A stretch of DNA of 61,451 nucleotides, counting the filler, from Squatina squatina (Eukaryota), in assembly GCA_031763465.1 (NCBI GenBank). It is 4 parts of 4 records of this genome, joined end to end, with 100 filler letters (N's around TTAATTAATTAA, not from the genome) between each part and the next. Parts side by side here need not be neighbours in the genome. Positions count along the whole stretch, not along the records: positions 1 to 14,115 come from JARFOE010000168.1; 3 more parts are not named here. One strand, 5' to 3'. This document shows positions 1 to 61,451 of this stretch, piece after piece. The position numbers and the translations under genes are program-made. The first letter of the stretch is position 1. Every line of letters begins with the position of its first letter. The notes below the pieces were generated by a model that made no database searches, was not told the origin of the DNA, and worked only from the letters and a program-made list of their open reading frames with translations.

Positions 1-489
1 TCATTTTCAGAGAGCAAAATAAAAATTGGGAAATACACATGTGATTAAGGTAGAAGCTGAAATATCATAAACAAACTTTAAAAAAAAAATTATTACATTA
101 GTATATGGAATTTTTATTATAATGGAAAAATTTGACATTCCACAAATATAAAATTAGTTTTTCAGGGCGAGAGAGGTTGTTCAGCAGTAATTATGATTTA
201 GAATGCCATTAAAAACCCAGTTGCACCTCATTGAACAAGGTTTAACTTTTTCAGAGGTTTTTAACAATGATATTAGAGTGTAAAAACTAAAGTTCTCGTC
301 AGTTCAGTGATTTCAAAAAGATTACCATTTGTGGGGTTTTCAACCTGTGGAGGAGCAGAGGATCACTGACAGCAACTTCTGGATTTCCGCATATAACTCA
401 GCATCTGCAGATGCCAGAAGTTGCTGTCAGTTTCACAGGACAGCGAATGCTGATAGTTTCACCGCCATTACAACCGCAAAATTCGGGCC
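1..489. mobile_element. Partial non-autonomous DNA transposon (Harbinger-type MITE), right end
   Basis: Ends in ...CCGCAAAATTCGGGCC, resembling the GGGC(C/T)GAA(A/T)TT termini of other MITEs in this window. The left end is outside the window. Confidence 0.35.
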
Positions 490-892
490 AATAAATGAGC
501 TTCAAGGCGCTTTAAACCACCATGGGGTTGTTGACTCTCAATGCGTAGGCCTCATGCAGTTGATCATCTTGTTCTGGCAGCAAGAGACACCAGGAACGTG
601 GGTTTCTGGATCTGCCATTAGAATTATCCCGCGATCTGCAGGAGACTGGTGGCGGACTTCAAATGTAAATGCAGGTGAGAGTTGCAGAGAGAGCTGCAGC
701 AAACCACGACATAAAAGGACTGTAGAAGATAGCAATTCACTACAAAAGGGCTAACTGGCTCTTAACTTGAGGTTAAAACATACCTTTAGTTTTATCTTTA
801 ATTGTTGTTTCATCATTATTAGTTGCAATTGCTATCTTTCTTCATCAATTTTTCACTTTTAATTGTAACTTTTTACCTTATTCTTTCAAAAG

Positions 893-976
893 GATCCTTT
901 ATCTCAACCTTCGAGTCCATGGAAGAAGCTGTTTGGGGTCCGTCAGCAGGCACACAGCGTCTCCAAAGACGTAGCC
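893..976 (+). CDS. Candidate 84-nt internal exon (DPLSQPSSPWKKLFGVRQQAHSVSKDVA), product unknown
   Basis: Pyrimidine tract ending in AG at 891-892, open phase-0 frame, GTATGT donor at 977. No homology recognised. Confidence 0.3.
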
Positions 977-1589
977 GTATGTCTCACCTACTCTCCGCCC
1001 GTGGCCAGACTGTACCTATAATGTACTGGCTACATCTGTACAGAGCAAGGCAGCAAAACACACACATATAGCTACTGTAAACTAAAATATTCTCACTGCA
1101 CAAATAATGTTTTCCCCCCCTTATAAATTCCACCGACTGAAAGAAAGACTTGCAGTTATATGGCACTTTATCTTTTTGCTGAATGTCTCAAAATGGATTA
1201 ATTTTCACTGAAGTAACTATGGGAAATCATGACAGACATTCTGTACCATCAACATCCCGCAAAGAGTAATACCTGTTTGTATATTGGTTTACTGGTGTGC
1301 TAGTGCCGCTGACTTTTTTTAATCGGGTCTTTCTATGTGCTGGCCNNNNNNNNNNNNNNNNNNNNNNNNNNNNNNNNNNNNNNNNNNNNNNNNNNNNNNN
1401 NNNNNNNNNNNNNNNNNNNNNNNNNNNNNNNNNNNNNNNNNNNNNCTGCTGAAGTCAAGGCTGCTGTGAACGCCAGCATTGTACAGTAAAAGGGACATTA
1501 AAGTAAATATGCCACACAGTCTATAATTATACTATTAGATGCACATGGTTCCTGGATTATGGCATTTCTGTTCCATTATTTTCTTAAGT

Positions 1590-1835
1590 GTCAGCCTTGG
1601 CACAATGGTACTCTCCTAATGTCCAGGACAATATTTATCCCTCAACCAACACCACTTAAACATGTTATCTGGTCATTATCCCATTGCTGTTTGTAGTGCT
1701 GGCTCTGCGCAAATTGGCTGCTGTGTTTGCATATATTACAACAGTGACTACATCTCAAAAGTACTTCATTGGCTGTGAAGCGTTTGAGACATCCTGAGGA
1801 TATGAAAGGTGTTAAATAAATGCAAGTTTTGTTTT
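1590..1835 (+). mobile_element. DeuSINE (SacSINE1/AmnSINE1-like) copy
   Basis: Deu-domain-like core TCTGGTCATTATC..TTGCTGTTTGT..GCGCAAATTGGCTGC and L2-like tail GAAAGGTG..AAATGCAAGT. The same core recurs at about 2.2, 9.9, 24.6 and 44.2 kb. Confidence 0.75.
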
Positions 1836-1848
1836 TCTTTCTTACCAG

Positions 1849-1990
1849 AATGTATAATGAGAAACAGGTGAGACACAAACAGAAGCTGCGCAAAGCTAAA
1901 GAGATCTTTATCCGTGAAGTGATGCTTAGGGATGGTAAAATAAAACATCTGGAAAGTGAGCTCAAATTGATGAAAAACCTGATGGATAAG
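1849..1990 (+). CDS. Internal exon of a coiled-coil protein (MYNEKQVRHKQKLRKAKEIFIREVMLRDGKIKHLESELKLMKNLMDK), possibly CCDC30-like
   Basis: Acceptor TTTCTTTCTTACCAG, donor AAG|GTGAGT, open frame, charged heptad-like peptide. Gene identity is not firmly recognised. Confidence 0.65.
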
Positions 1991-2027
1991 GTGAGTCCAA
2001 ATAGTAACAGATATTTACTTGTAAGTT

Positions 2028-2425
2028 AAAAGTTGTGTGTTCAAGCCCAATTCCAGGACTTGAGCGCATATCTAGGTCAAAATTCCCGTGCAGTACTAGG
2101 GAGTGCTACATTGTCATAGATGCTGTCTTTCAGGTGTAAAGTTAAAATAAGGCTATGTCTGCCTGCTCTGGTGGATGTAAAAGATCCCATTGCTCTAGTC
2201 AAAGAAGAGTAGGGAATACTGCTGGCTAACATTTCTCCCTCACTTCATGCCACCAAAATACAGATTAACTCGTTTTTCATCTCATTTGCTGTTTTATCAG
2301 AGCTTCCTGGGTGGAAGTGACTGCCACATTTGCCTACAAAGCCACAGTGACTGCATTTTAAAAGTAATTGGTTTTGAAGCACTGAGACATCCTAGGGATG
2401 TGATAAGTCTTTGTGCATTTGAAAG
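2028..2425 (+). mobile_element. DeuSINE copy (diverged)
   Basis: tRNA-like head GTTCAAGCCC, body GTGGATGTAAAAGATCCCAT, tail TTGGTTTTGAAGCACTGAGACATCC. Confidence 0.65.
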
Positions 2426-2434
2426 ATGTATCTC

Positions 2435-2720
2435 TAGTTCATCTGATTCTCAATTGGTAAAGGCATTGTGTCACTCAGCTGTACACACCAGGAAAGCCCT
2501 AACTTAGATCCATGACCTGTGTTGAGTTAGCTGATCTTAGCCAGGGTAGCAGTAAAGTTACTGCAGTTGGGCACAGTGCCACCAGACAGGGAGGACAAAT
2601 ATCAGCCAGGGTTCCTATTCCCCATTGCTCTTACTTTGACACACTCTTGCACAAGGAAAATGACCACTTGGGTATGGTACCACCACATTTCAGCACCTTC
2701 AGGAGAGGAGGATAAAAACA
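2435..2720 (+). mobile_element. tRNA-derived SINE-like interspersed repeat
   Basis: Motif GAGTTAGCTGATCT(T)AGC is shared with related copies at about 4250-4365 and 10420-10640. Confidence 0.5.
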
Positions 2721-2930
2721 TCCTTTTTTATGTATAAAAACGCAATCTGGGCAGAATGCTGGCAGCTTGTATTGTTGCTGGCTCTTGCATAAAAGACAGC
2801 TATGTTCAGCTTTAAGCAGGCACGTCAGTTNNNNNNNNNNNNNNNNNNNNNNNNNNNNNNNNNNNNNNNNNNNNNNNNNNNNNNNNNNNNNNNNNNNNNN
2901 NNNNNNNNNNNNNNNNNNNNNNNNNNNNNN

Positions 2931-3295
2931 TATGCTCTGGAGTTCCCGTTATAAACCCTCTGCATCTCTACTGTACCTCCTCCTTGTCCTTTAAGACCCT
3001 CTTTAAACCCCATGGCCTAGAAATTCGTTTCAAAGGTGGCGCAATTCAATGGCACTGAGTATCAGGCGCTGCGTAAAATGGGCGACCGATCCGACACCCG
3101 CCCATATTGTGCCACCGCCTGAGATGAATTTCTAGGCCCGTATGTTTGACCATGCTTTTAGTCAACCCTCCTAATATGTCCTTCTTTGCCTCGGCCTTCA
3201 TTTCTGTCTGATTACAACTCTGTGAAGCGCCCTGGACCATTTTGCTACATTAAGGTGCTATAACAATGCAAGTAGCAGTTGTTATTTTTGTTGTA
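2931..3295 (+). mobile_element. L2-type LINE 3' end, interrupted by a small MITE
   Basis: Tail CTGTGAAGCGCCCTGG..TACATTAAGGTGCTATA..AATGCAAGT(AGC/TGT)n is similar to the copy at 54885-55280. Confidence 0.6.
3014..3138. mobile_element. 125-bp MITE with perfect 13-bp terminal inverted repeats
   Basis: GGCCTAGAAATTC (3014-3026) and GAATTTCTAGGCC (3126-3138) are exact reverse complements. Confidence 0.75.
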
Positions 3296-3321
3296 GTTAA
3301 CAAATTTTTCTTTTCTTCCAG

Positions 3322-3529
3322 CGAATCATCATTGCCAAGTGGCAGTAACAATCTCGGTACTTTGGACTACAAACGCCGCTGCAAAACGCCGGAGGGCTCT
3401 GATGCCACGAAATCCACGTATACATCATCGCGGCCGCATCAGTCAGATGTGGGCTACCTAAACCTGACGAGCTCCTCATGGCACAGAGACCAGGAAGATA
3501 GCCGATGTCTAGGCAGTGACGAGGTGTGA
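3322..3529 (+). CDS. Candidate terminal coding exon (ESSLPSGSNN...SDVGYLNLTS...LGSDEV*), probably the same gene as 1849-1990
   Basis: Strong acceptor TTTTCTTTTCTTCCAG, CpG-rich open frame to TGA, same strand as the coiled-coil exon. Confidence 0.45.
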
Positions 3530-4554
3530 TCAGGCCATGACTGAGACAGCGGTAGATCCAAGTACAATTTAAGTGGATCCTGATGGTGCTACCTGAAGCA
3601 AATTCAAAGGCTGGAGGATCCACAAGGTGTTTCTATCTGGAGTCAAAGTAATGCTGGCAATGGGGCCAGGGACATATTGATTCAACAAACAGCAAGCTGT
3701 TGTCTTTGTCACATTGCCTAACAGGAATATTAACACATCTTTCTCTGGATGAGTAGTGATAGATTGGTTGAAATACCTGACTTGACGCTGGTCCGGCTAT
3801 TACACTTACAAGCACATGAATACTAGAATCGTACCAGTATTACAAAGGTCAAGAGTACAGTTTGGGTGTATGAAAGCACTGTGGTTCTACAGTTCTAAAA
3901 TCCACAATCCTCTCCCAGTGAGCTTTGGTGCTGCTGTCCAGTTTATACACTGAGAACAAAGAGCTCACCTGTATGAGGAATTAGTTTGCCCACAGTGCAG
4001 TTTGAATCCATTATTTGTGCTGAGTTTTGTCTTGGAGCTCTGCAGTCGTACTTTACTGCCGTTTGAGAAAACCATAAAGAAATAGCATTGGGCAGTAGTA
4101 CTGGCAATTAGGTTGTACACATAGTGTTTAGACTACTTGCTGTAGTTAATACCTTCTTGCACTGCATTTGTTCCAAATTACTTTCTCTTGAAATTCTGAA
4201 TTTTAACGTAAGCACAGTGCAACATACTTTGGCAAATGCACACCTGACTGCCCAGTGGATAAAGGCCCCTGGTATGACGCAGGGCCATCTAAACTAAAAG
4301 GCGCTAGGTTCAGTCCCAAGGTGTGTGTTGAGTGAGTTGACCTCGGGCAGGGGAAGTAGTTAGGGGGCTACGATAGAGGGAAACTATTTCCGCTGTTTGG
4401 GTATTCTAGGACTCGGAGGCCTAGTCTAAAAATTAGAGCCAGATCTTTCAGGAGNNNNNNNNNNNNNNNNNNNNNNNNNNNNNNNNNNNNNNNNNNNNNN
4501 NNNNNNNNNNNNNNNNNNNNNNNNNNNNNNNNNNNNNNNNNNNNNNNNNNNNNN

Positions 4555-4630
4555 ATCATCTTATAAACCTCTATCAAGTCGCCCCTCATCCTTCTCCGCT
4601 CCAATGAGAAAAGGCCTAGCACTCTCAACC
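4555..4630 (-). mobile_element. CR1 LINE ORF2 C-terminal fragment
   Basis: Translates LGLFSLERRRMRGDLIEVYKM, a hallmark CR1 ORF2 motif. A plus-strand CR1 piece lies at 4366-4454. Confidence 0.85.
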
Positions 4631-5004
4631 AGCGAGAAGCCCAGTGTTAGAGGAGTGGAGGATCTGTATGGGGCGCGAAACAGGAGGGAATCAATAAGAA
4701 AAGGTGGGTCAAGACCTGAATACATTTGAAAGCAAGGATGAGTATTTTAAAATCAACTTGCAGAGGCACTTGGAGAGGCTGCAGATGAACGGAGTGTGGG
4801 TCAAAGTGCATTCGAGGACAGGGCTGAACACTTTTAAATGCGTTGGAGGTCGTAGAAGTTGAAACAGGGAGGTCAGCTGCGAGAGCCCTGGAAACGCCGA
4901 GTCAAGAGGTGATAAAAGAATGGACTGGGGTTTCAGCAGTGGAAGGGGGTTGGGTAAGGAGGTAAACTCCTTTCTTTTTTCAACACCTTCCAGCTTTTAC
5001 TCAC

Positions 5005-5136
5005 CATGTCTGGAAACCACGATATTGCTTTTCCATACTTCTGATGCCATGTAAACAACACCGGAATATCAACAATATCTTCTTCATCCAATCCTAATTC
5101 CTTCTTTAGAACATCTCGGTTCCAGTCAATGCATTG
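5005..5136 (-). CDS. PADI: Peptidyl-arginine deiminase, penultimate exon (copy A)
   Basis: [28 protein letters not shown]...FPDM matches PAD C-terminal motifs. 132 nt, with CAG acceptor and GTGAGT donor. Confidence 0.93.
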
Positions 5137-5235
5137 CTGAGAAAAAGAGAAAAGAGCAAAATAAAAAAATGAACAGTGATACAGAATTTCATACAAAGTG
5201 CGATTAAACTTAATCTTATTATCCCACTGACTCAC

Positions 5236-5312
5236 CTGCACATAAGCATTATCGTCGAGCAAGTTTTGATTGCTAAGGAGTTCATTAATTTTGAATGATT
5301 GCGTGTTTTGAG
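5236..5312 (-). CDS. PADI: Peptidyl-arginine deiminase, antepenultimate exon (copy A)
   Basis: [25 protein letters not shown], 77 nt, canonical AG/GT, splices in phase 0 to 5136. Paralogous to 12506-12582. Confidence 0.88.
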
Positions 5313-5570
5313 CTGATTGAAAAATACAAAGCAACATTAGTGTTCTTATTTATTTCGCTCATTGAATATCTCCTCAATAACCCAGTGAGGCTGATCAAAC
5401 ATGCAGTTCCACCCATTGGTACTCTGCCAACCACTCCCTACATTCTTCTAACCTTTACCAGTCCCCCTTATGGGTATCGGTACATTTTTAAAGAATATGT
5501 TTATTCTTTACACTGTTGTTCCCACCAAACCCTGTATTATTCTCCCTGGGTTCTGCACATTAAAGTCACA

Positions 5571-6188
5571 GGGGCCGAAATTCCCCTTGTTTGCTCCTCC
5601 GGTGGGAGGCACTAATGGACCGGCGATCGTGACATCATCTTCAGATGCTTCGCCCCGGTGGCACCTCTAACCTGAAATTCTCAGCGGACCCCCGCAGCAG
5701 CACTGGGCAATGGCACTGACTGCTGCAGGAGTCGCAAACACTGAGGCTGGTTGCTCGCGGGGCGCCATTTAAAGGTGAGGTGGGCGGCCGGCCAAAAGAA
5801 ACTGCCATTTTTTAATATCAATTGTGTCACGATCTAATTACTGTGATCGCCCAGCCCAGCACTCTGCTTGAATACCAGGCTGATTGCATGGCGCTCCCAT
5901 TCCCCGGTGCTGCAGCCGGTGAGTAAAAACACTGCAAAGCTTGCAGTGGGGAGCCCTTCCCTTTAATTGAGGGAGGAGTTCCTGCAATGCGTCAGTGCAA
6001 CTCCTGGCCACTGGTGGGACTTTTGCGCTCCAAGAGACAAGTGGAGCGCTGGATTTTGCATTCCATTTCCGTCTTGGAAAAAAATCTGGCAATTTCAGCA
6101 ATGATTTGAAAGTTAAACGCCTGGTGCTAACTTTCAAGACATTTTCAACTTAGCGCCCCAATCGGCCCTCTAGGGGAATTTCAGCCCC
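5571..6188. mobile_element. 618-bp non-autonomous DNA transposon (PIF/Harbinger-type MITE)
   Basis: Left end GGGGCCGAAATTCCCCT against right end (reverse complement) GGGGCTGAAATTCCCCT, 16/17 identical. Flanks ACA and ATA resemble a degenerate 3-bp TSD. Confidence 0.8.
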
Positions 6189-6904
6189 ATAGATTCCATA
6201 ACTACAGCTAAAGTGGAAGACAACTCTAAGGGTATTTACTAATACCTAGGAGCTAACATTGACTGTCGCCACGCTTGAAACTTTGCAGCACTGATTAGCG
6301 GTGAAACAGCACCCGGTGGTAATAGCGCCATAGAGCTCCAAAATTTGTCTGCGTTTGTCATCTGACCAGGCATGGCGCTGCTGGAGGTGCTGTTAGGGGC
6401 ACTCTCTTAACTGTCCAGAACACAATCAGGTGACCCATATCGTTAAGCAATTGCATTCCCACTGCCTTCATTCACNNNNNNNNNNNNNNNNNNNNNNNNN
6501 NNNNNNNNNNNNNNNNNNNNNNNNNNNNNNNNNNNNNNNNNNNNNNNNNNNNNNNNNNNNNNNNNNNNNNNNNNNGGACAACTGCAGAGGGCACCCTGTT
6601 CAGATCACGGTTAAAGGACACTGGAGTCCTATTGACATAACAGGACCCTGATTTGTATACATATATGGAGTTCTCACCTGATCTAGTTTGGTCCTTCAGC
6701 CACCACCAAAAACAGCAGCGTTAAAATCCTCATGGAACGCAAACAGAACTCTTTTTTAACTGCCTCTCGTTTCCCAGTTTCCACTGGGCGCTGTTGGAGG
6801 GGGAGTGAGGACGGGGGAAGTTAAAATCCCCCCCTCCCCCACCATTGTCCACATTATGAGCTTTCACTGAAATATTCAAATAATGTTCAATAATTTTGTC
6901 CTAC

Positions 6905-7644
6905 CTTTAAAGAATGCAAAAATCCTGCAGGTAGCCTCTGCAGTTGGTTGCTGTAGAGAAAGAGCTTTTGGAGTGGCGTGTGACTGAAAAGCTTAGTGGG
7001 TAACTCGTGGAGGCTGTTATTTGCTAGTGTTATCCAGGTCAGGTTTCGCAAACCAAAGAAGACCCCCTCAGGGAGGGACTCCAGTCTGTTGTTGTTGAGA
7101 GCACATATTCTGAGATTATGCAATGGTTTAAAAAGTGGCTCTGGAAGAACAGAGAGATGATTGTATGCTAGAGACAATACTTTCAATGCTTCCAAACCCA
7201 GGAAAGTACGTGGGGAAATCACTTGGAGATGGTTGTTGGACAAAATTAGCGTCTTGAGNNNNNNNNNNATTCTAGATTGGGAACGTTGTTGAAGATATTA
7301 TCTGGTAAGTGGGACAGCTGGTTGCTATACAGATACAGCCCCCTTAGCTGAGGAACCCAAGCAAATAAGTCATTTGGGAGCAAGATCAGCTTGTTCATCT
7401 GTAGGTGGAGCACTTTAAGATCTGGTGTATTCCGAAACGAATTGGTTTCTAATTGAATTGAATTATTTCTTAATTTCAGAATGTTGACGGCCTTGGGTAT
7501 ATCAAATGGAAGAAAGTGGAGTCCTGCGCTTGTACAGTCTACTGTTAGATTATCCTGCGAATGGCTACAGGTGCAGATACTTGGACAGGGGCAGAACCCG
7601 TCAGCAATCGACACAAGGGTGAAAATCATGTACTTCCACGACAT
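6905..7644 (-). CDS. First coding exon of an extracellular leucine-rich-repeat protein (signal peptide, LRRNT, at least 8 typical LRRs of about 24 aa; GP5/LRRC15/CPN2/VLR-like)
   Basis: Acceptor TTCTTTCTACAG upstream of 7660, Kozak GCCATG, CPCPSICTC...VDC cap, LxxLxLxxNxLxxLPxxxF repeats, donor AAG|GTAGGA at 6904. A 10-N gap at 7259-7268 explains the split into two ORFs. Confidence 0.88.
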
Positions 7645-8148
7645 GGCCCGCCTCTTTCTCCTGTAGAAAGAACAACNNNNNNNNNNNNNNNNNNNNNNNN
7701 NNNNNNNNNNNNNNNNNNNNNNNNNNNNNNNNNNNNNNNNNNNNNNNNNNNNNNNNNNNNNNNNNNNNNNNNNNNNATTTCAATCAATAGTTCATCCCTC
7801 ACAAAATGATGAAAGCTAGGTCATCAGTGTCTACGGAACACAAAGGAACTAGCAATACCAACAGTGGCATGCGACCTGTGCCATTATCATTATTTATTAC
7901 ACCTCTGTGAAGCATTTTAGGATGTTTCCCTATGTGAAAGCTGTCGTTTATTTGGCTTAAATGAGAATGAGGACATTTGCAAAGCGGCATCTGAGTTGAC
8001 ACCCACAGGAATGTCAGCAGCGGGCTTTATTTGGCTTAAAGCTTCAGTTTATTCTTAAAAGGAACTGAGTGAACACAGATTCTGAGATCAGACTGTAGGA
8101 CTGGAGGTGTGTGAATGGCACAGATTGCATGCTAATGTCCGCATATTG

Positions 8149-8430
8149 TTAGGTGCTAGTCTTGTCAGCAGGTTGCATGTTATCAAGGCTGTGCAGAAGC
8201 ATCTCCATATTCCACCACTTCAAAGCAAATGGCTTGCGACGAACCTTGGAGCCGCGGTGAACTTCACCCAGAATCATGTGATAGGCAGCAATGTCATCGA
8301 TGAAGTTACAATCCAGACCGAGTGGTTCCAGTGCTGAGCGCATCGCAGTTTCCAGTGGACATTTTCCATTTATCAGAGGTCCAAACGGCTTTGGAATACC
8401 CAGGTATTTCCCGAGGACTATCATGTTCAC
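8149..8430 (-). CDS. PADI: PADI terminal exon, variant copy with catalytic Cys->Arg and a 16-aa C-terminal extension (pseudoenzyme or pseudogene)
   Basis: [18 protein letters not shown]...[23 protein letters not shown] with TTTAG acceptor. Codon CGC at 8256-8254 replaces the TGC of the paralogue. Confidence 0.9.
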
Positions 8431-9728
8431 CTAAAGGGGCAAAGACAGAGTCCTTTTACTCAGTTCTTTTGAACAGTTGGAATGATAATAACAGAAAGAG
8501 GTACGAGGCAAAGAAGGTAACCAGGAAGAGAAAGACAGAGTGAGTGGAGATAAATGAGTAAAAGACAATGGATGGCGGGGAACAGAGGAGGTCGGGGCCC
8601 GAGGAGCAGGGGAGCNNNNNNNNNNNNNNNNNNNNNNNNNNNNNNNNNNNNNNNNNNNNNNNNNNNNNNNNNNNNNNNNNNNNNNNNNNNNNNNNNNNNN
8701 NNNNNNNNNNNNNNNAATACACCTTCGGTCACGTACGCACATTCCAATTTTGTCAACTCATCGCATAACATGTCTTGCTCCCAGTCACTTACAGGCTCTC
8801 CTTATCTTGTTGACGGGCCTTGCTGGTGCGTACCATGCCCCATAAAGACTCAACACCCATTCTCTGACCCTCAGGTTGGGTCTTTATCTTTCCCACAGAG
8901 TACATCTGTTAACCTTCACTTCCGCCCTAACTCACTGCTAGACATCAAAAGAGCAACTCACAGCTAGCATTTCTGTCTCTAAAGCTTTTCTGTCTTTAAA
9001 GCTTTTTCGTCTTTAAGCTATCGTTTGACCCATTCCTTTTCCAACTATAACCCAAAACTAATTGTTCCACCCTAACAGCGCCTTTAACCTAATGGAGGAG
9101 AGAGAAGCTTGGGGAGGCAGATAATGTTCTATTATGGGATAAATATGAATAAATCAGGAACACAAGACATAGTCAACACTTTGATCAAATCTTTATTGTT
9201 TGCAATAGCAGAGCCATTAACTCTTTGAAGCCTGCAGTTGTATATCTGAACCAAATATAATTAGTTTCAAATAGTTGCTCTCAGTTACAAGTTTATATAA
9301 AGCCTGCAAAGTTCTCCCAGAGGTTCTGCATGTCTTTTGCAGTCAGAGGAGGTGAAACTGAATATCGAACGCAGCGTATAACTCGCGCAGATGCGATACT
9401 GCCAGTTTTGCATCCCCACCAAAGTTATATTTCACCAGCTCTGTCTTCTGCAGTTTTGTGTATAGCAATGGAATGGTGCAGTAAAAGCGTAATAATCTAA
9501 CAGATTCCTTTTTGTCAACGGACAAAGCCACTGTGGCATCACTGGAGAGCAGTTTCACTGCTGGTCTGTTTTTTAACAGCTCAATGATATATTAACAACA
9601 AAGACTGATCTGGTGGAAACCACTTTGTGGCATGATCCAAGACTTTTACACTGTTCTTGAAATAGAAGCACTCTAGTTTGCAAAGGACAATATTAATGAG
9701 ACTTAAGTGAGTGCCTGGATTGCCTAGG

Positions 9729-10080
9729 TGTCAGCTGTGGCTCAGTAGGAGCATTCTTGACTCTAAGTCAGAAGATTGTGGGTTTAAGCCCCACTCCAAG
9801 ACATAATGAAAGCAAGTCATTACAGTGCAGTACTGTTAGAGATGTCGTCCTCTGGATGAGACGTTAAACTGAGGCCCTATCTATCTTCTCAGGTGGACGT
9901 AAAAGAGCTCATTAAAAGAAGAGCAGGGAATTTTTCCCAGTGTCCCTTAACTAACACTAAAGACAGGTGATCTGAGCATTTATTTCATTGTTATTTATGG
10001 GATCTTGCTGTGTACAAACTGGCTGCCATGTTTCCTACATTACATTGTGAAAGATGCTATAGAAATGTAAGTTCTTCCTT
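9729..10080 (+). mobile_element. DeuSINE copy, near full length
   Basis: A-box-like TGTGGCTCAGTAGG, B-box-like GGTTTAAGCC, Deu core, tail GATGCTATAGAAATGTAAGT. Confidence 0.75.
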
Positions 10081-11623
10081 TCGATGTCTAATTTCTCGGG
10101 ATTCAAGTAGAACTATTTCGAGTCACAGCTGGAACAAAGGGCCAATACATGAGCCTCAGGGTTTTAGCCATGCCTAGAACTTGTTTCATTAACAAAGAGG
10201 ATTTCAGTGCAGGAATGAACTTGTTATTGGAAGCACCCTGCACTTGGCACTCCTTCCAACAAAATCAGAAACTTGGCATAGAGAGCTATGAGTATAATCT
10301 CAAGTCCTACTGTGCCATTTTGCATTTTGTTTCCAAACCACTAGATTTATTGACCTATTAGAATTATATTTTTCGTTCCTCTGTTGGATCAATGTGTTTA
10401 TCTGGTGAGGGACATCCAAAATGTTCCAGGTTCAACCTCTGGGCTATGCTAAGTTAGCTGGTCTTAGCTCAGGCAACAGTATAGCATTTTGATTGGTCTC
10501 AGCATCCCTGGGGTATGGAGGAGAAAATCATGGTTCCCCAAGAATTGTGCTGCTGAACTCTATCCAATACCCCTTGGTAGAAAGTATAAGATGTCAGGTG
10601 AGAATAGGATTGAGCTTGGCTGTGATACATAGATATAAAACAAATGTTCAATTTCTCAAGTCAAAATTTTCAAGTCATAAAATGGGGAAACTAGGTTGCC
10701 ACTATCTCCTGCACTCAAAAAAAATGGCTTTATTGCAAGTGAGCACAATTTTCAAAGGGCATTGAGCTGAAATTCCTGCTCCACCACCAGAAATGCGGCA
10801 GGGTAGGGCAACTGGCCACCACTGAGCCCTGGCACTGACTCCATCCCAAATCCTGAGGACAGGTCATCTTCGTAGAGACAGTGGGTAGCTGGCATCTGTA
10901 GAGATACCCAATATGCATCGTGAGATCCGGGAAGAGCCAAAGCGATATGGTCACAGATATTTTTGGAATACTCTTGAGGGAGCATAGGTTCATCAACAGA
11001 AACGTAATGGTAGCTCTCTGAGACCAATAACCTTTGTTTTGGGCCATTTAGGGGCCTACCCAAAACCTAGTATAGGACCTATGCTGGCTCGCAGCTGGGA
11101 TATGTTCCCCTGGGCTTATCTGGAGACGATATATTGGGCAGAATTCCTGGGGTAGCATGGTGAAGTTCCAGATATGCCATCAAAGCTTGCTACAGTTCTG
11201 GAGGAGTGGGTTAAAGACTTGCCGACCACTCCTTCTTGCACCAATCAGAATTTCTGCTGCAAGTTGTGCCAAGGGAAAATCTGGATCTGGGCTCCACCAC
11301 CCAACTGAGGCCTTCTTTTCTACTCACCCCAGCCCCGAGAATTTTTGGCCGAATAGAAAGGTAAATTCCAGATAAGAACAATTAAGTTTTGGGGAGCAGA
11401 TTGATTTTTGTTTGTAAAATTTAACTAATTCCTAAGAGGGATTGACTGAGCACAGATATTAGGTTCCAACAATAGGACTCGTGTTGTTTGAATGGCGCAG
11501 ATTGCATGTCACTGTGTGGGTATTGTTGGGCGCTAGTCTTTTGTCAGCAGTTTGCATGTTACCAAGGCTGCACAAAGCAAAATTAAAATTAAAGCAATGT
11601 TTTGTGGAAATTGTAACTGGTAA

Positions 11624-11857
11624 TTACATCTCCATATTCCACCACTTCAAAGCAAATGGCTTGCGCCGAACATTGGAGCCGCAGTGAACTTCACCCTTCT
11701 TCACGTGATAGGTAGCAAAGTCATCGATGAAGTTACAATCTAGGCCGAGTGGTTCCAACGCTGAGCGCATCACAGTTTCCAGTGGACATTTTCCATTTAT
11801 CAGAGGTCCGAACGGCTTTGGAATACCCAGGTATTGGCCGAGGACTATCATGTTCAC
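11624..11857 (-). CDS. PADI: PADI terminal exon, intact copy B
   Basis: [18 protein letters not shown]...[23 protein letters not shown] keeps the catalytic Cys (equivalent to PAD4 C645) at 11683-11681. Confidence 0.96.
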
Positions 11858-12280
11858 CTAAAGCGGCAAAGACAGAGTCCTTTTACTCATTAGCACGGTC
11901 AGAATAATAAGAGAAAGAAGTATGTGGCAAGGAAAAGGGACACAGAGAAAGAAGGTAACCAGGAAGAGAAAAACACAGAGAGGTGTGAGATAAATGAGTG
12001 AAAGACAAAACCAGAGGACAAAAATTATAGGATGATGAGGAAAAGGATAAATGATCATAGAAAATGAACAAATGAAATTGAAGGAGAAGGAGAAGGCAGA
12101 TAAAACAAATACCCATTCTGCCAATTAGTTGACATATACAACAGGTTCCATATTATGTTTGTAATTTAATTAAGCAAAGCTCAATTCCTGTGGGGATGGG
12201 TTCTAATGACTGCTCTTGTACACCTCTGAGCAACTGGCAAGCTGGAATCAAGCCTCCCACCCTCACCAGTTTGCACTTAC

Positions 12281-12412
12281 CATATCTGGAAAGAATGCAT
12301 CTGCTGCGTGATATTTCTTGTCCAACTCAAACAACACAGGAATATCAATAATATCTTCTTCAATCAAACCCAATTCCCTCTTCAGGATATCTCGGTTCCA
12401 ATCAATGCATTG
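12281..12412 (-). CDS. PADI: PADI penultimate exon, copy B
   Basis: [28 protein letters not shown]...AFFPDM, 132 nt, CAG acceptor and GTAAGT donor, in phase with 11857. Confidence 0.95.
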
Positions 12413-12505
12413 CTGAGAGGAAGGCAGAGAGAATTTGAAATATTTATGCAATAATTTTCATACATGAACATAATTTTACTACATTATTATATCATATTGA
12501 CTCAC

Positions 12506-12582
12506 CTGTACGTAAGCATTTTCTTCAAGTAATTTTTGATTGCTTAGGATTTCATTAATTTTGACCGTTTTTGTACCTAAAG
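12506..12582 (-). CDS. PADI: PADI antepenultimate exon, copy B
   Basis: LGTKTVKINEILSNQKLLEENAYVQ, 77 nt, TAG acceptor and GTGAGT donor. Confidence 0.9.
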
Positions 12583-12929
12583 CTAGTTGAGAAACACAGA
12601 AGCAGTATTACTGTTTCTTATTCAACTGTCACCTTGAGTATCTCCTCATTAACCTTATATTGAGGCTTGTGAGACTGACAGTTCCACCCATTAATGATCT
12701 GTGTCCACCTCTCATTCCTGACTATGTACAATCCTCCTTGGAGACATCTGTGCATATTAATGGTACTTATAGATCTTTTGATAATTCTTTACAATTGCAC
12801 AAAGCACAGGAAAGAGAAACAAAGCTTAAGGTTTCACATCAAAGCTATTATAGCGGACAGCAATACCCGAGAAAGATGAATTCTTCATTCATTTAATCTC
12901 TACAAACAAAAACGAATAGCCATCATTAG

Positions 12930-13045
12930 ATTAGAGTGAGATGAGGAAGGATGGGAACAGGCTTGAGTGGAGCATAAACACCAGCATGGACTGGTTGGGC
13001 TGAATGGCCTGTTCCTCTGCTGTATATTCTATGTAATTCTATATA
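12930..13045 (+). mobile_element. CR1 LINE 3' tail
   Basis: GGACTGGTTGGGCTGAATGGCCTGTT..TGCTGTATATTCTATGTAATTCTAT, a typical CR1 terminus with ATTCTAT repeats. Confidence 0.7.
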
Positions 13046-14115
13046 ATCATTTCACACAGGGAAAAAGAATCACTTGGGGCAAGGTACCTTTCAGAAATTC
13101 ACACCCAGGATAGGTGATTCTACAACTCTGCTGACTAAGACTTAGATCTGTGATGTGTCTTTAGTTTCTCCTGTCAGCAGCAGAACATGGCAGAGAAACC
13201 CAATCAATACTGATCCGCATTCTGTTTGCGAGTAAGCAGTTCAGATACCTGACCTGCAGGAGGGAATTTTTTCTTTGGTTTATCAAGTTTATTTTATGAT
13301 TTTAAAGTTCTTGCACTGTTTCCAACAACACCATTTTTTCTTGCAGCCTATCTCAATCAGAATGGTTCAACCTAACCCTGCATTGCAGCATTTGGCAGTG
13401 ACCTTCCTATATACAGGAGCCAAGGGGGTTAACCAGGATACTGTCCTTTGCCGGCTTGTGCAGCTGGATTTCAGGCTATTTGCCAGACTTGCATATGAGG
13501 TGAATAAAGTATATTTTTGACTGAACAGCTTCTTTTGGACGAGGTCAAAGCAACATTAGAAAGCTTTGAAAATATAATCAGCAACATCTACTCTTCCATT
13601 GATGTCCCAAAAGGTATGGTTCGGTGAGCCCTCAACAGGTCTAAACATCCTCAACCAAAAGGAGGCACCTTTCAGAGGAGGAGTGTTTTCACTACGAGGA
13701 ATAAGTAGCACCTTCCTTCCACCCTGCCAATCCAGACAGCAGGATATCATAAAAATCTGCTCCTCCTGTCCTCCTATGTCCTCTTTTACCACTCCATGGT
13801 GTCTCCTCACTGACTGCAGGTGGACAATCCAGTAAAGGACGTGTCCACCTTTTCCACAGTAAGTCGGTGCAGTTTTTGTCATGTGTGTGAATGCCGAATC
13901 AGTGAAGGAAGTTGATGGTCCCCATTTTTGGAGTTATTTTTAAATTTGAGCAGTTATTTTCTTGAATCCAAGGATGGACAGACCAGGAAAGCCTCAGCCT
14001 TGATCAAGCATGATGGTGAATGTGTATAGAAACATAGCAACATAGAAAATAGGTGCAGGAGTAGGCCATTTGGCCCTTCGAGCCTGCACCGCCATTCAAC
14101 ACGATCATGGCTGAT

Positions 14116-14215
14116 NNNNNNNNNNNNNNNNNNNNNNNNNNNNNNNNNNNNNNNNNNNNTTAATTAATTAANNNNNNNNNNNNNNNNNNNNNNNNNNNNN
14201 NNNNNNNNNNNNNNN
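14116..14215. other. Artificial scaffold linker N44-TTAATTAATTAA-N44
   Basis: A palindromic 12-mer with stops in all six frames, centred in exactly 100 nt. Identical linkers occur at 31656 and 45852. Confidence 0.95.
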
Positions 14216-14468
14216 TTATAGTAGATGTTTGTGAGGAGCCTATCCCCAGAAATGGAGACAGAGAAGTCGAGGAAGGGAAGGGAAGAGTCAGAAATGGACC
14301 ATGTGAAGGTGAGGGAAGGGTGTCAATGGGAAGCAAAGTTGATGAAATTTTCTAGTTCAGGGCAAGGGCGGGAAATGCCACCGATACAGTCATCGGCTTA
14401 CCGGAAAAAGAGGTGAGGGAAGGGACCCGAGTAGGACTGGAACAAGGAACGTTCCACATATCCCAAGA
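14216..14468 (-). mobile_element. Penelope-like element reverse transcriptase fragment (degenerate)
   Basis: Minus strand reads GYVERSLFQSYSGPFPHLFFR*ADDCIG...LENFINFASHWHPSLTFTWSISDSSLPFLDFSVSISG, a PLE RT with a mutated YIDD motif. Confidence 0.85.
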
Positions 14469-15531
14469 AAATCCGTTTCAATTAAAAATAAAATCGGAGG
14501 TGAAAAACGGTCAGCTGATTCGCTCTCATCCATTTTTTGCCCCCACCCTGTTCAGTACTTAAAAAGCTAGGAAACTAAATCAAAATAAACAAATAACATC
14601 CTGGACCATGCACGTGTGTTTCTCATTTTTAACATTGTTCTTCCTCTAATGATTAGGTCCAAGAAAAAAAAAATACCTTCAGCCATTTTACTATCATCTA
14701 ATTTTCTCTCTGGCTTTGAAACATTTGATTGTGTTCAGTTTTGACAAGCCTCCAGTCTAGTCTTATCAGTGTCAACACATTGCCGTTGAATTGATGCTAA
14801 AAAAAATTGCTCATAGTTATGCAATTCATTATTTCTGCTCCTTTCTGACATCAATGCGTAAAGGAGGCGTGCTTTCAGCCCTTAGCTTAGGGCAATGCTT
14901 CACTAAAACACCTCAGATTTAAATTCTGCACAAATTCTTTATTCTTTACACAGAATAACTGCAATCCCACTCATGTGCCCAAAGGAAAATGATGAGTGTT
15001 TTTTTTTTCCAGCTGCCCGGATTACTAAATTACAATATATTTTTTTTAGATGGATTGTAATTTATGCTTTATAGTGTGTTTGCAACAATTTACGGGAGGT
15101 GTGGAACAGGGGGAAACTTAGAGGGGTAGACCGAAGGCACGGTAAAATAATAGGTATTCACGAAACTCAATGCTCCCTCCACTTGGAGCTCAAAGGTGTC
15201 TTCCTCAGTCCAAGGTGGGCCCATTCTGTATTCACGCCTCTTCCACTTTACTGATTCTTCAGGCTGCTGATCTCTATTGGCTTTCACCATGTTATTCTGG
15301 TGTGTACTGTCTGGGGACACTTTATACTGACATGTGGTTGGTGAGTGTTGTGCTGTAAGGCTTCTCTGCTGGACATTATAATGGTCAGATGTGGTGTAGC
15401 TTCTTCTCAACGTTCCCTGCGATGAACATGGAGGCGGCCAATGGTGTTGTTTGCTGTCTTATCTTCAGCTGCTTCACATTTGCTTCAGAAGTTCTGCCCG
15501 TTCCCCATCTGAGCAGAGGATATAATCGTTT

Positions 15532-15672
15532 ACACAAAAGCAAAATGACTGCGGATGCTGGAAATCTGAAATAAATGCAGAGAATGCAGGAAATGCTCAG
15601 CAGGTCAGGCAGCATCTGTGGAGAGAGAAACAGAGTTATCGTTTCAGGTCGATGACCCTTCATCAGAATGGT
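15532..15672 (-). mobile_element. Penelope terminal-repeat (pLTR) fragment with hammerhead-like motif
   Basis: Same family as 40440-40550 and 44514-44635. Minus strand reads CTGATGA-AGGGTCATCGACCT-GAAA. Confidence 0.75.
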
Positions 15673-15939
15673 CATCTCTAATCCTCTCTAAGTTTGATTA
15701 TCAATTATCTGCCTCCTTTCTACCTTAAATTTCTTTATATCTTTCTTCATCTTTACTAATGTCTTGTCCACCTTGTTTGCCTCAGTATTTTCCAGAGAGA
15801 CTATTAGATTTACAGTTCTGTAAGTCATGGAAAAGAATCTCCTAATATTGACCATCATTTGTATAGTAGATCCATTCATGTTTCTGCAAAGGCTTGTAAA
15901 CATCTTAAATAATTGTACAATTTTTTTCTTATGGTTTAG

Positions 15940-16069
15940 GAAAAGCACAATAGTGAGGTTGATATTCCGTTTCTTTGAACCTCAGAAAGGGAGCATTTAT
16001 GTGGCTGGTCAGAATATTAAAGACATCAGTCTGGAAAGCTTGCGGAAAGCCATTGGTATTGTACCACAG
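15940..16069 (+). CDS. ABCB7: Mitochondrial ABC transporter ABCB7, NBD exon (end of Walker A to Q-loop)
   Basis: [43 protein letters not shown], 130 nt, with AG/GT boundaries. Confidence 0.95.
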
Positions 16070-17788
16070 GTAAAGATTATTTTTAATGTCCTGTTTCATC
16101 TGGTCTCAAAATGCACTAGGTGTGTGTAAATGTCTTTGTTTACGCAGCTGCCAAATGAAGCCTCAAAGCGAAGGAACATCTGAATCTATGTAGATTTGAT
16201 ATCCATAGTCTTTGGGGGGTGGGGAAGTGCAAACTGAAATGGTAATAACTCACAGAACAATTGTCATACTCAAAATGAGTAAATAGCATGAAATTCATTG
16301 CCTTAGGAAAATTGGCAGCCAAATTGTTAAATGCTTTGCCAAATCGTTTACTGTAATTAAAGTTGTTCATGAGTATCAGGTACACTGTTGACTCAGACTG
16401 GCTCCTGGATCAATGGAGATGCCAGAGTTAGTGAATGGTGTTTAATCCAAAAGATCAAGAGCATGACCTACTCTTCTCTCTGAGAATCAGTGAAACTGCT
16501 GAGTTTCTTGGTTCAACAGCTTTAATCTGGCTAAAAAATGTGGCAGCACCTTAACTTGTTCCAAACATCTAACGCCACATCTTTCCGTTCTTATTTGGTT
16601 CAAATTCCTTTAATCTACTGACAAGTCAACCAATGGTTCATTCATTTGAATGTGCATTTTATTTATTTCATTCATATATCTAACTTGATATTTCCGCTGC
16701 ATGTCCATCCTTTCCATATTAAGGGCGGCCAATTCAGGATTTTAAAGTTTCTAGCACTAAGCGCTGAATTTAGCACTGAAAATGGGACTCTTTGAAAATT
16801 TTCATTGAAATTCCCAATTAGCCACTTTAGATTTTGAGCGTTCAAACACATGTAAACTTTATTGTTAAGGGGCCCATAGTGAACTGACCTATTCGTGGTG
16901 TGGATGCAAATTCCACAGCTTGCTTTCAACCTGAATTCCAGAGTTTGCTTGCAACCTGACAGGCCACTTAAGNNNNNNNNNNNNNNNNNNNNNNNNNNNN
17001 NNNNNNNNNNNNNNNNNNNNNNNNNNNNNNNNNNNNNNNNNNNNNNNNNNNNNNNNNNNNNNNNNNNNNNNNCCCTCTGATCTCCTCGGTAGCAAGTCAT
17101 GGAATATGGCCTGTTTCTTCTCCTGGAACATTCCACATTTCTGCATGATGGCCTTGTCACTTTAAAACAATAGGAGATAGTGTTTGGTATGCCAAATTCT
17201 GCATTTGTTAATATTTTATTCACTTAATCCCTCCATGGACTCCCCCACCAACCACTGAAGAGAAACCTTTAGTTACTTGATTGCGATCAATAACTGCCTA
17301 CTTCTTACAGATGTAGTATCACTGGTCCATTGTTTTATAATTAGTGGAGAAGCACTCTGTTTCAAACTTTAGCTGCTATTTACACTATAAAGCCTACTAT
17401 GCCAAAAATGACAATTTTGCCAGTTATGTGATATAATGCTGTTTTTGTAAAACACTACACCCTCCTAAATCCTTTCCCACTCCAATCTCAGTGAGCAATA
17501 TCACAGGATCCCCTAATGTAGCATAAAACCACACTGTAACTGATACAAATGGTAAATTATTGTTTTGTAAAACCTTCAATAAGGTACAGTTTGTGGTTTA
17601 GCTTTCACATTTAAAATATGGCATTATATGAAATCAATGAGGAATATGACATTTCATAGTCCTCTAACTTTATTTTTTGTCTTTTTTTCTTTTGGCTTAA
17701 AGTGTAGTGTTTGGAAGAACTGAACCATTTTAAATGGACCTTTTGTCATTCATAGCCTGAGGTGAACATAAACTGGTGTTTCTTTCAG

Positions 17789-17892
17789 GAGGAGAAAAGC
17801 AGAGAGTTGCAATTGCTCGGACAATTCTGAAAAACCCTCACATTATCTTGTATGATGAAGCTACATCTTCTTTGGATTCCATTACTGAAGAG
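17789..17892 (+). CDS. ABCB7: ABCB7 exon (ABC signature and Walker B)
   Basis: [35 protein letters not shown], 104 nt, TTTCAG acceptor and GTATGT donor. Confidence 0.95.
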
Positions 17893-18562
17893 GTATGTTC
17901 TGGATGTTTCTGGTCAAATATCCCACACCAAAATATAACCACCTCTTATGGTCACTACTACACAATTATAAGACTTTTGTACTGCACACCATGTGAATCA
18001 GACATCTTTCTGTAAATCAAGGTAANNNNNNNNNNNNNNNNNNNNNNNNNNNNNNNNNNNNNNNNNNNNNNNNNNNNNNNNNNNNNNNNNNNNNNNNNNN
18101 NNNNNNNNNNNNNNNNNNNNNNNNNNNNNNNNNNNNNNNNNNNNNNNNNNNNNNNNNNNNNNNNNNNNNNNNNNNNNNNNNNNNNNNNNNNNNNNNNNNN
18201 NNNNNNNNNNNNNNNNNNNNNNNNNNNNNNNNNNNNNNNNNNNNNNNNNNNNNNNNNNNNNNNNNNNNNNNNNNNNNNNNNNNNNNNNNNNNNNNNNNNN
18301 NNNNNNNNNNNNNNNNNNNNNNNNNNNNNNNNNNNNNNNNNNNNNNNNNNNNNNNNNNNNNNNNNNNNNNNNNNNNNNNNNNNNNNNNNNNNNNNNNNNN
18401 NNNNNNNNNNNNNNNNNNNNNNNNNNNNNNNNNNNNNNNNNNNNNNNNNNNNNNNNNNNNNNNNNNNNNNNNNNNNNNNNNNNNNNNNNNNNNNNNNNNN
18501 NNNNNNNNNNNNNNNNNNNNNNNNNNNNNNNNNNNNNNNNNNNNNNNNNNNNNNNNNNNNNN

Positions 18563-18685
18563 ACTCCACCCCTACCTCAGCTCATCTGCTGCTGAAACCC
18601 TCATCCAAGCCTTTGTTACCTCGAGACTCGGCTATTTCAATGCACTCTTGGCTGGCCTGCCATCTTCCGCCCTACTTCAACTGTT
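18563..18685 (+). mobile_element. L2 LINE ORF2 fragment
   Basis: LHPYLSSSAAETLIQAFVTSRLGYFNALLAGLPSS matches the L2 'LIHAFVTSRLDYCN' motif. Confidence 0.8.
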
Positions 18686-19449
18686 AAATTATGTTTCGAA
18701 TGAATATGCTTGTGCTTTAAAATGATTACGCTTTGGGTATAGTTTTTTTGATTCATGACAGAATGTTTTGTCCTGCAGGCATGTGCCGAATAAGCTAAAA
18801 GGGCTAAAAACTGCAGAGCAAGTGTAAAGAAAGAAACATTTGTGTTTAGTTACCAGAGTGTAACAGCTGTGCAAATTGGCTGTAACCACAGATTTAAGAG
18901 CTGAATAGTTGCAATATATATCCTGCTGGAACAAATGACCACGAAGCTATCTATGTCTTAACCTAGACAATACTCATTGTCTTAGGGTTTTTTTTGACTA
19001 CAGTAATGAAAAAGCTTTAGGTGAAGCAAATAAATACTTTAGTGAAACCTTACAAAGGCCACCAGCTCAAGAGGTCAGAGAGCAGCGTTACCTATTGTAA
19101 AGTTGGAAAGCAGGCTCGACAATGAACTATGCTTACACGATTTACAATAATCCCTCTGTAATATAAACACTGACTTCTTTATACCACTATCTCCATTTAT
19201 AGAAACATTATTTCAATGTTACATTTTGCTTTACATGATGACTTTTCCTGTCCTGTACTCTCTCACACGCAGGAAATTATACAAGTATAACTGTGAAACC
19301 AAAATATAGATATAATGGAGAAATTTCACTTAAAACGATATACATACAGGTTTATGCCAGTGGATGTTTAGTCACATCTGACTAGAAGCTTTCTTCTAGC
19401 ATCAAAAACAATACATCGTGTTTTTCTGACTCCTTGTAATTCACTGCAG

Positions 19450-19665
19450 GGGAAGATAGCAGAGCGTGGAACCCATTTCGCTCTCCTGAACAATACCAAC
19501 AGTCTTTACTCTGAACTGTGGCACACACAAAATAGCAGAGTGTTCAACAAAAATTCCCACAGTCAAGAAGCGAAGAGAGAAGTGTCATCCAAGGAAGAGG
19601 AAAGGAGAAAACTATCAGAAGAGATTCTGAACAGTGTAAAAGGTTGTGGAAACTGCTCTTGTTAA
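19450..19665 (+). CDS. ABCB7: ABCB7 terminal coding exon
   Basis: [13 protein letters not shown]...[23 protein letters not shown], the diagnostic ABCB7 C-terminus. It is missing from the ORF track because it has no start codon. Confidence 0.97.
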
Positions 19666-21838
19666 AACTTTTAATTTTATACTGGACATTAAACTATGCT
19701 GGCACTTTGCACTGGAAGCGTCGTTTGGTACCGATGTACAAGTAGACCATTTTGAACAGCAACACTGCTGGAACTATTTTTAGTGAAGGATTTTATTTTT
19801 GTAACAAAATGGTCGAAAATACTTTTGAATGGTAACCCTGATGATATACTAAAAGGCCTTTCATGGAACAGCAAAATCAAACACTGGTTTATAATGGATT
19901 TTTCTAAATATAAATTTGAGGCAGTTGTGCATTACAGATGATTTAGTGCATTACGGGTGAATTACTGCAATTTGGTGGTTAACCAATACTGTATCAGTAT
20001 TAGCATGGATCAATTATCAGGAATAGTCATGAGAAACTAAACCAGCGCTTGCTTTTTCCATGATAGAGTATGCTGTGGACTGAGAAGGAGGATTATTATA
20101 ATCCTGAAGGGATAAATTCAGTAAATACTGAAAGTCGGTATCTGGATTCAAAACCATAGTACCTGTTGCGACAGTTTCTAATTGGGACAATGCTTGGTGT
20201 ACCAGAATGCACAATGGAAGTAACTTGGGAATGAGACAAAGCTGAACACACATGCCTTCACAAACAACATTTATCAATAATGCACATTATATTTGTTTAC
20301 TGCCATTTTATAATGCGTTCAGAACGATATAACGAAGGCTTGTTGATTTCTTAGTTACTAATTTGAGATAGCATGCCAATGTTTTAATGAAAGACCATCT
20401 GTATTAAAAAGGCTGTAAAAGCATATTTTTTTTCTTAGGTTATCTCTTCAGCTGCATTGCTTGGATGTATTTACCATCTTGTTCATTAAACATCCATATT
20501 TTTGCATAAATAATTTTCAGTCATCCAGCTCTGCTTTCTATTCACCTTCACATTAAATCCCTGTGTCACCTTCAATTGGGAGTGAAGGCAGCACTGTCTG
20601 ATAAGATGTGCAACCGAGGATGAGTCTACTGTCTTAAGATTTTTTTTCCTTACCCCATTTTTGTACCTCCCTGCACAAGGNNNNNNNNNNNNNNNNNNNN
20701 NNNNNNNNNNNNNNNNNNNNNNNNNNNNNNNNNNNNNNNNNNNNNNNNNNNNNNNNNNNNNNNNNNNNNNNNNNNNNNNNTATGAATGGGGTGTAAGGTG
20801 GGGGGAGGGGGGATATTGGAGCATATCCCACAGTAAATTAGTGCTGGGGTCTGAAATGGAGTTTTAATGTGAGATCTGGGAATAGACAATAAATCTGCAT
20901 ATGGCTGATTTATTGCACCATTAATGAATATCAGTTTGCTAAGAAAATATTTTCAGAAATAGTGACAGCTATTCTAATTAAATTAAAAACAGCCCATTGT
21001 ATCTCCACACCTCCCCCCCCCCCCCCCCCCCCGTCTAATTCAGTTGCTGCAGGTTGGGGGAGGGGAGAGCCCAAGAATGACAGTTTACTGTAGTTACACA
21101 AAAGATCCACAAAATCCTGTAAGTGTTTTTTAATGTATGGTATGGCAGTCATTAATTGGCAAATCTAGAAAAGATCACGTCTGCAGCGTGGAGACAAAGA
21201 CCAAAAATATAGTAGCTTTAGGAACTAGTACCCTTTCATTTTGCATGGAATCACACCAGATGTTCAAAGCTTGTTTACTATATCCTTTGGAGATGCAGTC
21301 ATTTTTATCCTTAAAAATCCATTGCTTCTATTAAAAGGAATACCATTCCAACACTGACTCACTGCGCAGTATGAATGTTGAAGTAATACTTTTCTGGACA
21401 GCAATAATATTTAATAGTTTTTTTTCTGCTTGTTCAAATCTAATCTACTGCAATGAATAGTATTCATGGCAAGGAATACAAGAATCATTAAAGGATACCC
21501 ATTTTGTGTAAAACTGGACTGTGAATACTGTTATGTATCCTGTTTTTCTGTAATCATCTTATCTGTTGCAAAGTCAAGATTTGTAAGGCACATTTTTTTT
21601 AGGCTAGTTGTTTTGGAAAACTTAAGTTGCACCAGCTCAAATCGTTTTCCTAAATTTAGAAGATATGAGTTATGTACGAGGTTTTATTGCAGATTATTTA
21701 ACAAAAACTCATAATTTGTTCAGTATTATCTCATTTGCACTTTGATTCCATTTTGTATATGGTGATATTTGTATGCTCTTTGAAATAGAAAGGTGTTGTG
21801 TCAACTGAATTTTATTTCAAATGAAGCTGATCAAGCTC

Positions 21839-21844
21839 AATAAA
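21839..21844 (+). promoter_or_regulatory. Candidate ABCB7 polyadenylation signal
   Basis: AATAAA at the end of a repeat-poor, AT-rich stretch of about 2.2 kb after the stop, followed by T/GT-rich sequence. Confidence 0.3.
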
Positions 21845-24546
21845 TGCCTGTTGAAATATCATAGTTTTATCAAGTGCTTTGAATGGAAAACAAAATAGAT
21901 TAATGCAGGCCAGTGGTTATATGTGTGTTTTTATATTCTATTTGTACAACATATCTTTGTTAAGAAATATAGTTTGAACTTAAATCTGTTTTTATTTCTT
22001 TTTAAGCAGTCCTTTATTTGTGGCTTAATGTATTTTGTGAATCCATCTCACCTCTTGTCTGGGTTTGGATAACTTGGCAAATCTTAACTTGGCAACTCCA
22101 TTCATGCCAACCGTGCCGTTTCCCCTGGGTAGATTGCGTCCCACTGCCGATCGCAGCCTTTCGTGAGTTCTTCTTTATCAGACTGGGAGCATGAAGGGCA
22201 CCCAATTGGTCTTTTTAACATTTGTGGCTATGTGGTGCCAATAGGTGTCATTTTAGCACGCTATTAGCACTGTCCTTTTCAGTCAGGGAATTGGCCTGAT
22301 AGAAAAAAAGGATTCTGACACTTAGAAAAAATCATCACACTTTCAGCATTAATCACTCTTTCAGCAACACTCATTCTCTCAGACACATTTCAGCATGCCA
22401 ATTGATCAATCTCTCTAATTGCCAGGAATCAACTCTCAACTCAGAACAGCCCATAAAGCTCCCAGCTTTTCATTCCCAGACACTGCTTTGGTCAGTGGGA
22501 GAGGGGTGAGAGGTTTGTTTTGTGAGTTTGTGAGTTAATCCTTTGTTTATTAGTGGAAATGGCTGCAGAACANNNNNNNNNNNNNNNNNNNNNNNNNNNN
22601 NNNNNNNNNNNNNNNNNNNNNNNNNNNNNNNNNNNNNNNNNNNNNNNNNNNNNNNNNNNNNNNNNNNNNNNNAAGTATTAAAAATTAAAACTTTCTGGCG
22701 ATCATATTCCAGAATGCCTAGAAAATAAATCTCAGACATTGTACAATTTTCACACTTTAACAATTGCCACTGCACCACTTCCAGCTTCCTGCCATGCTGT
22801 TTGTAGTAGCACATTGTGTATGAAGCTCAGAGCTGTGCTTTTTTTTATAAAAAGTGATCAGGTAAAGGTGTGTAAAAAAGCATGAGTAGCAATGTGTGTT
22901 GCATGATCGGTAGTTAATGTGAATTGATGAGCACTGTGGAAAAAGTAACTTTTTTTATTTCAGCAGTTTGTGGAAAAGTGTAATACCTAGTGTGTTCTCA
23001 GACTTTTAATGTTGTGTTTGAACCAATTTACTGCTTTGATTTTTTTTTGATTTTTAAAAAAAAAATTTTTTTGTCAACATTTTCATTTAAAATTTGTAAT
23101 CTGGATCATTTTGGGCTAATTTGGAAATACTTTAATTTGACCCAATGCCTGGCTTCTGTTAAGGGCACAGTTATATGCTGATGGACAGATGTTGCTTGGT
23201 GCATTTATAACGCCCAGATCTTTGCCATTTTGTAATCATTGCCAGAACTGCAATACCAATTGATAGGTGATGCATACATTTTGGACCTAAGGGAATTCAG
23301 TTGCTGGTAGCCTGGTGATGGAGCATGAATCTGAGGCCATCTAGGGAGTGCTTATGAATGTAATCCCTGGTGCTGTAGTGATGGCATTGCTTCAGTTTTG
23401 AGCTTGGTCAAGATCTGAATTTTGGACCAGATGTTAACTCACTTCTACATTGCAGGATACTTGATGCCATGTAGGATACAGTGTAGGATGATTTCCTGAC
23501 ATTAGCAAAAGTGCTGCTTCAGATTCATTGACAACCATTGGAAGGTTCAAATCAATTGAGGCAGGAATTAATATTTTCAGCCCACTTTTCCCATCACTCA
23601 TTTCCTTCAAATTCCCTTCTGCTTCTTTGTGGCACTATGTTGAGTAGGTTGCCATGGGCTATTGTGGTGGTCTTTTAAGAATTGCTCATCATGGTGAGTG
23701 CTTGTACAATAGCTTTCAGCCAAATAAAATGACAGTGTGGTGAAACCTGAGAGGTTTTAGTGTAATTGCAGGCCTGAGTTTTGTTTGTGAGTGGACCTAT
23801 GATTGAGTTGGCAGCTGGAAATGCTCATGTAGTTTGTCGGTGGCACTTTGCCTCAGCTTAAAATGTGTTGCTTTTAATAGTCTGGCTCCAATTTTGCTCT
23901 CGGGCAAAATGATTAACTTGGAGGGCTGATTATTGTTATCACTACCACAGCTTAGAGGTTTTCCTCAGGGAATGCAATTTTTTTGAAATAATTTTATTTA
24001 AGTTTTAAAATACGTCAGTCTAAACTTGATCACTGGCATGACAATTTCAAATCTAGATGTCCCTTTAATGCCAGCCTTAACTAGGACTTGAGATTACATA
24101 CCCTAAATTGAAATTAATGGAGGCAGACTAAATTACAAAAGTAAATTTGTCATTTTTTTTTAAAGAATATAAGCATGTTCATTTCTGATGAGTGGGCAAA
24201 CTTGTAGGTGATACTGCTACAGACTTGGTTCAAGTAAATATCCATTCACTTGCCCCATCTAATGTTAGTATTACTAACTGAGAATGCACATGGAAGCATA
24301 AATTACAATGACGCTGTAGCTGAACATCATGAGATTTGGGCTAGGCACGATTGGGACGATTTTACTACATTAAAGTATATTCTATATAAATAAAAGTTTG
24401 ACTATAGGATGCAGCCTCACCGCCCTCCTCCGCACACCAACTGATGCCACATCCTTTGCATGAACATGATCACCCACCAAGGGCGTGGCGCGTACAGATA
24501 GCCAGTGTCCACTCTGACTTTGATGTCAGTGTCATAACTTTGAAGT

Positions 24547-24712
24547 GTCATTATCACGTTGCTGCTTGTGGGAGCTTGCTGTGCGCAAATTGGCTGCCAC
24601 GTTTCCCACATTACAAGTGATTGTACTCCAAAAAGTACTTCATTGGCTGTAAAGTGCTTTGAGATGTCCGGAGGTCATGAAAGGTGCTATATAAATGTAG
24701 GTCTTTCTTTCC
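24547..24712 (+). mobile_element. DeuSINE 3' half
   Basis: GTCATTATCACGTTGCTG..GCTGTGCGCAAATTGGCTGCC..GAAAGGTGCTATATAAATG. Confidence 0.8.
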
Positions 24713-24990
24713 TCAGTTTTGGATGACCTCATGTTTACGGTGGGTAGAACGTGAGAGGTCGGCCTCATTGTGGAGGAGTGCATTGGAATAGCGTGAAACA
24801 AGAGCCAGGAACAAGACTGTAGCTGGGCCTGAAGAACCAGTAGAACCAGTTTGCCAGTAACAGATTCAGCAGGTAACAGCGGCGGTGGGGGAAGGGCTGT
24901 AAGCTGATCAGTTACTTTAAAATTTAAGCAACTGAGCAGCAGATCAGAAACATTGCAACTGAGTCTTACGGTGAGTCCGTTGCAGAAGCG

Positions 24991-25060
24991 CAGGGTGACC
25001 AGGCGTCCCGCTTTTTCCGGGACAGTCCCCGTTTTTCAGGAAACGTCCCGTGTTCCGACA
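24991..25060. mobile_element. Terminus of a hAT (Blackjack-like) non-autonomous DNA transposon
   Basis: CAGGGTGACCAGGCGTCCCG...CCGGGACAGTCCC resembles the AGGGTGACC..GTCCCG..GGGACAGTCC termini of hAT-Blackjack elements. The other end is not visible because of a gap. Confidence 0.6.
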
Positions 25061-25061
25061 C

Positions 25062-25695
25062 TGTGCAGTCCCGACGGAGACCCGGCCGTGGGTGCCCAGT
25101 CCAGACTGAGACCCGGCCGCACGTGCAGTCCCGACGGAGCCCTGGCAGCGCGTGTGCAGTCCCGACGGAGAACCGGCAGCGCTTGCGCAGTCCCGACGGA
25201 GAACCGGCAGCGCGTGCGCAGTCCCAACGGAGCCCGAGCAGCGCGTGCAGTCCCGACGGAGCCCTGGCAGCGTGTGCAGTCCCGACGGAGCCCTGGCAGC
25301 GCGTGCAGTCCCGACGGAGCCCTGGCAGCGCGTGTGCAGTCCCGATGGAGAACCGGCCGCACGTGCGCAGACCTGACGGAGAACCGGCCGCACGTGCGCA
25401 GTCCCAACGGAGACCCGGCCACGTGTGCGCAGTCCCGACAGAGACCCGGCCGCGCCTGCGCAGTCCCGACGGAGACCCGGCCCCGTGTGCGCAGTCCTGA
25501 CGGAGACCCGGCCGCGCGTGCGCAGTCCTGACGGAGACCCGGCCACGTGTGCGCAGTCCGGACGGAGACCCGGCCACGTGTGCGCAGTCCTGACGGAGAC
25601 CCGGCCACGTGTGCGCAGTCCTGACGGAGACCCGGCCGCGCGTGCACAGTCCCGACGGAGACCCGGCCACGTGTGCGCAGTCCTGACGGAGACCC
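25062..25695. repeat. GC/CpG-rich minisatellite, about 21 units of 27-31 bp (consensus GTGCGCAGTCC(C/T)GACGGAGACCCGGCC(G/A)C)
   Basis: Directly visible tandem array that runs into an assembly gap. It produces the many overlapping spurious ORFs in this region. Confidence 0.95.
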
Positions 25696-27826
25696 NNNNN
25701 NNNNNNNNNNNNNNNNNNNNNNNNNNNNNNNNNNNNNNNNNNNNNNNNNNNNNNNNNNNNNNNNNNNNNNNNNNNNNNNNNNNNNNNNNNNNNNNCTAGC
25801 CAATCTTTCAAAAGCAATTTCATTAGAGCAAGACAAGGCATGGTGGTCCCCAAAGAACTTGAGGCTTGACTCCTTTAAATCTTGTTTTATATTGAAAGCT
25901 GTGAAATTTCCAGAACCACCTGTTTATTGTGTTCGAAATAGCTGTATCAACCCTGTGCAAAAAAACCCCACAATTGTTCTGTAGTTGCTTCTGTGAAATA
26001 TTGTAATGAACTATTTTACTTTTTGTAAACATGCTTCATTTATTTTTTCTATCTATGTACAGCATGTAATTAGTAAAAGGTTTTGTTTTTTTACCGTGAG
26101 TTTTGGGAACAAACAACCTGTGTTTTTACATATAGATTCCTGCAGCAAGGATATTCCGTACATAACATACAGTTAGCCAGGGTATTGTCCAAGGGTGCCA
26201 GGAGCACTCCAATACCCTACCTCAATGGTCATTTTTCACGTTAGCCTGGATGGTAAATGTTGGCAGGCTATTAATCCATGGAACTGAACACAAACTGGGG
26301 ATCAAATCAGGGAGCTTCCTTACCTGTATGGCTTATTATTGCAACAGGTAGTGCCATTGGAGGAGCCTGTGGCTTCTTTTCTAATTTTTCTGCTTACCTT
26401 TTATGCCGTGCTCCATTCTCTACGTAAGAGGATGGTTGGACAACCTGGTTCTATTCCTTTGCCAATGTAACCATCCATTAGCTGTGCACAAGAATGGCCA
26501 ATGGTAGCTAATCCTCTTTATTCCAACAATCTCCTCCTCTTGTTAACGTGACAGGACAAAATGTCACATTTTGTGTCTCCTGAGTTGATGCAACTCTGAT
26601 CAGAAAGTGACCAAAGAAAAAAGCTAAAAATTAATGCCTCAACAGCTGTAGCATCTGCAGTATAGGCTTGCACATGGAGTTAGGGAAACCCAGGAGCAAC
26701 ATCAACAAGGTTTAGTAGGTGTACCGGGAGTGAAGGTTAGCCATAAGCTCCCCAGTATAGTCATATCAGTTCCTTCGTCTTCAGCTCTCATTGCATCCAT
26801 CAAGTGTGCCAAGCTGCAATTCCTTGTTCTGTATCACTTTCTCTTGCTGTTTTTCTTTAGTGTAGATTACAACTATTAACAACAAATTGGTCCAGTTGTT
26901 CTAAATAATGTGTCGTACAACAAAGTGTGTTCTCATTTAAGGTACCGCGTGACTGTCCATCAATGAAAATGTGTTATGCAATAGAATGGGTAAATACTGC
27001 TGGCTTTGTTGCAGTTGCACATCAAGACCTGGTGGAATAAACAAATTGGTGAGTGTTACATTGCAGCTTTACAGGGAGGGAAAGTGTCTGCAGCTGCAGG
27101 CAGCAAATCAGGGTGATGTCAAACTGTGGAAGAGCAAAGGGATTTAGGTGTCTCATATATGTGGGTTGAACAAATGAAGGACAGAGACGCGATGAGCTGC
27201 TAGTCCATGTGGTGGCTTTATTAGGCCAGCGTGAACTGAGCATGCTCATACCAAACCATGTGATAATACATTGCAAAATTCATAAAATGGGAACATAAGA
27301 ACCAAATGAGGGGATTGACACAACAATTTCAACTGTGCAAGCTGAGTGACTGTATGGAATCATAATCCATCAAATATGTCCAAAGGCAAGGGAATGACCA
27401 GATAGTGTTTAAGAGCACATACTAGACCCCATTTCATTAATAAAGGTGCAGAAAGTAACGACCTTTTTCCACCTTTGCTATGAGACAGCCAGTTTGGGAA
27501 GACAATCAACAAAGGAGATGAGGGCTCTGCCCTGAGTAGTTATGACAATAGCTGAATCAGAGCTAATCACTGTGATGTGTACAGGATCCAGAATTACTCA
27601 CACCTTATCTAAACCTGAGGTAGATTACATAGACTACCATAGATATCATAGAGTCATTACGGCACAGAAGGAGGCCATTCGGCCCATCGAGTCTATGCCG
27701 GCTTTCTTTAGAGCAATCCAGACGGTNNNNNNNNNNNNNNNNNNNNNNNNNNNNNNNNNNNNNNNNNNNNNNNNNNNNNNNNNNNNNNNNNNNNNNNNNN
27801 NNNNNNNNNNNNNNNNNNNNNNNNNN

Positions 27827-28040
27827 TTTCACACCAAGTGCAGTGGAAATCTGGAACTCTGCCTCAAAAGATGGGCCAGTTGAAATTTTCAAGACTGAGA
27901 TTAAAAGATTTTTGTTAGATAAGTATATTAAGGGTTTTGGAGAAATGGGTAAATAGATTTGAGGTACAGATCAGCCATGATCTAATAAAATGGCGGAGCA
28001 GGCTCAAGGGGCTGAATGGCCTACTCCTGTTTATGTTCAC
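27827..28040 (+). mobile_element. CR1 LINE 3' end
   Basis: TTCACAC..AGTGGAAATCTGGAACTC..TCAGCCATGATCT..GGCTCAAGGGGCTGAATGGCCTACTCCTG. Confidence 0.75.
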
Positions 28041-31000
28041 CTATAATCTACAGGTTTTTTAAAAGCCTAAGCTCAGCACCTAGTTACCTCGTATTCTGTC
28101 CCACTAAATTCCTGCAGCAAGAATTTACATAGTATACAGTTGGCCAGAGTATTGTTCCAAGGGTGCCAGCAGCACTCCAATACCCTGCCTCAGTGGTCAT
28201 TTTTCATGTGTGAGCTTGGATGGTAAATGTTGACAGGCTATTAATCCATGGAACTGAACTCAAACTGGGGATCAAATCTGGGACCGTCCTTGTCTGTATG
28301 GCTTCTTATCACAACAGGCAGTGCCATTGGCTTCTTTTCTGATTTATCTGCTTACCTTTCACGCCATGCACTATTCCCCAAATCCTGGTGGAATAAACAA
28401 ATTGCTTCGTGTTATATCACTGCTTTAGAGGAGGGCAGGGTCTGCAGCTGCAGGCAGCGAATCAGGGAACGGGGAGCTTGAGTGCATCCGTTTCAGTATA
28501 GGCACTGTTACTATTTATGTTCTCATCAGGTGGCCCTGGTAGATGTGAAGAAAAGTGCAACACAAAGCACACAATTAGTACAATTTCAGTAGCACTAGAT
28601 ATTATTAAATAGTTTCCATGAAAGATTTTCCATGTTAAATTTGGAGCCATTATAAAAAGCAGAATTTACAGTTCTGGGTTTGAAAAATTCATTTTTGGTG
28701 GGCTGCTGACGTCAATGTTGCATCACCTTACTTTCTACTCATATCATTGTGGCCTTTGAGTCTCANNNNNNNNNNNNNNNNNNNNNNNNNNNNNNNNNNN
28801 NNNNNNNNNNNNNNNNNNNNNNNNNNNNNNNNNNNNNNNNNNNNNNNNNNNNNNNNNNNNNNNNNCAGAAGATGGCACCTCCGCCAGTGCAGCACTCCCT
28901 CAGTACTTCATTGAAGCGAAGTGAAGACGACTCTGTATGATGAAAGTAAGGTTGGTACAGCTTGTTGATAAACCCACCCCATTACAACTCCAGGCCATCA
29001 TCTATTTTTAATAATTTATCTAAGTATATAATTGTAAATGCGGTAATGTGGAGCCAGTTTTTGAAGTTGCTCTTCCAACTTGCTTGCCATCTTGTAACTT
29101 AAAAAAAAAACTTATGTTCACTAACTGACTGGGATATGCCACGGGAACATTATCCATATGTATAATAAAGTGATAATTCAGATAAAATTTACTATATTAG
29201 CTAAAGAATATTACTGTTAAAGACACTGCCAGTGTGATGCTAAGCCATACAGACCATGTTCAATCCATAGTATGTACTGAGTTATCTGATCTAAACTGGA
29301 GCGACTGTAGTGGTTCTGCAATTGGCCCTGGGCTGAGGAAGGGATAGCACCAAATTTTCATTCCGCGACTCCTGCCAGAAAGTGCACATGGGGAGTACAG
29401 GTGAGGAAATACTCCCCCAAGTCTGCCGAAGCTCATAAATAAAGAATTGGACACTTGGGTACCAAAGGGCTGCTAGTGTCCATGGAGTTCTACACATTGT
29501 TCAGGAAAAAAAGATCGAACACTGTACATTATTGTAAAGCAGCCCAGTGACCAAGTACAGTAGTCAAAAATAGCCTGTTCAGAATGGTAATCTTGTAACC
29601 TGGGAAGTAATTTATTTTCTATTAAAGTAAATAAAATGGTGATTTAAATCTTTTCCATATGAAGTGAACCTAAAATGGTTCTTATGACAACCAAATCACG
29701 AGGAATGTGGCCCATGAGACTTGTTTTAAGGAGATTGAACAGTAAGGTTAATTTTCCTTGAATAATTGTGGCTTATACTGGCTTTCCTACCCAATAATTG
29801 TATTATACTTTGAATCTCATTAACTCTTGTCTGGTAGCTGCATTAGTTTCTCATATCTAATCACTTTATTGGGCATTTGGCAGGCTGTGTGGGAACTTTA
29901 AAAAAAAATTGTTCTCAGGATATGGGTAGTGTGGTCAAGGCTGCCTTTCTTGTCTATCCCCGAGTGGCTTGCTAGGTATTAAAGGTCCACTTTTAACCTA
30001 ACCTCTCTGGTTTGGGTCAGGTGCCCATTTTATACCCTGACTGATTTTAATATCAATTGAAGTGAAAAGAGANNNNNNNNNNNNNNNNNNNNNNNNNNNN
30101 NNNNNNNNNNNNNNNNNNNNNNNNNNNNNNNNNNNNNNNNNNNNNNNNNNNNNNNNNNNNNNNNNNNNNNNNATTATGTTGTGATCGGCATTGCCCAGAT
30201 GTTCCCCGACGCTTGCATCTCTTATCTGTTCTGGTTCATTTCCCATTACTAGATCCAGCAGTGCTCCTTAGGCTCCTGGGCATGTTACTAAACATTTATC
30301 TAAATAGTAAGGCTAATACTCATAAGGCATAGAAAGTTGGGACTTGTATGTTAGATCACTTATCACAAGAGTGAAAAATCTAGAGCAAAGAAAGGGAGAA
30401 AAGACCCATAAATATATCAGTCCAGTAACAAAGTATTCATGTATTTGTACATTAGATTCATCAACCTAGTTACCAGTTTGTAAAAGTAACTAAGAAAAAT
30501 TGGGAGTTGCATTGCTGTGTGTTTGCTTTGCTCTTTCTCTTCCTAACTGCACACTCTGATTCCCTCTTCCACAATGTGCTGCAACAAAAGACTTGCCCCC
30601 ATGTTTGAAAAACACTTAAAATCCATTAAAGCAGAAAATGAGATGGTGCACTGTTTTGGTGTACGAGCTGTTATTTTGATGTGAGAGTATATTTAAATTA
30701 AACATGTAGCTGACAGCGCATCCAAGCCCTGCTGAAAAATATTAACATCATCAGTGCCAGTCAGTTCTGATTTTACTACTGTCATTTACTTGAACACACT
30801 TTCCCTGTGGAGCCCTNNNNNNNNNNNNNNNNNNNNNNNNNNNNNNNNNNNNNNNNNNNNNNNNNNNNNNNNNNNNNNNNNNNNNNNNNNNNNNNNNNNN
30901 NNNNNNNNNNNNNNNNAGAAATACTATTGTGGGAAATGGATGCAGTTTGATTGTCCTGAGGTTGGAATTCAGAGGGAAAATAGAAGGGACTTTATTCCAC

Positions 31001-31655
31001 AGTGAGCTTCTCTGTATCTAACTTGGAAGTGAGAGTGGCACTGGATACCTTAATTAGGAAAATGTTCCATTCTCCAGCACTTGTCTTTTTCACCCAAAGC
31101 ACAGGATTTCTTCATTTATTTTTAAAATCCTGTTCTGCATAAACATTGGAGTTAGGTCGGAGATCAGTCATGATCCCAAGAATGGCGAACAGGCTTGAGG
31201 GGCTCAATGTCCTACTTTTGTTCCTATTGCTGCTTTATTGCACAATAGTTTGGGATTTCTACGGTCCTAAAACTGCAACCAGCCTCTCAGATCTCTAAAA
31301 TGCTGTGTAGTGCACCTTTTAAAACATCTGTTTGATTTTGTTAAAAATGTACCAGTCTATGTCTCACAGCTGTCAGGCGTTTACGATAGGATATAGTAAT
31401 TAACAGTCTGTTTAATTCAACCATGGACAAATTTTCAATTTCATAGCCAAATGGAGGAAGTAAACTGTCTTAACATTTTAAATAAGTACTCATTTTCTCA
31501 GTGGGTTGGTGAAGAAGACTTTTTTTAAATGGAAAGTGGGAGGATGAACTCGGTGGCCTTGTGGGTTAGTAATTAAAACACTTTGCTGCTTTGCTTCTGC
31601 AACTTGGATTTGAGTCTACCTCAGAGAGATGGAATTAAACCTCTGTCTTCATCTC

Positions 31656-31755
31656 NNNNNNNNNNNNNNNNNNNNNNNNNNNNNNNNNNNNNNNNNNNNT
31701 TAATTAATTAANNNNNNNNNNNNNNNNNNNNNNNNNNNNNNNNNNNNNNNNNNNN
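31656..31755. other. Artificial scaffold linker N44-TTAATTAATTAA-N44
   Basis: Same structure as the linker at 14116. Confidence 0.95.
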
Positions 31756-34479
31756 ACTCGTGTAGGTTTCCTATGTTCTTCCGGCACGGTGTAGAAAAGA
31801 CTGGAAATTACAAGAGCTTTCTTCCCTGTGAAGTAATAGATATGTGGAGCAGGCTGCCAACCAAAGTAGTTGATGCTGTGTTGATTAACTTCATTAAGGA
31901 ACTGGATAGCTGTTTGGGAACAATATTGGAGGATACAAGAATAAATATAAACTGAAATCAAATATTCCAGGGACAAAATAGTTCCCCCGTGCTACTGGGG
32001 CATGGAGCAAGTGGTGTTTTTGGAGAAAAGTAGGCCACGGTTGAGTAGTGGAGATGTGGTCATGGACTTTTGCTCGTTTGATCTTGTGCATTAAGGAGCA
32101 TTTATGCATAATATTTCCTCAGAACATTAGGTTGATAAGGAATGTTATAATTTGAGCTTTCTGCTGATACCTTCAGCTTGTTTGCAACAGACAAAAGTTC
32201 CCTTCTGTAGGCAAACCCTCACTTCCCTGCTCATCAAGCCATGACCTTATGTGCACAATATCTGGACATCACATGCCCAGGGCAAGAATGGACACCTTTT
32301 ACCATTGATATTACATTGGAAAGAATATGGGTCAATTCCACAACATGGCAGAAAAAAATGTACTGACAAATCAAATCAAATGATTCATACCAAAAGCTAT
32401 TAATTTTGGTTTAGTTCAGGCAGTAGAATAAGTGCAGGAATAGAATATTTGATTTCTCACCAATATTTTAAAACCACTCCAAAACAATGGAAGTCAAAGA
32501 CCGTTCAGTAACTTTGAACCAAACTTTGATAATGAAAAGCCTTATGTGGGAGATGAACATCACAAAGTCCCTTATTAGCCTTTATAGTAATACAACAAGA
32601 AGGAAACTAGCCAGCAAGGACTCCATCTCGTTATATCTCTGTCTCTTCCCATTGATCCAGGCCAGCACAAAAGGAAGATAAAAGATATCATTCATAATTA
32701 AAGATCCATCAATCAAATCAGATTCTTACTGGTAACCGTGCAACCTTTCTGATGGACTGAGTGACAGCTCCTTGTGAGTCTGGGAAAAATGACCCCCTGT
32801 TAAGACAGGCATCCAGATAATGCTTACTACAAGAAAAGTTCAGAGCCAACTTGAATACCAAACTGAGGAATCAATCAAATCAGTTATTCTGATGGGAGAT
32901 TGCCTAAGACCATTCTACATATTAGTCAGAATATGGATTACCTAACCTTCCCCAATGCAAGCAAAATAAAGACAAGAGACTATCTCTCCTGGAATGTAAT
33001 TGCATAAGTCGTTTTACAGGTGCTTTCATACTGGCAAGCTACCATTTTTTTAATGTGTTTTTTATAATCTCAAACAGTCAGATCTCCAATTTGTTGTCTA
33101 TGATGGAATCTATTGTACATGGTCTGTCGAAGCAGCATGCTTAATGGACTACATGGCCTTCTCTCATTTCATATTTTTCTTTTGTTCTTCAAAATAAAAC
33201 TGTGTTGCAAGTAGATCTGTGGATATTGAAATGTTTATCTCAATAGGGATTTGCTCTTTAAGTTGCATTGAATAGAAAAAAGAAAAAGAAATGATTTAAA
33301 ATTAGGTGTAGTACTCCATCAAGTTTCTTTACTGGAAAATTACCCACACTAGGTAAAATTGTCTTCTGTGTGTTATTTACAGCGAGTTTGTAACATGTAC
33401 ATGAATTTGGCACAAACAGAAACAGAGGAATCCTTCCCTTTGACTAGCATTAGTCAAACCTGAGATGAGCAATGAGAACAATTATCAGCTATTAAATCCA
33501 ATGTTTTTAATGTCAAAAGCTTACTTCTGTCAGTACATTAACTACATCTACTTAGAGACTCATAGCTAACTGGAAACATTCCTAATTCCTTAGCTCCAGG
33601 AAATAGCTTACCCAAGTAAAGTCCTGTTCAGTGGCTGTTTCCATATTTAAGAATCAGCATGAAAGAATCCTTCTCCTCATATGCAACAAGGCACTTGCAT
33701 TTTCTAAACATTTTCTAATCGTGAGGCTCTGGTGATTTTGGAAAACACGAAAATATGAAACGAATTCTTCTTTCAAAACAGAATTTAAGCGTACTTAAAA
33801 AAAAATTTAAATGGCTTGAGCTCAACACGATCTGTTATGAGGGCTGAGCTCAATCAATCATGCATTCATAACATTTAAGGGTCACTTAATGATTAACATT
33901 GAAAAGCTTGTTTGCAGTGGAAAACTGTCTTGAGCTTGCTGTTGGACTGCTTTAAAGGGTAAATTCACAGAATTGTAATTTTCTGAAGGTGAGGCATAGA
34001 GTCATTACGGCACAGAAAAAGGCCATTCGGCCCATCGAGTCCATTCCTATTTAAATTTTTTAAAATGCACCTAATCCTCCTAAACTTGGTCAAATTTATC
34101 TTTAGTGAATAACCAAATGATAAGTGTAAATTCAAGTCATGTAATAATGTAATGAAAAAATCAACTTAGTTCCACAAAATAGATGATAATGTACATTTAT
34201 GTATTGGTTCACTTTGTATGATTTAATTTCTTCTCAAAATATTATCGCTGATTTTGTTTTCACTGCAAAACCAGACAGCCATTTATGTTTCTTTGCAACT
34301 TTACAAAATTGTTTGTATAGTAGGAGTTCGTAACTCCATTAGTTCAGAAAGGTGTGTCTGAGAGAGAAACAAGGAAATTATAGACATTAGTCTAATATCT
34401 GTTGTGGGGAAGTTATTGGAATCTATAATTAAGGGCAAAGTGACTGAGCACTTGGAAATTATTTTCTAAATTTTATTAT

Positions 34480-35190
34480 TTATTCATTCTCGGGATGTGG
34501 GCATCGCTGGCAAGGCCAACATTCATTGTCCATCCCTAGTTGCCCTTGAAAGGCACCTTCTTGAACCGTTGAAGTCTGTGTAGTGAAGTCAGGTGGGGAG
34601 TTCCAGGATTTTGACCCAGCGCTGATGAAGGAATGGCAATATATGGCTAAGTCAGGAGTTGCAAGGGAACTTGGAGGTGGTGGTGTTCCCAGGTGACTGC
34701 TGCAGTCCTAGGTGGTAGAGGACGCAGGTTTTGAAGATCCTGTCAAAGAAGCCTTGGTGAGTTGCTGCAGTTCACCTTGTAGATGGTGCACACTGTGGCC
34801 ACTGTGTGCCAGTGGCGGAAGAAGCGAATGTTTAAGGTGGTGGATGGGGTGCCAATCAAGTGGGCTGCTTTGTCCTGGATGGTGTCAAGTTTCTTGAGTG
34901 TTGTTGGAGCTACACTCATCCAGACAAGTAGGTCATCACACTTCTGACTTGTGCTTTGTAGATATTGGAAAAGCTTTGTGGAGTCAGGAGGTGAGACTCT
35001 CACAGCAGAATATGCATCCTCTGAGCCGCTCTTGTTGCCACAGTATTTATGTGGCTGGTCCAGTTAAGTTTCTGGTCAACAGGATGTTGATGGTGAGGGA
35101 TTCGACAATGGTAATGCTGTTGAATGTCAAGGGGTGGTGGTTAGACTCTCGCTTGTTGGAGACAGCCATTGCATGGCATTTGTGTGGCAC
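34480..35190 (-). mobile_element. CR1-clade LINE ORF2 3' part and tail (degenerate)
   Basis: TTLKKLDTIQDKAAHLIGTPSTTLNI...ATVCTIYK and PHKCHAMAVSNKRESNH, with frameshifts. Confidence 0.75.
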
Positions 35191-36344
35191 NNNNNNNNNN
35201 NNNNNNNNNNNNNNNNNNNNNNNNNNNNNNNNNNNNNNNNNNNNNNNNNNNNNNNNNNNNNNNNNNNNNNNNNNNNNNNNNNNNNNNNNNTTTCGTAGAC
35301 TGGTCAACTTTAATAGTTACTTGAAAACACTTCTCGTAGTTTAGCAAACTACATTTCAATCCCTCAGGAAGTGACATCGCTATCAATGTGCAGTACCTTT
35401 TGTGAAACCTCTCAGGAGAAATAATGTTACATTCTTTTCATAGTGACTGTTAAAAAGATTATAAAGCTGGTCGTCCTAGAGATGCGAGGGGAAATAAATA
35501 TGAGAACTACCTGCTGTTAGTAAAGTTAAGCAAAGAAATAGTTCAAGCTTCAATTAGCCAGATGGCATGTATATTAAATCTGTGCTCTAAGGATTACAGG
35601 ACTCAGTGGTGATTTGTAACACAATACACAACACAAGTCCATTTTTCTATTTGATTCTGTCAAAAGTTTAGAGGTCATTGGTTAATCAGACTCTGCATGA
35701 CATTATATTCAAACTCCATTAAAGTGGGTAATTGCAAGTCATTCTGCTGAAATATGAAATGAGTTTACTCATTGACAGCAATTTTGTAAGGCACTAACAA
35801 TCTTCATAATCAATCTTTGTAATTCGCAAGGTACTAGGACTGACAGTTGGCTGTATATTGTGATACCATCTGGACACCTGAGGGATTTGGTTGGGGGATT
35901 GACTCAGTTTAGTTAGTGAGGTGGAAAGATGTTTTATACACTAACTACAATCATTAAAATAGCTGCCCAGTGGCTCTACCTATTAATGTACAGTGACAGG
36001 GATCAGGAGATGCACATTTAAATCCATTCAGCTGACATTCATAAATGGGCTTTCTCTGCATTGTGAGTCAGTCACTAAAAGCCAAAGAGAGAGAGAAGGG
36101 GAATCAGAGGGAAGGAAACGTTCTTTGATCTATGGGCATAACCTTCCATATGTAGCATTCTGCTGAATAAAAGACATGGAATTGATCTTGAGTTTCTGCT
36201 TTGTTGATAATGAGTGCATCGAATGAGAAAAAAAGCTGCAGAATTTTGATACCAGCCCTGAGCTGAAGCCAAGTCTCGGACTTCCCCAAGCCCCACTTTT
36301 TCTGTGGCTTGTCTGCAGATACATTTTATTGAGAAATAAAAACT

Positions 36345-36978
36345 CCACAGGAAATGTGATCCATCTGTGGCTAAAGTTAAGGATAAGACTAAAAGAGGCT
36401 TATAGTGTTGCGAAGAGTAGCAGGAAGCCTGAGGATTGGGAGAGTTTTAAAAACTAGCAAAGGATGACCAAAAAAATGATTAGTAAAAGAGTAAGTTAGC
36501 ATAAAATACAAACACAGATTTTAAGAGATTCTACGAGTACGTAAAAAGGAAGAATACCACCAAAGTAAGCGTACATCCCTTAGAGACCGAGGCAGGAGAT
36601 ATTATATTGAGAAACAAGAAAATATTTTGTATCTGTCTTCACAGTAGAAGACACAAAAAGCATACTAAAAATAGTAGGAAAGCAAGAGGCTAATGAGAGT
36701 GAGGAGCTTAAAGTAATATCAGTACGAGAAACAAATGAGACGAAAGCCAACAATCCCCTGGACCGTATGGCCTACATCCTCAGGTTCTAAGAGATGGCTG
36801 CAGAGATAGTGGATGCACTGGTTGTCCAAAATTCTAGATTCTGGAATGGTCCCAGCGCATTGAAAAGTAACAAATGTAACCCTGCTATTCAAGAAAGGAG
36901 AGGAGAGAAAACAGGGACAGACAGGCCAGTTAGCCTGACAACAGTTGTCGGGAAAATGCTGGAATCCATTAGTTGAGG
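36345..36978 (+). mobile_element. CR1 LINE ORF2 fragment (tether and RT N-terminus, degenerate)
   Basis: SPGPYGLHPQVL..MAAEIVDALV..RPVSLTTVVGKMLESI, with frameshifts. Confidence 0.85.
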
Positions 36979-39370
36979 NNNNNNNNNNNNNNNNNNNNNN
37001 NNNNNNNNNNNNNNNNNNNNNNNNNNNNNNNNNNNNNNNNNNNNNNNNNNNNNNNNNNNNNNNNNNNNNNNNNNNNNNCCATTAAGTATTGGGAAAAGCC
37101 TGTGGCAATGAGATGAGATGCATCCAATATTGGTCCACCCTTTCAGTGTAACGCCACTGAGCTAGGCCTTTAAGACTTGAATTAGTGCCCCAATCATTTC
37201 TTTGAGCAATGAGAAAAATTTTTGCATGCAGTCTAAAGCATTCGCGCCTGGCGCTAATTCTCAAGCTTTTCTAAAGATACCACCCATTCCCGGGCTAGAA
37301 TGAATTTCTAGCCCAATGTCTTTTTTCATTAAGCATCTCTTTTGGCTTTCTTTTAGATTCATTTACACTGTAGTGGAGGGATGAATCTTTTCACTGGAAA
37401 ACTTTTAATTAGCTATAGTTTTCGTACTGCAGATTTTGCTTGCAGCTGTCCAGCCAAGCCTGCCCCTTCAAATAATTGAACAAGGGCCAGCTAGTGGGAG
37501 ACACTGCCTCCTCGGAAACTCCAAATGTTCCAGGGCTATCTCATGACTGTACCCAGAGGTACAGGCCCACTACAATCCCTGAGGCTGCAACAAAATACCT
37601 GCCCACACTATTGTTGAGCCTGGCCTCGGTTTTGCCTCAATTGCAAAACTGGAGCTTAATTTGGCAGAGTCCCTCAGAGGCTTAAAGGATGATTGATCTG
37701 GGAAATAGAATGCGTACGAGATGCAAGACTAACATATTTCATTCATTTAGACNNNNNNNNNNNNNNNNNNNNNNNNNNNNNNNNNNNNNNNNNNNNNNNN
37801 NNNNNNNNNNNNNNNNNNNNNNNNNNNNNNNNNNNNNNNNNNNNNNNNNNNNGGGTGCCATCGGTTATGTCTGCCAAGCACAGCAGTTGACAAGACAAAC
37901 CCTCCTCACCCACCAACGATCTATGATTTCACTGACCTAAGCATTGCTTGTGTCTCCAGAACGAACCCCTTTAAGGGCTAATGCGACCTGACACTTGACA
38001 GCAGCTCCTTAGATCCGTCCCACAATTCGCCTGCTGAAATAAACTAAGATTAAAAGTGCCCCTTAGAGCTGAAATTAGCTCATTTTTTAAAGTTGTCAGA
38101 AATTTTTTTCTAAGTGCCAAATTGCAGGTCTTAAAGGGAGAGTTCCAAAACCGGGACTTTGCGCTCAATAATTCGTCCCTTAGCGCCAGTAGCTCAGGGC
38201 AGTCGAATTGGCCGCCCTAAGCTTTTCTGCAGGCTGCATATCAGCAAAATAATAACACAAAAGAAAGTTAGAAATAGAAATGAGAAAGAAAAGATAAACT
38301 TTTGTGCCAAGCTGCCTACATAGATCATCCTTTGCTGCTCTGCTGGGACTCAGCTTCTACCAGATTGCTGTGCTCTTAAACTATATCAACCTGCTGGTTC
38401 TAAATTCCAATTTTATGAGTGTAATTGCCTTTAAATCAGAAATCCTTGAGTATGTTTTCAGTTTAACTTTGTTAGTGACCAGCGAGCTGGAGAATTATAT
38501 AATTCAGGCTCAAGCCGCATATTTCACACTTTTGTGGTTCAAATTTTTCTCAGGCAGACTGGGCTCGCTAATGAATTTTCCAGCTTAAGACTTCCATCTT
38601 GCGGCTTGTGTTCCCATGCCAGAGTCAAGTACTTCAGTCATCTATATAAAAAAGCATTCGTGCACAACTAACAGCATTTGCTGTGCTAACACCCTGCTTA
38701 CAGAAGGCTCTGCCTGCTTGAGTTTGACATGAAGACATCAGTATTCAGACACCAGTGCCACTGATTACCAAGTTTAAGCCAATGGCTCTAACTATACTAA
38801 TTATAAAAATTGATTTGGCTATTTCTTTAACATATTCATTATTATTGTTCTTCTGTTTAATGTTGTTAACTTTACTCTAGCAATGCTAAAAGGGAGTAAA
38901 ATAGTAAAATTGATTATTTTGTTGGATTGCATCACTTANNNNNNNNNNCTGTTGAATCACTCGATGGACTTGGAGAAGTTGTGCAATGTAGCTAAGGTTA
39001 TGGCTCTGTGCTGCAATATGGACATACACGACAAAGTGACCTTCAAACGAAATGACTGCAAATAATGATGAAGTTCTGCATGCCCTGAATCCATGCTGTT
39101 TAAGAATGGATCGGATGTCAGTAGTGGAATCTGAAAATTTACTAGTTCTGTATTTTCTTTATATTTCAACAGCTTATTGATGTTCGTACTTTCATTTCTA
39201 TGAATACATGTTTAAGAACTAAATTAAGAATTATCATCCAATAACAAATATTATATACATGCTTGAAAAGNNNNNNNNNNNNNNNNNNNNNNNNNNNNNN
39301 NNNNNNNNNNNNNNNNNNNNNNNNNNNNNNNNNNNNNNNNNNNNNNNNNNNNNNNNNNNNNNNNNNNNNN

Positions 39371-40130
39371 TGAAGCAGAAAAATCCCAGCTCCTCCACTC
39401 TCTCCACATAACTGAAGTCCCTCATCCCTGGTATTATCTTGGTAAATCTCCTCTTTATCCTTGTCGTAGCCATGACATCCTTTCTAAAGTGTGGTGCCCA
39501 GATTTGTACACAATACTCCAGCTGAAGCCTAACCAGTGTTTTGTAAAGACTTGCATGACTTCCTTGTTTTTGTATTCAATGTCCCTATTTACAAAGCCAA
39601 TTATCCCGTATGTTTTCTTAACCGCCTTATCAACTTGCCCTGCTACCTTCAAAGATTTGTGAGTATGCACCCCCAGGTTCCTCTGCTCTTGCACTCTGCT
39701 CAAAACAGTACCATTTAGATTATACTGCTTCTCCATGTTCCTCCCAAAGTGCATCGTTTCACAGTTATCCGCATTAAATTGTGTCTGCCCATTTCACCAC
39801 CAGTCTTTGTCCTCCTGAAGTCTGCTGCTATCCTGCTCACTATTTACTATGTTGTCAGGTTTTGTATCCTCTGCAAGCTTATAAATTGTGTTCCCTGTAT
39901 CCAAGTCCAGATCATGTGTATAAAACAAGAAAAACAATGGTCCTAATACCAACACTTGGGGACCTCACTGCATATTTCACTCCAGTCAGAAAACTCTCCA
40001 TTCACTACTACTCTCTGCCTATCCCTTAGTTAACTACATACCCAAGTTGCTATCGTCCCTTTAATACCGTGTGCTTCTATTTTCCAAATAGGTCTGTTAT
40101 GCAGTACTTTTTCAAATGACTTTTGAAAAG
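39371..40130 (-). mobile_element. CR1 LINE ORF2 RT/C-terminal fragment (degenerate)
   Basis: MHFGRNMEKQYNLNGTVL..EQRNLGVHTHKSLKVAGQVDKAVKK..IEYKNKEVM and RRFTKIIPGMRDFSYVERVEELG. Confidence 0.88.
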
Positions 40131-40439
40131 TCTATATATATATATATTTATTTATATACCACTGGATGACCCTGAAATGGCATTAATTTCGATTAGCATG
40201 GAGTGCTTTTTTACACTCTGTGCTTAGAGTCCACTAACATTGAAAGAATGCCAGCAGCAAAACATCAGTCTAAATTGACTAGTGTTAAATTCTATGCAAA
40301 TCAATTACAGATTGTACCTAATCTTTCCAAGGAAATCACTATTGGACTTGTAACACAGGAGTGCCCTAACAGGTACCACTCAGCTCAGAGGTTCCAGCAC
40401 TCTCCAGAGCAGTAACACTGAAGGACAAGCTTTCCTTCA

Positions 40440-40838
40440 CTCAAAAACTGAAAATGCTGGAAATACTCAGCAGGTCAGGCAGCATCTGTGTTAACATAAA
40501 TGCAGCATCAGAGTTAACATTTCAGGTCGATGACCCTTCGTCCGAACTGGAAAAAATTAGAAATGTAGCCGGTTTTTAAGCAAGTGCGGGGCAGGGAAAG
40601 GGAGGAGGAGGAGGAGGAGGAGGAAACAAAAGGGAAGTTCTATGATAAGGTGGGAGGCAGAAGAGATTAAGGGACATTGAGATGGTGCACGTTAAGATAG
40701 AAAAGATGCTGCTACATAAATCAGCAGCAGCCATTAGAGGGAAACATAAACAGACAATAACTAAATAAATAAAAAAATATAGAGGTAGAGGTCATGGTTT
40801 GAAATTGTTGAAATTGATGTTGAGTCCAGAAGGCTGTT
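40440..40838 (-). mobile_element. Penelope-like element 3' end: ORF terminus, UTR and pLTR with hammerhead-like motif
   Basis: Minus strand QPSGLNINFNNFKP* is the PLE C-terminus after the GIY-YIG domain. It is followed by AGTT-CGGACGA-AGGGTCATCGACCT-GAAA-TG-TT-AACT. Confidence 0.8.
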
Positions 40839-41916
40839 NNNNNNNNNNNNNNNNNNNNNNNNNNNNNNNNNNNNNNNNNNNNNNNNNNNNNNNNNNNNNN
40901 NNNNNNNNNNNNNNNNNNNNNNNNNNNNNNNNNNNNNNTTAAATGAGTGTTTGAATACACATCATGTGCATAAAAGTTATAACTAAATTTCCATTCCTTT
41001 TAATAACTTAAACCAGAATTTGCCTTTTTATGTCCTGGGTATACTCATTATGTTAAAAAGACGAACACATTACAGAATTATACTAATGGAATGATTTACA
41101 TAAACTAAGGAGCCTAATTAAAATGGTTTTCTTGTATATAACTCAAAACACAATTATTCAAGTACTGTGCGCCCTTTTAAAAAAAAATGCTCTAGCAACA
41201 TGGAATTTCAACAAACCTGGTTTCAGAACACTAGTTTTTTTTCCATTTCAAGTATAGATACATTTCAACTAGATTGATTTAAAAAGAAAATCAACTGAAG
41301 AGAGGGTGGAGTTTGTATTTAATTAGACTTTGACTTTGGATATTAAATGTTAAGCCACAGTGAATTATGTGTTGTTTTGCTGGATAAACTAAAATTTTAC
41401 AGTAGCCAGCGCCTTCGTGCTTACTAGTAAATTTCTAGACCTGCAGTGGAAACAATGAAAGAAGGTAATTGTAAGAGTTTACAATGTTGTGATTTATGAT
41501 CCACTAGTGTTCATCTCTTTTATACATTTTCAAAAGACCCCAATGCATTACTAGTATGTCTAAGTTCTGCTATTAATCTGAGGAAAGTAGTTTGTTGTAA
41601 TGCAGTTACCCAACTGAGCTTAGTGACATTATGAAATTGTCTCATTGCAGTTTTGGAACATTGACTATGGCATGTGATTAATTTGAAACTGTGGTGCATT
41701 AATGAATACATTTGTGAGTGGAATACGACAGTAGTGTACAACCATAAGTTAACAGTCTGAGATATTTTCTTCTGTGCTAATTCAATTTGCAGTGAGCATT
41801 TGTATGCACCGATCTTGGCAGAGCTCTGAAGTATTTTCTAAAATATGAAAATTAATAATATGCAATTTCTGATGATAAAATGCCACTCTTCTGATTTAAG
41901 CATTGTTTTCTTACAG

Positions 41917-41972
41917 GGTATTTTTCCTGCTTCATATATTCAACTCAAGGAAGCAACAGTTGAAGGCAAAGG
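41917..41972 (+). CDS. DOCK1: DOCK1 exon (end of SH3 domain)
   Basis: GIFPASYIQLKEATVEGKG, 56 nt, TTACAG acceptor and GTGAGC donor. Confidence 0.9.
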
Positions 41973-42291
41973 GTGAGCTACAGAATCCTTAGAATTGTTT
42001 TGCAACAAGCTGGTACTTACAACATTATCCTTCAGATATCCTGATAGCTCAATGAGTTTATCTAGCGACTCACTGAATGCCACAGACTAGATAACTTTTT
42101 TTAGATGTTCCATTATAGAAAGGACAATACAGGTATAGAGCGCACACAACCTAGATTCAGCAGGTTGATGCTAAAGATATAAAACTAGTTANNNNNNNNN
42201 NNNNNNNNNNNNNNNNNNNNNNNNNNNNNNNNNNNNNNNNNNNNNNNNNNNNNNNNNNNNNNNNNNNNNNNNNNNNNNNNNNNNNNNNNNN

Positions 42292-42500
42292 CATGGCCCT
42301 GGAAGGAATCCAGAGATTACTACCTTTTTGATGATCTGCTTTTTAACTTCCTCTGTTGCACTCTAATCTCTGACTGCAGGATCTCAACCTTCTTTCTCCC
42401 TATGTCCTTTGTTCTGATATGGGCCATGACTTCTGGCTCTTCCCAATCCTCCTGCAGAATGTTCTGCATCCTCTCCCTGATGTCCCTTAACCGAGCACCT
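42292..42500 (-). mobile_element. CR1 LINE ORF1 (SGNH esterase-like) fragment
   Basis: GARLRDIRERMQNILQEDWEEPEVMAHIRTKDIGRKKVEILQSE..RKLKSRSSK matches the CR1 ORF1 'VVHIGTNDIG' region. Confidence 0.75.
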
Positions 42501-42711
42501 CCTCCTGTACACTTAAAAGCATGAAAAGAAGTGTAATTTGTACATCAGATTTTAGAGTCGTGCAACCCAAAGGTTAAAGTGAGCAACGATGTTCATTGTT
42601 GAGATTAAGTTGTCAAGCAGTAGTGTTGAATGATAGTAAGAATTATTTTGTAAAACTACTTGTTTCCTATATAATGAAATTAATTTCCTACTCAAATCTA
42701 TTTTACTTTAG

Positions 42712-42860
42712 AATGACAACAGAGAGATGTTCAGCCGAGTTAGGAACATGATGTATGATCTTATTGAGTGGCGATCACAGATACTTTCTGGAACACTCCC
42801 GCAAGACGAGCTGAAGGAACTGAAACAGAAAGTCACTGCCAAAATAGATTATGGCAACAG
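42712..42860 (+). CDS. DOCK1: DOCK1 exon (N-terminal helical region)
   Basis: [50 protein letters not shown], 149 nt, with AG/GT boundaries. Confidence 0.95.
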
Positions 42861-44104
42861 GTCTGCATAATATAATAGATCTGGATAAACTGACATAGCT
42901 TAATATGAAGAAAAATAGGTTCTTTTAGTTTAAGTGTTGGTATTGCTAATCATTAATGTGTAACTTAAACACTTATTATTTGTCTATTTATTTTAAACGG
43001 ATTCCTTATTCTGCTGGTCATCTCTTTTTATGTGGGGGCAGTGTATGTGCATTTATGCCCATTTGCAGCTTTATACAGTTTTCCAGTCATTTTACGATAG
43101 TTTTAGAAGTGGTAAGTTTACTATTATGTTGGTTATCCCAATTGACCGAAGACTGAATATAGGAAGCTAGATTATGGGATTAATTCCATAATTAAGAATT
43201 AACTGGAAAAAGTAACTGAAGAATCAAGATGGGTGCTTTTGTTCTTGGTTCTATCCTTTTCCACCTCTTCAATCTCTACTTCTGTGTCTACCAAACCTTC
43301 TTAGGCATTTGTTTTTGTTCACACTATCCCTCAGAGGAGTAATTCCTCTTGCCCTTCAAGCTATCATTCTCTTACTTCTAAAGCCAGGAGTGTTGATGTC
43401 GACATTTAAATTACCCATTGTCTATCATTTGGAAAGTTCTGACCTAATCATTGATCACCATTTGATTTTACAGTCTGGGTGATAAGGTATAAGATTCTGA
43501 GTGAAGTTCTTACTAATACATTACTGAAGTTAGACTTTATTAATGCTATGATTAAGTGAGAGGTAATACACATATTTCAGTTTCAAACTATATGTAAATT
43601 TGTACATTAGTTACATTTTCCGTCTTTTGTAATGAATGTATTGAAACCAAGTTCTCAATATACTTGCCATAAACATCAAGTTGTTTTCTTCATATCCTCG
43701 GTCAACACAATGATCTTCTCTTCTAAAATGCATATGCAAATTTCTTTTCATTTTTAAAATGCTCATGTCCAAGTCTTCTGTGAGGAAATGGCTAAAGAAT
43801 CCCGATCCAGGATGAGCATTAATAAATATCATTAACTCTGGGGTCCTGTGGAGCAGTTGTTGTTAGAAATATCAGGGCAATTTCTTTAACTGGTTAACGG
43901 GAGGGCTGTAGGATTGAGTTGGCAGATGGTGCCTTCTGGTAACTTTAAATGCAGCAGAAAAGAGGTTTTGTTGGGTTTGTCAACCAAATATTCAAACGGA
44001 GAATTTACCTACTTGTCAATAGGAGCATGATAGGCGAAGGAAACCTCAAACTGAACACAATGAAATGAGTGATTACTTCACACTTGGGTTAAAGGGATAA
44101 AGAA

Positions 44105-44343
44105 GGAACTTGCATTTATATCGCACCTTTCACAACCTCGGTGTTCCAAAGTGCTTCACAGCCAATGAAGTACTTTTTGAAGTGTAATCACTTGTAATGT
44201 AGAGAGACTGCCAAATTGCGAGCAAACAGCAATGAGGTAATGACCAGATAATTTGTGTGGTTTTTTTTTTAAGTGCTGTTGATTGAGGGATAAATATTAG
44301 CCAGAACACCGGGGAGAACTTCCCTGCGCTTCGAATAGTGCAG
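44105..44343 (-). mobile_element. DeuSINE copy
   Basis: Reverse complement of the Deu core and tail (ACTTGCATTTATATCGCACCTTTCAC..CAGCCAATGAAGTACTTTTTGAAGTGTA). Confidence 0.8.
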
Positions 44344-44513
44344 NNNNNNNNNNNNNNNNNNNNNNNNNNNNNNNNNNNNNNNNNNNNNNNNNNNNNNNNN
44401 NNNNNNNNNNNNNNNNNNNNNNNNNNNNNNNNNNNNNNNNNNNGGATCTGGCAGATGGGCATATTTGCCAGTAGAAACAATCTCTCCTGTGAGACTGCCA
44501 AATCTTTTTAAGC

Positions 44514-44635
44514 AAGGTAATCGAGCTGAAACGTTAACTCTTGCTTCTCTCACCAGATGCTGCCTGACCTGCTGAGTATTTCCAGCATTTCTGTTTTTAT
44601 TTCAGATTTCTAACATCTGCAGTATTTTGCTTCTA
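44514..44635 (+). mobile_element. Penelope pLTR fragment (5'-truncated hammerhead-like motif)
   Basis: AAGGTAATCGAGCTGAAACGTTAACTC..GATGCTGCCTGACCTGCTGAGTATTTCCAGC, same family as 15532-15672. Confidence 0.7.
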
Positions 44636-45394
44636 TAAATAGAAGCTCCTGTTATTAATGCAGCCATTACTGTTCACTAGTTAAAAGCAGCCTTATTCAC
44701 CCCAAGCATTATACAATTTGCTGTTCTGTATGTTGAATTAAGTTTTTGTGTAGGAGTTTCTACATGATTGCAGGTACAATTTTTTAAATTGTAGTTTAAA
44801 ATATAAACTGTAACCAAAATGCTTTTATTTTTAAGTTGAATATGCATTTCTACATGTGTATGATAAAATAAACTCTGGTTTGACTTTTAAATGCAGTCCA
44901 TTGTAATTGTAAACAGACTGGCAGATAGGACCAGAGCTCCTATACCTTGGAGAAGAGATGTTTTAATGGGGAGGTTCCTGTATGACTCTGGAAACTTAAA
45001 GCTTGCAAGAATGTTTTAAATTCTGATTTATGACTTTGCAAGCTTTAAGTTTTTACATTCAGACAGAAAAGGAATAATATGGTGATAAAAATGTAACTTC
45101 CTATTTGAACATTTTAATTAGCTCCAGGAAACCATGCTGATTCTTTATGCCCTATAATAGGGGAAGTAAATAAATTGAAGAATGGATGCATAGTTCCTCA
45201 CATTATATGGTAATTCTCCAGAACTTTTTAAAGTCTGGTTAGGTATTTGTATCCATGGGAAAAATATTTCTTGGTAGCGTGTGTGCTTCTGCTACTTATT
45301 TAAATGTCATGTGTAGATGAAATACTGAATAGGTAGTAGATGGTAACTTTTGAGATCTCCAAAATAATTTTTTTCTTGTCCGTCTTATTTACAG

Positions 45395-45552
45395 TCTCAG
45401 AAGCATAACATTGACATAAACAGACAAGCAAAGTTTGCTGCCACACCTTCTTTCAGCCTGTTTGTAACTCTGAAGAATGTTGTCTGCAAAATAGGGGAAG
45501 ATGCCGAAGTCTTGATGTCTTTATATGACCCTATTATGTCCAAGTTTATCAG
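45395..45552 (+). CDS. DOCK1: DOCK1 exon
   Basis: SQKHNIDINRQAKFAATPSFSLFVTLKNVVCKIGEDAEVLMSLYDPIMSKFI, 158 nt. The sequence is characteristic of DOCK1 rather than DOCK2 or DOCK5. Confidence 0.95.
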
Positions 45553-45851
45553 GTTGGTGATCAGCCTAATTTTAGTTGGGTAACTTAATGGCATATTGTA
45601 TAACTTTTCTATTCATCTATTTTCTTTAACCAAGATTGTCTAACTGAGAGCATCTATATAATTGATGGATTTACAGCAAGACCATCAGGATAGATGACTG
45701 CAGTCTCTGTTATTTACATGAGACTAGCATACTTGCTTTTATATATTTAAATATAGTATAGTAATAGTCATGTTTAAAGCCCAGCTAAAGATACTGAAGG
45801 TCTAGAATATGTTCACCCTTTTGAAAAATAATCAGCCCTGAATCAATGTAC

Positions 45852-45951
45852 NNNNNNNNNNNNNNNNNNNNNNNNNNNNNNNNNNNNNNNNNNNNTTAAT
45901 TAATTAANNNNNNNNNNNNNNNNNNNNNNNNNNNNNNNNNNNNNNNNNNNN
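45852..45951. other. Artificial scaffold linker N44-TTAATTAATTAA-N44
   Basis: Same structure as the linkers at 14116 and 31656. Confidence 0.95.
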
Positions 45952-47043
45952 GTGAATGCTCCTTGTAAATTGCCACATAGGTGATGAAAAAAAATCCACT
46001 TAGACTCTTTAAATTAGTAATTATGTGCAAATGCAAGTCTTTTCCTTTCCCTTTATTAGTGACACAGCAATTGTGACCTATACATGATTTCTAATTTTCT
46101 GGTATTTAAGTATTGTACAAGGTGTGTACTTGACCTCACTCTGGCTTGGCCTAAAAAAGTATTGACCTCTGTGCTTTACATTAATTTTTTTGGCAGCCTG
46201 ATCTTCTTTACATTACACACTTCTCTTGATTTACATCCACAACTAATCACTTGTTCCTCCACATATATCTGATATGATTATGGCTGACATCAACTTTAAT
46301 GATATTGATTGCTCTGGTTACACACAAGTATTGCCTTAGGTTTAATTTAGCAGAACTATTAAATTGTCATGAGATGCAGTCATGGGCACAGTTTCATCCT
46401 CTGCCGAAATAAATCTGCTGCAGCTACAAATGGTCCTTGTACATTCATGTGATGTTCAAATGGGAAAAAATAGGAGATATGTTTGATTTGAGTTTAATGA
46501 ATATTTATTTCCTNNNNNNNNNNNNNNNNNNNNNNNNNNNNNNNNNNNNNNNNNNNNNNNNNNNNNNNNNNNNNNNNNNNNNNNNNNNNNNNNNNNNNNN
46601 NNNNNNNNNNNNNCGATCCTGTGACGCCAGTTCCTGCACTGTGACTGGGATGAAATAATAGTGCAAATTCCAAATCAGAGTAATTTGTCAATACTGCACA
46701 CACGAGATTGCGATCTCCACCAGAAAAATGGAAATGATCTCAGAACAGATAGTGCTGTCAACTGTTTTTACTTTGAAACCTGAAAATACAGAAATGAATT
46801 GGTACTGTATTCTCAAATGATCATCTTGTTTTATTCATAACACAGCACTGATTCTGCTTCCCAAGGAGTTACTAACGGGTTGAACTCATTCTTTTTTTCA
46901 CATAACATTTTTGTTAATCAGGATTCCAGTACTCCTAATAGTTTTTAAACCCCTTATCAATAAGCACAATTTTGCTATTTTTTTAAATCATGTGAAGCTA
47001 AAATTATTGACCTTTTTTATTTTGCTTCTTTTCTGAACTCCAG

Positions 47044-47216
47044 AACATAAAAAGGAACTTGGAGAAGCTCTCGGGCCGAGTGGAGGCAGTTCACGGCAAG
47101 AAACCCGCGGTTCTCCGGAATGTCTCCTAAATGGATGCTGAACATATACAGGACGCAGTGGCTCAGCTCGATGCCAAATGGGAAATCATAAACAAGATGT
47201 GCACTGATAGACAAAC
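47044..47216 (+). CDS. DMD: Dystrophin rod-domain exon (human exon 43 equivalent) with an in-frame TAA
   Basis: NIKRNLEKLSGRVEAVHGKKPAVLRNVS*MDAEHIQDAVAQLDAKWEIINKMCTDRQ, 173 nt like human exon 43, CCAG acceptor and GTAAGT donor. Utrophin is the alternative identity. Confidence 0.82.
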
Positions 47217-47398
47217 GTAAGTACTTACTGTATTTCTGACCAGTGTTTTAGTCANNNNNNNNNNNNNNNNNNNNNNNNNNNNNNNNNNNNNNNNNNNNNN
47301 NNNNNNNNNNNNNNNNNNNNNNNNNNNNNNNNNNNNNNNNNNNNNNNNNNNNNNAATCGTGATCAAACTTAAATAAAACACACTTGTCTTTTGCCCAG

Positions 47399-47549
47399 GA
47401 GGTTTGATAGATGTGTGGAGAAATGGCGCACCTTCAACTATGACATGAAAGGCCTGGCCCAGTGGATGACAGAAGCAGAACAGATCCTGGCTGACACCAG
47501 GATGGATGCTGAAAATATAGAGCCAGCGAGAATTAAACAGAAACTCAAG
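47399..47549 (+). CDS. DMD: Dystrophin rod-domain exon (human exon 44 equivalent)
   Basis: RFDRCVEKWRTFNYDMKGLAQWMTEAEQILADT...QKLK, a spectrin repeat of 151 nt, phase-compatible with the previous exon (AC|G). Confidence 0.87.
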
Positions 47550-49121
47550 GTAATTATGCATCAATGCTCACTCCACTGAAATGTAAACAGTTTTAAGTTG
47601 GAACAATTCCTGGTTAGGAAATAAATATATGAGCTTGCTTCTGTTTTCAATAAAAATAACATTTTGAAAACAATTTTCATGATGCTGTTTAGTATACAAT
47701 GGCCATTAAATATACAAGGATTTATGTCATACGTAGCCAACCTCTGGCAATCAGAAGGGATTTTTTTTTAAATTTCTGAATATTTGTGCTTTCTGTTTAC
47801 TTTGCAGAGAATTTTACAGTGTTCTTAAGTGATGCCTTTTAAATCAGAATGTATTGGAAATGTTTGCTATGTTGCAATGCAAAGGCTAATACTACCTAGT
47901 TGCTGAGGAAAGGCAAATCTGTGGCCGACGTTCTGATACTGACATCAGCAGTGAGATTTGTATGCAGCTCATGGTCCATTGTGTTAAGAATGCATCATCA
48001 TTTACACCATTTTTCACTTATATTCTTTGTGGTCTTTTTGGCATAGAGTAATAATAGATTATTTATGGTTAAGTGGCAGCATATGTTGAGGTATAATTAC
48101 AAGGGAACCATAAAGAAGTCTTTATGGGTTGAGTTGTTTTTGAAGACTTTACAGATACAAATCTGATGGGATAGATGGCAATAAAAAAATTCCATTAGCT
48201 CGGCAGTAATATAAACTGTTAAGTATTCTGTCTTTTATTAGATTAGTGATGCAGAGCTTTATGAGTAGTGGTTGGTAACCCGTATGTAAAATTAACAGGG
48301 TGTATGTTTTGAAGTGCAAGTATATGCTCTTGTGGTTTGACCAAGGGATATTTGTTCTCTGCTAACTTGTCCTAAATGCAGAGAAGTGGAACGTGCTAGA
48401 ATGAATGAATGTAACACTACTTGATTTATGCACACCTGTGATATGTATGTATAAACAAATTCATATAGATCAAACATCCATGGTGTTGCTCATGGGGTGT
48501 CAAGATGAAGTATACTGTTCAGGTGAAGTGAGGTTAGAGGACAGGAGANNNNNNNNNNCAGGAGATAATTGGACTAGAGCATGCTGACATAATTCAGTTG
48601 CATTATCATACTATGATTTTTATGTTATTATTTACAGTTCAGTCGCAAAGTGTACAGCAATTTGGAAAGCAGAGAAGTAGAGTTAATTGGAGCCTTGGAG
48701 TTTCTCTCAAGTACAGGCTGAGGAGCTGATACTTTTCCGCCACCGGGAGGGTGTAATTACAGCGTGACAAGTTTACATAAGCAATTACTGTTATAAATAC
48801 AGACATGGAATTTAGAATGGGGAATAAAACAAGTTAACAGGAAGTGCTTGCAGATGTAAGATTTTTTAAATATTAGATATTTATTACATATGAATACACC
48901 AAGAGTTATGTTTTTAGTCACTTAACTCTGGTTTCTCACACGTTGTTGATGTGTAAGCACTTTTGCTCTTAATTTCATACAACTGTTTAATTTATTGTTG
49001 CNNNNNNNNNNNNNNNNNNNNNNNNNNNNNNNNNNNNNNNNNNNNNNNNNNNNNNNNNNNNNNNNNNNNNNNNNNNNNNNNNNNNNNNNNNNNNNNNNNN
49101 NATAAAATACATTCGAAGCAG

Positions 49122-49925
49122 TTCTTGGTATCTTGCTGCTGCAGAATTCTTCTGGGCTGTCACAGTCTCCAGGGTGTTTTGCAGGTCTTTGGAAATTTTC
49201 TGCAATATGTGATAGATGTGGGTTTTGGACTCCTTCCATTTGTTCTTCATCTCAACCATTTGCGTGGAAAATGCCGCCACTCGCTGCGCGTGAGATCAAT
49301 GCTCCTGAATCATAGTTCTTTTGAAGCTGGGCCTCTGTGATCTGGTTCTCTCGGCCCCTCACCTGAGGGCAATTACTTCTCCCCCCCTCCTGTCTCTTGT
49401 CAGATGCGTGTTGTCAAGTGTGCCTAAAGTGACCTTAGTCACCCTTGTCAGAACCTCTTCCTGCACCGTGTGGCAGTTCTTAGGTTGATGAAGGTTGCAT
49501 TGACTGCCTCTGCCACCTCCCTCCAGACAGCCTGCACCGCCCTCTTAGTGGACTTCCTGCCTTCAGTGCCCAGCTGTCCGCCTATCCGGCCTTTGCTTCT
49601 GTCAGCCACACCTCTGGAGATGCATCTGAGATTCAGGGACGCTGCCGCTCCTGAAGATGCAGCTGCTACCATTCTTCTTCCTGCTGCTCTGAAAGGGAAG
49701 CTCCCCTTCAGATGGCTGCAGCCTCTTAAATACTGCACAGGAACTGAACTTCCCTCCCTCACATGAGTGGTAAACTCATTAGGAGCAGTATAACTGCTCC
49801 AAGCCCACCGTGCACAGCAAACGAGGGCCCCAGAATGAAACTGCAATGGGTTAATGGCAGATTCATGTTGGTGGGCAGTTTTTCTGCTGTGCTGCTAATC
49901 CACCAATGGGAGGAGAATTCAGTCT
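49122..49925 (-). mobile_element. Degenerate PIF/Harbinger transposon remnant with a Myb/SANT-like (trihelix) ORF
   Basis: Frameshifted ERQRP*ISDASPEVWL joined to GRKSTKRAVQAVWREVAEAVNA..RTATRCRKRF. A TIR-like GACTGAATTCTCC lies at about 49912-49924. Confidence 0.7.
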
Positions 49926-52383
49926 GCTTACCTGTGGCTAAATGCGCAGTTACTACAATGGGTATCTGTCACTTTCTATCCTTTATTCCCTCAAACTCAT
50001 AAACCAAATAGAAGAGCCAGTATGACGATGTTAGATTGTGTGCTTCTCATAACAATGTTTGCTCTGCGTCTTTTAATTATGACTCTAATTGTTAATTTCA
50101 GTGTTGAACCTTCATTGCTTTTACTCAATGATTGCATTACCTCGAACATGGAGCAGTTAAGAGCTCTTGTAGATCCCATCCTGTGAGTGAGCAGCTGAGT
50201 AGCTGCAATTATCCAAATAAAATAAATTAGGATTCAAAATGAACAAGCGCTGGATAGTGCCCTTGAAAAGCAATGACTATGAATTAGTTCTATTTATTTT
50301 GATGGTTGTGGCGAGATTAAAGTAACTGTACGCTGTTCAGTTTAAATTGATGCTTGGCTTGTAGTCCCTCACATCTAAAACATGGCAAGAAAACACTTCC
50401 AGGGAATCTTAATGATTATGAGGAGTAAAATTTAAGATTACCTGTATGATTACATAGGATATATGACACAGAAACAGGGCATTTGGCCCAATCAGTCCAT
50501 GCTGGTAGCCAGTACAGATTCCTCCCTCGGCTTTGTGATGAAATGAAATCTCAAGCGGATTGTGGAAATGTGTTGACACAACTAATGTTGAAGTGCTACA
50601 GCTCTACTTCAAAAATCAAAACTTTGACAGAGTTCTACCCTAACGGCTGTTGTTTAATGTTAAAGCTGTGGGTATTTATTGGATAAGCAATTGGCTGAAG
50701 GGTGGAAAGCAAAGGGTACTTGCTTGGNNNNNNNNNNNNNNNNNNNNNNNNNNNNNNNNNNNNNNNNNNNNNNNNNNNNNNNNNNNNNNNNNNNNNNNNN
50801 NNNNNNNNNNNNNNNNNNNNNNNNNNNGATCTTAGTGAGAAGGACTTTGTTCTTCCGAACAGAGCAGTATATTAACTCTATCCCATCACAGAGGGCACGA
50901 CAGCAGAGACCAATGCTGTCCTCATCTGATATGAATGCAAACAATGCTTTGTATGTGATGCCATATAAGCACTGGTTATTACGTAACAGCATATGCAAAA
51001 ACTTTACAAAAACATATATATATTATATAAAATATGGTATATGATTAAACAGTTGCACACCAAAGACCACAGACACATCCCTGAGACACTAACTGCACTC
51101 AGTTTATCTTGCTTAGGGAGCATGCTGCCATGAAAACTGATTTTTAGAAAAATCTTTTACAAAATTATGATCAATATTAACACTTATTTTTCTCTTCAGT
51201 TGATCTTTTGAATCTTTGTTTAAACAAATAATGATAGTGACAGCACTGGCTTGGAAGGGTTTGAGCCCAACAGATGTGATGGAGCTGAGTTGCAGACACA
51301 GACAAATGCACTCTGTATTGTTAAGCTAATGCCGACTGCTCTTCTAATAATTTTGCTCCTGTACAGTTAGGATCCAAAACAAAAGAAAATGAGAAATATG
51401 TGTCACATTTTACTTTAGGTGATAGACTTTAATTCAAGTCTGATTTTCATGGACAATGCGCAGAGGCCCTGCAAATGATAGTAAATGTAATAGAGAATAA
51501 AGAGATACACGTATGATTTAGGTAATTCTTTGCCTTTCTTTCCCCATAGGTTAACCATTTATTAAACCAAATATCTGAAAGTTTACACATTTATTAATTA
51601 ATAATTCTGCATTGTTGCCATTTACTGATTTATTCAGCATTATGGATATCTCATTTTGTTAACCTTTTCTTTGGAAACATGTATAATTACCCACTGTGAC
51701 ACAGATTTCCCTCATATTATTAGTTTTTAATGTTGTTACATGGTCAGTTCGATGCATTGGCCAGCATTGTGGACATCATGTTGTTTGCTCATGTGCTGTT
51801 AAAAATAACTAAACCTTCTTCCCCAGTGGTTTCTAACATTGTTTAACAACCATTTTGTATTTGTGTTGAAATTATTATACTTAGCCTCAGCACCCGAAAG
51901 AGATTTATCCCACAATATTCACAGTGACCTTGTAAGTACAGTATGCTTAGTGATCAATCCAATCCATTGGATCGCTAAGTAACAGGCCAGGTTTTCCACA
52001 GAGCCTCTGCAACATTAAAGTTAGTTGCCGTGCAATTCAGCATCCAGGCGACAGTCTCCACTTCTGTTGAATAACAACAGCAATGGCACAGCTGTGTGTG
52101 AATGCGGATGTGTTAAAGTAAAATCGCTCTGAACAAAAGCATACCGGCCTCTCTGAATTCNNNNNNNNNNNNNNNNNNNNNNNNNNNNNNNNNNNNNNNN
52201 NNNNNNNNNNNNNNNNNNNNNNNNNNNNNNNNNNNNNNNNNNNNNNNNNNNNNNNNNNNNNNNNNNNNNNNNNNNNNNNNNNNNNNNNNNNNNNNNNNNN
52301 NNNNNNNNNNNNNNNNNNNNNNNNNNNNNNNNNNNNNNNNNNNNNNNNNNNNNNNNNNNNNNNNNNNNNNNNNNNNNNNNNNC

Positions 52384-52537
52384 GGAGCGGGGAGAGACTG
52401 GGGTAAAGAGAGCAGGAATCAGAGTTGGAAGAGAGAGGGAATCGGAGGGGGAGTGACTGGGGGAGAGAGAGGGAAATGGAGGGGAAGCGATTGGCAGAGA
52501 GAGAGGGGGAAGCGGAGGGGGGAGAGACGGGGGGAGA
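52384..52537. repeat. GA-rich polypurine low-complexity tract
   Basis: Mostly G/A sequence next to a gap. Confidence 0.8.
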
Positions 52538-54884
52538 AATCTTGACCAATACTCTGGAGAGCGCATTTGATGTACTGCTCTCTCTTAGTAAGGACACAGT
52601 CCTCCTCACTGAGATTCTCGGAAAAGGCATCCTCAAGAGCACATTCGTAGGTTATAAGCAGGCTATTTTTTCTTTTATGTTTTGTCTTGAATCCTTAAAT
52701 ACTTCTTTCTGTCAAGCTGGCCATGTATGGAGAAGGTTTCAGACTGAACTTGCTTAAAACAGAATTGACAGTCAAAAAGCTGCTAACACTGTTTCACTAC
52801 CTTTCCTCGCAGCAGTAAAGATTTACGTTTTTAACCCATTTTGAGCCTGTTATTTAGATATTCTTTTGGATAGATTCTCAGTAGGAGAATATTGAGAATG
52901 GATTTTCATTCAAGCCTGCCAGTGCAATAGTGTGAAGTGTTCTTAGAAAGATAGAGTGCCGTAATTACCAGGTGCATGTGTTCATTAATTTTAGCCAGTG
53001 CAGAATCTTTGAGTTCCTCTCCAGTGGTCTGTGCTTGAGGCTCCATAGATCTAAATTGTATCTGCTCACACGTTGCAAAAAATGGTGACTCTTTGAGTTC
53101 AATTTCATGCACCATTGCAATGGCCTTTTGTACAGGGTGCATATACTTACTTCAATAACCAGAATTGAGAACCAATTTGGTAAACTATGAAAATGATTTG
53201 ATTCCCAGGTGGCCTTTATTTTGATAGTGTTCCAATGGAAACAGGGTGAAGATGTGCTACAGGCACTTAATTCTGGTTAATATCAGCGTGTAACAGGCTC
53301 TCAGTGGCTATCCTTGTGCTCCAACATGTACTGCTTTTAACATCTTCGAAACTTTGTAGCATTATTATTTTCCAGAGCAGTTTTGGCGAACTCAGCACAA
53401 GTTTAATGAAGATTATTGAGAATTTCAAAAAAATATATTTGGGCCTAGTCACTTGCCGTTGTCTCCTCCTTTGTAGTCAAGAGACAAGGATCAGGCAATA
53501 ATGGGAGAAAGTATGTATATGATGCAGTTGTAAGCACACGGGAGCAATTTGCATGACACTGAGAAGGCAATCATACAGGTGACTTGTCTTCAAGCCTCTG
53601 GCATTGGTGTCCTTAAACTACTGCTTGGAACTGTTTAAGAGCGACCTGCATTAACTTTCATCCACAGCTTCCTGTACCCCTCACTGGAGAACCATGTTTT
53701 CTGTCCAGGTTTCCCGAGACAGCCAGGCTGAACGGGGAGTCACAGTGGTGGGAGGGGTGAGAACCTAAATTCACGCCCACCGTGTCACTGAATGTTAGTA
53801 GGCCTACACTAACATTCAATGTTCGTATACACACATACTATAATTCAAGCACTCTGTGACATTGAGGGAGATAATTTACCTGGGAGTGGATTGCGGTCAA
53901 CCCNNNNNNNNNNNNNNNNNNNNNNNNNNNNNNNNNNNNNNNNNNNNNNNNNNNNNNNNNNNNNNNNNNNNNNNNNNNNNNNNNNNNNNNNNNNNNNNNN
54001 NNNTTGTGGGAGCAGAATAAGACTGTGGTCTCGTGCGTATTCGGAATTGAGCGAACCTTGTTGGCTCATTTGAGTTAACAGCCATCACTGACAGGAAACA
54101 TGCATTCAACTTGTTTGGTTTGGATTCAAAACCAGGTTGCAGAGGTTGAGGGAAAAGCAGTTTGAATTATTGCCTTAAGCGTCAATGGCAATCCCAAGAA
54201 TGGGACAACATTTTTATCACAGCAACGAAGACAGGTTATATCCCGTTTGAGCTCTAATTTCCTTGTGTAACTTCTACACATCACACTTTGAATATCTTTA
54301 GTAAGGGAGCATCTAGTGCATGAAAAGATTTCTAACCAAACCAGTGTTTAATTCAGCAAAACGTGTTTGACCTAGATTTTAAATGGATGCGTGATTTTTA
54401 AATCTCACCTGGGAATTCAGACAGCATGTACATGGTTTAATGTACTAAATAAAGAACAAGAAATCAGCCACTGGAAAAAAAATCTATAACACCCCGTTGC
54501 AATTATAGATTTAGTACTAGTTTATTATTCAAGGTTATTTTATGAAAGATCATTCCTTTTGTTACCATTTTAAAGAGACAACTGTACTGCTATACTCAAA
54601 AAAAATAGTTGAATGGGAGACTAAATGGTGCAATGGGTTTCACTTCAGGGATCTGGGGTCCAATGCAGGTCCAACCATTGGGATGAAGGTCTCGTAGCAT
54701 CACAAGATAGATGGGGATGAGGAGTTCCATTCAGTGCATCCCAGCTCATACATCCAAGAAAAAATGCTATATTCCTCCTTTTCCCCTTCCCCAAATCACA
54801 GGACACAGCTGTTTCTTGAATAATTCAAAAGATTTTGCTTCCACTATCCAAAGTGTTTCTCATTCTTTGAATGAAGAATCGGCT

Positions 54885-55280
54885 TCAAGTTAAGAAACAA
54901 TTCAATTTTAAAATTCTCATCCTTGTTTTAAAATACCTCCATGGCCTCACCGCTCCTTATCTTTGTAATCTCCTCCAGTCCTATAATCCCCCTAGATCTC
55001 TGTGCTTCGCTATTTTAAATGCTCCACCCATGGTGATCATACCTTCAACTGTCGAGGTCCTAAGCTCAGCCATCCCCTCCCTAAATCTCTCCACCTCCTT
55101 CTCTTTCCTTCTTTAAGACGCTCCGTAATACTTACCTTTTCAACCAAGCTGGTTATCTGCCCTAATACTCCTTACATGGCTCGGTGTCAAATTTTGTTTT
55201 TTTGATAACACTCCTGTGAAGTCCCCTGGGACGTTTTATTACGTTAACGGTGCTAAATAAATATAAGTTGTTGTTGAAGA
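54885..55280 (+). mobile_element. L2 LINE 3' end
   Basis: FKILILVLKYLHGLTAPYLCNLLQSYNPPRSL followed by tail CTCCTGTGAAG..TTACGTTAACGGTGCT..AAGTTGTTGTTG. Confidence 0.85.
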
Positions 55281-58200
55281 GGGATTACTGTTCTAAATTT
55301 GCTTTTTTGACAGTTTGAATTTTACATATTCACAGTTCAATTTGCAGCAATGTTCAAAATTTACCTTTAACATACCATTTATTATCTTGTATATGTCTAT
55401 AGAAGTTCACCATCAGTGGCTTTGTTTCAAGGGTGAATAGCTTGTGTTTCTCAGGTGTGTCCTTATAACTCAGTCCTCTGAAATGGGACTCAATTGCATG
55501 GTCCTTCTCTGCAATGTCTCCAGGACTTGAATATGTCCCTCGTGTTTAGGTGACGAGAACTAGACGCAGTACTCAAGGTGTGACNNNNNNNNNNNNNNNN
55601 NNNNNNNNNNNNNNNNNNNNNNNNNNNNNNNNNNNNNNNNNNNNNNNNNNNNNNNNNNNNNNNNNNNNNNNNNNNNNNNNNNNNATTGACACTGTCAGTG
55701 CTAAGTTTTTTTTCAAACATCTCCCCAAGTGTTCCATTAGTGATTTGTTTAGCAACAAATGCTTTCATCTCGAAATTGTGCTGCCAGCCTATGGAAATGT
55801 CAATAGCAGACTAAAATCAATACTTTGGACAGTATGAAGTCGTAACTCCGTGTGGCTACATTTTAATTTATGTTGCTTTATGGCAGGCTTCAGAATGCTT
55901 GAAAGAGTGAGTGTTCAGCCCAAGTAATTTATTAAGTTGAAAGGCCACACTGTGCTGCAATGTGAGGAGCCATTGCCAAGCTTTTCTTCCAACTTAATAC
56001 CAAGATAAAAGTGATTTTGAACCACCGAGTTGAATGTTGAGTTTAATAATAAAAACATCTTTTGTTATTAAAGGTAATAAATATTAAAGTCATGGAAGAA
56101 CTTTATGTGTCTGTAATTTCAGATTTTAACACGAAAGGAAATTGTCATTTGAATACATGAAAATAAACCGAATAATCTCCTTGATTAACACTAAGTCTTG
56201 CACTTCGCCAGTCAATGGCAGCAATGGAAATTTACATTGGTGACAGTAGCAGAGATAATTTTCTAACCTGGTTGAAAGTTAGTATTTAAATTGCTGGTCA
56301 ACTTCAGGACAGGTTCCATCCAGTGCTGTAACCTCGTAATTTTGTCCTCTGACAATTGCAAAATTATTGGGTACATTTATGACAAAGATAAGGGCAGTCT
56401 TATCTCCTCAAAGTAAGATCACCGTTTCTGTTTCATAATGTTTTTGCTGGTCAAATGAAGGGATATCAGTGNNNNNNNNNNNNNNNNNNNNNNNNNNNNN
56501 NNNNNNNNNNNNNNNNNNNNNNNNNNNNNNNNNNNNNNNNNNNNNNNNNNNNNNNNNNNNNNNNNNNNNNNTATCAGAGATGATGGATGACTGTTGTCTT
56601 TTTACCCAAATAACCTGGTGCGTTAGGATGTTATTCTGAGCCTCTCTTTCCTCAGTAGCCCTCCACGTAGTCAGAACATTAACACACTGCTACACAGCTG
56701 CAGTAATTATTTTCACTGATGTAGTGCTGTTCATCTGCAGTCACAGAGCAACTCTTTATACCACACATTTACATTTAAAAGCAGGCTGACAAGTGGAAAT
56801 GGAAATTTTGTCCATTTCTTAGGGAGTGGATAGAAACAGGCTCAAAAATGTTACCATACAACACTAATAAATTATCAGATTATTATTTTTTTATTTTGCA
56901 GAAAATTGATGTTCCGTCTTACCCTGTGAGTGTTTATCGGCTCCTTGAATTTACATTTCAGAGCTAGTAACATGACAGTGGAAAATTACATTTTTATGTT
57001 CAATGATAGCTCTCCATTTGTGTGAATTTATTAAATTTTGATAATTTTCAGAGGGCACAGCTCGCTTGTGTTGTACACTGCATGTAATATGAGATTAGGT
57101 TGGTTAGATAGTTGTATTGGTCTCTCTTATCATGTGTAATTGCAATGGTGCTTTGCTGGAGATTAAATCAGATAGTCTGCATTGCAGGGGTTAGAAAAAA
57201 AATCACTTGCCTGCCAGGTTTCTTAATTTACATTACATCCACACTATGCTGTACTGAGAAAATGAATATGAAAATCTGGGTTTTGGTGATAATACAAATC
57301 AGAAGAGATTCTGTAATCTGATGGACCTCACATTTAACGCTTTCACTTCCCCTTCTTCCGAGCAAGTGAACTACCCCTTTCATGCAATGGGGAATCCAGT
57401 AGCTGGATTCAATCACACGTTAAAGAGTGAGGGATTCATTCCGAGTGGAATGCCAGGTTTCCATAGAGATATTTCACAATCTCCAACACAATTGGATCCC
57501 TGTCCCTTATTATATTCCACTCGTGCCACTAAGCGTACAGCTGCTGTCGCCTGCTCTTTGTGTTCCACATTCTCAGTCTTATTACAGTTTATTTCATTTG
57601 AGGAGTTTCCAGNNNNNNNNNNNNNNNNNNNNNNNNNNNNNNNNNNNNNNNNNNNNNNNNNNNNNNNNNNNNNNNNNNNNNNNNNNNNNNNNNNNNNNNN
57701 NNNNNNNNNNNNATGCCTGGCTACGTTCCTGTTTCTAGTAGAATTCAAACCACAAATAAGGGAATGGTTCTTCATTGCTTTTACGGTCAAGGCATAAAAA
57801 GAGAGTATCTGTATTTCTTTAGTGTTATGAGTTTTCCCAAAGGAAACTCAAACAGAAGAACATTGAAACATATTGGTTTAAAAATGGTGATTTTTGTCAA
57901 AATTTATTGATATTTCCAATTTGCCAAGAACTCCGTTCATCTTCCACCAAGGTGATGTCACCCACAAAGTGGGAAACTTTGAAATATGCACAATGACAAA
58001 GAAGGCCATCTTACTATCAGTATGATAAATTGATTGAACTAAACTAGCACAATGCCACTGAAAGGATGCAACAATGAATTATAAGGTGCCATTAGCTTTG
58101 GGCATGAGATGAAGCTGTCTTGAGTAAAGTTGTACAAATAAAATGGAAGTTAATTTACGGAGGTTTTTTTTCTTAATCATTTGGCTCGAGAAGCACCACA

Positions 58201-59855
58201 GTGGAATATTTATTGCACTGTGCATGTTTTTTTCCCAGCTTCTCTGTCATTTGTATTTAGCCTATTTTATTTTTATGAGACTGTGAGCAGAATGGAAAGC
58301 AAAGCAAAGGGAGAAATGTCTGTCTTCATCAAGATGATTAAGATATTTGATTGTAAATAACAAAAATCAGACAGTGGCATTCAGATCCTCAACATATAGT
58401 TAACCTTGTGATGGGTGTCATTATTGAAGAAAAAAAGTAAGGAAACTAATTCCTCTAATTCTTGACAGCGCAAAAGTTCTGCGCTGTTTCACCAAGAGCA
58501 AATGGGACAGTTTTAAAAAAAAATCCACATCACTGCAGTATTGATGTTCTGTGTAGCTTTCTTGTCACATGGCCCATGGCTTGCCATTATTTGAGACCAC
58601 TTTGTGAAGATGCAGTGAAGGTGCTAAATCATAATTTCCTGATTGTTCCTACTACATTGCGAACCCTGCAGGTGAGGGATGTTTTCCGTCTGTCTTCATA
58701 TCCATGCACTTGCACACGTTTGTATGCCAAGACGAAAAAGGTTGCATTTAATTACCAGTGCAATTTCATGCAATTAAATNNNNNNNNNNNNNNNNNNNNN
58801 NNNNNNNNNNNNNNNNNNNNNNNNNNNNNNNNNNNNNNNNNNNNNNNNNNNNNNNNNNNNNNNNNNNNNNNNNNNNNNNGCCCTTGAACATATTATTCAC
58901 GAAACTCGAGGCAATATTGGGTCTTTCTGAACAAGTTAGTTTATATTCTCCTTAATAAAGGCTTGAATTATAATATTCATTTGAGGTGATCTCTGAGTGA
59001 CGTGCTTGTCAGGTTTTTATGTGCCTGTGGATTTGTGTACCACTGAAGCAGTCAGCAGAACAGAGTAATGGGCTCTGTGAATAACTGTCAGTCTGAACTG
59101 CTGGAGACTTAATTTTGAGTGAAAAAATTCTGAGCTGGAAAGAAGTCATGAAAATCCAGTCTGCTTGTATCTATTCTGTGAAGAGGGCTTATCTGTTGCT
59201 GGCCAGACATTCCTTTGCTAAAGACAGGCTCATTTGTTTATTCAAAAGATCTTAAGCTATGGAGTGACAGGTGGATTCTCTCCGTGTGAGTACTGCTGAG
59301 ACTAAAAATACTGCAGACAATTATGAGACCTAATCTGGCCTGCAATACATGCTTGTTGAGGTATCCCTTTTGATCTCTTCGAATGTTCTTTGTCCCTAAT
59401 TAACCACCTCACCACAGAAATGACAACTTAATTTGTTTTGTGTCACGTTCTCTTAATTCTTTGTTTCGCAAACTGAACAGTGTTTAAGGAATAGCCTGAT
59501 GGTTAATTATTTGAAGAACACAGAGAGAGATGCAAGCATTGAAACACATTCCAGTGCATTACAGCACCTCCCCCCACCCCTCCTCACCCCGATCATCAGT
59601 GGTTCATCACTCAGCAGAGAGCTTTTAACCCATTAAGTCCAGAATCATTCAGAATGGTTGGTCTGCTACAAGCTTGTCACATTGGGAAGGGCAAGGGGTT
59701 GAGTTTGAGCTTCTTATGTTAAATTGATGCCAAATCCACACAGATCCCATTTCCTCAGAGTCCCCAACCTTCTTAATTAGGTGGAACAATTGGAAGGGAT
59801 AAAGTACAGTGTGAAATAGAAAAAGTATGTAGAATTGTGCTGCAGGAGCATAAGT

Positions 59856-59931
59856 ATCAGCCATGACTCAGTGGTAGCACTCTCGTCTCTGAGTCAGAAG
59901 GTTGTGTGTTGTAGTCCCATGTCAGAGACGC
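59856..59931 (+). mobile_element. DeuSINE 5' tRNA-like head running into a gap
   Basis: TCAGCCATGACTCAGTGGTAGCACTCTCGTCTCTGAGTCAGAAGGTTGTG matches the head at 9729. Confidence 0.7.
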
Positions 59932-61451
59932 NNNNNNNNNNNNNNNNNNNNNNNNNNNNNNNNNNNNNNNNNNNNNNNNNNNNNNNNNNNNNNNNNNNNN
60001 NNNNNNNNNNNNNNNNNNNNNNNNNNNNNNNNNNNNNNNNNNNNNNNNNNNNNNNNNNNNNNNNNNNNNNNNNNNNNNNNNNNNNNNNNNNNNNNNNNNN
60101 NNNNNNNNNNNNNNNNNNNNNNNNNNNNNNNNNNNNNNNNNNNNNNNNNNNNNNNNNNNNNNNNNNNNNNNNNNNNNNNNNNNNNNNNNNNNNNNNNNNN
60201 NNNNNNNNNNNNNNNNNNNNNNNNNNNNNNNNNNNNNNNNNNNNNNNNNNNNNNNNNNNNNNNNNNNNNNNNNNNNNNNNNNNNNNNNNNNNNNNNNNNN
60301 NNNNNNNNNNNNNNNNNNNNNNNNNNNNNNNGTTTTAGTTCCTGCATGCTAAGACATCTACATTAGGATATTCCCATTTTGTACCCACACTTGCAACTCT
60401 TTTGTGCTTAAAGTGTTTCTCTCAATTTGTATCCACACGCACACCTCCCACACACTCGTAATGTTTCCTGCACATTCTCAGGATAAATAACTCTAGTTCT
60501 AATGAATCATGCTGGTTCTTGGCCCAATATACTTAATGATACCAAAGAACAAATGCCATGCCAGCAACCAGTCTGTTATCTGTACTGTTGTTTTACACCA
60601 TTCAATATTCTGATGTAGTAATTATTTTTAAATTCAGTAATAAACTCCAAAAATTAAGCAGTATCAATTGAGCCAATTTATCAGTTAACTGGACTTTAAA
60701 CTAGGAAACAGAATTAGTCTATACACTACTATGGAGCCTCATAAAGCTGATGACAGCCATTTATAAATAGAAAATTAACTCCATTTGTAAGGTGGGGTGA
60801 AGCCAATTGACTCTATTCTTTGTTGTTTATTCTTTGACATCTAGACTAGACTGATTGCTCATGGATTGATCATTGCCATTGACAAAGCGCAACCCATCAG
60901 TAAGGTCACTGGCTTTCGGTTTCATGGAAAAGATCAGATGGATTCAAGAAAGGAATTGCCCAAAACACTCATAAATATCCCAGAAACCCATGTAATAAAC
61001 TGGAATTTGACTTGTTCACTGTAAGACAGCAGTTAAGCTTACAGAGAATAGCAGCCCCTTTGTACATTATAGGCATGACCACTGGTTTTCAGTTTTCACA
61101 GAAAAACAAATTGAATTGCAGAATGTGATTTCCCAAAACACTGATAAAATCCGAGAATCACATGTAATAAAAAATAGAATTTGACTTGTTCAGTCCCTGA
61201 AAAGTAATGACCCAGGTCAAGATTAATCAGCGTGGCTTTTGGTAGTTGGAGCCTGGACATAAAGAGCAATGGAAGAAATACATCCATTAGAGTTAGCCAC
61301 ATGTACATGGTATCATTGGCAACGATATTTGAGTCCTCCATCATCAAACAGTGATTCAAAAAGTTGGTGCTGTTTTAATTCTGGATTGGAGGGTTCAGCG
61401 TAAACCTAATGGCACTATCATTAAGGCACATCAGGCGTGACTTGGGAGGAG

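Follow-up and report, generated by a model that had tools for sequence, protein, structure and literature searches.

A PADI copy in the genome of Squatina squatina (assembly GCA_031763465.1) carries arginine where the catalytic cysteine should stand. Our preferred reading, to which we give a probability of about 0.55, is that it is a lineage-specific, catalytically dead and probably decaying copy of type A, one of two shark PADI paralogue types. The change lies in the last coding exon of this copy (8149..8430, minus strand of the window, the window being the whole stretch of 61,451 nucleotides that was analysed). This exon, referred to below as the dead-site exon, consists of 77 PAD codons followed by a 16-codon read-through that ends at a TAA stop (8151-8149). 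If a protein is made from it, that protein is predicted not to citrullinate by the known mechanism.

Active site and C-terminus of the dead-site exon

The dead-site exon corresponds to positions 322-395 of the 395 in Pfam PF03068 (E 4.4e-33), that is, to PAD catalytic-domain sequence. Among protein matches, the best 17 all belong to PADIs of sharks or rays. Read on the minus strand from 8430 to 8149, it encodes GEVHRGSK, whereas the last exon of the other copy in the window (11857-11624) encodes GEVHCGSN. Codon 59 is CGC (Arg; 8256-8254 in the assembly sequence) where the other copy has TGC (11683-11681), and codon 62 is AAG (Lys; 8247-8245) where it has AAT for the conserved Asn. In alignments with the solved PAD1, PAD3 and PAD4 chains, the arginine falls on the nucleophile column, which in PAD4 is that of C645 (PMC13113611). 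A further codon, ATT at 8290..8292 (minus strand), places Ile where Phe is invariant in 27/27 chondrichthyan PADIs. The flank as a whole reads IAAYHMIL in the dead-site copy and FATYHVKK in the other, with five residues differing.

Over their full shared length, the two last exons differ at 18/231 nucleotides (7 synonymous, 11 non-synonymous) and at 9/77 residues. The codon and flank differences given in the sequence-only reading, as well as its statement that the remainder of the exon is almost identical, are borne out by the sequence of both exons. The same is true of the open frame and the retained acceptor, TTTAG/GT being intact at 8435-8431. No frameshift, premature stop or splice lesion was found in the exons seen, which make up ~22% of the full gene with the type-A exons included.

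A feature absent from that reading affects the C-terminus. Directly after NMEM, a 48-49-bp deletion (junction at 8199..8200, minus strand, with 2-bp TG microhomology) takes out the conserved TAA stop codon and lengthens the frame by 16 codons, up to the stop at 8151-8149. Of the marks of an active PAD, the nucleophilic Cys is replaced by Arg, and the conserved C-terminus, which lies 18 residues past the Cys column in 129/130 homologues and 19 in one, lies 34 residues past it in the dead-site copy. The earlier prediction of an enzymatically dead protein stands, in that any product ending in this exon would be without the nucleophile. Transcripts whose stop codon lies in the last exon escape nonsense-mediated decay. 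Because the stop of the dead-site frame lies in the last exon, its product would escape this decay too, and two AATAAA hexamers, candidate polyadenylation signals judged by their sequence, follow it (starting at 8053 and 8031; 8026..8053, minus strand), which makes expression of the copy possible.

The cysteine and arginine codons are a single T/C base apart, and CGC is taken from the assembly sequence, so an assembly or base-call error at position 8256 has to be considered. We regard such an error as very improbable. It would account neither for N>K and F>I, which are independent of it, nor for the deletion; the exon differs from the other copy at 7 synonymous sites as well, and its 3' flank is matched by one small public sequencing run (0.08 of words), listed in a search whose matches included no RNA run. 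In that run, one contig covers 7881-8131, which is the 3' flank only, and matches it at 245/251 bases with 6 differences; because of this match the locus can be taken as real. The step from CGC to UGC is also a single C-to-U change, by which RNA editing could restore the cysteine codon in the transcript. To this we attach next to no weight: N>K, F>I and the stop loss would remain, and C-to-U recoding of this sort is rare in vertebrates.

Two shark PADI paralogues and the assignment of the exon

The window is composed of 40 pieces with a median length of 1230 bp, mostly joined by 100-N gaps. A profile of 27 shark and ray PADIs, run against the window, found only the last three exons of PADI, and these twice; no upstream exons were found there, those with the D350/H471/D473 equivalents and the Ca-binding residues included. 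All three last exons of one PADI gene lie on the contig 8716-14115 (12582-12506, 12412-12281 and 11857-11624; 11624..12582, minus strand), with GEVHCGSN and a normal stop. Two intact preceding exons of a second PADI gene, with canonical splice sites, lie on the contig 4555-6475 (~5313-5236 and ~5136-5003; 5003..5313, minus strand) and are the likely partner of the dead-site exon. The latter lies by itself on an 839-bp contig (7777..8615) with a 100-N gap on each side, and 77 of ~655 codons are all that can be attributed to the dead-site copy. The 99-bp intron between the two preceding exons (5137-5235) is in frame and contains no stop; its retention would keep the frame.

On the minus strand, the dead-site exon lies upstream of the exons at 5313-5003 that should precede it, so that the contigs are either misordered or from different copies. 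No overlap of at least 13 bases was found between the contig ends of the 40 pieces. The same stretch also holds pieces of unrelated genes. A leucine-rich-repeat gene with an LRRNT cap lies between the PADI contigs (6887-7650, minus strand, with a 10-N gap inside), ABCB7 exons lie at ~15914-16100 and 17776-17898 (plus strand, the second recognised by eye), and a DOCK2-like exon lies at 42727-42861 (plus strand). Such a mixture points to unrelated contigs having been joined, so order across the gaps is no proof of adjacency, and we rejected a tandem PADI layout inferred from it. The earlier description of the copy as standing beside an active one is unsupported for the same reason, since it relied on a 100-N join. 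The spacers at 14116-14215, 31656-31755 and 45852-45951 each consist of 12 bases between two blocks of 44 N and represent a joint, not biology; the first of them reads as a stops-in-all-frames linker. At ~24950-25800 lies a GC-rich array of tandem repeats that contains several long open frames and is broken by a gap.

The exons were placed with a tree built from 26 chondrichthyan proteins plus 4 outgroups. The sample for the tree and for column counts contained one protein per gene, with isoforms and duplicate predictions left out; a truncated skate protein was kept out of the tree and is among the 27 chondrichthyan proteins of the column counts. Clade A comprises 8 rows (100/99) and clade B comprises 18 (99/97). 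By this tree, sharks have two old PADI paralogue clades, here called types A and B. The carpet-shark and batoid proteins retrieved belong to clade B only, with no type-A protein among them. Published accounts give fish a single PADI (PMC8826395), shark included (PMC13701976). Among the papers found, none deals with two shark PADI paralogues or with a C>R PAD, although the lists of sequences in PMC8826395 may be relevant here. The contrast between two shark clades and the single PADI of the literature is a side result that may matter more than the dead-site copy itself.

The exons at 5313-5003 group with clade A in the tree (96/98), and the exons at 12582-12281 are closest to type B, their top three identities all being to type B (75%). 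For codons 48-54, the mean BLOSUM score of the dead-site exon is 25.8 to type A and 18.7 to type B, as compared with 17.0 and 22.5 for the other copy. Over the whole dead-site exon the scores are 366.9 and 360.6. The dead-site exon thus leans toward type A, an assignment for which a handful of residues in a variable loop are decisive. In the same cluster of contigs, the type-A exons at 5313-5003 have a phase-0 donor that is compatible with the dead-site exon, and we infer that the dead-site exon belongs with them. In Heterodontus, Carcharodon and Cetorhinus, annotated isoforms of type A end in a different tail instead of the Cys-bearing last exon, and the tails of the two lamniforms (Carcharodon and Cetorhinus) hardly differ. 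For these alternative type-A last exons, the window holds no credible match (best E 0.12).

The isolation of the dead-site exon on its short contig, the lack of an end overlap, its low dS to the type-B exon and the clean appearance of the type-A exons would also suit an orphan last exon, produced by partial segmental duplication, with the true type-A gene and its Cys-bearing last exon elsewhere in the assembly. Extra shark PADI copies do occur, S. canicula having two type-B proteins. We hold this origin to be unlikely, though it keeps some weight: the window contains last exons and sets of preceding exons in equal number, two of each, and low last-exon divergence is common between shark paralogues (3-10/77 residues). 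In an assembly as fragmented as this one, a short isolated contig might instead represent an alternate haplotype, in which case the exon would be a null allele of the sequenced animal and a working allele would exist in the species. This is improbable, as three invariant-column substitutions and a deletion are many for one segregating haplotype.

Probable decay of a type-A copy and the case for a retained dead protein

The loss of the cysteine appears to be lineage-specific, because the type-A proteins (8/8, from 8 species) all keep the Cys, the Asn and the D/H/D motifs. Cys occupies the nucleophile column in 120/120 among the matches listed (of 183 homologues) and in 27/27 chondrichthyan proteins, in which the D/H/D motifs are kept too. 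Over 404 proteins, many of them redundant, the column holds C in 385, A in 5, Y in 2, and W, S and R in 1 each, with a gap in 3 and no hit in 6; the sole Arg belongs to a metagenomic protein that is 37% identical. The search for the same C>R copy in related species, proposed earlier, came back empty for sharks and other vertebrates, with 0/8 type-A and 0/27 chondrichthyan proteins, a sample in which squalomorphs are thinly represented (two named species) and which a small clade could escape. Bird PADI2 proteins read GEVRCG, with Arg for the His just before a retained Cys. In a PADI prediction from the raccoon dog, the nucleophile column holds Trp and D/H/D is intact; it is a single record and possibly an error or a null allele.

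The earlier claim that substitutions are concentrated at the active site held in part. F>I, C>R and N>K do fall on invariant columns, of which the dead-site exon alters 3/39 and the other copy 0/39. These three changes set the dead-site copy apart, as do the loss of the stop and, within the variable loop, one residue not seen elsewhere. The non-synonymous excess in codons 47-64 (Fisher p 0.013), however, weakens to p 0.22 once the variable codons are removed. The hypervariable codons 49 and 52-54 differ between shark paralogues that keep the Cys, too, and 4/5 of the differing flank residues fall in this loop. Of the differences between paralogues, those within codons 47-54 make up 5/7 in Carcharodon, 4/6 in Cetorhinus, 0/3 in Heptranchias and 1/6 in Pristiophorus. 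Since the loop varies in Cys-bearing paralogues, we rejected the flank difference as a sign of decay or adaptation of the dead-site copy.

For the three invariant-column changes, which lie within 16 codons, clustering under random hits has a p of about 0.10; with the Cys included the p is 0.009, a post hoc value since the finding was chosen for its Cys. By this comparison of sequences, the damage would be partly focused on the active site. N>K need not be a lesion by itself: Lys is found with the Cys kept in 2 distant PADs, and this, together with the Cys-bearing Heterodontus B, for which a leave-one-out count likewise gives 3 changed columns among those otherwise invariant, speaks against reading each such change as a lesion. 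In the literature found, the conserved Asn appears among docking contacts only.

The near-identity of the two last exons extends beyond the protein. Their dS is 0.15, far below the 0.91 of the two preceding exons. Their pairwise dN is 0.064, with both branches mixed in these values; codons 1-46 give a dN of 0.019 and a dS of 0.21, confounded by conversion. In the 3' end of the intron (8431..8580, minus strand), 32 of the last 35 bases and 87/104 aligned bases upstream match the other copy, and the 3' flanks of the two exons match at ~80%. Because synonymous and intronic bases are also alike, the near-identity does not come from selection on the protein, which weakens the earlier case for a pseudo-enzyme. 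It points to gene conversion between tandem paralogues or to a younger duplication. Conversion fits because the Heptranchias and Pristiophorus paralogue pairs have species-specific residues in common in the last exon.

We propose that type A would have become redundant in this lineage, its loss being covered by the Cys-bearing type-B gene. One early hit, either the TGC>CGC transition or the deletion, would have removed activity. The remaining changes, together with the stop-loss deletion, could then have accumulated freely, and periodic conversion with the type-B copy would have kept parts of the exon alike. We infer the order of the lesions and the absence of function in the dead-site copy from this pattern. 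In favour of decay, the changes at 3/39 invariant columns and the lost C-terminus are several independent departures in one 77-codon exon, and type A looks dispensable, given that the carpet-shark and batoid proteins retrieved are all of clade B. Against it stand the intact frames and splice sites of the exons seen and the grouping of the three invariant-column changes, the Cys included, within 16 codons. Mildly against it are the type-A exons, in which 0/22 invariant columns are changed where ~1.7 would be expected at the rate of the last exon, by our own estimate. A young pseudogene had been named earlier as the alternative, and with the deletion of the stop taken into account it is the better fit. 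As a decaying duplicate, the copy would be one more loss of a dispensable paralogue, with little weight beyond annotation.

Several of these observations would also suit an expressed pseudo-deiminase, in which type A keeps its fold without the nucleophile and acts as a scaffold, a substrate decoy or a dimer partner of type B, a non-catalytic role of the kind proposed for PADI6. Frame, acceptor and candidate polyadenylation signals are intact, the type-A exons are unchanged at 22/22 invariant columns, and the changes at invariant columns in the last exon are all confined to codons 47-62. In addition, the type-A isoforms of Heterodontus, Carcharodon and Cetorhinus exchange the last exon for another tail, and PADIs without the Cys are known from PADI6 (PMC11402830) and from a marsupial set without the four catalytic residues. 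Nevertheless, we consider a pseudo-deiminase unlikely, as no second species with C>R exists among the 8 type-A proteins, the stop codon has been deleted, conversion accounts for the near-identity, and the clustering has a p of 0.22 without the variable loop. At similarly low odds, the Arg, placed beside the Asp pair that binds the substrate arginine, could plug the pocket, so that the protein would serve as a scaffold in the manner of PADI6 or, as a dimer partner, would damp type B. If true, cartilaginous fish would have gained a dead PAD recently and independently. Were the copy an expressed pseudo-enzyme, it would be a recent, independent counterpart of PADI6. Active orthologues in 8 other sharks would then open the change from enzyme to scaffold to direct testing.

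Comparison with known dead and active PADIs

Shark type-A PADI2-like proteins (for example Carcharodon XP_041062981.1, Heptranchias XP_067826663.1 and Pristiophorus UPI00398F79DA) show 82-87% identity over the exon and the same motif frame, and the exons at 5313-5003 fall with the type-A clade in the tree. In all type-A proteins (8/8), Cys, Asn and Phe are kept and the chain stops 18-19 residues past the Cys, whereas the dead-site copy has Arg, Lys and Ile and ends 34 residues past that column.

Mammalian PADI6, like the dead-site copy, combines the PAD fold with a residue other than Cys at the nucleophile position. In PADI6 that residue is Ala, with a Cys on either side, and the protein does not act on standard substrates in vitro (PMC11402830). 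PADI6 is conserved over ~80 species, vital for early embryos and dimerises, with its Ca sites lost and its cleft blocked (PMC11402830); active PADIs are head-to-tail homodimers (PMC9174705). The dead-site copy differs in that it has Arg, is known from the sequence of one assembly and is no PADI6 orthologue. It has the loss of the catalytic residue in common with proteins of the PADI6 kind and lacks their sharing across species. By analogy, it would be PADI6-like only if expressed and selected.

The marsupial 'PADI4-like' proteins XP_044524630.1, XP_051844368.1 and XP_031818614.1 come from Gracilinanus and Antechinus, plus Sarcophilus in the same cluster as Antechinus. The two that were aligned have Tyr at the nucleophile column, and all four catalytic positions are changed in them (D>G/K, H>N, D>K, C>Y). 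With the tetrad lost and relatives in three species, this set has the pattern expected of a conserved pseudo-enzyme, a pattern that the dead-site copy does not have, and on the basis of these alignments it is a candidate conserved pseudo-deiminase.

The remaining comparison is with a young unprocessed pseudogene in a converting tandem family. The dead-site copy departs from this model in showing no premature stop or frameshift in the exons seen. It otherwise resembles it, likewise with a kept intron, lesions at conserved sites, an intact paralogue and converted flanks.
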